Of a stretch of DNA of 64,000 nucleotides, positions 1-64,000 are shown in pieces (position 1 is the first letter of the stretch; each line of letters begins with the position of its first letter). Both the position numbers and the translations under genes were made by a program. Origin of the DNA: Macrostomum hystrix. Its lineage: Eukaryota > Animalia > Platyhelminthes. Location of the stretch: NCBI GenBank assembly GCA_950097015.1, contig CATNEN010000025.1, forward strand, positions 186,001-250,000, given 5' to 3'. The notes beneath the pieces were generated by a model. It searched no databases and was not told where the DNA came from. It worked only from the letters and a program-made list of their open reading frames with translations.

Positions 1-149
1 AACCGGCGAGTTTTGAGCACTTTACGATGTAAATAACTCGAGGGCCCTAGCAACCAAAGTGCTGGGCATCAAAGTAATATAAGAATATTGTTTGCACTGG
101 ACACTGTACCAGGTGTCACACACAGACTCTAACAGATAAAAAAAATCTG

Positions 150-410
150 ACTCAATTCTGACAAAGACTGACTCACACCTGACAAAGACTGACTCACTCC
201 TGACAAAGACTGACTCAATCCTGACAAAGACTGACTCACTCCTGACAAAGACTGACTCAATCCTGACACATACTGACTCAATCCTGACACATACTGACTA
301 AATCCTGACACATACTGACTAAATCCTGACACATACTGACTCAATCCTGACACATACTGACTCAATCCTGACACATACTGACTCAATCCTGACAAAGACT
401 CACTCAATCG
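150..410. repeat. 21-bp minisatellite (CTGACACATACTGACTCAATC-like)
   Basis: About 12 tandem copies; produces the spurious 7-aa-periodic ORF 129..407. Confidence 0.95.
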
Positions 411-714
411 TGAGACAGTCAGTTTTACTATTTTTACAAATAGTACTGAAGCACTGAATTAGTGTCACTTTTAAAGTGGAAGGGCTTTAGTCGATAAGTA
501 TTTTACACAATGCGATTTAGGCACGCAGTTACTGTCTACCAATAGTATTGCTTTTGAAATCGATATTTTGTCAAGCATGGAGCTTAGAGTAACAAATATT
601 TTCAATTAAATTCTTATTTAAGTTCAGTAGAAATTTTTAGAAGAAAAGTTAATGATTAAGGCTGGAAGGAAGGATAGTGAAAAGAGGTTCAAAAAGCAAA
701 ACTGGAAGAAGAGT

Positions 715-1186
715 AGACGAGGAATGGACGAGGAGCGGATTGAGAGCGGATGAAGAGCGGATGAAGAGCGGATGAAGAGCGGATGAAAAGTGTATGAAGA
801 GCCGATGAAGAGCGGATGAGGAGCGGATGAAGAGCGGATGAAAAGCGGATGAAAAGCGGATGAAGAGCGGATGAAGAGCGGATGAGGAGCGGATGAAGAG
901 CGGACGAAAAGCGGATGAAGAGCGGATGAAAAGTGTATGAAGAGCCGATGAAGAGCGGATGAAGAGCGGATGAAGAGCGGATGAAAAGCGGATGAAGAGT
1001 GTATGAAGAGCCGATGAAGAGCGGATGAAGAGCGGATGAAGAGCGGATGAAAAGCGGATGAAAAGCGGATGAAGAGCGGATGAAGAGCGGATGAGGAGCG
1101 GATGAAGAGCGGATGAGGAGCGGATGAGGAGCGGATGAAGAGTGGATGAGGAGCGGATGAAGAGTGGATGAGGAGCGGATGAAGAG
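715..1186. repeat. 11-bp minisatellite (GAAGAGCGGAT)n
   Basis: About 40 tandem copies with variants; begins about 15 bp past the innexin-1 stop codon. Confidence 0.95.
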
Positions 1187-1200
1187 TGTAACATCGGTTG

Positions 1201-2391
1201 TCAAACTTGGTCGTCACTTTCCCAGTGAGGCGTAGTGGGGAGCGCCTCTGCTGCATCGCTAGCGGAATCAGAGGCGCCGGACACCGTCGCATCCGCATCC
1301 GGCTTCTCGCAGCTGCTGCTTCGACGCCAGAGCGCTTCGCAGATCTCCGCCGCCGATGTCGGGCCGGCATTGCTGTCCACTAGGGACAGAAGGAGGACGC
1401 CGTCCGGTGTGAGCTCATCGGCGAATCGGTCGGCATTTCGGGCACGGCCGCGTATTCGCAGGAGCTTCGCCACGTAGACCCGCCTACCTCGCGGCAGGAG
1501 ACGGCAGCACCAGACCGCCAGGCGGTGACTCGTCAGACAGCCGAGGCCCAGCAGCCAGAACCAGAGCAGCGCGTAGACCTTCTCGTTCAGGCGGTTGATC
1601 TGCAGCACGCATTGCACCGTGTGCCGCTGCTCGTTGCCCAGCACCCGGATGAGGATGTCGCAGTAGGAAACGCGGGGAAAATACCCCGAGGCCTCCCAGT
1701 CTCGGCCCAGGGTCAGGTTCACGGCTAGCGAGAAGCCGTAGGTGACCGTCCTAGTGCCCGCGGTCAAGTAGGCGTTGATGATGAAGAACTGCGCCACGGT
1801 GACGCTGATGTACAACAGCTTCGTGGCAAGGTAGGCTCGGCACAATTGCCAGCCGTGCGGATCCAGCAGCTTCCAGAACTCCGAGCTGGAATCCGATTTG
1901 GCTTTGGCCGCGTCCAACGCTTCCTTGAAATGTCCGGCCACTGCGGCCACATTCTGGCGTCGGGCTCGCCGACCGAGCAGATTGCGACAGTCGGCCGAGA
2001 GACGAAGCGCCCGCTGAAGCCGCAGACCGCGACTCTCCAGACAGCTGGACCAGAACAGGCTGGGCAGCTGGAACATGATAGCCTGACCCAGCAGCAGGAA
2101 GGACACCCACTGATAATACGGCAGCTCTTCAACCCTGCGCTCCGCCAGACTTTCTGGTATCGGCCGGTCGTGAGGCAGGTGATAGGTGTTCATGGCCCAG
2201 CAGGCGCTCTCCGTGTACTCTTTGTGGGCCTCTGTGAACTCCTTCGGCACCCAGCAGCTGATGGGACTGCCCAGGTACTGCCGCTTGCAGGTCACCACCA
2301 CACAGGCCAGCAGCAGCAGGAAGGTGAAGAAGTGATTCAGCCGATCGTTGGACTCGTCGTTGACCTCTTTGGTAAAAACTCCCAATCCCAT
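1201..2391 (-). CDS. inx: Innexin (gap junction/pannexin-family channel), intronless, 396 aa
   Basis: DRLN, RQYLGSPISCWVP, ACW, YYQWV, FPRVSYCD and HTVQCVLQINRLNEKVY motifs; 4 extracellular Cys; 4 hydrophobic segments. Confidence 0.95.
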   Translation of the reverse strand: MGLGVFTKEVNDESNDRLNHFFTFLLLLACVVVTCKRQYLGSPISCWVPKEFTEAHKEYTESACWAMNTYHLPHDRPIPESLAERRVEELPYYQWVSFLLLGQAIMFQLPSLFWSSCLESRGLRLQRALRLSADCRNLLGRRARRQNVAAVAGHFKEALDAAKAKSDSSSEFWKLLDPHGWQLCRAYLATKLLYISVTVAQFFIINAYLTAGTRTVTYGFSLAVNLTLGRDWEASGYFPRVSYCDILIRVLGNEQRHTVQCVLQINRLNEKVYALLWFWLLGLGCLTSHRLAVWCCRLLPRGRRVYVAKLLRIRGRARNADRFADELTPDGVLLLSLVDSNAGPTSAAEICEALWRRSSSCEKPDADATVSGASDSASDAAEALPTTPHWESDDQV

Positions 2392-3394
2392 GGCTAGACT
2401 ATAGAGTCAGTTAAAACTTCAGCTGGGCAATTTGTCTCGATTCAGTTTAGGGTAGTTGCAGCCAACTTAGCTCCTATATACATAGCTTACCGAAGAACGT
2501 TCGCACACAAACGGTGGTCGATATTTAAGTTAGTAGAAAAAGCCAACCACTAAATGTTCTGTCAGTTCTAGCTATTGTGTTTCCGAGACTGTCAGCTGAG
2601 GAGCGGCTGGTTGGTGCAGGTGTTTTCCCTGTTCGCTGCTACCGGCAAATATTTACACACCAGCCTACTGAGTAGTAGGGTGCATAGATTATAATTGCTT
2701 CACTTTTAACTATAGCTGCACACCTCAAATGACTAGAAGTTCACTATTGATTATCGTTAGTTGCTCCTTAATTCTCAGTGTTTTGTTCTTCGTTCCTAAG
2801 TTGGCCACACAGCGTCTTCGATTTTGTTATAATTGAAGAGTTTCTGCAGCCTCCTCGCATCTACCCCCCCTCGTCTTGATCCCTCCAGTGAGGATTTTGC
2901 CCCTTTTTCTGAGAGCACAGGAATTTGTTGGTGGAAGTGTTTTCTCTATCTTCCCATTCCCAAAGAGCCTCGCCTAGCGTGCAATTAGGCACTCATTGGT
3001 GCAAACAAGAAAAATATTTTCCTGGATGTGATTTTCTGATTCTTAAATTTTCCCCACCCCAGACAGAAGGCAGTCAGAGTCATCTTTCTGTAGACCTGAG
3101 AATGAGGCTGGTCGCAGCCAATGAGCGAGAAGCTGTTTATTTTGTCGCGAGTTCCTGAACTATATTCTCAAGCTGTGAAGGCCGATTTAGGACTCAAGCC
3201 TAGTTACAGTTGAGTGGACAGTTGTCTCACTGAAGGAATCTATCTTTTATAGATAGAAGAAAATTAAGAATTGAGAAACTGACTGACTACGAAGCTGCTT
3301 CTAGCGCACAATCACCCGGAATGTCAGTGTGCGAGTAATGTATAGGACGCACAGAACACGGTGAGCACATTGTATTGAGCTGCTCGCACCTAGA

Positions 3395-3790
3395 CTTGTT
3401 GAACTGTAGATGCATAAGTCTTTAGATATGTAGCTTCCCAGGTCTATAGATATGTCGATTTTTCTATGCTTAGATCATCTGTAGATTTGTAGAGATCATA
3501 AAGTAGATCTTTAGATTTTAGATTATATGTAGATCATCTGTAGATTAGCTGTAGATCATCTGTAGATCTGTAGAGATCATTAGTTGATCTTTAGATAATA
3601 GATTAGCTGTAGATCATCAATAGATTATCTGTAGATCAGCTGTAGATGTGTAGATCTGTAGATCATCTGTAGATTCATAGATCTGTTGATTAATATATTT
3701 GTTAGTCTTTAGATCCGTAAATCTGTAGATCGATCGGTAGAAATCACCGTCTTTTTTCTAGAGGTTAGCAATGGATATCTGTAGACCTGA
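3395..3790. repeat. Degenerate TGTAGATC-rich low-complexity tandem repeat
   Basis: Many imperfect copies of (C)TGTAGAT(C). Confidence 0.7.
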
Positions 3791-4669
3791 TCGGAATGCA
3801 TTGATTTTAAGCAGCATTTAGTTTACTTCTGGGAAAAAAAGGAAAAATTTTAACATGAGTACACTTACTGTTAAAGGATTTTCGTACGGGTGATGATACA
3901 TCTTCAGTCTGTGCCCTGATCCCAAAGCCTAGTTCCATTCGACGCTGTGGGCCTCTTCAATCAGTCCTTCTCTCAGTCTCTGACTTTCGAATCAGTCCGT
4001 CGCAAGCTGCCAAGGCTTAGAAGCCTTGCCACCTCCCCCGGTTGACTTCAGAACTCTTGACAGCTCAGTGATCTCTCTTTCTCTCTCCCTCTCTCCCTCT
4101 CTCCCTCTCTCTCTCGTAGTTCCAGTCGCAGTTGCAGTCAACTCTTAAAATTCTCTAGTTACTCAGGTACGTCAAGATACTTGTATTGTGGAGTACACAG
4201 GATAAACAAGTTGTTATGGAGGCTGCGGGTATTGTCGAGTGTCGAGAGGCAAACTGAGGGGATAATATTTAAACTCAGGGGATAATTAGAGGGGATTTTA
4301 TCAATTATTACGAGAGAATTCGGCGTGGGTGACGAATCCGGGATGTGCAACCAGTCCTAATTCACTCGCTCTATCAGTCCCTGCCACCCAGACACAGCCA
4401 CCACTAATCACTGAGGTGTCAGAATTGTGCAAGTGTACTCTACTGGATGGGCTGATATTCATGGGGTAGTGGGCATATATATATATAGATTCGTCAGTTT
4501 AATTTCTTCTTGGCTGAGACTTCATCCAAGGAAGGTCGCCTGATTCGGCAGCGAAGGAAAAGTTATTCAAACTATTCCTGAATACGAGCGTATCTTCCTT
4601 AGGGCCGGTATTTTGCAGCGGTGATGTGAAGGTGAGAGTCTGACACTACCTGAGCTGTGCCATTATGAC

Positions 4670-7212
4670 TGAAACTTCGGACAGGATCTGAAACTTTCGG
4701 ACAGGATCTGAAACTTTCGGACAGGATCTGAAACTTTCGGCCAGGATCCGAAACTTTCAGGGAGGATCTGAAACTTTTGGGAGGATTGGAAACACTCGGG
4801 GAGGGTCTGAAACTTTCGGACAGGATCCGAAACTTTCAGGGAGGATCTGAAACTTTCGGGCAGGATCTGAAACTTTCGGGGAGAATCTGAAACTTTCGGG
4901 GGAGAATCTGAATTATTCAGGAGAATCTGAAACTTTCGAGGGGGATCTGAAACTTTCGGGGAGGATCTGAAACTTTCAGGGAGGATCTAAAACTTTCGGG
5001 GAGAATCTGAAACTTTCGGAGAGGATCTGAAACTTTCAGGGAGGATCTGAAACTTACGGGTTGGATCTGAAACTTTCGGGGCGGAAATTAGAAACTTTCG
5101 GGAGGATCTAAAACTTTCGGGGCGGAAATCAGAAACTTTCGGGAGAATGTGAAACTTCCGGGGAGGATTCGAAACAGTCGGGGAGGGTCTGAAACATTCG
5201 GGAAGAATCTGAAACTTCCGGGGGAGAATCTGAATTATTCGGGAGAATCTGAAACTTTCGGAGAGGATCTGAAACTTTGGGGCAGGATCTGAAACTTTCG
5301 GACAGGATCCGAAACTTTCAGGGAGGATCTGAAACTTTCGGGCAGGATCTGAAACTTTCGGGCAGGATCTGAAACTTTTGGACAGGATCCGAAACTTTCA
5401 GGGAGGATCTGAAACTTTTGGGAGGATTGGAAACAGTCGGGGAGGGTCTGAAACTTTCGGGGGGAGAATCTGAATTATTCGGGAGAATCTGAAACTTTCG
5501 GGGGGAGAATCTGAAACTTTCGGGGAGAATCTGAAACTTTCAGAGAGGATCTGAAACTTTCGGACAGGATCTGAAACTTTCGGCCAGGATCCGAAACTTT
5601 CAGGGAGGATCTGAAACTTTTGGGAGGATTGGAAACAGTCGGGGAGGGTCTGAAACTTTCGGGGAGGATCTGAAACTTTCGGGGAGAATCTGAAACTTTC
5701 GGGGGAGAATCTGAATTATTCGGGAGAATCTGAAACTTTCGGAGAGGATCTGAAACTTTCGGGAAGAATCTGAAACTTTCGGAGAGGATCTAAAACTTTC
5801 GGGGAGAATCTGAAACTTTCGGGGAGGATCTGAAACTTTTGGGGAGGATCTGAAACTGTCAGGGAGGATTTGAAACTTTCGGGGCGGAAATTAGAAACTT
5901 TCGGGAGAACCTGAAACTTTCGGGGAGAATCTGAAACTTTCGGGGAGGATCTGAAACTTTCGGGGAGAATCTGAAACATTCGGGGAGGATCTGAAACTTT
6001 CAGGGAGGATCTGAAACTTACGGGTTGGATCTGAAACTTTCGGGGCGGAAGTTAGAAACTTTCGGGAGGATCTAAAACTTTCGGGGCGGAAATCAGAAAC
6101 TTTCGGGAGAATGTGAAACTTCCGGGGAGGATTGGAAACAGTCGGGGAGGGTCTGAAACATTCGGGAAGAATCTGAAACTTTCGGGGGAGAATCTGAATT
6201 ATTCGGGAGAATCTGAAACTTTCGGAGAGGATCTGAAACTTTCGGGGAGAATCTGAAACTTTCGGGGAGGATCTGAAACTTTCGGGGAGAATCTGAAACA
6301 TTCGGGGAGGATCTGAAACTTTCAGGGAGGATCTGAAACTTACGGGTTGGATCTGAAACTTTCGGGGCGGAAGTTAGAAACTTTCGGGAGGATCTAAAAC
6401 TTTCGGGGCGGAAATCAGAAACTTTCGGGAGAATGTGAAACTTCCGGGGAGGATTGGAAACAGTCGGGGAGGGTCTGAAACATTCGGGAAGAATCTGAAA
6501 CTTTCGGGGGAGAATCTGAATTATTCGGGAGAATCTGAAACTTTCGGAGAGGATCTGAAACTTTCGGGGAGAATCTGAAACTTTCGGGGAGGATCTGAAA
6601 CTTTCGGGGAGAATCTGAAACATTCGGGGAGGATCTGAAACTTTCAGGGAGGATCTGAAACTTACGGGTTGGATCTGAAACTTTCGGGGCGGAAGTTAGA
6701 AACTTTCGGGAGGATCTAAAACTTTCGGGGCGGAAATCAGAAACTTTCGGGAGAATGTGAAACTTCCGGGGAGGATTGGAAACAGTCGGGGAGGGTCTGA
6801 AACATTCGGGAAGAATCTGAAACTTTCGGGGGAGAATCTGAATTATTCGGGAGAATCTGAAACTTTCGGAGAGGATCTGAAACTTTCGGGGAGAATCTGA
6901 AACTTTCGGAGAGGATCTAAAACTTTCGGGGAGAATCTGAAACTTTCGGGGAGGATCTGAAACTTTTGGGGAGGATCTGAAACTGTCAGGGAGGATTTGA
7001 AACTTTCGGGGCGGAAATTAGAAACTTTCGGGAGAACCTGAAACTTTCGGGGCGGAAATTAGAAACTTTCGGGAGAACCTGAAACTTACGGGGAGGATTC
7101 GAAACAGTCGGGGAGGGTCTGAAGCAATCGGGAAGAATCTGAAACTTTCGGGGATAATCTGAAACTTTCGCGGAGAATCAAAATTATTCGGGAGAATCTG
7201 AAACTTTCGGGG
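4670..7212. repeat. ~20-bp satellite (GAAACTTTCGGGGAGGATCT) with ~322-bp higher-order repeat
   Basis: More than 120 monomers; the diagnostic variant ACTTACGGGTTGG recurs at ~5052, 6016, 6337 and 6659. Confidence 0.95.
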
Positions 7213-8365
7213 GACGAGTTCCCACAGAATGAGTCAGTAAATGTATATATTATATGAGGGAAGAAGCAAATTTTGTTATATTTTGTAAAGGTGGGAGCTG
7301 CCCTGTCAGATCGGAGCAAATTCTGACTGAGCTACAGAGAAATAGAAATGAGGCAGGCCGCGCTTCAGCTTGCTCAATTGAGCAAACGCTTGAGCAGGTC
7401 TGAGACGGTGGCCAGTGAAGCGACTCAAAGTTTTCCCCTTTCCCTTTTTCCTCTTAGCTCGGTGGGCTAGTCGAGATCAGCGATTGGGAGGCACGGCTGG
7501 CTACAGTGTTATGATGTCCCAGTCCAGGCTCATCGCTGGAGTGGGGCCAAACCAGGCGGGATACCCGTAGACTGCGGGAAGACCACAAGAGGCTTCGCGT
7601 CGCGGTCCGAGCTACGAGCCCTGCTTTTTTTCAACTCAGGGCGGGGCGGCTAAAAGGGGAAGGCGCCTGAAATTGTCCCAACTGTGGTGCTGGCTTCCCC
7701 TGGGAGATTCTTGGCCTTCACTCCATCCGATTTCATTTTCCATTGCTTCCATGGCGGATGGCACTAATATTAATTGTAAGCGTCAGGTCTCTCATTTGTG
7801 CACGCATTATCGCGCCTCCCGTATTACTCTTTCAGCGAATGAGGTGTCTAATAATTAGAAAGCTGCTAACTGGTACTTTAATGTGGCAGCGGGCCGAACG
7901 TTTTCAATCTCAAATGCCACCTATCCGGCTGTGCCCTTGAAATTCTAGCGTTTGATTACCTTGCGAATTCCCTCAGTTACCCCAGCCGCCTGTCTGTCTC
8001 GCATAAAGGCACCCTGTTTGGCAGCCTTCATAGAACTATAACTGTCCTATGCGTCCTATATGAATGAAATTTGAAGCCGAAGCATACGGATTTGATGAAG
8101 CCAATTATTGTTCGCGTATGGCTTTGGATAGATAAAATGAAAGTAGAGTGCAGCAGAGAGAAATAAATGGCTTACCGCCGATTTTGACCGATGCATCAGA
8201 ATTAAGAGGAAAATTTCATACTTCCACTACTTTCAGTTTCACACTAACTTATCCACAAAAGTGTTCGAACGAAGACGAAACTTAAACAGGCATCAGAACC
8301 GACGATTTTAGTTCCTCGTTCCCAATCTTTAATAAGAGCGTACTACGCTTTGTCAATGGTAAGAG

Positions 8366-8448
8366 TTTTAGTCTATGGTACGACTTTTTCGCACGAGTTG
8401 CCGCACATAGACTAAAACCATAGACTATGGTTTTAGTCTATGGTACGA
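8366..8448. repeat. 37-bp perfect palindrome plus an extra arm copy (possible collapsed MITE)
   Basis: CATAGACTAAAACCATAG-A-CTATGGTTTTAGTCTATG at 8406-8442; TTTTAGTCTATGGTACGA also at 8366. Confidence 0.7.
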
Positions 8449-9949
8449 GTTTTGGGCTAGAGAAAACGAAGTTCTCTCCACAGTCTTATCTCTCCTGTGT
8501 TTTTTAGAATAACCTAATGTAGAACCTCCTGTCTATGGCTAAAACTGGATACGCAGTGCATCGCCCATTACGATTTTATTGTGTTAAAAGTACACAAAGA
8601 GGCAAGCTGGGATGCGTAAGGCCCAAATTGAGAATTTCCAATCAGGCCAAGCAGCGAAATATGGAGGCTGACCCCCCCCCAGAGGGCAGTTATTCAGTTT
8701 CACATGCGATATGGCCTCAGCCAGGAGAATATATAGCAGCTCCCTGGTCGAAACTTGGAGGGCCAGCAAAGGGGCAGATGCTTCTAGGAGGGGAAAGAGC
8801 CCTTCTCTTCTGGCTGCAGAGGAGTTAATTGAATGGCGTGTCCGGCCGCACAGTTACCAGACTGAGGCGATGGCGCTTAAACACCCTATTGACCCTTGTC
8901 TTGCAGCCTCTTCATCTTCAGCCTCCCTGCCCTGCAGACTCGATGCTCTCAGTTGCTCTCCAAATAGGTTTCTTATCGATCGCTCTTGCTGTTTTTGAGA
9001 AACAGGGATGCAACTCTGACCACGGATAAATTAGGATCGACATGTGATGGCCATGCAGTTTTTAGCCGAAAAAAGGAAGCCTTGCTGATTTTCTGCTTTC
9101 GATATCATTGGTATCTGTGATGGTGATCTGTGCCTAGTAAGACTTGGCCTAGTTACAAGAATTGGTTTCCATATAGCTGTCAGTAGTTTAGTCAAGTCGC
9201 ACGTTGTAAAGCATTTTTATTTAAGCTTTTTAGACTAGAAAATTAGTTTTTTAATAAAACTACTGGCGCTTAGACACGGAAATTTAAAGTGGCAGTTTAA
9301 ATCCACAATATTCAATAGGTTGGATACAAGCAGCTTTATCCCATGCAACAATCTGCCGGCAATGATAATCCAAAAACTAACTTCCTCCAGGAAAAAATGA
9401 TGCAGACCAACGCATAAATTATTAAAGCTATTTTAATCAGTCACTGGCGGTTATGACAGCATCATGCAGCGCATTGCTGCATGATGACGGCCTATAGCTA
9501 AATATAACCGTGAAATTATTAAAAAATTGCTTTATTAAATAGAATACTGAAATAGAAGCAGTAATGAGCTGTATGGGAAGCTAATAAAGTTTACGTTTTC
9601 TGTTCGCAGGAACGTGCTCTCCCAAGAATTTACAAGCCCTAAGATGTGAGAATCAGCAATAAGCTGACGAGCTGTCAGTAGGCTGGCGACCTAATTCCGT
9701 CCTGCATGTACACAAGCCACTTATTCGGAAAGCTAGTTTTTAAGGAGCTTCTGGGGTTGTTCAGCATAGAATTTAGTGCATTTGTAAACTATAACTGTTT
9801 GTTTGGGTGGAGGGAGTATAAATTGATAGTTAAAAACTTTCACTAATAAATGCACCGGTTAGATCTAACAGTAAGATTCTATAACTGCTACCTGTTTTAG
9901 ATTACTGTTTATATTAAAATTAATCGTTAGATACTTAAATACTTAATTG

Positions 9950-10640
9950 TTAGATGCTAACATATACATGTTGGGCACGAATTCACACCTGTTAGACACG
10001 AATACTCACATGTTAGACACAAACCTGTTAGACACGAATACTCACATGTTAGACACAAACCTGTTAGACACGAATACTCACATGTTAGACACAAACCTGT
10101 TAGATACGAATACTCACATGTTAGACACAAACCTGTTAGACACGAATACTCACATGTTAGACACAAACCTGTTAGACACGAATACTCACATGTTAGACAC
10201 AAACCTGTTAGACACGAATACTCACATGTTAGACACAAACCTGTTAGACACGAATACTCACATGTTAGACACAAACCTGTTAGACACGAATACTCACATG
10301 TTAGACACAAACCTGTTAGACACGAATACTCACATGTTAGACACAGACCTGTTAGATACGAATAATCAACTGTTAGAAATAAATCGAATACTGTTAGGCA
10401 CAAAGACAAACCTGTTATACATAAAGACACACCTGTTAGACACAAAGACACGCCTGTTAGACACAAATACACACCTGTTAGACACAAATACACACATGTT
10501 ATACATAAAGACACACCTGTTAGACACATAGACACCTGTTATACATAAAGAAATACCTGTTAGACATATAGAGACACCTGTTATACATAAAGACATATCT
10601 GTTATACACATAGTCGAGACACCTCTTAGACACAAAGATA
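9950..10640. repeat. 36-bp minisatellite (21+15 subunits, core TGTTAGACAC)
   Basis: 12-aa-periodic spurious ORFs; decays towards the innexin-2 start. Confidence 0.95.
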
Positions 10641-10716
10641 CCCATATCAGACATTTCCAACCTTCCGCTCATTGATTTCGCACAGAAACTTCGAGCATGT
10701 GACTGGAGCCTTCCCA

Positions 10717-11124
10717 ATGGACACAGCCTTCGTCTCCGGCCTGTCCAAGTTCAAGTTAGACTCGGCACGGCTGCGCAAAGATGACGACTTCTCGGACAGA
10801 ATTTCGCACACCTTCACCACGGCGATCATCGTGGTGTTCTCGCTCATCATCTCCTGCCGGCAGTACATCGGCAAGCCCATCGCCTGCTGGGTGCCCACGG
10901 AGTTCACAAGGGCCCAGGAGGAGTACACTGAGAATGTCTGTTGGATCACTAGCACGTACTTTATCAATCCCGGCAACGTGAATTATCCCAAAGACAATGT
11001 GGAACGCTACCAGCAGAGCATCGGCTATTACCAATGGGTGCCACTGGTCCTGCTCATTCAAGCCTTCCTATTCAACCTGCCCTGCCTCATGTGGCGCCTG
11101 TTCAACTGGCAGTCAGGAATTCAG
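10717..11124 (+). CDS. inx: Innexin 2, coding exon 1 (MDTAFVSG...SGIQ)
   Basis: DDDFSDRISH, RQYIGKPIACWVP, VCW and YYQWVP motifs; donor CAG|GTGAGA at 11125, phase 0. Confidence 0.93.
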
Positions 11125-11569
11125 GTGAGACTCAGTGATCTTTGTTATACACTTTGGGATCTAGGGTATCCAGTCTAAGGGATCTATCCTCATGTCACTA
11201 TTTGACTTTCAAAGCAATAAAATCACAGTGGAGATAAGGAGTTCTATGGGATGCCAGCGAATTCAAGTTGAGCCGCAATCTAAATTAGGCGATCAAAAAG
11301 TAGTTTCAATTGTATGATTTCAAAAATAAAAAAAAACTATGATTAAAGAAAATTACAGTTTGGAGACCAAAATTTAACTTCGATTAGAATATAAAAGCGC
11401 CTAAAATTAAGGGAACAAAGAAAAACGTATTTTAGGGATCAAAAGACCTAAAATACGCTCGTAATTAGGGAATTATTTGTATCCCTAAAATTATCCCGAA
11501 AACTGGGGATCGAATGACTCCATAATAAGGGGATCAATGGACACAACAGTCTAGGAGTAAAGGAAAAAA

Positions 11570-12545
11570 TTGTGGAATCAAAGGTCACTAGAATTGTGGG
11601 ATCAAAGGACACTAGAATTGTGGGATCAAAGGTCACTATAGTTCTGGGGTCAGAGGACACTAGAATTGTGGGATCAAAGGTCACTATAGTTCTGGGGTCA
11701 GAGGACACTAGAATTGTGGGATCAAATGACACTAGAATTGTGGGATCAAAGGACACTAGAATTGTGGGATCAAAGGTCACTAGAATTGTGGGATCAAAGG
11801 ACACTAGAATTGTGGGATCAAAGGTCACTAGAATTGTGGGATCAAAGGTCACTAGAATTGTGGGATCAAAGGACACTAGAATTGTGGGTTAAAAGGACAC
11901 TAGAATTGTGGGATCAAAGGTCACTATAGTTCTGGGGTCAGAGGACACTAGAATTGTGGGATCAAAGGTCACTAGAATTGTGGGATCAAATGACACTAGA
12001 ATTGTGGGATCAAAGGACACTAGAATTGTGGAATCAAAGGACACTAGAATTGTAGGATCAAAGGACACTAGAATTGTGGGATCAAAGGTCACTAGAATTG
12101 TGAGATCAAAGGTCACTAGAATTGTGGAATCAAAGGACACTAGAATTGTAGGATCAAAGGACACTAGAATTGTGGGATCAAAGGTCACTAGAATTGTGGG
12201 AACAAAGGAGACTAGAATTGTAGGATCAAAGGTCACTAGAATTGTGGGATCAAAGATATCTAGAATTGTGGGATCAAAGGTCACTAGAATTGTGGGATCA
12301 AAGGACACTAGAGTTGTAGGATCAAAGGTCACTAGAATTGTTGGATCAAAGGACACTAGAATTGTCGGATCAAAGGTCACTATAGTTCTGGGATCAGAGG
12401 ATACTAGAATTGTAGGATCAAAGGTCACTAGAATTGTTGGATCAAAGGTCACTAGAATTGTGGGATCAAAGGTCACTAGAATTGTGGGATCAAAGGTCAC
12501 TATAGTTCTGGGATCAGAGGACACTAGAATTGTAGGATCAGAGGA
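11570..12545. repeat. 24-bp intronic minisatellite (ACTAGAATTGTGGGATCAAAGGAC)
   Basis: About 40 copies inside the innexin-2 intron. Confidence 0.95.
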
Positions 12546-13084
12546 GCCAATAATTTCTAATTAAAAAAAGATTTTTTTCAATGAGAAGAGAAAAATGACT
12601 GGCATTCAGTACTCGTAAATGTAAAAGCAAAGATTAAAAAGATTAACTTTATTTCGAACCTTTTTAACTGAATTCTGCTGACGAAAAGTACTGGAAAATG
12701 CACTCCAAGCACCCTTAATTTATCGCGTGCTTCAACCGAAAAAGCTCATTGTCACATGGTTTGTTTTTGCCTAGAAATGCCTCGAAATTGATATCATTTA
12801 GCCTTGATGACTGCTCAGTGATGCTAGAAACCTGAGTGAATGCGAATGGCTTCAGCTTATTGACGTCATGCAAACACTGTACACTTATTGCTTGATAATG
12901 CTTGCAAGATACAATACAATAGAGATATAAAATAGATAGAAATTATATACCTGCTGCTTTTGACTGTGAAATGGCTTGGAAAAATTCCGATCGTGTAACT
13001 AATTATAATATTAATATGTACTCTTATTATTACAAACTTCACAAAAATGAATACTTCTAGATCGCTTTACATTATTCCCAGTTC

Positions 13085-13510
13085 AACCATATTACATTCC
13101 CCGTCTCCCCCACATTCTTGCCCGCCTACTCTACAATCTTCCCCATCTACCCTACATTCTTCCCCGTCTCCCCTACATTCTTCCCCATCTCCCCTACATT
13201 CTTCCCCATCTCCCCTACATTCTTCCCCATCTCCCCTACATTCTTCCCCGTCTACCCTGCATTCTTCCCCGTCTACCCTGCATTCTTCCCCATCTCCCCT
13301 ACATTCTTCCCCATCTCCCCTACATTCTTCCCCATCTCCCCTACATTCTTCCCCATCTCCCCTACATTCTTCCCCATCTCCCCTACATTCTTCCCCGTCT
13401 ACCCTGCATTCTTCCCCATCTCCCCTACATTCTTCCCCGTCTACCCTGCATTCTTCCCCATCTCCCCTACATTCTTCCCCGTCTACCCTGCATTCTTCCC
13501 CGTCTACCCT
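13085..13510. repeat. 21-bp pyrimidine-rich intronic minisatellite (CTACATTCTTCCCCATCTCCC)
   Basis: About 20 copies. Confidence 0.95.
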
Positions 13511-13878
13511 AGTATTCTACCCCGAGACAGCTAATCCTAGTCCCGAGTGTTGTCAGTCGATCCAGCTAAAAGGCAACTGACAGACGCTAATAACCTAGAA
13601 TTAGTTTTTGTCGCGAGAGAATGACCGAACGAGCATCGAGCAATGTCGCGTGGCGGGGCGTAATTAAAAAAATGTTAAGGTCCGATGCGACTACAGAAGC
13701 ATTATTAAAATTTGACATATAATTTTTTGGTCGGTCTCAGGTGTTTTCAGCATCGGGGCAGTGCTGTGATATAAAATCACCATTAGGGTCATATATAAAA
13801 TCACCATTAGGGTCATCTTTGTTAGGAAAAGTTGAACCGCTTCAATGGAAAGTTTTCAGATTTATTGAGTGAAAGCCT

Positions 13879-14335
13879 ACCTCAAGAACACCTAGGATGA
13901 TATGTCCCGACCTCAAGAACACCTAGAATGATAAGTCCAGACCTCAAGAACACCTTGGATGATAAGTCCCGACCTCAAGAACACCTAGGATGATAAGTCC
14001 CAACCTCAAGAACACCTAGAATGATAAGTCCCGACCTCAAGAACACCTTGGATGATAAGTCCCGACCTCAAGAACACCTTGGATGATAAGTCCGACCTCA
14101 AGAACACCTTGGATGATAAGTCCCGACCTCAAGAACACCTTGGATGATAAGTCCCGACCTCAAGAACACCTTGGATGATAAGTCCCGACCTCACGAACAC
14201 CTAGAATGATAAGTCCCGACCTCAAGAACCCCTTGGATGATAAGTCCCGACCTCAAGAACACCTAGAATGATATGTCCCGACCTCAAGAACACCTAGAAT
14301 GATATGTCCCGACCTCAAGAACACCTAGAATGACG
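13879..14335. repeat. 31-bp intronic minisatellite (ACCTCAAGAACACCTTGGATGATAAGTCCCG)
   Basis: About 14 copies ending about 60 bp before the acceptor. Confidence 0.95.
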
Positions 14336-14392
14336 ATCTCAAGAGTGCCTAAGAAAAACTACCTAATCATCCTAAAAATCGTTTCACCGCAG

Positions 14393-15349
14393 CTGTCAAA
14401 CATCATGGAGGTGGCCTGCGACGTCGAGATGATCAAGGACCCGCTGAGCCGGCAGACCAGCGTGCGCTATGTGGCGAAGCACATCGAGGACTCGCTCGGC
14501 TCGCATCGTGAGTACAGGTCCGGATGCGCGACCAAGTTCAAGCAGTGCATCGCCAAGAACTGCTGCTTTTTCTGGTTTGGCAAGCGCTACGGAAACTTCT
14601 TGGTGTGCCTCTACCTGATCTGCAAGGCCTGCTACATCTGCAACGTCATCGGCCAGTTCTTCCTCATGAACAAGTACCTGGGCACTAACTACACCTTCTA
14701 CGGCCTCGAACTGCTGCGGGACCTGGCCGAGGGCCGGCAGTGGGAGGAGAGTGGCAACTTTCCCCGCATCACCCTCTGCGACTTCTACGTCCGTCGGGTT
14801 GGGGCCAACAATCATCGCCACACTGTGCAGTGCGTCCTGCCCATCAACATGTTCAACGAGAAGATCTACATCTTCCTGTGGTTCTGGATGATTCTAGTGT
14901 CCGTAGTGAGCATCAGCAGCTTCATGTTCTGGATCTACAAGTCCGTGTTCCGCACCAATCGGACGCATTTTGTGCGTAAGTTTCTCAAGTTGCGCACCAT
15001 CTTGGAGCCCGGAGACAAGAAGAAGAGCTTCCAGTTCGTTGACGAATACCTGCGACCGGACGGGGTGTTCATCCTGCGCCTGATTGCGCAGAACTGCGGT
15101 GAGCTGGTCGCCAGCGAGGTCACGGAAGCCCTTTGGCTCATGTACAAAGGCCGCTGCATGCTGTCCATCGGCTTGCCCAACGACCTGAAGGAACCTCTAC
15201 CACCGTCAGCGCCCCAAGTCGGCGAGCGGGGCCCCGGCTCCGGCCGGGGAGCCGCAGCCGCCACCGCCGCGAAGCGCCGCCTGCCGAACACGCATCCGCA
15301 TGCGCAGCCGCTCAACTCCATTGACGACGATCCCGGAGAGTTCGTCTAA
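14393..15349 (+). CDS. inx: Innexin 2, coding exon 2 (spliced protein 454 aa)
   Basis: Acceptor TTTCACCGCAG| at 14392, phase 0, in frame with exon 1; FPRITLCDF, HTVQCVLPINMFNEKIYIFLWFW and YLRPDGVF motifs. Confidence 0.93.
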   Translation: MSNIMEVACDVEMIKDPLSRQTSVRYVAKHIEDSLGSHREYRSGCATKFKQCIAKNCCFFWFGKRYGNFLVCLYLICKACYICNVIGQFFLMNKYLGTNYTFYGLELLRDLAEGRQWEESGNFPRITLCDFYVRRVGANNHRHTVQCVLPINMFNEKIYIFLWFWMILVSVVSISSFMFWIYKSVFRTNRTHFVRKFLKLRTILEPGDKKKSFQFVDEYLRPDGVFILRLIAQNCGELVASEVTEALWLMYKGRCMLSIGLPNDLKEPLPPSAPQVGERGPGSGRGAAAATAAKRRLPNTHPHAQPLNSIDDDPGEFV

Positions 15350-16283
15350 CAGAGCTTCGGCGTCGGAGCAACTCTTTTTTATCTGATCTTAACTGCTCTA
15401 CTGTCAGTATGAAGTAGCGCTTTTTATACATTTCTAGAACTCAAAATTGCGAACGAATAAAAATGTGTAAAAACGATGAAGCCTAAAGTTAGACGAACCC
15501 AGCTGTGAATCTAAAATATATCATAGACAATATATAGCGCTTTTTATAGTAAATAAAAATTGCATGTACTCTTTGCATCCTGCTTTTTCTGTGACCATAT
15601 TTCACAGCTTTTAACAGACTATTCGCCTCTTCATAGTGCTAAGTTGGCAATAATTTTCTTTTGCAACAAATTCTCATTACAATTGGCTTTTTTAGTTCGA
15701 TGTCTACTTGCACTACTCATGTGAGTACTACTCAAGTGCTACGCGTTACGACAGAATTTAGCGTTCCGGAGCTCTTGCCATTAAAATAAGAAATTATGAT
15801 AGCGTCCAGGTAGAAAATTTTGCTTTAAAACTTTCGCGCAGTTAAACGGATAAAACTCTTTTCTGTTTCTCTCACTACAAATTCTCCACTCCATTTGCCC
15901 CTGAATGAAATCAACAAATATAGATTATTGTAATGAAATAGTTTTAATATCTTCTATCTCTCATTCGGTGGCTGCTTTTGGTGAAAAACTATATAATTAA
16001 TTATAAAAATTTTTTACGCATGAGTATTTTGTAGACGACATGGCGAAACGAAATTCGATCATTAAATGTATTAGTCTCATTGTTTTGTATTGTTAAACTG
16101 ATTATGTCTCTAGCTAATGCACGCTGCCAAAGCTCTATTGGAAAGTTCAAGTACTATTTTATTTAATCAGTGCACTGTTTTGCTATTTTCATATTTTCAA
16201 AGTTACAATGTGTGTTGACACCTCTAGTTTCAGTTGTGAGATGTCTGATCAGCGTTCCAGCTGTGACAAAATCGATCGAAATG

Positions 16284-16515
16284 TTAACCACGAATGGTAC
16301 AGTAACCACGAATGGTACAGTAACCACGAATGGTACAGTAACCACGAATGGTACAGTAACCACGAATGGTACAGTAACCACGAATGGTACAGTAACCACG
16401 AATGGTACAGTAACCACAAATGGTACAGTAACCACGAATGGTACAGTAACCACGAATGGTACAGTAACCACAAATGGTACAGTAACCACGAATGGTACAG
16501 TAACCACGAATGGTA
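16284..16515. repeat. 18-bp minisatellite (AACCACGAATGGTACAGT)
   Basis: About 13 near-identical copies. Confidence 0.95.
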
Positions 16516-17274
16516 CTGCTACCATTAATGTTGCAGTACCGCAAAAGTAGCACAAATGACTTAATTAAGCACAATAAAAAACGGAATGCTATTAGATAGA
16601 TATAAATTATGCTAGTCACAAAATATTTTCCAATCCTTGACGCCGCATCGCAATAAAGATTTCTTTCTGTTCCTGTGCTTATGTGACAATACTGATGTAG
16701 ATTAGTACGGAAGGCTAATAAAGTTTTCTAATGCACATTCTATTTTAAGCGGCACTGTTAAGCGGACTGTTGTATCGAATTTTTCTCGTCTGTCACATGT
16801 AGGACTAGCAGGCAATCTGCGTATGTATAAGGATTTTAAGGCGCACAAGACTTGCACTGCTTTATTCATACTGTTTACGTCGCCCATCTAAATACAATAT
16901 TCACCTCTCTAATTGAAGCAATGCTGAATAACTTCTATTTAAAGTAAGCGAGTTAATAGATGTTTTTTTGTTTAAAAAATACATTCAGCGAAGTGTAGTT
17001 TTGAGCGCCAGTTTGACGAGCGTAATTAAATTAAAAAAGGATCTTCACAGCCAATCAGAACGAGTTTTGAATCCCTACAGGGCGTCAAAGAAAGAGAAAC
17101 AGCCCAATGTGGACCGATCGTTGCGTGCATGCTTTAATAGCCAATTGTAGCAACTAGGGCTGATTTTAAAGTACGACCTTGTCCTGGATCCCACACAAAT
17201 AAGTTTCTGCTAAACCATTTCTGTGATAAGATTCGACCGCAATAAAAGATTTGCGTACAAAAACACTCGTAAAT

Positions 17275-19717
17275 TTACTGTTCAACGTCTACCGCTGCAT
17301 CCCTTTCCAAGAAGAGCTTAGCAGCCTCTCGAAGCTGCTTGCAGTGACAGCTCAAATCGCGGTGCAGCTCGGTCAGCCTTGAGCATACTCTCTTTGCCTC
17401 GGTCAGGTTGATTCTTCGACAGAGGGCCCGCCTGCCGCTCTGCACCTCTGCGCCGATTAAATTGAGAATCTGCAAAACGGCCTCACCAGATTTGAGGACC
17501 GCTGAAACTGCTCGAGGATTTTTTGCTGGCGCTCTCCGAATGTGAAGAAAAATGCAGGTGTACTCAACCAGGTAACTCGCCCTACGGGCATCGGCAATGA
17601 GCTCCTCGATGTTTGCATTGGGCCAAGCGGAAGCGGACAGCAAGCGGCGAGTCAGGCGCCTCTGGCACTCGAGTTGGACGAGTTCAGAGTGTCGAGCTAG
17701 TCGAGTCTTCACCGCAGTGCAGTAGAGCCGCGACTGCTTGCTGTTGGGCGCGAGCAGCATGCCGCGAGCGGAGAACTCCTTCTGAAGAATGCAGGGCGAC
17801 GGTTTTTTACTGCATGAGTGGCGATCGCGCTGGTCGGCGACGCGTCCACAGTCCCAGCAGAAATACTTGCCGCAAATGCAGGTTCTATAATCGCAGCCGA
17901 TGCCAATCTCCACCACTGCCAGGCAGGAGGGACACATTTTGCAGAACACCTTAATAGAAGCATCGAGATCACTGGCTCTTAGCTTTGCATGGCCTCTGGC
18001 CTCCAATACCATCTGGTATCTGATGAAAAAATAGGAATTAATATACCATTGCGTTTTTTTGGTTGGAAAATGTAAGCTTCTAGCTCAAACAGGCAAAAAT
18101 GTAACTCACTGGTCTGCAGCTGTGCAATCCAAAGGCCAATGTGGTTCCTGACCGCAAAACAGACAGAAGCATGTCCAGCATTTGCATAATGCGCCATTTC
18201 CACTGCCGCTATCTCTAGTAGTTAACAGACGACCACAATAAGACAAAGGACAAAATCGAGAAGCAGGGAACCGACGCTGCCATGAGCGAAAGGCAGCGCC
18301 TGCAAGCACTTGTAGGAGCCGCTGTGGACAGAACCAGAGCAGGACGGCTGCGTCTAGTACTTTTGGACAGCTTGGACACTCGATGAGCGTCTTACCCGCC
18401 TTCAAACACGAGGTCACGTGCCGCACCAGGCAGAGATTGCAGAACCTATGTCCACAGCCTCCTATACTGGTAAATTGCTCAGAGATCTCAGCGGATGCAC
18501 CGGAGCACTTCGGTGAGCAGTAGCAGATGACACATTCTCTGCTTGCAATTTGATCGGAAAAATGCGATGCGCAACTTGAAGCCGCGGACACAGAGAACAT
18601 TGGAAGAGCTCGAAATGCTGCGATTCTTGCATCGGCCTCTTTCCAGACTTCAGTGCGGCACCAGCCGTCAGGAAGTGGACTTCGAACTGATGGGTGCGCC
18701 ATTGGAGCTTCAGCGCTTGTAACTTTCGAGCTTGGACTAATCAAAGCCCGAAGGTAGGCGAACGGATCCGACATGGAAGCTATCGCAGTCGAGGAAGTTC
18801 TCAAACTCGAACCCTCGCTAGCCTCATTGCAAATGAAGCTGTGAAAAACAGCGAGTGTTGTACAGCCCTCATCCTCGTCTGCACTAATAAGCTCGAAAGA
18901 GATAGACTCGACGGGTTGGCCCGCATCCTGCAGCAGCACGGCAAACTTGCATGGCTTCGAGTCGCTTACAGACAGGGCATTGGTGCCATCGAACAGCTGA
19001 AGCAGTCGTTCGAGAGAAGCTACACCAGCTGGCACACGAAGTAGAGGCCTATTGTTCAAAAATTCACTCCCGGTGTCATTGGCCTCCACGAGAGATTCAA
19101 CTTCCAAACTTTGCTGATGTGCGAATGAATCGTTAAAAATACTCTGTTTGGTCAAATTTGCAGAAATTTTGATCTCTTTTTGGTACGCCTCGTGATCTCT
19201 GAAGTACGCACGCAAGACCAAACTTGTTGCGCATGAGACGTTGCTCTGATCCCGAATTACGTCAAACACGGTTAGCAACTTTCTTCGTGCAGGATAATCA
19301 ATGCTCTCTTTGACGTCATTTGCGTCAAAATCATATTCAGCAGATTCATTATCGGGGTCGCAATCGCAATCATGCTCCTGAATAAAAACATGTTGCTTCT
19401 TTCGCTGCCGTCTATGAGCAAGAGGAAGCCGCTTGAGCAGGTTAGCAGAAGGCCTTCTAATACCAAAACTGCTGATTGAGACTTCTTTACCACTGGAGCC
19501 TTGCAGTGACTTGGCTCCGGCGTCCAACAAATCTGCTTGTGCAGACGCAGGATTCGTCCGCACTTGTCTGCTATTAATGCTGTTGACTTTTGCTAGCCTC
19601 AACTCCGTGCTGACGTCAAGTCGGCGGCCTTCAATACTGCCCGATTCATCAGTGAGCTTATCCTTAATGATCCAACGGGACCTTTTCTTGATGGAGTACG
19701 CCACTGTGCTGTCGTAC
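17275..19717 (-). CDS. RBR (RING1-IBR-RING2, Ariadne-like) E3 ubiquitin ligase, exons 4 (19717-18110) and 5 (18019-17275)
   Basis: RING1 CVIC...CGHRFCNLC...CPSC; IBR CPLSYC...CKC..CFCLFC...HWPLDC; RING2 CPSC...GCDY..CIC..FCWDC; 90-nt GT-AG intron 18020-18109 joins the two ORFs in frame. Confidence 0.88.
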
Positions 19718-19982
19718 CTTCATTAATGTATATATTCGACTATTAAACTTATTAGTCTATTCGAAAATTCTTTACGAATATTTTTGTGCCAACTTACAAA
19801 TAATTAGCCACTCGAGCACATTGTTTTTAGCCAAAGTTGAGATTAGGCTCGGCAAAAAGTTCCCCAATGGTTGGTCGACATTTGGAAGGCTGATGCCGAA
19901 TCTGCAGTTCGCGCTCGACTTGAATGCTTAACAATTCCGGCGTGTTCTTATGACCCAATCTGCGGTGTGTGCTGCCTCTTAC

Positions 19983-20242
19983 CTTCTTGCCCCAGTCGTC
20001 ACTGTGACGATTGTGATTGCTCGTCGGCTTGCTGGCTTCGACCGGCTCCTCGAAGGAACAGTTGGCGCAATGGGCCCAGCGTCGCTTTGACAATCCCATA
20101 GCCAACAATACAAAAGTACTAAAATAATGTGTGCGCTATATACTAGCAATAAACTCTCAAACTGGGAATGCTCTTCTCGGAGGAGGCAGCGAGAAACTGC
20201 TTTTATGCTCATCAACGTTCTTTGAGTGACGCCAGCTATGAT
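19983..20242 (-). CDS. Predicted exon 3 of the RBR gene
   Basis: Acceptor TTCTATTTTTAG| (phase 0), open frame to donor AAG|GTAAGA (phase 2), which matches the exon-4 acceptor phase. Confidence 0.55.
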
Positions 20243-20649
20243 CTAAAAATAGAACAAGTACGCAGTGGGACTTCAATGGTCACATAGCGCAATTTTTATT
20301 GTTGGCATTTCCTATTTTAACGGGTCATTGTCAAAACTCTACTAACAGTAGGCAAGGTGTGAAAACTTGATTTGAAGAGGGCTGAATTGAGCAGAATACG
20401 ATTTCATTTTCACTATCTGTACAAACAGATTGGGTTCATCAAATGTCACAACACTAACACACGGAATGCAATCACTCTGGCTTAATAGTAGAAAGACAAC
20501 GCTATTTTCACCTGGGGAAAGACTACGGGTGTATTTCAAATACGCACTGCCTACTTCACGATAGCTCCCGAAACCCACCCATCTGAATCAAAATTTTCTG
20601 TCTTTTACGATGAACTAACTTTCAAAGCCGTCCGACATCAGAGTCGTCG

Positions 20650-21430
20650 AGATATTCAGCAATTCTTATCAAATACACTAGTGGCAAGGACAACAAAAAG
20701 TGCTCTGCATTTGGCGAATCCAAATTGTCTTAAAAAGTTAACTATATAAACAAAACAATATAAGAAACAATAATAGCCGATTATATGGATACATGATGAA
20801 ATTTTGTGAGCAGAAAAACTTATGCCTATTTTAGTGGTTATGCCACCAGACAACTCGACGAGAATCGTTGAATATCTCGACGATGCCAATGTTTTGTGAT
20901 TCTGGAAGTTGTTTCACAGGATAAAGCGGAAAATATTAGCCCGTGTTCTGCATTTTCATGGCGATTAGTTTGAATATTTGGGAGATACAGTGTTCCGGGT
21001 TCCGGGTTTGAAACATTTGATAGATTTTTTCACGGCAGAATTCTATCTTGAAATTGTAGTAGAAATCGCTGAGCTGTGCAGAATTCTGCGCCGTTTGTCT
21101 CCAATTTCCTTGGAAATCACATTGAAAGTTTTCCCTGTGAATTTTAACCGACCTTGTCTTTGAGCTCAGAGAACAGTTTCGCAGTACAACACTTGTCCTT
21201 TTTGTTACAATGCCTACTTCGCTGTATTCCGGGTCCCGAATAAGCTTAGATACTCGTATAATGGAGTCTGGGAGATGAGATAGGAATGACCAGAACTGGA
21301 AGCTTCTTTTCTGTATATCATACAATAGAGGCAGTCTACCAAGTTCTGATCGGGCCCCCTTGCTGACAGTATTTTCACTGAGTTGTTGTATTGCTTTGCA
21401 GTTCCTAAAGTCATTTCTCTGGTGAGTTAC
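20650..21430 (-). mobile_element. Degenerate non-LTR retrotransposon 3-prime fragment (CR1/L2-like) in RBR intron 2
   Basis: ARSELGRLPLLYDIQKRSFQFWSFL resembles the post-RT GELGRxPL...KYW motif; boundaries approximate. Confidence 0.5.
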
Positions 21431-21911
21431 ACTGTAAAAGCTTGTAAATAAAACATGGTAAAAAAACAAGTTTCATTCTCCAGTATAAGAAAGGCGACAG
21501 AGAAAACTGCTGTACCCATTTATGTAGCAGACATTTTAAACTTCACTATATTAAAAGTTATTGGCTGAGAATGGTGAACACGGCATTGGTACAACTAACG
21601 AATGTCACATGAAAGCAGCTATTACACAACACAAACTGAAACTGAAATTTAACAGATTTGTCAAGGCAGTTTAACCAGTAGGTATTAATCAATCCAATGC
21701 ATTAGAACAGTATTAACAAAAGAGTTTAATGAATTGCTATTATAGAAAGTGAACGATGAACAAGGCGACAAATAAAACAGTAAAAGGGCAGCTGACCAGC
21801 CTGTTTGAGGAAATTATAATGCTAACTTTTATAATTTAGAACTTCGAATTAGGTCATCACGGATGTCTATTATTTGCTTTTATTTTGCTGCGTGGGGATG
21901 TTGTTACAGGA

Positions 21912-22700
21912 TCCAATTATCCCTGCAACAGTTGGTAATCCCATAATCCCTGTAACAGTTGGGAATCCCATTATCCCTGCAACAGTTTGGAATCCCATTA
22001 TCCCTGCAGCAGTTGGGAATCTCATTATGGCAGCAACAGTTGGGAATCCCATTATCCCTGCAACAGTTGGGAATCCCATTATCTCTGCAACAGTTGGGAA
22101 TCCCATTATCCCTGCAACAGTTGGGAATCCCATTATCCCTGTAACAGTTAGGAATCCCATTATCCCTGTAACAGTTTGGAATCCCATTATCCCTGCAACA
22201 GTTAGGAATCCCATTATCCCTGCAACAGTTTGGAATCCCATTATCCCTGTAACAGTTGGGAATCCCATTATCCCTGCAACAGTTGGGAATCCCATTATCC
22301 CTGCAACAGTTGGGAATCCCATTATCCCTGCAACAGTTGGGAATCCCATTATCCCTGCAACAGTTGGGAATCCCATTATCCCTGTAACAGTTGGGAATCC
22401 CATTATCCCTGCAACAGTTGGGAATCCCATTATCCCTGTAACAGTTGGGAATCCCATAATCCCTGCAACAGTTGGGAATCCCATTATCCCTGCAACAGTT
22501 GGGAATCCCATTATCCCTGCAACAGTTAGGAATCCCAGTATCCCTGTAACAGTTGGGAATCCCATTATCCCTGCAACAGTTGGGAATCCCATTATCCCTG
22601 CAACAGTTAGGAATCCCAGTATCCCTGTAACAGTTGGGAATCCCATTATCCCTGCAACAGTTGGGAATCCCAATATGGCAGCAGCAATTCGGAATACCAT
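21912..22700. repeat. 27-bp intronic minisatellite (GGGAATCCCATTATCCCTGCAACAGTT)
   Basis: About 29 copies; explains ORFs 21870..22850 and 21874..22764. Confidence 0.95.
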
Positions 22701-22885
22701 TATCCCTATAAAACTTGGGAATATTGAATTGCGTTCAGATTGCGAAAATTGCATTACCAGGTAACGAAATCCAGGAAATATACAGCAATACAACAACGTC
22801 TTAAATTTCTCGCATTGTAAAAAAGCAGCATTGAACCAGCAAATAAACACAGGTTTTAGTTTCCGGTCACAGCCAGCTGACGCAC

Positions 22886-23050
22886 CCGATCAATCAGCAG
22901 GTCCAATGCGGCTGTGCGCAATTCCAATGGGGAAACAATGGAAGCCTCACAGCCCAGGGCCACCCGGCGAAGGCTGGCGCTGGTGAGGAACTCCAGGTCC
23001 TCAGGGCTCAGATCGGCGGCGGTTGATCCGCTCTGCTGCCGGCGATCTTG
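22886..23050 (-). CDS. Predicted exon 2 of the RBR gene (QDRRQQ...LDLLIDR)
   Basis: Acceptor TGTCTTCAG| phase 0; donor CGG|GTGCGT phase 0; GC-rich open frame. Confidence 0.6.
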
Positions 23051-23091
23051 CTGAAGACAACCAATTATATGGCAACCGGTTTTTAATGGAC

Positions 23092-23352
23092 TGCTAGCAT
23101 CTGACTGAGCACAATCCTGAGTCCTTCTAGCACCTGACTGAGCACAATCCTGAGTCCTTCTAGCACCTGACTGAGCACAATCCTGAGTCCTTCTAGCACC
23201 TGACTGAGCACAATCCTGAGTCCTTCTAGCACCTGACTGAGCACAATCCTGAGTCCTGCTATCACCTGACTGAGCACAATCCTGAGTCCTGCTGTCACCT
23301 GACTGAGCACAATCCTGAGTCCTGCTATCACCTGACTGAGCACAATCCTGAG
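23092..23352. repeat. 33-bp intronic minisatellite (ACCTGACTGAGCACAATCCTGAGTCCTTCTAGC)
   Basis: About 8 copies filling predicted RBR intron 1. Confidence 0.95.
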
Positions 23353-23378
23353 ATTAGAATCTAATCACCCAGGCTTAC

Positions 23379-23720
23379 CTGCTGCAGGCGAGGCGACTGC
23401 CTCCGCCAAGGCTGCTGTTGGTGGCGATAATTTGGCTGACGCCGAGGTTCAAACCAGGATTGGGGCTGTTGCTGCTGTTGCTGCACCTCTATAAGAGGCC
23501 TGCCACTGTTTGATAACGCTGGCGGTTCCGGTTGAGTGACCGGTTCAGGCGGCAGAACCAACTGCCGAAGCCCCCGACCCCGACTAATAATGACAGCAGA
23601 TTCACCGCCATTGATGGCACCTCGTTTCGAAATCGGCGGCGGGCCTCCGGCGATGGCTCCGCGAAGATTCTCAGGAGCTGCCAGGCCCACGAAATCGCCG
23701 CTGTCTGCTGAGTCCAGCAT
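23379..23720 (-). CDS. Predicted first coding exon of the RBR gene (MLDSADS...RLQQ)
   Basis: ATG 9 nt after an acceptor with a TACTAAC branch point (23747-23753); donor CAG|GTAAGC at 23378. Confidence 0.62.
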
Positions 23721-24023
23721 TGTTCCAGTCTGGAAGTTGAGCAGAAGTTAGTATTTTCTTTGGATTAATCAGATATTTGTATTACTACTACGCAGTAGCA
23801 TTCTTAAAAAATCATCGAATTGTAGCCCAATTGCAGAGACCAGAGTTTCTTTAGGCACTTTACAAAATCTGAGCACAAAACATTATATTTAAGAGCTAAA
23901 TTGAGCAACATTAAATAACAATAATAGCGAAATATGAACAGATTCGAATCGTGACAAATTGGAACATAATTGCAGTAATTATTGCTGAAACATGATCAAC
24001 TGCTGGGGGTCAACAACTAAATA

Positions 24024-24107
24024 GCTGGGAATCAGCAGAACAGAAGATGATGGACTGGGGAATCAGCAGAACAGAAGCTGATGGACTGGGGAATCAGCAG
24101 AACAGCT
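24024..24107. repeat. 31-bp short tandem repeat (~2.6 copies) downstream of MALSU1
   Basis: GGGAATCAGCAGAACAGAAGATGATGGACTG units. Confidence 0.85.
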
Positions 24108-24183
24108 GATTGGCTAAATTTACGAGTAAGTATAAGCTTCCAACACTAGCTAGATACTATCTATCAATCCATGTAGACGTCCG

Positions 24184-25191
24184 TCACACTGTCTTTGCTA
24201 ATTTATCATTCGGCACTGGCTCTAAAGCAGACTTGGTTCGCCGTATCGATCGCTCTTCGATGGCCTGTCGGGCCACGTCGTCCCAGTTGATGTCGGCGCT
24301 GACAGATGACTCAGCTAATTGCGAGCCGCTTGGCTGACTAACAGCATCAGGAGCCATGCAGGCCTGGTCCAGTCCAGGTCCCAAGCACCAAAGCGACTCA
24401 AGATCGTACTTGGCCCTGGTGGCCGGCAAGAAGCAGTGCAGGCCGCAGTTACCCAGATCAACAGCGGCCCAATTACATCGCGACGGGCTGGAGCCGGCCT
24501 CGATGCTAGGCAGTGTCGGTGAGCGTCTACCACCGGAGGAATTCGACTGCAGACGCAGTTTGTAGACTTTCAACACGTATTCGGCCAGGCTAACCAGGTG
24601 ACGCGATGATCGACCAGTGCAAACAACCAGGTTAGGCGGACGAATCGACATCTTTGACGAAGAGCTCGCCGTCAGGGCCGGAGTGGTTGCTATGGCAACA
24701 ATGTCGCGAGCATTCCTATGCCTCAATAGTTGAACCAGTTCGGCCAGGTCGATGACTCCGCTTGAGCCGAGGCGCAGCGCGTCAATTGGACAATCGACTA
24801 TGAAACGCTGGCGACGCTCGGCTGCTGCGGCAGCCAATTCAGCTCCGGTGAGTTCAGCACGTTGATCATCGCTGCCTAGATATTCCACGTATTCGTCATA
24901 GTCTAACTGACTGTCGTCGAGTTCCTCATCAGCTGCACTGAGGCTGACATTGCTGTGGTGAGAAGCCGCGATGTCGCCAGGCTTTGATGGTGAGGAAGAC
25001 GATTCTGAGCACAGAAAACGACAGTCTTGAGACCAGATAAGCCGTTGCTGTTGAGTAGGCTTCACTAATCTAGCCCCAAAATGACTATACTGATTGAATG
25101 CGACCAAACTGTGGTAGCAGCTGCGGCCAAGACTGCGGCAGGACACCTGCAGCAGCAGCAACAGCTGATGCGATTGTGATGGCAGTGACAG
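24184..25191 (-). CDS. MALSU1: MALSU1 / RsfS (Iojap) family mitoribosome assembly factor
   Basis: LVQLLRHRNARDIVAI, VVCTGRSSRHL and WAAVDLGNCGLHCFLPATRAKYDLESLW match the RsfS fold; Ser/Leu/Arg-rich presequence-like N terminus; frame opens at the acceptor at 25192. Confidence 0.9.
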   Translation of the reverse strand: MSLPSQSHQLLLLLQVSCRSLGRSCYHSLVAFNQYSHFGARLVKPTQQQRLIWSQDCRFLCSESSSSPSKPGDIAASHHSNVSLSAADEELDDSQLDYDEYVEYLGSDDQRAELTGAELAAAAAERRQRFIVDCPIDALRLGSSGVIDLAELVQLLRHRNARDIVAIATTPALTASSSSKMSIRPPNLVVCTGRSSRHLVSLAEYVLKVYKLRLQSNSSGGRRSPTLPSIEAGSSPSRCNWAAVDLGNCGLHCFLPATRAKYDLESLWCLGPGLDQACMAPDAVSQPSGSQLAESSVSADINWDDVARQAIEERSIRRTKSALEPVPNDKLAKTV

Positions 25192-27456
25192 CTGTTAATA
25201 GGTTCAGATGGTTTGGTGATCAGTTCTCATTTCATTTGACTTTTTTTCAATGTCTTGTTTTTAAGATATTATATTGTAGGCTTACTTAATGCATGAACAT
25301 CTAATATAGCTATATATTTTTATTTACTTTAAGCCATGACATAAGCAAAATGTGCTTTTTGAAGAAAATCTATACTTTAAAATTAATTCTAAATTTATTT
25401 TCAGACTTTAAAAGATAAATAAAATAAATATTAAGAGATGATAAAGACATCCTAAAAAGGTTGCTTTGAAAATATAGAACTTCACAGTACCATGTGTACT
25501 CAAAGAGTACATTGATTGTGATCTGCATGTTGCAAAATTTACCTTTACTCAGGAACTTAATATACTTTTACTTTTTAACATAAGAGCATGTGTACATTAA
25601 AATTATTTTTATTATTTTTTTCATGGTTTTTTTCATTTTTTAATTAATTAAAATAATATGCCATAAATTGAATACTGGTCTTCATCTGTAATATGTAATT
25701 ATTTTAATTATTTTAAAACTATGAATTTAAAATAAAGGTTCAGGACTAAAGTAAACAATATAAAAATCTATTAGCTGGCCATAGCTACTAATATTTTTAC
25801 AACCTATAACAGTCACAGTGCATGGCTGGCTAGCAAATTTGACTTAAATGCTTAGTTATTAGTAGGCTAGGTCTACAAAATACAAACAGCAATATCCCAA
25901 GCAAATAATTTGACACTACTTAAGCATCTTATATCATCTTTTTAATGAAAATTACAAAAATGTATTTTAGTAAGTCTGCCAAAGACAGACACAAAAGCAA
26001 TCAGATTTCTAATATTTACAATGAACCAGAACACTATGCCTTACTGCACAGTTGTAAAGCAAAGTACAGTTAATAGCAACATGCTTTCATTAGGCAGGCC
26101 ACAGGCATAGGCCACATAGCTACCAATTGTCTATTTTTTCTTGTAAATTGACTAAAAAATAAATTCACAAGCCTTTTAGGCGTTTCATATTTCGACGAAA
26201 CAAGTACAAAAGCAATATAAACCGTTTCATCGAATTACAATGAGAATATTTAGAGTATGTTAGTTAATAATCTAGCCACTTGAATAACAAATCCGTTTAC
26301 TGATGTTAAAATATTTACTACTCTTATTTCTTAGTTTTAATGCAAAAAAGAATTATTTGAAATATTTTACATTACGACAAAATTATCCACTAAATGAATA
26401 TCCATCTAAATGATCATGTGAATATTCTGGCCAGTAGTGGATTACTCTATAAAATTATCTGTCGATAAAAACTGATGTCGATTTTGAGATGCAAAGCAAA
26501 AAATGTTAAATCATCGAAATTAAGAAGTAATTTTCCTCACAAACTATTTATACTTGGGTTAGAACTGCACTTTAACCCTCCAATTCATAGCCCATTAATC
26601 GATCAGTATATACTATTGGTGGCTTGTGTATAGGAAAGTATGTATAGAACCAAGTCAGGTACAGAAATGGCTTGAGCACAAAATAAGTTATAACACTTTC
26701 AGTTACAGCGAAGCTGTGGTAAGCTCGCAAGCCCAAAGCGCGAGTCTGTAAAAGGCAATTGGTGGGGAGCCCCTGTTTAGATGACAAAAATTAATGCGCC
26801 TTAGAATGCCCACAAACAGCTGTGGTTGAGAGCCACTGACTGTACATTTACAAAGTACATCAAACTGGGTTAGGGGTAATTTCTATTCTCAACTCCGTAT
26901 ATTCTTTGAGTCGATTACAAAAATAGATCATTTAACCACTACAGTACGCGTACGTATTTAGTAAATAGCAATCTAAAAAGTAGACGGCGGTCTTTACTCT
27001 GCCATGCTCTTTCACTATCGTATCGTTGCGTAGAAACAAAGTTAATATTGTTGATTAGATGCAAAAATCATGTCTAAATAATTCAGAAAGAGTAGAGAGG
27101 GAATAGTACTATAGTAGAGCGTGAAGGTACACAGCAAAATGGAAAGTATACAGAAGCTTAACTCACTGGCTCCCCAAGCCTGGAATTATCCAGGCTAGTT
27201 CAGATCAGACTGGTTGTTTCTTGTTTGGAATCTATACGAAGAGTTAAGCTATTATATCAACACGTCAAAATGATTGCTAAAAAAGTTTTTTATTGTATGG
27301 CGTTTGGTATATATTGGATGTTCCAATAGCAGATGCGAGAGCAAATACCATTTAAAACACGATCCAGTCGCTGAATCCATCCAATCTAAAATTCACTTCC
27401 ACAGCACTACCAAGGTGAACAAACTAATAATTCCGACCCCGTAAATTCTGGGCTAC

Positions 27457-29245
27457 ATGGCTGATGTGGAAGACGTTACCAAATCAGAAGGCAACAGTGG
27501 CTGCACTGCGTCCTATCGGCTAAGGCAGCAGCTGCTAAAGCAGGCAATTAAATCGACAACAGCGCATGGACTGTCGAGAGTCGCCAGCGACAAGCACCTG
27601 GGTCTGCGCTTGTTCTGGGCCGCTGCATTTCTGTCCATGCTAGGATTGTTCCTCAATGAGCTGTCAAACGCTGCGGTCAAGCTGCAGTCGTTGCCCGTTA
27701 CTACCGCTGTGGAACCGTCTTCAGAATCTTTCGTCTTCCCTGACGTGCACATCTGCCCCATGAGTATTGTCTCCGCAAGCTATCCTTCGCAAATGACGCC
27801 GGAAGATGCCAACTACACGCTTGAGCAGTTTGACAAAATAAATCGTCTTGTAGATTATCTGAATGCGACCACAGCAGAAAAAATAGAAATGGCAGCGCTG
27901 GCCTTTCCATCAACAGTGCAGCGAAGCTTTCTAAGTGGAAGACTCGGAATGCGACAAGAACAGACTATAATCAGCGCGAAAATTTATCCTTCAAATAGAC
28001 GTCTTGAGTTAAACGTTGATATCGAGGACGAGTCACATCACAGGCGTTTAAAATGTTTTCGAGTTCGTGTCAAGAACTCTGAGTCTCGCAACCTTTTGAA
28101 CAGCATCACAAACTGCCTGGATCTGATCCTGTATGCGGATGTGACCTACAACCATACGCTGCGATTCTCTGAACATAAGATTGACTCACGAGGTCTAGCA
28201 TTTTCGAACTACGACTCATTAATAAGTGCCGGTGTTCACCTGTTCTTCACAGAGGAGGCTGCGTACCCTGATGACTACAGTGCATCGGTTGTACTCAGTC
28301 CCGGCTTAAAGCATTACATTAAAGTTTCTATGTCCCACTTGAGAATGGTTGAGAAAAAAGGCCAGTGCGTCAGTGGAACCCCCAAGGTATCGTTTCTTAA
28401 TGAACTCGATGAGGAGCCTGCCGAATTTAAATCCAATTTAGCAGGCAAGTGCAAAATACGAGCTTTTTTCGGGAAGCCCAAGCTCGTAATTTAAGCTACA
28501 TTTCATGATTTTTTCTTTAACTAAAATTCCAGCTTGCTACGCTAAGTACTTCACAGACATAACACAGCGCTACTTAAACTGCAAAGTACCCGGGCATTTC
28601 CCGATTCCGTCTGAATATCGAAACCTGCCAAACTGCTACAACCTATCGGACTATCTCTACAACGTAAACCACACGGACAAAAAATTGGAACGGTTAATGA
28701 AGACATTGAAACTGCTTCAAACTACAAGTCACAATTCGGAATTGCTTGATTTAGTAAATGGTATGAAGCTGGTGGAGAAAATTTGCGAATTTCAGGTGCC
28801 ATGCGATGAGCTAGAGTACACAGCTCAACTCAGCTCGAGCTTGTATCCTGTGAAGCAGGGATACCAGACTTCATTGGCTTCATTGTTGCAGCAATTGTTA
28901 CAAGAAAGAAAAAGCCAGGGTTACTCAGTCCCAGGACTGGAATGGCTAACCAATCTACTGCTAACGGCCAACACTACCACGGAAAAGGCGACTGCTTCGG
29001 ACGCTCTGTCAAATAATATTATTCGGACACTGATTTGCGCCCGTCAGTTCCGCTCGACGAGCATCACACAGAGCATCTCATTTGGTTTGAGTGATTTTCT
29101 AGCTTCTAGCGGCGGTCTGATGGGTCTCTTCATGGGTGCCAGCGTCCTTACTCTGGTCGAGACGGTTGATCTAATAGTGTGTCTTTTGGGAGGACACAGG
29201 CTCAGTGCTAGTAGAACCACTGCAAGGAAAAGTCGCGATGAATAA
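27457..29245 (+). CDS. DEG/ENaC (ASIC-like) channel subunit, 2 exons (27457-28444, 28533-29245), 566 aa
   Basis: STTAHG N-terminal HG motif, TM1, FPDVHIC, and TM2 GGLMGLFMGASVLTLVE with GAS filter; 88-nt GC-AG intron restores the frame. Confidence 0.92.
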
Positions 29246-29417
29246 CGCGGTGTCGTTTGTTGGCGGGAGTATCGAAACGTTTTCATTCGGCGGCTGGCTA
29301 AAACCATGCAGATGCAGCTGTAACTTTTTACTTTCTCTCTTGTATGCTTACTGGCTTACTTACATCCATACTTACTTCTTTTTCTCATATGGTTGTGGTT
29401 ATCTACCCTCGTACCTC

Positions 29418-29850
29418 TATAGAATAGCTGCCCTACCTGATCGCCAGAGGGCGGCACTGTTCCAGGCAGTGGTCGAGACGGTCCTGCTGCTGTACAACGC
29501 CGCGAGACCTGAACGCTGACGGACTCACTCGAACGAAAATGAACGCGTCGCACGCCGGCCTGCTGCGTGCCTTCTTTAAGATTAGTGACGAGAGTCTAAC
29601 GCGGGACTATATCGCAGCACCAGAGCTGATTTGCAACTCCAGCTGGCAGGCCACATCATCCGCGCCAAGTCGTATTTGCCACAGCCGGTGCAGGTGCTGC
29701 TCACGCCGCAACACCCTACCGGTGCGGCCAGGCCCCAAATCGGCCCCTTCGTCTACTGCCTCATGGCTTCATGACCCTCATGGCGCCCGGACTCTTCTGC
29801 TGGTGCGGCCTTCGTTCGCACCAAGGCTCTGAAGCACGCCCTGTGACGCT
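29418..29850 (+). mobile_element. RTE-like non-LTR retrotransposon 3-prime fragment
   Basis: LPDRQRAALFQAVVETVLLLYNA and MNASHAGLLRAFF, plus QLAGHIIRAES in another frame; frameshifted. Confidence 0.65.
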
Positions 29851-30009
29851 GCGTTTTTCACCTCCACAAATTTAGTTGTTTTCGTCATTTTGTCTGTTAT
29901 TTTTGTTGCGGTTGCATAGTATGTTTTACTAAGGCTTATTTTATGATAATAAAATACTTACTTAAAAAATCTTACATACTAAATTTATGATAAGGGCAAG
30001 ACTAAAGAG

Positions 30010-30432
30010 AAGTTTGGTGAGTTCCTGCAGATCACCGTCGGCAACTTCCAAGCTGCGTTCCCAGTCTCGCGTTGTTATGTTGTCATCGACAAAGTAAGTT
30101 CTCACAATGACGCCGATGACTTCGAGATTCCGGCCACCATTCAGGTCAAGCGGCTTCCACCATACAGTCCATTTTTGACTCCTATGGAGAACTCAATCTC
30201 CTGTTGGAAGGCCGCTCTGAAGAGAGAACTAGCAGCAGACCAGCAAAAGTTCATCGCTCCGACAGCTGAGCAGCTCGGGAATCAGTCGATGACGGCCTAT
30301 CGGCGAGACATTCTGTACAACATGGTGGACAGAACCATTGGCTGCATCTCTGTGGACAAGTGCACTGAGTGGTTCAACCATGTATTTACATACGTCCCTC
30401 GCTGCCTTGGTGGACAGGCAATTGATGGATAG
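30010..30432 (+). mobile_element. Tc1/IS630-like DDE transposase fragment
   Basis: YVVIDKVSSHN and RLPPYSPFLTPMENSISCWK match the DN..H / LPPYSPxLNPIE motifs. Confidence 0.75.
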
Positions 30433-31039
30433 GTGTCGCATTGAAGTTGACCAACTGACAGTCTTGTACCTGTTTTTCATTTTACTCTTACGTTCGTCGA
30501 TTTGTTGTGTTTTACCTCTTGAGTCTATTGAACAAGACTTTGTTCAAAATAGGAGGTAAAATGGTGTAAGTAGTACGTGTTTTATTGTTCAAGTCTCGTT
30601 CACACGACCAAACGATTCACGTTCTTAATTAGTTGTTCATCTACAAATAGCTAGTCTAATTTGACTTTGTATTTTGACAAGAATGTACACTCTTGAGTTC
30701 TGGTCTCATTTGATGACAGTAGGAACTAATTTTTCCCCACTATCCTGTATGTGTACAGTTTAGTTTAAAAAAGTCTAAACACCTGTATTTCGACGCTTGT
30801 GATAAAAAAGGCTTAATTTACTACTAGTTGAGCAGAAATCATTCACGAGAATAATCACTTGTTAACGGGCAATTAACCAAATCGGGTTTTAGAACATTTC
30901 GAATCTGATGCTTAAAACAGACTGGCATTCATAGTTGTACCGCATACATCACATTTCCGCAAATATATATTTTATTTCTACCTTTTGATGTAGGTATTTC
31001 TACCTGTACTGTGAAAGGTACTTTGATCGCCTTTTGCTG

Positions 31040-33950
31040 CAGTTAAAGTGACTCCGCAAAGCAAACAAAACCAAGAGCCCTGCGGATCAGACCGCCTATC
31101 TTGAAGCTATTCATGAGCTCAACAGGGAGATCAGGACTGCCAAGGCCCAGAAGTGGCGTCAATACTGCGAGGAGCTAGAGGGCTCACACCCCACCTCCAG
31201 GATTGTCAAAGCACTTACGATGGACAAAATTTCCAAGCTCTCCTCGGTAAAGCGAACCGACGATACGTCAACTGACAACACAGGGGAAACGCTTGAGGTT
31301 ATGCTCTATGCCTTCTTCCCCAACGAGCCAGCCAATCCGACCAACCCAGATCACACTGAGGGAGGCCAGATGCTTGCTGCCTCTATCATAACGGAGGACT
31401 GCATCATCAAAACGGCCACCTTCTATAAGCCTTTTAAGGCTCCAGGGCCCGATGGCATCGTACCTGCCTTTCTTAGAGAGGCGGTTAAATGCCCAGGTTA
31501 CCTGCGCAATCTTTACAGCCTCTATCGAGCCTGCATCACGCTCGGGTACGTCCCGCAGGCATGGACCGAGGCGAAGGTGATTTTTATCCCGAAGCCAGGC
31601 CGTCCGGACTACGAGTCCATTAAATCATTTAAACCAATCAGCCTAACCATCTTCCTGGTCAAGCTGATGAAGAGACTAGTGCTTTTGCGCCTTCTCTCAG
31701 TGGAACTGAAGAACACGCCGCTCAGCGACAACCAGCATGCTTTTCGGGAGGGTCGCTCCACCGAAAGCGCGCTACACGTTCTGTTCGACAAACTGGAGAA
31801 AGCTGTGCTTGGCAATGGCTTTGCTCTAACTGTCTTCCTGGACATTAATCGTGCCTTTGACAACGTCCTCTTCGAGGCGTTCCGCAAAGCTGTATGTTAG
31901 AGACACACTCACTCTTCCCTCACCAGATGGATCATGTATATGATCAGTCATCGCATGGTCACTGCCAGCCTGCTGGGCCACCAACGGACGATCCCCCATC
32001 CGCAAAGGGAGCCCGCAGGAAGGGGCGCTCTCTCCTATTCACTGGAACATGGTCATTGACGAGCTCGTCCGGGACGCCCGTCCTGAAGGTGGGTAATGCG
32101 GATGATGTCACTGCTGTGGCGTCTGGCCCATCTCCTGATACTCTCAGGAACCTCCTTCAGAATTTCATCCACTCTGCTGAGCAATGGGCGGGTCGCTGTA
32201 GTCTGAAGCTCTCCGAGACTAAGACTCCAGTGATCATGTTCACCAGCAGAAAAAAGTGGCAGATACGGCCACTTAGGCTTTACGGAAAGAAAATTTCCTT
32301 CTGTAAGCCAACCAAACGCCTAGGAATCACCGTGGACCATAGGCTGAACTGGTCTCCCCATGTTCATTCCAAAACCAAGAGGGCCCTCGCAATCCTCGCG
32401 CAGCTGCGAAGGGACGTTGGCACCACCTGGGGGCTCACCCCCAAGCGCTTCTGGTGGATCTATATTGCAACGGTCAGGCCAGCTGTCTCGTTCGGCAGCT
32501 TGATCTGGGCCAGCGCCCTGCAGATGAGGACCTGCCTGGAGGCACTTAGGAGAACGCAAGGGAGCGCATGACCATGAGAGCCCCACCGTCTGCTCCTTAC
32601 GACGGCCTCGATGCCTTCCTTGACGCTCCCCCGTTGGACATTTTTGTCCACAGGGAAGCCGCTAAAATACGCGTCGGCTCACTGACGCCGGCGTCCGCTT
32701 CACGCCGCAAAGAGCCATGGCAAAGCGCAAACTTCTGCCTCACGCCGACCTGTGCCTTAGAGATTTGAAAGATAGCGGCGGACTCCACGTCTTATCTGAC
32801 GGCGAACCACGCACTCTCAAACCCACCCCGCGCAACAAAATCATCATCCCCTCGAGGGAAGACGCTAACGACCACTGGAACCACCAGGAGGTCCATTGCT
32901 ATACGGACGGAATTCTTAAAGACGGCCTTGCCGGCTTTGGGGTCTGCATCCTGATCAACGCCGCGTCATCGCCACGCACGCCCAACATACTGGGAGGCTT
33001 TCCAAGGTCTTCCAGAATGAAATCCTTGCCATCAGCTCCTGTGCCGCAGAGCTGAATGCCAGGAATACGAGAGGAGAGACTATCGTTATCCACTGACAGC
33101 CAAGCGGCCTTACAAGCCCTTTGCCGCACCACTACGTGCTCCCGGACAGTCGCTGACTGTGCCCGGCAACTCAACCTCCTGGCTCGTAGCAACACGGTCA
33201 GGCTGAGCTGGATCCCAGGGCATGCGGGCTTCCCAGGGAACGAGCTAGCGGATACCCTCGCCAAGCAGTGTGGTTCTGGCTTCTCCTGGGCCCTGCTCCC
33301 CTGGTTCCGATCCCCATCACGGTCATCAATCGCCAAATTGATGACTGGGCTGAGTCCCTCCACAGGGACAGATGGACGGGCACCCAGAACTGTCGACAAT
33401 CCCGTGCCGCCGTCGCCTGTCTCGCAGGCTTAGGAACATCCTTTTGAGCCAAACCGGAAGGATATCCGCGCCCCCGCCATGACCCTCACGGGCCACGTCT
33501 ACCTCGCAAGGCACTGTTTCCTCCGGGGCGACCTTGAGAGTGAACTTTGCACCTTTTGTGAGTACGAAAACGAAGATGCTGAGAACTTTGTGTGTCACTG
33601 CCCTTTCTTTAACAGAGACCGGCTACGCTACCTCGGGCCCAACCCGTCTATGGACAAGATTTGCCAGCTCGATAGCATTCCACGGCTCGTCCAGTTTCTT
33701 CCGGGCGACAAGACGAGCCACGTTCTTCCCTACGGAAGACAACGCTGCAGGACGGACCGGCGGACCACCCTGACCGGCCCCGCGCCCTCGCCTCTCTGCG
33801 GGCCTACAGGGGTTAGCGGTATGGGAGATCCTCGCCTCCCCGCTGTGTCCATGGACCACCCTGCAGCTAAGTCAAGTAACTCAAAGGTACGTATAGACAT
33901 TTGAACGCCCAGTATTGTTCGTGCTGAGATCAAACTTCTAGGAATCAAAA
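31040..33950 (+). mobile_element. 5-prime-truncated non-LTR retrotransposon with RT, RNase H and C-terminal Cys/His knuckle (I/Loa-like group), degenerate
   Basis: KAPGPDGI, QHAFREGRSTESAL, FLDINRAFD, NADD (degenerate YADD), YTDG, TDSQAAL, WIPGHAGFPGNELADTLAK and CTFCEYENEDAENFVCHC; several frameshifts. Confidence 0.92.
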
Positions 33951-33989
33951 ATGTAATATAATACTTTTGCTACTATCTTCTGCTAGACC

Positions 33990-34688
33990 CCTATAGAAAG
34001 TATCGTTCTTTATTATGATGTGCTGTAGTCTGCTGAGCAGCCTCCAGGCAATCTGCGGAGTCAGTGCAGCCCCAGTTCTGTGGGAGGGCTTGGGAGTAGG
34101 TAGGTCTGTGGTTTCCCGTGCACACTCACCTCCGCTCGCCACCCCCTCCTCGTTCTCTCTCTTGTTCCAGCTCTGTCTGCGCACTGAGTCATATTGCACG
34201 CCATGGTGCAATCGCTTCGGTTCGGAAGAAGACTGGCAGAAGAACGCTCAAATGCTCCTACTATAAGTAGAGCACAGTCCGACGAATACACCAGGTGATG
34301 TTAGCATTGTGGCAGCACACATTCTCTACTTTGTTGGCACTGTTAGGAATGTTTTTCTTCATGCGTTTTTGTTTGCGTTTCCGTTTGGAGTTTCAACTCT
34401 AAAGTTAAGAACTGCATTTGTAGCATTGTTCCTGACTTATATTGTGTGTCTAGTCCTAGTGGCTTAGACACGCTATTTAGAAGTGAAACTAAGACTAAGA
34501 TTAATTAGTGCTTAGAGAACTCACGTCCCCCGAGTAAGAAGACCTAGCTGTCAATCCTAGCCTGACTACCAGGTTGTTGTACTGCAAGGAAGCACAGTGT
34601 TGAGGCCGGTATAAAATCCTCTCTGAATCTAGTTCCTGTCTTGGTTATTTTCACCAATTGTGTGTGCCACGCTACCACAGGTACAACA
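33990..34688 (-). mobile_element. Possible LTR (34688-34299) followed by a TGG-initiated PBS-like site and 5-prime internal fragment
   Basis: Minus strand reads TGTTGTACC...GCTAACA then TCACCTGGTG; no partner LTR or TSD found. Confidence 0.3.
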
Positions 34689-36274
34689 ATTATAACATCG
34701 AACATCAGTCTGTTTAGAAAGCAACAAAGAAAAACTGGTTATTGTTTTTTGCAGTGGATTGAAATTATTACAATTAAGATAACATTTATTGGCTACAACC
34801 TACACTCAAAATATAATTAAGTTTGACTCAGATATAAGAACTTTGATTTGGGACGGAAAATAAGAGTTTCGTGCGAAGCATCTTACTGGGTCACAGGACA
34901 ATTCTATCTCATATAGGGGCCTTGGGACCAGAGGCAAAGCTTGTGATATGCTGATAACAAAGTGTGGTGACGTGACTCTGGTTGCGGCTGGCTAAGGCAG
35001 GTGTGTTGTGCACCTGTCCGGCACGTATCTAATTATTTAGAATGTACTGTGTGTGAACGTGCTTTTAACCTTTCTCTCCTATGTGCACGCGCGCAGTCAG
35101 TAGCTTCATCCCTAATACTGCTATCGATTTGATAAATATAAAAGTCGCTGTGTCATCTCGTTGAGAGGTTGAGATTCGTTCTACAATCTTAAGCAAAGTC
35201 TTTACACAGAGTGTGTGAGAAAATGCAGCAATACAACAGTAACGTGCTAAATGATGCGACCTTCAGGTAATTTAAATTTGTAACACCATTCACCGAAGCA
35301 CTTTTTAGCTAATGTAGCAGGCCAAAAAAAGATTTATAAAATTATATTTAAGACGTTAGTACAATAGCACTCTTACAGGTTGTTGCAAGCAACTTGACGT
35401 TAAAAAAATTGGAACAGATCAATAGACTGTGGGACTAAGCGTTTGTTTGGGTTGTATTATGTCTAGCATCTAGTAGGGTGTCTAGAGTGTACGGTAGGTA
35501 GAGTTTGTGTGTGGGATCTATAGAGTGTGTTTGGGTAATACGAGCGATAGTTGATTGTGTGTGGGATCTAGAGAACGTCAACTATTAAAACTCCGAGGGG
35601 CTCAGGGTGAGAACACAACCGTACTATTAGTGGACGCCCGTACATGGTGCTCGTTCAAGCTACTCTTGCAGACCAAAAATTTGAGAAAAAATTCAGTTAG
35701 ATGTCATATCGCTGGCGCAGCTAGTCGAAGTTTGATCGTGTTTAAATATGGTCGTGATGTTCGTTATCCATTATAAATGTCTATTTGTGAGGACCCATTT
35801 TTTATCCCAATCATGCGCACTCAATATACCAAAAAATATTTTCCATTCGTTTTTTTTTATCGTGTAAAATATTTTTCGTCAATCGTATCCAATAAATATA
35901 CAGTACCTACAGCGGAAGAGCCCCTCCCAGGGCTGACCCGCGGGTCTTAGACCCAAACCTCTTAACAACAAATGTCTATTTGTACCGTAAGAAACCCGTA
36001 TTTTAGACTGTATCCGCGTTGTCATAGTTACCGTTATGTTTAGTAGGTTGTTTTGGTATTTATAGCCGCTGCCACAGCTAGGCATGCAGGAGGCATTGAA
36101 ATGTCCTCCTTTACATCGCCCGGCAGGTTGGTTCGGTAGAGTTTTGTGAGGCTCGCTGAGGCTTAGGGAATCGAAGCTACCCCGTCTTTTCGGGTGCGTG
36201 GTGCAGCTTTCGATCGCCCAAGTTCTTGTCGGTTCTTGTTGGTCAGTTTCGCAGTCCCCGCTCCCAAGCGTACA

Positions 36275-36930
36275 TTTTGTGCTGTTTGTCTTGTGCTGCT
36301 CGGTAACTGTTGAACAGTGTTGTCGCGTGATATCTATATTGCTTCGTGTTGAGTATTCATTATCGAATCTTATATTTGTACTGTTAGTAGTATCGCAAGA
36401 TTAAGCTATATATAGAAGTCATGCTGAAGCCAAATGCGTTCTGTACGTAATCTATTGTTATTTTTAATGAGGACATTGACTTTTGTCAAGAAGGATAATG
36501 TAATGAAATAATTAATCTATTTGAAATCGTTATTAAAGCCAAAATTTGTTATTGTGTACTGTTATTACAACTAAATTATGCTAAATCGTCTTATATAACC
36601 GGTATTTTCGTACGGATTTTTTGTATTAATTATGTATTTATTATTTGTTTAAAGTATGCTTGACTAGTTAAATATAAAGTAACTAATGAAATCGGCCCCA
36701 GTTGCAGCCGGTTTTCGGACGCGCTCGCGCATCGGGATTCTAGTCACTAAGTTTTGATTGGAACGTTATAAGTTTGTATAGCTACTTTAACTAATTTTGG
36801 TCTAGACGCATTGAATTGGTGTTAGTCTTATTTAACGAACTGTGGGAACCAGCGCGTGCGTCAGCAAAGCGGCATTTCTAATTAGCATTAACAAAGAAAT
36901 AGCACTAATTATATTATTTATTATATTATA
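36275..36930 (+). repeat. ~650-bp dispersed repeat, copy 1
   Basis: Colinear and highly similar to 61586-62202. Confidence 0.9.
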
Positions 36931-38780
36931 TTGAGCTTCAGCCTTCGAAACGCCATACTCTTTCATTTCAAATGGCGACCACCCACATATAACTGCATTG
37001 CAATACTCTTGCACGTCGTAACTTCTAGAAAGTCTTTGCAATATGGCTTATCTTCGCTCGCTATTCATGAGTACACATGCAGGAATACGTTTTAAATGTA
37101 CAGTTTGCTCTTTTACCAGTAAAGAATTATTAAAGCTTATTACTCACATTAAGTATTACCACTCTTTTGGGTGTAAAAGTTTTATTTGTCCAGTGGAACA
37201 ATGCTACCACAGTAGTATTTCTATTGAGGGCGTGCGTGCACATGCTTACCGCATACATAAGAGGGATACAAATGCAAATGTAAATAGTTTTGAATCCTTG
37301 ACATCAGTTTCTGCGCCAGGTGCAGACCTGGTATCACAGTCTCTTTTTCCAGAAGCTGTTAGTAGCAATAGAACTAGTGACAATGTTGAAGTCCAAGACC
37401 ATTATGTTGACAGTGATAGGCCAACCAATGCTACATTGATTCTTGATATGCCTAAAGAGGAGGAAAGGATTGAATCCTTAAGAAGTACAATTCGAAATAA
37501 TTTTTGTAAACAGTTCGTCTTCTTTTATTAAAAATCTAAAAGCTTTTTCTTTATCCCTAAAGAGAATTCTCAGCAGTTATGTTACTTACTTAAAGAAGTA
37601 GTTTTACCCACAGAATACACAGTGTATTCTGTGGTGTATTCTGTGTATTCTGTGTATTCTGTGGTTTTACCGTTTTCTCAAGATTACCTTTGTCTTTCCA
37701 AGCAGTTTTTGAAAGAAGAACACCCATCTATAATACATTCTTTTAATGTTTATCAACATGAGCTAGATTTGCAAGAAATGATTGATTTATCATTAGAGCA
37801 TGTATTAAGTGATTCAAAAATATCGTATAGAGGAATGGATCAAGTGTTGGTCAAGTGGGAAGATAGTTCCCATGGCTCTCAACATTTTGTCACTTGTGAA
37901 AATTAAATTGTAAAAGACAAAATTTGTCCTGGACAAAGAGTCCAAACAGGGACAACTAAAACTCTCGGGACGTGAAACGAGCCAATTCATGGCAAAAAAT
38001 CTGAGGGGCTCGCTTAAAAGTATTGTTCTATGGCTTTTACGAGTCTTCTCTGCTATCAAGCAAATTAAAATTGCTTTAGCTGCGGCCAGCAGTGAAGCTA
38101 AGCTGAACTATATCAAGAGAAGAATTTTTTATTCACTTGATGAAATGCCAAGAAAGCGCAGCGTATTTCCGGGGTCTTCCTAAAAGCCTCGACGCACCGC
38201 CCCTGGCGCACTTACTAGTTTTAACAACGATTACCTGATAAAGGATATTATAAAGATGAGCTTAGTATTTTAGTTTCAATAAAATAGTTGGGTTTAAAAA
38301 ATACTATTCTTTAACTTTTTCTAAAAACGAATACGACAATTTTTTTATTACTATAACTACCATGTGCGATACTAAGTGGCGATCTTCTTGCCAGGAGCGC
38401 ACTCGAGTACTTATATAATAGATTGCTCTAATAGATTAGAGCTAGTCGGTAATTTCTTTTGATTTGCTCCATTTATTATAATTGAGTAGCTTAATTGGTA
38501 ATAATCAACTACTTTAAATTACAGCCTTTCTTTCAGCTGTAGTAAAAGAAATATAGCAATAGGGCCTATGGCTATAGAGTAAATGTAGTCATACTCACAC
38601 CGTGAGTCACATACAGTGCTGTCCTTATTCACCTTCGCTGATAAATTATTAATTTATATAATGAAGCTCAGGGCTTATAAAAAGAATTTTAGTCGCACGC
38701 AGACTATTCTAATTTATAATGACATAATGATAGTATTTAATGCGAGTATACAGTGCTATGGAAACTAAGACACTGTCAAT

Positions 38781-39221
38781 GACGGTACCTGGACACTTCG
38801 TCATCTTACAACTTTGTCATCCAGATGACGATCTGTCCAATATCTCAGAGGGTGGATGACAAAGAGACTTAGACTTGTGGACACTTCGTCATCTATAAAA
38901 CAAAAGTTTTCAAAGTTAGAACAGAACCACCCCTCCCCACCTCCTCACATCATGTTGGCACCTTTCTTTCAACTCTTATAATGAAATCAGTTTTGACACA
39001 TCTTTTTGGCATTTTAAGATGTGAAGTGTGTTCACACCTCTGCCCCACCATCACTTTATTGAATGACGAACTTAATTGCTTATTTGTTATTAGTAGATGA
39101 CGAACTGACCAAACTTTAAAGCATGCCAATTGGCTGGATGACGAAGTGTCCTACCTTCCAAGTGGATGACGAAGTTGTAAGATGACGAAGTTGTAAGATG
39201 ACGAAGTGTCTAGGATCCGTC
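38781..39221. mobile_element. 441-bp MITE with ~33-bp TIRs and 3-bp TSD AAT
   Basis: GACGGTACCTGGACACTTCGTCATCTTACAACT ... AGTTGTAAGATGACGAAGTGTCTAGGATCCGTC; internal GATGACGAA repeats. Confidence 0.8.
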
Positions 39222-40159
39222 AATGACATGTGCATTGAACATCTGCATCAAGGTCAGATTTCTGCGAAACTGGTAGATCTAGACTCAGCAGACTGTACAG
39301 TACTAAATTTTTAGCATCTTTCATGCTTATTAGATGAAGCAGCAATAACTTTCTATTTTGTTTTATATTTCACAAGTGAGATTTGAGTTCAGTGCTCAAA
39401 TTAGTTTGTTGTATCTCATAATTGAGATATTGTTTGTTTTGTTTGAATTTTTTAGTCGCAGTTGGTCTAGCCATTGTACTGATTTTTCACTGTTTCAAAA
39501 ATATTGTGCGCTACACAGAGGCTAGCAGAAGGCCTATATTTATAATCACAGCATTTAAGCCATATAAGGTAGTGAGTGTAAAGTTAGGCCTAACCTTAAA
39601 TTAGGCTTCCAACTTCCAATTTTCTGTATTCTTAAATATTTATAGTCAGGAATTGCTGTTAAACTACATTTTAGTAAAAAAAGTAAGGGAGTAAGTATAT
39701 CGAAGAAGCATAACGAGAAAGAAAGCAGTGCAAAAAAATTGCAACACAATAAATATCTTTATATGTACTTGTTCCTTAGGATGCTAGGCCACCCAAAACG
39801 AAACCTAAAAAGCATATTAATATAATGTTATATTATAATAGCTATAGCACTCTTAAGTTATTCTTATACAAACATATCTATGTAGAATATCAAAGTAACA
39901 AATGAGAAAAAATAAATGTATTGGGCTAACTAACGCAAAGTTTATATATAAACTAGAAGCTTGGGAGCTGTAAAAATAGGCACAAAAATGCCTCCTAAAA
40001 AACTTTGTTTACATTTCAGCTCAATTTTCAGTTTGGACAATTCCAGAAACAACTATAAAAGTAGTGAAATTGGCTTTTTGTTTTATGATTAAGCAGCCAA
40101 ATATTAACTTCTGGCTATAACAAATTTGGAGATTGGGATTTTGTTCTATGCTCTACTAT

Positions 40160-41185
40160 GCTCTACGCCCTATGCTCAACGTGGATGCCGAGCCCAACGG
40201 AGTAGTCCTGACACCGGCGCACTTCCTGGTCCTGCAGCGTCTGACGGCCGAACCGCGTCCACCAGCACGCCCGAGCTACTCCTGCCATTGCCAACCCTGC
40301 TGAAGCGGATGCGGGCGAAACTGCATACCTTCTGGGACTACTGGGAGCGACAGTACCTGACCAGCTTAAAAGAACATCGGCTCACTCCCAAGCACAGCAT
40401 TATCCAAGAGGCGGAGGTCGGCAACATCGTTCTGGTGAAAGGCGAAGCTGGACAAACGAGACTTGCCTGGTGCACTGGCGTCATTGAGCCGGTGCATCCT
40501 AGCCGAGACGGTGTGGTCCGATCGGCAACAGATAGAGCCGCGCCCAAGCCCGGCCGTGGTCCCAGGAGATGTATGATCCGCAGACCGGTAGAAAATCAGA
40601 TTTTACTGGAAGCCGTGACCGAATCAACTTTGCTATGGACTGTTATAATTTACTGACTGTTATTGATGCTCGCTCGTTGATCAATCTTTTTGAAATTTCG
40701 AATGGGAGTCGATTTCCATGCTAAGTAATTTCTCTTCAATCGTTTTTTGTTAACTTCTCGTATTGGTGGTGGTGGTGGTATGCTACTGTTGCAAAACTGT
40801 TTCTTCATTTCGAAGTATTTCTCTATTCCGTAGACTTTTCATACTGTATGGTAGCACAATCATTTCCGGGTACCTTAATGAGGAAGCATCATTAGGGGAA
40901 GAGTGGTGGATTTGAGTGCCTGCCTGCCCCATTGCTATGTGTAGCGTCGTCACGTGTACGCCTGGCACTTCCCCCTTCTCTGTGTGCGTGTTGCATGTGC
41001 ATTGTGGGGTAGGTGTCGCGTCAGAGAGAGAGGGGGGATAGAGAGAGTGGATGTACGTGCGTGCAACCTATCACTAAGCTTTGAAGGTAAAATATAAAGT
41101 CAACTGTTGGCCATAGGCCTCTGAGACCTTTTCTCTGCCTTAACAACCTCAGAGTGAGTTATTCATTCCTTAACAGTCAACGACA
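40160..41185 (+). mobile_element. BEL/Pao LTR retrotransposon 3-prime fragment (integrase C terminus, DUF5641-like) with probable 3-prime LTR (~40780-41185)
   Basis: RPML...LTPAHFL, FWDYWERQYLTSL, VGNIVLVK, AWCTGVIEPVHPSRDGVVRSA and RRPV; G-rich tract before a TG start; LTR limits uncertain. Confidence 0.75.
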
Positions 41186-44100
41186 GTAAAGAAAGCAAAA
41201 TAGTTAATATTGGCAGAGTGTAGATCTAGAACTATCAAACAGTAGGATGCCATTTTGCTTCTTTTCTTACATGGACATATTGTTACAGGTATGCGCCTGT
41301 ACTCTGCATGCGGATACCCACCCTTTGCTACCAATTAAGTATCTATGTTGTATATTTAAAACCCTCTCTTTGAAATTTTTTAAACTTATTCAACGGATAA
41401 ACACTTTAACACTCATTGCTCGAGCGTATTTGATTAGAAGCTGCTCCGATATACGATGATAATATATATATAAGGACGTATTTTTATACCCTTCTGCAGT
41501 CGTAAAAATGCAGTTTCATGAATTATAAAATAAATTATAAATTGAATTAAATTATAAATTATACTTTTTTTACTATAGAAGTAAGCGTCTTGTTATCATG
41601 AAATTAACTTTTAATTTTGCGCATTAATTAAATCTTCTTGTTCTCATTTGAGTCATTTGAGATTCATAATTACATAAAAATTTCTTGTTACAGCATTAAC
41701 CTTGTAAAATATATATATTTATTTACCAAATTATTTTGAGTACAATATTTATAAAGTCTCACATTAAAATAAGTAATAGAACCCAATAACCCAATACATT
41801 TTAAACAGTGTTAATACATTTTTAATACAATACATTTAAGTATGAAAAAATATGTGCTTTTAACAATTATAAGCTTCTCTAAACTTGTTAACACACATAA
41901 AAACAATCGTTATTCTATCACCTTGGCAAACGATCGCGTCCTTCATCGGACCACTGATAGCCATCTGCTTTCCAGTCGTTAGCATGTACGGCTGACTGGG
42001 GATTAAATAACAGGAGTGAGCCTTCACATGGTCTATACAGTGGTGCACTAATTGTGAGAAAAATTATCAGATGCATCCGGTTGGCCTCTAATAATCCGAA
42101 GAGCAATTGCCGCTGTTAGACTCATGCAAATGACTTGTAAAGAAATGTAGAAGCAGAGCAAGAAATAACTGAAATGAAAATTCTAACGAAATCACCGAGT
42201 CTGCTTTAGTTGCTTATTTTTTTAAATAAATTATAATTTTTTAAAGTGTGCCTTACATCCGAGTCACCATGCAGTGTAGTCCTGATGGCCAGTTCGGCGA
42301 AAAGTTAAAATTATTCATTTGTTTTTTCTGCGTTTCAATTTTTCATTTCCAAAAATGTATAATGAATATTTTCATATGGATTTTTTACATTTAATTTGCG
42401 AACATCAGTATAAAAATTTTTTTTTACATTTTTTTATACCCTGTAAGTGCGCCAGGGGCGGTGCGTCGAGGCTTTTAGGTAGACCCGTATTTCCGTGCTC
42501 GTCAAATTACAACTCTGAAGACGTTCGAACACGGATATTTGCGTTTCCCAGAGATCCACAGGAGCGAGAGCGATGGAGAAAGGCACTGCCAAATATTCTC
42601 CAGGTAAGAAACCAGATCATTTGCTGTCATTACTGCTGCATAATTCCGCTTCAATTCTACATGACAGTCTCGTCCAAACAACTTGAAACCCAAAATTTTT
42701 TATTTTAGAGAGTGACTGACAATATGGGCGTGTGCGTAAAGCATTGGCCAAGCGATGCTCCAATGGTTAAGAAAAACTCTACCGAAAGGCCAATTAATCC
42801 TCCTTCTGTTTTTAGTGGAGTTCCCAGCTCGTGTTTTGTTCAGAACCAAGGTACGTAACTTAAAGATTGCTTAACACTTAGCGTCTATATCGATTTTGCC
42901 GCTCACAATTATCTTACTTTTATTTCTACTCTTATTTTAGACCAGGACCGACAGGCCGAAAAGCGCGGTGTTCTTTCTGACACGAGGTGCGGCGACATCG
43001 ATGAGATGGACGCTTTTCAGCTGCTTGATTTTTTGCCGGCATGGGAAAGTTTTCGAGCTGAGGTGAAAAATTCGGATGTCGTATCTCGACATGCACTGAA
43101 CACAGCTATTCTGAACGAAGACGTTTACTTGTTTACGTTAGATAAAGATGGAGACCTGTCCGAATTTTTGTCTCACCCAACTTTCTGATTCGTGCATTCA
43201 AACTGCATACACCGATTTCGGTTCGAGACTTGTTGGGATTTCAACCGACACTCAAGCGCTGGTCGCAACTGGATGCTGTTGTCGTGCGGTGCAAAAATTC
43301 CGACGCCAATCCGCAACGTGAAGTCGAAGCGTTTGTTGTAGAATCAGTGATGATATAGATTCTGATTCTGATTTGGATCCGTTATTTGCTTCTATTTTCT
43401 TGCCGTTGGAGTTTCATCTTCGCTTTCATCCTTTATCTTCTTGCCGTTGGAGTTTTTTGTTGATATGGCGGTTACTTTATTGTAAATTATTGTAATTATA
43501 TCACTGGTTCTTATTCTTTAAATTAAATACTCGACATTGCCTCGCTTTACTATTTAATCTAACCGTTAATGCCTGATAGCAGAGAAGACTTGAAATATCC
43601 ATAGAACAATACTTTTAAGCGAGCCCCTCAGATTTTTTGCCATGAATTGGCTCGTTTCGCGTCCCGAGGGTTTTAGTTGTCCCTGAGTCCAATATAATGA
43701 TGGAAACAAGTTTTGGAATGGTATTATTATTAGGAATGAGCAGCATACCATGTCCTTTAAAAGAAAACGAAAATATAATTCAGTCAACAAAGCTACAACG
43801 CCAACCTCTGGTGACAAAGTGTCTGCTGTAGCTGCAGCTTCCAGTGATTCGGCCTCTAGCACTGCTGCCTCTGCCTCTCGACAACTGATGACATCAGTGA
43901 GCTTGAAGGTAAGTTGCTGTCGCGACTTTCGTCTCTGCCTTCTGTCCTCTATTCACTCTTTCGTTCCCTGCACTTTTCTTGTTTACATGTCCTGTTCAAT
44001 CTAGTTCTTTCTCTCTCGTAATCTGTGCGGCTGATCTCTCATTCTCTATCCTTTCTTCCTTTCCTCCTTTCTGATTGGTCCGCCGCTCACATACTAGCCT

Positions 44101-44286
44101 CCCCTCCTATCCAGTCGCACACTCTTGCTATCGTACCGCCAACCTCCGCCAGTCTGTCCAACTTAACCATGTATAACTACGAGTATATAGTCCAGGGCAC
44201 AACGCCCTCTCACGTTTCACTGGACTTCGCTACTCTCCACAAGCTACCTGCAGGCCAGATAGACAATTGAGTCTGTCTCTCTCAGT

Positions 44287-44479
44287 TTTCTTGACAGTTG
44301 CTGAATAAGGATCTCGTTGGGTTGTACCTAAATGTACAGAACTGGAAAGTGTAACTCTAATATACATTATTGCCATGTCATTTTGCTGCATAAAATTGCA
44401 GGAGGCATATAGTTCAGGTATATATTCCATGTCTGCATAAATTTGCAGGAGTTACAGGATTGTCACAGGATCCAATTAC
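44287..44479 (+). repeat. Repeat X, copy 1 (flanks the YR element)
   Basis: Near-identical to 48570-48811. Confidence 0.9.
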
Positions 44480-44696
44480 TGTACACACTATTGTGCGCCG
44501 GCGCGCAGTAGTGTGATTTAATCGTTGATGATGTACGCTTATTTGTGCTGTACGCTGCCTGTGCCAGTCGGCTTTTTACTCTTACCGTGTTACGCGCGGG
44601 TTTTAGCCCCTCCCCCCTCTACGGGGGTTTTTAAGTCCGATCGCTTGTGAGCTTGCAACCTATCGCCTGCACGTAAAAATTTTTTTCAAGCCAGCT

Positions 44697-45830
44697 ATGG
44701 CCTCGCAATGCAGTACTATCAACTTTGAACACCTCAACAAGGCTGGACTGCGAAACCTGCTGAAAAACAGAGGCCTGCCTCACGATGGTAACAGAAAAGT
44801 CATGATCCGTAGACTGCTTGACGACACCCAGCGAGGCCAGCAACGCGCATCAAGAACAACTACGCCGGCGCACTCAGCAGACTTTGAAGACATCGGCGAA
44901 GGCATCCAAGAAACCCTGATGAGCGGAGTCGCCCAGTCGGCAGCGCCAGTCGGGTCAGCGGGGAGGGCCAGCACCGTGGACGAGGAGATCGAGCAGACGC
45001 GGAAGCGCATCAGCCTGCTGGAACTGCGAAAGCGTGATGCCCAACTCGCAGCGGAACTCGCCCAGTCCGGTGACCCTGCTACAGCACCAGGTGAGAACCT
45101 TCTGGAGTGCGCCTTTACAGAGCGATTGGCCCCTAGGGATGGTAGGCAGGGCAGACAGCACAGCTTGGAGCTTGAAGATGCTTTGCACAACCCCCGCCAC
45201 CTGGCTCAACCGCTGCTTGTCACCGACTTCCTGGACTGCCCATCAGAAGCAAGCTCGGTGCTTCTGCACGATCAAGGCCGCCTAACTCTCAAGTCGTCCG
45301 ATGCGGCCAGCATCGCTGGATGCGGTGAACTACGGACAGTGGATATCGTCTAATGCAAAAATCATGAGACAGCTGATCGAAACAGGCAACTTGATAATCT
45401 ACAACAACGACGGTTCCATGAATTTGAGCAAACTGATGGCTTATTTGGACTACAACGTGCATGTCGGCGAGCTGTTGGATGCTGACTACGATTGGAGGGG
45501 GTCCTGCACTACGATGAGGATGTTCGCAAACTGCAGCACGCGGGCGGTTGTGAGAGGAACAGCACGTCGCTAAACCTAATTGTGAAACACATGACAGCCC
45601 CTAAAAATCTGCACGCGGGCGGCGGCTTCACTGCACGTAGCTCGGCCTCACGACGCGGGATTAACAAACATAAATATCCCACGACGACGGGAGGCCAGGT
45701 GATCTGCGGACTCTTCAATAGTGCCAGAGGCTGCCAACGCCAAGTCTGCAACTTCGCGCATGTGTGCAGGACGTGTGAGGGCCCACACCCGCAGCACCTG
45801 CACCAAGAGCAACAGCCCAACAGAGCTTGA
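44697..45830 (+). pseudogene. Gag-like ORF1 with N-terminal SAP-like motif and C-terminal Cys/His finger (frameshifted)
   Basis: LNKAGLRNLLKNRGLPHDGNRKVMIRRL; CGLFNSARGCQRQVCNFAHVCRTCEGPH. Confidence 0.75.
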
Positions 45831-47270
45831 GAATTATCAGTCTGCTACGTGTGACGAGAACAGACAGCTGGTCGAAACTCAGATCCAGCGTGAAATCACC
45901 CTGTCCAGGTATAAGCGGGTTCAGGACGTCGGTATCGCCAAGCCTACGAAAATCAGTCCACTAGGAGCTATCAAAAAGGACGACTCGAAAGTGCGGCTCA
46001 TCCATGACGCATCGGCACCGGCTGGGAACTCATCAACAGCAGCTACGAAAGCAACCAGCGGCTCAAGTTCGCTAAGGTGGAGGACATCACTAGGGTCGCC
46101 AAGAGAGGCTGGTTCCTGAGTAAAGTCGACCTCAGTGAGGCTTACCGTAGTGTTCCAATCTATCCTGACTGCTACCCCGTCACTGGCGTTAAGTGGCAGT
46201 TCTCTGGTGACAGCCGGCCGACTTACCTGGTCGATACGCGCCTCCCATTCGGTGCTTCCGCCTCTGTCGAGATCTTCCACCGCCTCACTCAAGCCATCCG
46301 GCGATACGTCGCAAGGAAGTTCCTAGCTGATGACGGACAGACGCTTGTTGTCTACCTGGACGACTTCTGCATCGCAGCTAGAAACTATTCTGCCTGCCTA
46401 ACGGCGCACAATTACCTTCTCGCTCTGCTCAGCAAGCTTGGCTTCAGCATCAATTAGGCAAAAGTGTGCCAGCCTTCCCGCAAGCTTGTCTTTCTCGGCG
46501 TGTGCATCGATCTGGAGGCTGGCCAGCTCACACTCCCAGAGGCCAAGCTGAACGAATTGCGTGATCTCTTAATTTCCTATACCCAGCGGATCAGAATTAC
46601 CAAGCTGCATGTTCAACGCCTGCTAGGCAAAATCAGTTGGTTCTGCAATGTTGCTCGGGCGGCGCGCGTGTTACTTCGAGCCTTGATAGACATCAACAAC
46701 TCGCTTGCCTGCAGTTCGCACCGCATCCGGATCGCTGGTGAGATGCTCCATCAACTGCAGTTCTGGTTGCGAGCTATCGATTCTCTGCCCCCTCTGGAGC
46801 TTTGGCCGAGCTTCCGAGGGAACATCGCTATGGAGACAGACGCTTGCGCCACTGCGGGAGGTGCCGTGGTGGCCGGGTCTCCGTTTGCAACAAGCTTCTT
46901 CTTCGTTGACTTCAAGCGCGACGCTGGGGGCTGCTTTGAGGACCTACACATTAACTTCAAAGAGGCCGTTGTCCCGCTTCTCACCATCATCCGGCTTCAA
47001 GAGTCGCTAGCTGGTTGCAGAGTCTGCATCTACTGCGACAACAGCGCTGCATTCGGCATCCTCAACCGAGGCTCGTCAGGCACATGCCGGTCAGCTAGCA
47101 GGTGCTGGCTGACCCACTGTCTCGCTGTCTGTCTTGGGCCAATCATATGATCGATTTTGCTTTGCGCGCTAATTCTGCTAGTATATCTACGGGTTTCTGC
47201 TTTTCTGAAGCTGCCAAAAACGCCTTCTCCTTTCAGGTACTGGCCCACGTCCCGACCCCCTGCTGGCCCG
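45830..47270 (+). pseudogene. DIRS-type reverse transcriptase / RNase H
   Basis: SPLGAIKKDDSKVRLIHDAS, LPFGASASVEIF and YLDDF; frameshift near 46030 and TAG at 46455. Confidence 0.88.
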
Positions 47271-47274
47271 ACTT

Positions 47275-48228
47275 GTGCATCTGGCCTTCTCGTCTTCAAC
47301 CTGGCGCTCATCGAAAAGCCACTGGCGCGGCTGGTCGGAATTCTGTCGGCGCTCGAAGCTTCACCCACTAAGCGCTGAGCCAGGTCACGTGTGCCGGTTC
47401 GCCAGCAGTCTGGTTGCTAAGGGACTCAAATTCGGCACCGTTCTGAGCTACATATCGTCAGTCGGTCGGTTGTACAAGCTGGCGGGGCGCGTCGATCCCA
47501 CCGGGCACCCCTCAGTGAAGCTGGTGCTACGCGGGGCGAAGCGCCTCCTTGGTTGCCAACAACGCCGAAAGCGGCCGATCACTCCATCAATTCTGCGCGG
47601 CATCCGTGGACACCTACGCTTAGACGACCCTAAACAAGCAGCCTTTTGGAGCGCAGTCCTGACCGGCTGGTGGGGGCTTCTGCGTCGTGCCAACCTCGTT
47701 GCTAGCAATCGCGCTGGCAATGGTGGCGAAAGAGGCGCGCTCACAGTGGCCGACATTGTGTTTGGAGGCTCGGCCATCCGTCTGCAAGTCCGATGGTCCA
47801 ATAACAATCAGTTCGCAGCTCGAGTGCACCCCGTCCTGCTACCCAAGCTGAAGGCCAATCATCCGCTCTGCCCATGGTCCGCCCTGATGCGACATTGGAG
47901 ACTGAATCAGCTCGACAAGGCGTCAAGCATGCAGCCCCTCTTCTCAGTGCGATCTGATGGATCTTGGGGCGCTCTGTCGCGGTTCCAGTTCGACAAGATG
48001 CTGCAGGAGGCTATTCAGTCCATGGGATTGCCAGGCAACCACTTTTCTGGCCACAGCCTTCGTCGGGGAGGCGCGACTTTCGCCCGCGACTCTGGGCTTC
48101 CGCTTGAGGCCGTTCAGCTGCTTGGTGACTGGTCAAGCGACTGCGTGCAGCGATATGTCGAGTCCGATCAGCCAGAAACCACGCGTCTAGCTATCAAGCA
48201 TTTCGCTGCTGCTGTGGAGCGCTTGTAA
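47275..48228 (+). CDS. Tyrosine recombinase of the retrotransposon
   Basis: LLRRANL (R), KANH, GHSLRRGGATF (H-x-x-R), GDW and RY (catalytic Y); N-terminal helical domain; true start uncertain. Confidence 0.9.
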   Translation: MHLAFSSSTWRSSKSHWRGWSEFCRRSKLHPLSAEPGHVCRFASSLVAKGLKFGTVLSYISSVGRLYKLAGRVDPTGHPSVKLVLRGAKRLLGCQQRRKRPITPSILRGIRGHLRLDDPKQAAFWSAVLTGWWGLLRRANLVASNRAGNGGERGALTVADIVFGGSAIRLQVRWSNNNQFAARVHPVLLPKLKANHPLCPWSALMRHWRLNQLDKASSMQPLFSVRSDGSWGALSRFQFDKMLQEAIQSMGLPGNHFSGHSLRRGGATFARDSGLPLEAVQLLGDWSSDCVQRYVESDQPETTRLAIKHFAAAVERL

Positions 48229-48569
48229 CTCTAACAAATTTTTCTCTTCTCTCGTTCTTTCTTTTGTTCTGGGTTTGGCCTTCATCTTCGCCCACTCGTT
48301 CTCCGCCAACCGCTTCGCCTTTGTGTCATCTGGATTAATGTACATACTATTGTGCGCCGGCGCGCAGTAGTGTGATTTAATCGTTGATGATGTACGCTTA
48401 TTTGTGCTGTACGCTGCCTGTGCCAGTCGGCTTTTTACTCTTACCGTGTTACGCGCGGGTTTTAGCCCCTCCCCTCCCTCTACGGGGGTTTTTAAGTCCG
48501 ATCGCTTGTGAGCTTGCAACCTATCGCCTGCACGTAAAAATCTTTTTCTTCAAAAAACTTTTTTCTTTT

Positions 48570-48811
48570 CTTTCTTGACAGTTGCTGAATAAGGATCTCG
48601 TTGGGTTGTATCTAAATTTACAGAACTGGAAAGTGTAACTCTAATATACATTATTGCCATGTCATTTTGCTGCATAAAATTGCAGGAGGCATTTAGTTCA
48701 GGTATATATTCCATGTCTGCATAAAGTTGCAGGAGTCATATAGTAACACGTACATATTCCATGTCTGCATAAATTTGCAGGAGTTACAGGATTGTCACAG
48801 GATCCAATTAC
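48570..48811 (+). repeat. Repeat X, copy 2 (with an extra internal duplication)
   Basis: Matches 44287-44479; CATATTCCATGTCTGCATAAA block present twice. Confidence 0.9.
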
Positions 48812-49878
48812 AGATTAATACCTTAGTACAAATTTATAACTGCACTACTTGCCTTATCATTACTTTGTAGCTACACTATTCTAGAATCCTAATCATTCTA
48901 TTCTTGAATTATTTGCACTCAATACAGGTAGCTTCTAGTGAAACAGCTTCTGAATCTGGTGATGCGTCCTCCACTGTGGCTTCAGCTGTTAACGCGATCT
49001 CTCCTCCAGATGCATCTTCAGGTGACGCCATCGCTGCTGCAGGTGCATCTTTTGGATACGCGATTTCTGCCGAAACTACAACTTCTAGTGAGGCGATCCC
49101 CCTGCAGCTACAAGTGAATGTGTATTGCTGGAAATGCCTGGAAGTATAGAATTCGTCGATGACGCGTCTCTACTGTACCATGCTGCTGTGACTACAAGCA
49201 ACCCGGTGGTATGGCTGCTTGACGAATTAGGTAATTCGGTCTGTGCTGTCATCTATGTTGACGAGTCAGGGACTCATCAGCAGGCAGGGAAGCTGCTTTA
49301 TGTTTCCCCGCGTCAAGTTTCTCCTTCAGTGCCTTCAACATCTTGTGACACTTACATGCTACCTGCACCTGCTGCTGAGGCTCACAGCGTCGACATCGAT
49401 GAGATCAGTGAGGAGTCTTCTGATGAGACAAAGCCGCAGGCTAAAATGTCTAAGAAGCAGAAGGGAAAAATACGTTAGTCCATTCCTTAAGAAGGGTGAG
49501 ACCACACCGCAGCATGGTATTGTTGGCTCGCGCTTAAGCCAGCACATTAGGGAGTCGCATGTTGACCTTTTGCAGAGAAATACCATTGCCGAGCTTGTCC
49601 TGAAGATCAAACAGCACACGTTAGAAGTGTTTCCGCCAGACGAATTTACGGCCCAGACTAAAGTCGCATGTCGCGAATATACCTGAAGCGTGGCCTCTTA
49701 CACCTAAAGCGGGCTCTCAGCCAGCACCCTCGAGTTCGCTCACAAAAGGCCTAAGGGCCAGACCTGTGCAGAGAAGAAGTTAAAGGCCTTCCAGGTGCTC
49801 AATGAAGCCATCGTTGAAGAAAATCTGCTCACGGAATTGCAGAAAGAAATTCTGGAGTATGAACCCTGTATAAAACGG

Positions 49879-50008
49879 AACGGTCACAAAAAGGGATTGT
49901 GACTGTCAATGTGACTGTTATGGTCACATGTTACCGTTGGTGGCCATTTTTGTGACCGTTCATCAAGGTCACTATGTGAGTGATCATTGTGGCCATTTTG
50001 TGACCGTT
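49879..50008. repeat. Small inverted-repeat element (13-bp TIR AACGGTCACAAAA)
   Basis: Perfect 13-bp inverted ends; internal GTGAC/GTCAC repeats; no clear TSD. Confidence 0.5.
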
Positions 50009-50099
50009 TTTTAAGAGTTAAGAGCGAGGCTTCCGGTGGGTTTGACGGCGAGGCTGCCGCCCAGTCTGACGCTGTACAATTGCAGGCCTTTTACAAACT

Positions 50100-51506
50100 G
50101 GCCGCATATCCTGCTTCAACAGTTTCCTATGCTGCTATTGGGACCATCGCACAGTGTCTGGCCTTTTCGTAAATTTTGTCAGGTCAGGATGTTGAGCGAC
50201 TGCTGGCGTACACAAAGGCCGTGCTTCCAGAGAATTCTGCTTTCCCAGTCTCGTCACATGCTGGACAAGTTACTAAACTTGACACCATATTCATACAGGC
50301 GATGTAGGCCTACAGTCTATTGTGTCAGCTGCGATCGTGAGGTGCCACTGCAGCGTCTTATCACTGTCCGAATTGCATCGCCAGTTTGCAATCACGAACA
50401 TCAGTGTAATATTTTTGGCGAATGGATATTGGCACTCAAATTAGACAGATGATTGAAGAATGCCACCTTCTGGACCATGTGGTATACCCATTCAATCAGC
50501 CCGCCCAAGTGGGACGCCTCTACATGGGTAGTTCGACTGCCTATGCGGCATTTAAAAGGATTGTTCCAGCTGGTTCGCGAAACGACCTTACCTACTAAAT
50601 CTGTATCGACGGCTTCCCATTGTTTAAACGAGCCGTTATGGAAATGTGCCCTGTATACCTGAGCCTCAAGGAAGTACCGGACAACATGAAGAGTCAGTAT
50701 GTTGTTGTGGCTGGCTTCTGGTCTGCTAAGAAAAAATACGTTCAAATGCCTATTCGCCGTGGCTTGTGGAGCAGCTGAATGCGCTGCGGTCGGTAGGAAT
50801 TGAATTCAGCAAGGGTTCTGGTGTCGATGGCAACATGGGTGGAAGGATTCGACAACATCCGTTCATGCTTGTTTTGGATACTCCGCAACAAGCGGAAACT
50901 AAGTGCATGCGGCAGTTTAACGCCGATTATGGCTGTGACAACTGCTACACATTGCATTGCATCACATTGCACGACCCTGAGCGTGGAGGCAGTGCGAGAA
51001 TCTACCCGGAAGCACTGTCGGCGGAGGCAATACATGCGGCAGTGTCCGCCAATGTTACGCAGCCAACTGTTCGCAATCTGACAGACACTGTGATGCTAGC
51101 TACTACCAAACCAGTAGACTTAAAGGCTTCGACTACATCCAAGGATGTCCACCGTGTTTCCTGCACCAATTGCTTACCGGTTTTGTTAGACGCACAATGG
51201 ATCAGCTATTCTTTCCTGTTGGTAAGAAGCCCATGAGGGTAAGTCCCGCGCCGGATTTGTCCAGGCAAATCTCTGCTATTGATACCCGACTGGCTGCAAT
51301 TCACGTGCCAGCGTCGCATTAACGGGCGCCGCGTACGATGCACGAACTAGGGAACTATCGGGGGGCATGAACTCGAAGCGTGGCTATTGTGTCACGGGCC
51401 TATGGTGCTTGACGATGGTCTGCTCCCTGCCAATCATTATCAACACCTTATGCTGTTGTCATCTGCGGTTTTCTGGCTGTGCATGGATGGCGCACCCCAC
51501 ACGCAG
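50100..51506 (+). pseudogene. Degenerate CACTA/EnSpm-type transposase
   Basis: IDGFPLFK, PVYLSLKEVP, LDTPQQAETKCMRQFNADYGCDNC and ELEAWLLCHGP; many stops and frameshifts. Confidence 0.75.
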
Positions 51507-52133
51507 GTATTTTTGATGATATCTTTTGTACTTCTGCCATATGATTAATGATTAGTCTGAAATAGTCGAATGCGATGAAGCAGGATCCAGATATTTTTAA
51601 AGTATAGTTGTCAAGAAGCCTTACAACGCATAGATACTGCAGGAAAAACTGGATAGGGAGCTGTTAATAACGGAAGAAGTTACCAAGCTGCACAAGCTAA
51701 TTGGAACATTACTGGAAAAGGCAGCAGAGCTAATGACCACGGATTCAGAAAGCGAAACAATCACTTTGGCTTGTAGCGTCTCATCATGACCTTCCATCGT
51801 ACCGTACTTGCCATTCCAGAAAATTCGCCGTAAAAGTACAAATTGAGTTTTCGATATTTTTCCAGAAACTTCCACTCTAAGAACAAATGATCTGTAAAGC
51901 ACATCATCACTATAATAAAATATCATTCATGTAAATAACATAATCACGTGTTACAATATTAAAGTTAATTAAACTATATTGCACCAGTTTTGTTAACTCC
52001 TGCATTCTTCCAGAACTTTCCGGAAATGCATGTTTTAATCTATAAATATAGAACCCCCATCGACGCCATTTTCTTTAAGACTTCAAGCTCACGCTCTCAT
52101 TGACAATCAATAAAAAGAAAACCACCGCCTCGC

Positions 52134-52145
52134 TTTTTCCCAGTG
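52134..52145. mobile_element. Candidate CACTA terminus (TTTTTCCCAGTG, reverse complement CACTGGGAAAAA)
   Basis: Identical 12-mer at 56494-56505; CACTG-type end. Confidence 0.45.
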
Positions 52146-53509
52146 AAAATTGGTAAGTGGATTCCATATCGATTCCATATTGTAACATGGATTTTAAGAA
52201 ATGTCAGACATTGTGGTAATTTTATATAAAAATTGCATTATAGACTATAAAGATGCAAAAAAATAACCAATCGACTGTTATTACTGTATTTTTTCGACAA
52301 AAGAATTAATGGTGATTCTACATGGTCGCAATCTGCATGGAATACATGCAGAAGCAAATCACTAGATTCTAGATTAAAAAACAAGGATGGATAGGCTCTA
52401 CATATGTTTTTAAAAATGTATTAATACTTTTAGCTTAATTTATATGTAGATGCCTATATTATAAAATCCTAAATTATTCAAGACATAAGATGAATTTTCT
52501 AAAAAATAAAACAGCTTGTTAAAATGCCGCGAGTGTTTTGCTCAATGCAGAACAATCTCCAGTTTTTGAAGTGTAGTCACCTATATTTTTTTAATTATTA
52601 ACAGTCGTCATATTTCGGTGCATTGTTTAGGTCATGATATAGTATAGGGCATCAGCCGCATCATGTCTTTGCATCCACTTATAAAAATCTTACTAGGTTT
52701 AGCTTCTTGTTAAGTACAAAAACTATTTACTATTGTAAACTATATAGTTTTTTGGTTGATAGACAATTTTTCTATAGGCCTACTGTCCTGAATAGCTGTA
52801 TATACCGGTGTGCCTTAATATAATCAGTAGAAAACTGTTTAATCTTTTTTTTAATGGACATGAAATGCCAATGGAAATCAAATGCCTTAAGCTAAATCTA
52901 ATATCTAAGATACGAGCGCAGGAGGATTTATGTACGTCTAGCTAGGTCTAACTTTGGCCTGGCTATTTAGTCCAAAGGCTAATGTTTGACTTGACCCTAA
53001 TGATTTTGTCATACGCCTATTCTATTTCTAGAATTCTAGAATATTCCTTTAATTAGACAAGGCTACTACTTTTATATTGATAACCTTTTTGGGCCATAGC
53101 CATTGGGCAAAATTGCCCATTTCACTTGTGACTTGATAGCTAAGTAATAAACTTATAGGAATTGAAGCCTCTAAAGTCTAGGAAAATTTAATAATATTCG
53201 TATATTCATTTATAGGCTCGCACCGGCGGGACACAGCGCCTGTGAGGTATGAGTCAGACCAGGCCCACGGGCTAAGGTCTGCGATGCCTCACACCTGCAG
53301 TCGCTTTTTGAGCAGGCCTGGCAGGAAGGAGCCCTGTACCTTCGGGTGCAGGAATCCCTCCACGCTGTCCCGTCAGCTGCCCATGGGTACACGTCCCGCG
53401 AGTGTTTAAGGCTGACTCTAGGGCAGCCGGACAGAATGGGCAACAGCGCTGGATGACCCATCCAGGGCCTCCGGCCAAACTGGGTACCTCTAGCCCTGGC
53501 TGGAGGGAA

Positions 53510-53845
53510 AGGTGTCACCCTTTGACCTTAACAGGGTATGCAGCCAGTCCGCAGCGTTCGTGCACCTGTGCGTGATCAGGTACCTCTGGCTACGGCTCTG
53601 AGGGACAGGTGTCACCCTTTGACCTTAACAGGGTATGCGGCCAGTCCGCAGCGCTCGTGCACCTGTGCGTGATCAGGTACCTCTGGCTACGGCTCTGAGG
53701 GACAGGTGTCACCCTTTGATCTCAACAGGGTATGCGGCCAGTCCGCAGCGCTCGTGCACCTGTGCGTGATCAGGTACCTCTGGCTACGGCTCTGAGGGAC
53801 AGGTGTCACCCTTCGACCTCAACAGGGTACGCAGCCAGTCTGCGG
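53510..53845. repeat. 97-bp GC-rich tandem repeat (~3.4 copies)
   Basis: GGTGTCACCC anchors at 53511, 53608, 53705 and 53802. Confidence 0.9.
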
Positions 53846-53942
53846 GCCTGGCACTGCTTTAGGCAAGCTAATTGAAAATGATCATTCTGGTGTAGTTCAT
53901 GAAGACGGCCAAGCTACTAGTGGTCCCAGTGGGCTGGTCCCA

Positions 53943-55835
53943 TTGCAGATTTCTGCTGGAACAGAGAAAAATCGAGCCCTAGCAGAGTCCAATACAGCTG
54001 ATTTGTTTTCTGCCACCATTTCTGAAAAACCTGAGGCTATTGGTTCCAATGCCGACCAGGAACTGTCCAGCTGGGAATGTGACATAAGCGATGGAACGAG
54101 CTACTATTCCCCATCGGACAGATCGTCAAGCGAAGGCCTGTCTGAAAACATTTTAAGCCAGGAAGCCCCAAGCTCTTCTCTCGCAGAGGAGCTGTCGGAG
54201 TTTTTTATTACTTATAATATTTCTCGAGAAGCTATGCAGAACCTATTAGATATTTTGGTTCGTCATGGCCAGGACGTTCCTAAAACAGTTTTCAAATTGA
54301 AACGGCATGTTGCTAAGTACTCCTCTGAAATTATTCCTATGGGTAGCGGCGAGTATGCATACTTAACTATTGAAAGTAATCTCGAGTTTTGTCTTTCTAA
54401 CGGCATTTTAAACTTTTTGCCTAACTCTAATGAGCTTTCTATCGATATCAAAGTTAATATTGATGGTCCGCCTTTATTTAAAAGTTCGTCGTCATCTTTG
54501 TGGCCAATTTTAATTTCGTTTGGCTATTTCCATTGCCCGTACCCCGTTGCCTTGTATTATGGCGTTGGGAAACCAAACGTTGCAGACCTTTTGCGCGATT
54601 TTGTCCTTGAGGTAATCGATTTGCGTTCTAATGGTATCAGCTTCGAAGGGTGTGTTGTAAAGATAAACAGAATTATGTTTATTTGCGATGCCCCTGTGGG
54701 GGCTTACATTCAGTGCATTCTTGGCCACACTTCTAAGAAGGGCTGTGGCTATTGTCGAGCCCAAGGCGAGTATTGTATTGATCGCGTTGTTTTTCCCACT
54801 AAACTTGGTGAACCTCGAACTGATGAGGCGTATCCGCAAAACAAAGAAGATAATCAGAATGGCTTATCGCCTTTGTTACCTATTGCTAATCTTTATTCTG
54901 ATTTTCCTGTGGATGACCAGCATAACGTCTGCCTTGGTGTTTTTATGCGTTTTTGCAATTTTGTGTGTTCCAGGACTAAAGGAATGAAGTTTCCGGGTCG
55001 AATTTCACAACAAAGTCTGAAGTGTCTTTCGGATGAAATTTCGACAGTGCGATTATTTACGCCCTCTGAGTTTCAACGGAGAATCCGACGTCTTGATACT
55101 GAGCTGGTGCACTACAAGGCTACCGAATTTCGCTCATTGTTATTGTATTTCGGCCCTGCTCTTTTTGGCAAATATTTGTCTGAGCGGTATTATCACCAGT
55201 TCCTTCTGTTGCACTTTGCTTATTATGTTTTTTCCTCCACAAACTATTCACAACTTTACCAGCAGGCGCACCGATGTCTAGAGATTTTTGTGCAAAATGT
55301 ACCAATTGTATTCGATCGGCGCTGCGTGTCCTACAACATGCACCTGCTTTTGCATTTGTACGAATTTGTGCAACGCTTTGGACCACTTTCTAACTTTTCA
55401 GCTTTTCCATTTGAGAATTTTCTAGGTTCTTTGAAACGTCGTGTTAAGTGTAATCGCGGAATTTTAATGCATGTGATTAATCAACTTGCATCGCTCCGAG
55501 AATTATCTGTCACCTATCGTAAAAATCATGCTTCAGCTTTTAAACTTTCAGCTTTTTCTCCGAACAATTGTGCGATGATTGGCCAGACTCCTGTAATAGT
55601 TGATTCTTGCCATTCTGATGGATCCGTTTCTGGATACGAGTTAGTTTTTCGGCAAGACTTGTACAGCTACCCGTATCCCTCCCGTTCGCTTGGGATAGGC
55701 TATTTTGCCAAATCTCGGCGCCGATTGTCTGGCGTGCCTAAAAATAAGGCGATTTGCATCACTGTAAATTCTGATTACATTGTTCTTCCACTAGTCGAAA
55801 GTTTCTTTAGTAATCCTCCCGTAATACTATCGTAA
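53943..55835 (+). CDS. CACTA/EnSpm (CMC) superfamily transposase, uninterrupted 630-codon ORF
   Basis: NIDGPPLFKSSSSSLWPIL, FICDAP..AYI...GHTSKKGCGYC, DDQHNVCLG, YKATEFRSLLLY and YNMHLLLHL...GPL..FSAFPFENFLG; 5-prime end lacks a clear ATG. Confidence 0.88.
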   Translation: MQISAGTEKNRALAESNTADLFSATISEKPEAIGSNADQELSSWECDISDGTSYYSPSDRSSSEGLSENILSQEAPSSSLAEELSEFFITYNISREAMQNLLDILVRHGQDVPKTVFKLKRHVAKYSSEIIPMGSGEYAYLTIESNLEFCLSNGILNFLPNSNELSIDIKVNIDGPPLFKSSSSSLWPILISFGYFHCPYPVALYYGVGKPNVADLLRDFVLEVIDLRSNGISFEGCVVKINRIMFICDAPVGAYIQCILGHTSKKGCGYCRAQGEYCIDRVVFPTKLGEPRTDEAYPQNKEDNQNGLSPLLPIANLYSDFPVDDQHNVCLGVFMRFCNFVCSRTKGMKFPGRISQQSLKCLSDEISTVRLFTPSEFQRRIRRLDTELVHYKATEFRSLLLYFGPALFGKYLSERYYHQFLLLHFAYYVFSSTNYSQLYQQAHRCLEIFVQNVPIVFDRRCVSYNMHLLLHLYEFVQRFGPLSNFSAFPFENFLGSLKRRVKCNRGILMHVINQLASLRELSVTYRKNHASAFKLSAFSPNNCAMIGQTPVIVDSCHSDGSVSGYELVFRQDLYSYPYPSRSLGIGYFAKSRRRLSGVPKNKAICITVNSDYIVLPLVESFFSNPPVILS

Positions 55836-56324
55836 TCCGTGTTGCCGGATTCCCTGTCCCAGTTCTTGCAGATGCGACCTGCTCTTCAAAGCGTGCCGAA
55901 TTCCCTTCATGCAAATTTCTAATTTCTTCATGCAGATATTTTCTTTTCGTTATTTTTGCTTTTGGCGTGTATATTGTGTATTATGTGAAGTGTTCGATTT
56001 CGACAATTTGCACTGTTTTCTTTTTGTATTCATATTTTTTACTTAAAATACATTCTTCTAATTCATCGCATTCGTAATTCAGAGATAATTATAACTTTTA
56101 GAATTGCAAAGCGAAGCTCTTAACTGATAATATTTTTCAAAGTACTTACTAATTTAATATGGCTCTACATTATTGCTCGACGCCAACACGGTCCAACAGA
56201 GTTAAGATAGCGAGTTCTTGTCAGCAGTAACGACCGTAACTGTCGGGTGGCATTTAAAATCTATTGCGTGGTCATGAGGTTTAATATTGACTACGGCAGG
56301 AAAACGAGCGATTTTTTGGTGTTC

Positions 56325-56505
56325 CGCTCGCGGATAGCGGATAGCTAATTGACGCGAGGCTTGATATTGAGGATGGCGGAAATTGGGCGGATGATCGGCG
56401 GATTTTTGGCGTTTGCCGCTTGCGGATAGCTAGCGAATTGTGAGACAACCCACTGGCGGATAGCTAGAGATTTCCGCTAGCGGATCGCTAGCGTTTTTCC
56501 CAGTG
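56325..56505 (+). mobile_element. Candidate right end of the CACTA element with subterminal GCGGATAGC repeats
   Basis: Multiple GCGGATAGC(TAG) copies, then TTTTTCCCAGTG. Confidence 0.55.
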
Positions 56506-57277
56506 GGAAGTAGCATGCGCGCCGCCCGCTAGCCGCCATGCATCTATTAAGCTGCGTAGCATCTGTGCCGCCATCGAGCCGCTTGCTTTTTGCACATATA
56601 CTGTACGATATACTGTAGCAATTGTTACTTGCCCTGTAAGCCCTTTGGGCTACATGTGGTACTGACATACATTTACATGTATGTATTACGTATATCCCTA
56701 ATCTTAGCATGACATTGTGATTTAGCAAAGGGCATATTGGATAGTTAGAAAGTAATGAACATAAACAATGTGATCACAATAGTTTTAGGTACGTGGATTG
56801 CATTAAATATTGACTGAACCATTTAAATTCAATATTTTGCGTGCCATACAGCATTCGAGGTACAATGGTGCTTTTTATTGAAACTGCATTGGAACAAAAA
56901 ATTATACAAACACTGCAGAAGGGAGTGTGATGGGAAGAGGTCAGCGTTACCTCAGTTACCTCAGCTGATTCATATATCAGCTAACAAAATGACAGTAAAT
57001 ATATACACATAACAGCACTAACCTACCTACTTTGAAGGTCACAATAAGTAGTGTCTTGCTCTTACGAGTAATTAATTTTGGAATGTAGAAATACTAATTA
57101 ATCAGGATTACAGTCAAAACCTTATGATTCGATTTTAAACCCTCTTCAAATTCAAAAGTTTAGACACTGATTGTTGTGACCTTCACATTGAGAACGATCG
57201 TGGTCGGCAAATACTCCACCACGGAACGCGACAGTTTGATGAATATTAGAACAAAAAAGGCCAATTCAATGGTAAAA

Positions 57278-57718
57278 TCAAAGCGGAAAAATGACATACT
57301 CTGTCTCCTTAGGAAATGCGATTGCCTTTCCCTGCGGAACACCCGTAATTCTGGACCGCGAAAGTGCGTACACACCGATATTAAGGAGACGATAGCTGTA
57401 AGGATAATCACACAAGTCGCGTTGAAATACAAGAGATGTTCCAGTAACAGTCCCATTATCATAAATGGAGTCAATAAAAATGTAGGTGCCATTCACAATA
57501 GCACAGTTGTCAGGTGAAGAAGTCTTATAGGAAAACTTGGTACATTCGGGCTTATCCGCATCCAATTCTCTCAGTGCCACAGCTTGCCTACTGACATGAC
57601 TAAAAATTCCTCGAACTTGCCTGATACGTCGCTTCAGTCTTCCTAAGTAATTCTCAAAACAAAAAGTCGAAAACTTGTCCAGGGGGCCGTAACGCCTGAC
57701 ATAATCAAAAATATGCAA
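57278..57718 (-). pseudogene. C-terminal fragment of a paralogous CACTA transposase
   Basis: YGPLDKFSTFCFENYLGRLKRR and LVFQRDL..YPY...L.IG.....R.I.GVP..KAI align with the C terminus of 53943-55835. Confidence 0.8.
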
Positions 57719-58037
57719 TCTTTAAATTGTAGCATTACTTGTGGGGATGGTGGTACCATGCTGAAAAATAGACGTAAGGTCAAGATATAACAAAATAAAC
57801 AAGAAAAAACATTATTAAAGAACATTTAATAAAGATCATATACATACTTGTAGGCCCTAAAAATTCATAAATTGTAGTCCACTTATAGTCAATTTATTAA
57901 CTAAAGTGAAATAAGCTATAATTGCCTATGATAAAAACCTAATTTATATAATTTAATTTGGCAATTTTGTACATTTTTCCAAAAATTTCAATTTTAATCT
58001 TCTTTTTTACATACATTCATTCATTAGCCATATTTAT

Positions 58038-58777
58038 TGTTGTGCCGTGGTGTACTTTCACTGCTTAGCGATCTCAGGCTTGCAGTTGATTGGCGCACTG
58101 GGCACTGTACTTTCCCTCCTCGGCTGTTTATGCTCCACTCACCCCAGTCTGTCGGGGCTCGCTGGCTTGGCTAGCTGCCCCACCCCTCTCAACGCGTCCC
58201 CCCAGCCTGTTATCGCCCCACCCTCCCGCTTGCGTGACTACCTTTAAAACCCCAAGTGTTACCATGCTCGCGCAGCTGCTGATTGGTCCGGGCCGCCTCT
58301 CTCGCGCGCCGGCCAATCAGCAGCCTTCTCGCTGTTATCTTCTAAACTGGTTGTGTGGGTGGCCGGGTGGGCCCGGGGTAGCGATACCCGCGGCTTAGCC
58401 CAGCCAGCCTAAAATATATATTGGAGTGGCGCCGGTGAGGGGCTCCTTCGACCGTTTGCTCAAACCTAACCCTCCAACTGAATCTAAGACTAATTAAGAT
58501 TGTACCTTAAGGTAGTACCGACCGAGTCCCCCATCGGCGACCACCGCACAGTTAAAGTTGCAGTCTAAGAAACTGTTAAGTGAGTAACTTTGGTCTTTTT
58601 GTCACTCATTTGCGGGTCTGGCTGGGACTGAACTGCGCCATAGGGACGGACTGATCAAGTCTCCTGACGCGACCCCACGCTCGGATTCCGAAGTCAGTCC
58701 GACCAGCGGGCTGACGCCACCCTCGTGCTCGCTAACTGGAAGACAGGATCAGAAGGAGATCCGGCTTTGTCACAACA
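58038..58777 (+). mobile_element. Solo LTR (740 bp, probably Gypsy-type)
   Basis: TGTTGTG...CACAACA 7-bp inverted termini; 4-bp TSD TTAT on both sides; inverted CCAAT pair and TATA-like AAATATATA inside. Confidence 0.85.
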
Positions 58778-61585
58778 TTATATATAAATATCTATTAAAA
58801 GAAATAATGAATATAAATGACAAGATATTTCAATTCCCTTTTTCAATGACATACTTTAGTCATTTATCCAATAATTTGCGAAATAATATATGGTTGTGGA
58901 AGCAATTAGGCCCTAACAATAAAATAAACCTTTAAAAAACTTCATAGACCAATGATTGATCGATGACATTGTGAGTTTGTAAAATCTAATATGCAATCTA
59001 ATAATAAAATAAAATCTAAAATCTAAATCTAATAATACCATTGCTATCACTATCCTACACTCCCTAAACAAAAGTATTCAGGCCGTGCCCTTGATTGCCC
59101 ACTATCTTGTTTAATATTTGACTCTCAATGCTTATCCAATAACCTCATGAAAGCTTTACTACTTGCAAGTACAAGCTGATGTTGTAGTTTAAGGTTTGTA
59201 TAATCATAACTATTCACACATAGTAGACACAGAGAGGTAGAATAGATCAGATAGAGTTTTAAATTTTATCAGTCAGAGATTATGTAATATAGTACATTTA
59301 ATGAGCTGCATAGCACATAGCAGGGTTAGTAGCATTGAAAGTCAGTTGCTTGACTGTGGAGTGTGGAGCATGGGATTGGAGATCGAATCTCCTACTCCTA
59401 TCTATGATTGGAATTGTAATGCAGCTTAAAAAGCTGGATGTTATAATTCATATGCTAGTCTTAGTCTTAGTGTCTCAGTGTCCAACTGACCAACAATTTG
59501 CCACTGCCAGCTAACTAACGGCAATGTTCTGGTTCCGTTCGTTAACATTGCCGCAATAACTTATAAATGGCAGCAATATCAATGAAACTAAATAAAAACT
59601 GCAACGCGACAGTTACAGTAAAATCTATGACTCAGTCTTAAAGAGCCTAAAGCATGCCTGTTATATCTCTCTTGATTATGTATCTAACTGTTGTCGTCGC
59701 AACTCGCAGGCTCGCGCAGCATCGAAATGTCTGCTGGCAGCGTTTTTCGGTTCAAAAAATTGAGTCTATAAACGAGTAACTCTCCAGCAGCGAAGAATTT
59801 AATCTTGAAATACATAATAAGTGGCTCCGAAAAGAGACTAAAACTTTTATTATTCACCTTCACTATTTGCCGGCGCCAACTTTGTTTACCTCGTCACTGT
59901 CGGCAAAGATGCTACGTATTGCGCAAAGCCCGCCAAATGTGCGACGCGTAGCAGAAATGCCGAAAACTTATGAAAAAAATTATCTGTTATTTTTTTATTT
60001 TTTACAGCTTATGGTAATGTAAGACGTCGGAAATATGTTTCTAAATCGCACAGAACCAAAAAACGACAACATATGCACAGTAGCTTGTGAGCCGAAAAGT
60101 TTGCTACGATCGCGGGTGGGCCGCCAGCGAGCCGCCTGCGCCTTTCCCAGCGGGGAGCTAGTAGTACGCTTCAGCAAAGTGCGGAAAAGTATATTACGAG
60201 TTTTTGCGAGTTCAACACGTAACAAACTCGCAGTCCTATCGGTCATGTTTTAATGTGTTTTTCACGAGTCTCAGTTACCATTTTTTCACGTGAAAAACTC
60301 GTGATATCTCGTGATTTTGTCAAGCGGGCTGGCTTGAATCATTACAAGAATTTGACTTCAAAATTATCCACCGACCAGGTAGAATGCATATGAATGCTGA
60401 CGCTCCACCCGAATTGCGAAGAAATATATCACAATTGCAATTTTATTGTCGGAAATGACAACAAACATAAGATATAAGATATAGTATATATACATGCACA
60501 CTATAGCCTGTTTAAGTACGGCGCGTGTATTCTCAAGCATTAAAGTATTAAATTTGCCTGACTCTATCATTTTTTTAATGCATTCATGCTTCTTTTTATC
60601 AAGGTTTTTAGTTCAGGTGACATTAAATTAGAAAATATAATAATTTCGTGCTGCTCTTTTAATCATTGTATTTTCTCGTTGTCTATGCAATGTTGCCATA
60701 CCTAAACTTTCTCTTCATAGCAATAATGCTATAATTCTATTAACAGAGCAGTATTATAGCAGTAGTCCATATATGAAACTAATTTATCAGCCACTTCATT
60801 ATTCAATTTGACAAAAAAATCTAATTTGATTTACATGTATTGTCATTAAATAAGCGATTTCACTCAAAGCAATGCGATATATTTAATTCAAGTAATGCTA
60901 TGTATTTAGTTTAGCAATAGTAAGCTTCTTGCATAAAGAGTTAAATTTTATATTTATTTATCCGAGTGATGATTCCCAAATTATTTAAAATGCATTTCGC
61001 GTCCTTTTGGGCTTAATTGAAGTCCTCGTAGTCCATGGACTATATGGAGCTTGCTGACTTATCGTCCATTGTTTCTGTGCTGCAATCGAACTTTTGCAAA
61101 AAAAATTAATATTTTTCTGAATTCGCTAAAAAGTAGTTTAGCTACAATTCAGATATTTTTTAGTCTTTAATTATTCATTATTAGCACCGTCCTGCATTAG
61201 CTAATTTAGAATGGAAGCAATAATCCATGGCGTTGTGTTGTGTCTGCTGTGTGGTGGTGGCTATAACAGGGAAACAGGCCAAGTAATCGATCTATATTAA
61301 CTTATGTGACATTTTATGTGTCATTATGAATAATCACTCTTAAGAATTAACAATGATTCAAATATTACTGGGGTTTCACTTTAACTTAGACTAGGCCTAA
61401 GTATTTGGAAAGGGGCAAAGAAGGGAAGAAAAAGAAATGATTTCAGTTTATTGGCCCAATTTAACCAACGCTATAAGTATAAACATTGTTAGGCCAACAA
61501 TGTTACATTTACACCAATAACACATTAAGTTAAGTAACTTATCCAAGGGGAATGATTATGATCAAGGATAGGCCTATGCCAATAG

Positions 61586-62202
61586 TTTTGTGCTGTTCGT
61601 CTTGTGTTGCTCGGTATCTGTTGAACAGTGTTGTCGCGTGATATCTATTGCTTCGTGTAGAGTATTCATTATCGAATATTGTATTTTTACTGCTAGTAGT
61701 ATGTTCGCGATATGAAGCTATGTATTGAAGTCATTGTGAGCCCATATGTACGTCATTTATTGTTTTTTCTCAATGAGGACATTGACTTTTGTCGAGTAGG
61801 ATGATGTAATGAAATGCATAATCTATTTGAAATTGTTATTAATGTCAAAATAGTTATTGCGTACTGTTATTACAACTAAATTATGCTAAATCGTCTCATA
61901 TAACCGGTATTTTCGTACAGATGTTTTGTAATAATTTTGTATTTAGAATTTGTTTAAACTACGCTTGACAAGTTAAATATAAAGTGACACCAGTTGCAAC
62001 CGGTTTTCTGACACACGCACGCGCATCGGGACTAGCCACTAAGTTTAGATAATTAGATTGGAACGTTAGATTTGAATTTGTATAACTACTTTAACTAATT
62101 TTGCTCAAGATTTTAAGCGCGTGTGTCAGCAAAGCGGCAATTCTAATTAGCATAACAGAGAAGTATGTCCTATCACTAATTATATTACTAATTATATTAT
62201 AT
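61586..62202 (+). repeat. ~620-bp dispersed repeat, copy 2
   Basis: Colinear with 36275-36930. Confidence 0.9.
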
Positions 62203-63887
62203 CCCGTAACGCAATTAGACGTTGCCGTCAGGTCGAAAATACGTCTCTTGGAGACGAAAAATATTAGCCATAAAAAGGAAAATACAAATACACAGACGAG
62301 TGTCATCGTAAAATGTAGCTATAAATAGGGAAAATTAAACTTTCTGCTGTTGTAGAACACCACAAAATATGTTTTAAAAAAGATTATACGGATAAAATAC
62401 GTATCGTTTCGTATATGTGGGATGAAATAACACGAACAGGAACTTCATTTAGAAATAGAAAACTTTGGACTGATATTGATTTTTTAATACTTTTTTTGTT
62501 GCTTAAAAATATCTAATGCTATTATTTTGACGTTTATACAGCAGAACATAGTAAAATTGTTTAAACTGGTGAGTTTTAAATTAAAATTTGTCCTGTTTGC
62601 TGGGTTCGCGAGTGTTCTCTACTCAATAACAGAACAAGACAGACAGTCAAACGTCGGTCATGGCATTGAGTGCGTTACTTCATCCTATATAAAAAATGTG
62701 TCTATATAATTTCAAATTCAGTCACAACCAATGTTTTTTGAATTAAAATTCTCTTGAAGACGAAGTTAGCATAAGTTATGCTGCATAACTTATAGAACGA
62801 TATAAGTTTAGTTAAATAATAAATGGACAAAACTTATTCACTATATTTTATGAAAATCTGAAACTTCAGTACTATAAAAAGTACGCTTAGGCCTAACTTC
62901 CTTAGGTTTTGCTGAAATCATTGTTTTTGTGCTATTAATGATTTTTATTTTTGATTTTAATTTCCACATCTATTTTGCTTTAGCTCAAATTTTTTAATAG
63001 TAGGCCTAGCTAGCTAGTTTAATGAAGGAATCATAATATTAATATATGTTATATCAATGGCTAACTAGGCCTATGGTTATGCAGTATATGTTCATAAGTT
63101 GATACATGCTCTAAAAATTCAAATATTTAATTGCTAGCCCCCCTATTTAGTAATAATAATTTTTGTCTTGGTAAGTCATATAGTAAAATAATTGGCATTC
63201 TCTTTTCATTTGTTAAATTATTTTGACATTTAAATTTGAATCTATAATGTATTTTATTATAAGGAATATATATCCTTGCAAATAGAAGGACCACTTATAG
63301 CCTAACAGACTATGGTAAACATAGCTTTAGTCTTTGTATGAAGTAAGAAATGAGAATGTCATAGTGTTGCTCAGAAAGTTGTATATGGTCACAGTTTAGT
63401 CAGCTAAGCCAAATACGTGATATTTAGAAAAAGTGTGGTCTATGGTAAAATAAAGAAATACAGCTAATGCAGCAGTCTCATAATTACTTTTAAGCTATTA
63501 GTGCATTTCTACTGACTAAGAAATACTTTGTTGGTTTGTTGAATTTGTTATAAATGACTGTATATTGAAATTTGTATGTCAAAGTAATTAAACAAATAAA
63601 AAAGAAGAATGCCTAATTACTAAAATGCTTAAAAATTATGAATTTTTGTATTTGTTTGCAAATATCAATACTTTAAAAAAATTGTTATGTTATATGTTAT
63701 TATAACAGCAATGTTTGATCATTTTTACTTGAATTGTCTATCTAGGTAGTGACTAGATGTCAATTATTTCAAGAGAAAGGTTATGACTAAAATAAAAAAT
63801 ATAAGTATATAAAGTAATAATTATTATTCATATTTTAATATATTTTAAAAGTAATTGTTTGTTATTTTTTCCGTTTTTTATAGCCAT

Positions 63888-64000
63888 ATGGCTAATTTAA
63901 AGAAGTCTCAAAATGCTAAAAATCTTATGAGACTTTCTTCTGTGCTTGTTAGCTCAAGTGACTCGGAAGATACTTTTGAGTTCCCAAATGGCACTAATAT
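63888..64000 (+). CDS. Possible ORF start running off the window end (MANLKKSQNAKNLMRLSS...)
   Basis: ATG 4 nt after the T-rich acceptor TTTTTTATAG|; open to the end of the window; only 37 codons visible. Confidence 0.35.
   Translation, partial: MANLKKSQNAKNLMRLSSVLVSSSDSEDTFEFPNGTN

What the first reader, a model, noticed from the sequence alone, without database searches (positions are those of the whole stretch)
24184..25290. MALSU1 has no start codon of its own: candidate spliced-leader-donated AUG
Seen: the frame opens exactly at an AG acceptor (25193-25192, phase 0) with TAA immediately upstream. The first in-frame ATG (KMSIR) lies inside the RsfS domain and cannot be the start. A nearby donor (AA|GTAAGC at 25285) would only add an exon ending in an in-frame TAA. 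Established: flatworm spliced-leader exons end in a conserved AUG that can act as the initiator. Inference: SL trans-splicing gives M-LSLPSQSHQLLLLLQVSCRSLGRS..., a plausible mitochondrial presequence, making translation of this gene dependent on trans-splicing.
Basis: partly seen in the sequence, partly recalled or inferred. Interest (0 to 1): 0.75.

Follow-up and report, generated by a model that had tools for sequence, protein, structure and literature searches.

The report
MALSU1 start codon from spliced leader
A flatworm gene for a mitochondrial ribosome-assembly factor has no start codon of its own and most likely borrows the AUG at the end of the trans-spliced leader, a trick known in flatworms since 2006, so this is a sound but ordinary new example.

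Summary
On the minus strand a single 335-codon frame (25191-24184) opens two codons after TAA (25197-25195), directly behind a CAG acceptor (25194-25192). Its first in-frame ATG is codon 181, inside the RsfS domain (codons 151-268). The best solved relative is human MALSU1.

Indirect support is good:
- Macrostomum spliced leaders end in ATG.
- None of the four consensus GTRAG donors in the 2.27 kb upstream can deliver an in-frame ATG.
- The syntenic M. lignano orthologue is annotated 5'-partial. Its boundary lies within one codon of the homologous position, directly after the last 10 nt of the spliced leader.

That M. lignano tract is either a genomic fossil or an artefact of RNA-seq polishing. 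Either way, leader AUG and this codon are adjacent in frame.

I put the leader-donated AUG at about 0.68. This scan has already reported the same mechanism on other pieces of this genome (POP5, NF-YB and others). It is a new member of a known kind, of low to moderate interest.

The parts
24184..25191 (-). Single coding exon of the MALSU1/RsfS homologue: 335 codons plus TGA at 24186-24184. The first codon is CTG and there is no ATG before codon 181.
   Evidence: 58% identity to M. lignano PAA80086/PAA49429. Best solved relative is human MALSU1, 5ool_u, E 6.4e-12.
25192..25194 (-). CAG acceptor in phase 0 (AG at 25193-25192). This is the proposed trans-splice site for the spliced leader.
   Evidence: Context TATTAACAG|CTG. 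It carries the CAG of the M. lignano trans-acceptor motif [T/C]TNCAG but not the T at -5.
25195..25197 (-). In-frame TAA that closes the frame upstream.
25024..25191 (-). First 56 codons: a presequence-like N-terminus with no D or E and 5 K/R, collinear with the M. lignano N-terminus from the first residue.
   Evidence: composition only; no targeting predictor was available
24388..24741 (-). RsfS domain (ORF residues 151-268).
   Evidence: PF02410, E 3.8e-13
24649..24651 (-). First in-frame ATG (residue 181), inside the RsfS domain, so not a plausible start.
25328..25342 (-). Rival: a possible cis mini-exon ATG TCA TGG CTT AAA (MSWLK) in phase 0 with the weak donor GTAAAT (25327-25322). The intron to 25192 would be 136 nt.
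25280..25288 (-). The exon would end in an in-frame TAA, so it cannot supply a start.
23720..23735 (-). Downstream same-strand neighbour: TTCCAG acceptor (23735-23730), then 9 nt of leader (23729-23721) before the A of its own ATG at 23720. The gene order is conserved with M. lignano, so this is a possible two-gene unit.

Best explanation
The window carries the single-exon MALSU1 (mitochondrial RsfS-type ribosome-assembly factor) gene of a Macrostomum flatworm; earlier notes of this scan name it M. hystrix. Its pre-mRNA starts somewhere in the AT-rich 2.27 kb shared with a divergent ASC channel gene. The stretch up to 25192 would be removed as an outron. The about 35-nt spliced leader, which ends in ...UUAUUGCAUG, would be joined at CAG|CUG (25192|25191). 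The leader's terminal AUG then lies in frame and gives M-LSLPSQSHQLLLLLQVSCRSLGRS..., a basic, acid-free N-terminus suited to mitochondrial import. Shown: the absence of an own ATG, the acceptor, the domain, and the state of the orthologue. Inferred: that the leader is actually joined at 25191 and that its AUG is the initiator.
For: (1) There is no in-frame ATG between TAA 25197-25195 and codon 181, which lies inside RsfS 151-268. (2) The SL of M. lignano is CGGTCTCTTACTGCGAAGACTCAATTTATTGCATG. The SLs of M. hystrix and M. cliftonense are identical where they overlap it, and the authors take them to end in ATG. Use of the flatworm SL AUG as initiator is established: Cheng et al. 2006, as cited in PMC9851317 and PMC12582326, with more than 40 S. 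mansoni cDNAs needing it. (3) Orthologue: all three M. lignano copies are annotated 5'-partial, single-exon, starting at PLPTVS, which aligns with the window's (L)SLPSQS. Directly upstream the assembly reads CTCATTATTGCATG. Its last 10 nt are identical to the SL 3' end, and 14 of 16 nt match with one 2-nt gap. Only 10 of 5000 shuffles reached that local score, and no AG acceptor is present. M. lignano gene boundaries were set from SL-read peaks, and the assembly was polished with RNA-seq. So fossil or artefact, SL-AUG abuts this codon in frame. (4) The loci are orthologous, because the downstream neighbour is conserved. (5) Only 4 GTRAG donors lie on the minus strand in 25192-27456, and none can bring an in-frame ATG. 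(6) G+C jumps near 25200-25240. (7) The N-terminus has no D or E in 56 residues and 5 K/R, like the M. lignano one.
Against: The acceptor is only average: TAACAG lacks the T at -5 of [T/C]TNCAG, and only 11 of the last 20 nt are pyrimidines. The gene is not downstream in an operon, since its upstream neighbour is a divergent plus-strand ASC gene, so trans-splicing is not structurally required. Only 10-20% of M. hystrix genes were called trans-spliced. A phase-0 ATG mini-exon exists 136 nt upstream. The first 20 residues hold only one K/R, so the presequence is weak at its very tip.
Confidence: 0.68

Rival explanations
1. A short upstream exon is cis-spliced to 25191 and supplies the ATG. The best candidate is 25342-25328 (MSWLK) with donor AAA|GTAAAT and a 136-nt intron.
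For: The mini-exon is in phase 0 and has no stop. About 35% of M. lignano donors are not GTRAG. Earlier notes of this scan report tiny ATG-bearing first exons in this genome (unchecked).
Against: The donor lacks G at +5. No consensus donor in the 2.27 kb can deliver an ATG. The M. lignano orthologue is single-exon, with its N-terminus at the homologous position and no extra residues. The candidate lies in 12-28% G+C sequence.
Confidence: 0.15
2. Translation starts at a near-cognate codon (CUG at 25191-25189 or one of the following CUG/UUG/GUG codons), with or without trans-splicing.
For: In an ungapped DNA alignment the M. lignano ATG falls on the window's CTG at 25191-25189 (reading). Several in-frame CTG/TTG/GTG codons follow.
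Against: The context is poor: C at -3 and T at +4. Non-AUG starts are rare. An SL AUG one codon upstream would be scanned first if the mRNA is trans-spliced.
Confidence: 0.08
3. The gene has lost its start (a young pseudogene), or the assembly carries a base error at the start (ATG read as CTG).
For: The positions of M. lignano ATG and window CTG correspond.
Against: The 335-codon frame is intact, with 58% identity to M. lignano and invariant RsfS core blocks. If this window is from the published M. hystrix assembly (species name taken from earlier scan notes), it was polished with long reads and then five rounds of Illumina DNA reads.
Confidence: 0.04

Closest known systems
Schistosoma mansoni mRNAs that use the spliced leader's 3'-terminal AUG as initiator (Cheng, Cohen, Ndegwa, Davis 2006, J Biol Chem 281:733; cited in PMC9851317 and PMC12582326)
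   Same: A flatworm SL ending in AUG. An acceptor in phase 0 directly before an ORF that has no ATG of its own. The leader supplies Met1.
   Different: A different flatworm order (free-living Macrostomorpha) and a different gene. Here the junction is inferred and not seen in cDNA.
M. lignano MALSU1 orthologues PAA80086 / PAA49429 / PAA65917 (BOX15_Mlig005197g1, Mlig004559g1; 'partial')
   Same: Single exon, same downstream neighbour, the N-terminus begins within one codon of the same place, and no internal ATG before the RsfS domain.
   Different: The assembly shows ...TTATTGCATG (the SL tail, with ATG) in place of an AG acceptor. So the start may be encoded in the genome there, or the tract may come from RNA-seq polishing.
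Human MALSU1 (C7orf30), PDB 5OOL/5OOM and others
   Same: An RsfS fold domain preceded by a long N-terminal extension. It is the best solved hit, E 6.4e-12, query residues 147-286.
   Different: The human gene has an ordinary genomic ATG (own knowledge). Identity is confined to the domain.
Other SL-AUG cases noted by this scan in the same genome (POP5, NF-YB, mitochondrial TyrRS, a thimet-type peptidase)
   Same: The same pattern of an ATG-less ORF at a phase-0 acceptor. For POP5 and NF-YB the notes say transcripts showed the junction (AI notes, not checked here).
   Different: For MALSU1 no transcripts could be examined.

Membership tests
RsfS / MALSU1 (PF02410) | RsfS domain above the Pfam gathering score | tested here: met
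   49.9 bits against a cut-off of 21.6, residues 151-268 covering profile positions 2-98 of 98
RsfS / MALSU1 (PF02410) | Closer to mitochondrial MALSU1 than to bacterial RsfS | tested here: met
   The top four PDB sequences are MALSU1 (E 6e-12 to 6e-11). Bacterial RsfS scores E 2e-6 or weaker.
RsfS / MALSU1 (PF02410) | N-terminal mitochondrial targeting presequence | tested here: inconclusive
   No D or E in 56 residues and 5 K/R, but only 1 K/R in the first 20. No targeting predictor was available.
RsfS / MALSU1 (PF02410) | Binds uL14m and blocks premature subunit joining | not testable with these tools
   Biochemical property
SL-AUG-initiated flatworm mRNA (slORF) | The organism has an SL that ends in AUG | tested here: met
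   From the literature: the M. lignano SL sequence, and the M. hystrix and M. cliftonense SLs identical where they overlap it. The genus is supported by the only hit being M. lignano at 52-58% identity. The species name comes from earlier notes only.
SL-AUG-initiated flatworm mRNA (slORF) | AG acceptor directly before the ORF in phase 0 | tested here: met
   CAG 25194-25192 | CTG 25191
SL-AUG-initiated flatworm mRNA (slORF) | No genomic in-frame ATG able to give a complete protein | tested here: met
   The first ATG is codon 181, inside the domain. No consensus donor can bring an ATG. One weak mini-exon is not excluded.
SL-AUG-initiated flatworm mRNA (slORF) | SL-bearing transcripts joined at the acceptor | not testable with these tools
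No transcript-derived protein was found in the protein collection.
SL-AUG-initiated flatworm mRNA (slORF) | The orthologue shows the same junction | tested here: met
   The M. lignano 5' boundary at L001:6001 follows the SL tail, in frame and within one codon of the homologous position.
Downstream gene of an SL-resolved operon | A same-strand gene ending a short distance upstream | tested here: not met
   The next gene upstream is a divergent plus-strand ASC channel gene at 27457-29245. No minus-strand gene lies in 25192-27456.

The most novel reading that the evidence does not exclude
The SL tail in front of the M. lignano orthologue is a real genomic fossil. A trans-spliced MALSU1 cDNA would have recombined into its own locus and hard-wired the leader's AUG, while the species in this window keeps the older acceptor-plus-borrowed-AUG state. 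The orthologous pair would then capture a start codon moving from the spliced leader into the genome.
Probability: 0.25. Interest if true: 0.55.

Novelty: new member of a known kind. Interest (0 to 1): 0.3.

Why it matters
If confirmed, MALSU1 joins the set of flatworm genes whose translation, and here also mitochondrial import, depends entirely on trans-splicing. Standard gene finders will report such genes as 5'-partial or will truncate them at an internal ATG, as the M. lignano record shows. It adds no new mechanism. The side observation matters more. The M. lignano assembly carries the SL tail where an acceptor is expected. That is either a warning about RNA-seq polishing at trans-splice sites or an example of a leader-derived start codon fixed in a genome.

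Tried and rejected
- **Same-species transcript-derived proteins:** the full-length word search, the N-terminal 115-aa word search and the exact look-up found nothing. The only relative is M. lignano.
- The family is not open and the claim does not rest on absence of relatives.
- **Joined SL+exon sequence:** not sent to any search tool. M+ORF was used only for a local composition count.
- **Supplements of the M. hystrix genome paper:** searched for MALSU1, RsfS, PF02410 and the Mlig ids, with no occurrence.
- **SL gene or SL relic in the window:** none. The 21-nt SL tail has 0 matches at up to 3 mismatches. The 10-mer at up to 1 mismatch occurs at chance level. The 60 nt upstream of 25191 show no SL similarity.
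- **Operon-downstream explanation:** rejected, because the upstream neighbour is divergent.
- **Classical dispersed retrocopy in M. lignano:** rejected, because the downstream neighbour is syntenic and there is no poly(A) relic.
- **Systematic RNA-polishing overwrite of M. lignano acceptors:** not seen at the other annotated 5' boundaries in the fetched loci. These are PIG-S with CTTCAG| and the downstream gene with AAAAG| in L001 and TTGCAG| in L003. A single inserted T turning TTGCAG| into TTGCATG| remains possible.

Full report
**What is there**

On the minus strand the sequence reads ...CCTAT TAA CAG | CTG TCA CTG CCA TCA... TAA lies at 25197-25195, CAG at 25194-25192, and the first codon after the AG at 25191-25189. 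From there one frame runs 335 codons to TGA at 24186-24184.

Pfam places an RsfS domain at residues 151-268 (E 3.8e-13, 49.9 bits against a cut-off of 21.6). The best solved relatives are four MALSU1 sequences (human 5ool_u, E 6.4e-12), ahead of bacterial RsfS. The only in-frame ATGs are residues 181 (24651-24649) and 279, and residue 181 lies inside the domain.

- In-frame CAG codons recur at 25167-25165 and 25149-25147, so an AG at the frame's opening is not remarkable alone.

**Organism and setting**

The only relative found by the word search is Macrostomum lignano PAA80086, 52% identical in that search's local alignment and 58% in the alignment. A second allele or homeologue, PAA49429/PAA65917, is in the same cluster. 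Earlier notes of this scan call the genome M. hystrix. I did not verify the species, only that a congener fits.

The upstream neighbour is a divergent plus-strand amiloride-sensitive channel gene (27457-29245, PF00858). MALSU1 is therefore the first gene of its transcription unit, with up to 2.27 kb of 32% G+C sequence ahead of it.

Downstream on the same strand lies a gene with its own ATG at 23720, nine bases after a TTCCAG acceptor. Its last exon matches the gene downstream of M. lignano MALSU1, so the two loci are orthologous.

**Direct test not possible**

Three searches gave no transcript-derived protein of this species: the full-length search, the N-terminal 115-residue search and the exact look-up. 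I did not send a joined leader-plus-exon sequence to any search tool. M+ORF was used only in a local composition count. I left the large representative search unused, because the family is clear.

**Indirect evidence for the leader-donated AUG**

1. *The leader ends in ATG.* The M. lignano SL is CGGTCTCTTACTGCGAAGACTCAATTTATTGCATG. The SLs assembled for M. hystrix and M. cliftonense are identical where they overlap, and the authors take them to end in ATG. Use of this AUG as initiator is established for flatworms (Cheng et al. 2006, cited in PMC9851317 and PMC12582326).
2. *No consensus donor can supply a start.* Only four GT[AG]AG donors exist on the minus strand between 25192 and 27456, and none is preceded by an in-frame ATG after the last stop. 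The only near candidate has the weaker donor GTAAAT.
3. *The composition shifts at the right place.* G+C rises from 12-28% to 40-68% across 25240-25160.
4. *The N-terminus looks like a presequence.* With a leading Met it has no acidic residue in 56 positions and five K/R, like the M. lignano N-terminus.
5. *The orthologue points to the same junction.* This is the most telling line and is set out next.

**The M. lignano orthologue**

All three M. lignano copies are single-exon and annotated 5'-partial. They begin at PLPTVS..., which aligns with (L)SLPSQS... of the window.

The 14 bases before that boundary read CTCATTATTGCATG. The last 10 are identical to the SL tail, and 14 of 16 match with one 2-nt gap. 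Only 10 of 5000 shuffles reached this local score anywhere in the 60 nt, and here the match is anchored at the junction. There is no AG at the boundary, and an in-frame TAA lies six codons upstream.

**How to read the M. lignano tract**

The Mlig_3_7 assembly was polished with Pilon using RNA-seq as well as DNA reads. Its gene boundaries were cut at peaks of SL-bearing reads. The tract therefore has two readings:
- It is a true fossil of a trans-spliced cDNA.
- It is a polishing artefact. One inserted T would turn a perfect TTGCAG| acceptor into TTGCATG|.

The other annotated 5' boundaries in the fetched loci keep their AG: PIG-S with CTTCAG|, and the downstream gene with AAAAG| in L001 and TTGCAG| in L003. 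Overwriting is therefore not systematic, but this does not settle the question.

Under both readings the leader's AUG and this codon are adjacent and in frame in M. lignano mRNA. No upstream coding exon is involved there. That transfers to the window by orthology, within one codon.

**Evidence against**

- The acceptor TAACAG lacks the T at -5 of the [T/C]TNCAG trans-acceptor motif, and only 11 of its last 20 nt are pyrimidines.
- The gene is not an operon-internal gene.
- Only 10-20% of M. hystrix genes were called trans-spliced.
- Tiny ATG-bearing first exons have been noted in this genome by earlier agents (unchecked).
- The first 20 residues carry one basic residue only.

**Verdict**

| Reading | Probability |
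|---|---|
| Leader-donated AUG at 25191 | about 0.68 |
| Cis mini-exon | about 0.15 |
| Near-cognate start | about 0.08 |
| Pseudogene or assembly error | about 0.04 |

The mechanism has been known since 2006. The same scan has already reported it on other pieces of this genome, namely POP5, NF-YB, mitochondrial TyrRS and a peptidase. This is a new member of a known kind, of low to moderate interest. The most novel reading still open is that the M. lignano start codon is a genomic fossil of the spliced leader.

Noticed in passing
L001:5987-6000 (M. lignano NIVC01000598.1:539639-539652); the same in L002 and L003: The assembly shows the last 10 nt of the spliced leader (14 of 16 with a 2-nt gap), including its ATG, directly before the MALSU1 CDS where an AG acceptor is expected. 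This is either a genomic SL fossil or an artefact of Pilon polishing with RNA-seq.
   Followed up: partly
window 22865-23735 (-) and L001:7627-9152: The gene downstream of MALSU1 is conserved in order and strand in both species. In the window a TTCCAG acceptor lies 9 nt before its ATG at 23720, and the spacer after MALSU1 is about 450 nt. This may be a two-gene SL-resolved unit. The product has no Pfam match.
   Followed up: partly
L001:1621-1666 (-): M. lignano PIG-S is annotated from the base after a CTTCAG acceptor. The SL AUG would be in frame with its own ATG 13 codons downstream, with no stop between them, so two alternative N-termini are possible.
   Followed up: no
window 21911-22722, 23094-23352, 24027-24105: Three tandem arrays: 27 nt x 30, which is open in several frames and mimics long ORFs; 33 nt x 7.8, inside the downstream gene's intron; and 31 nt x 2.5, in the MALSU1 3' flank. 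The M. lignano locus is likewise embedded in a satellite of about 33-35 nt on both sides.
   Followed up: no
window 27457-29245 (+): An amiloride-sensitive sodium channel (ASC, PF00858) gene, read as two ORFs separated by 10 nt (27457-28494 and 28505-29245). This could be a very short intron, a frameshift or a stop.
   Followed up: no
window 31220-33900 (+): Retroelement remnants: ORFs with reverse transcriptase (PF00078) and RNase H (PF00075) matches, broken into several frames.
   Followed up: no
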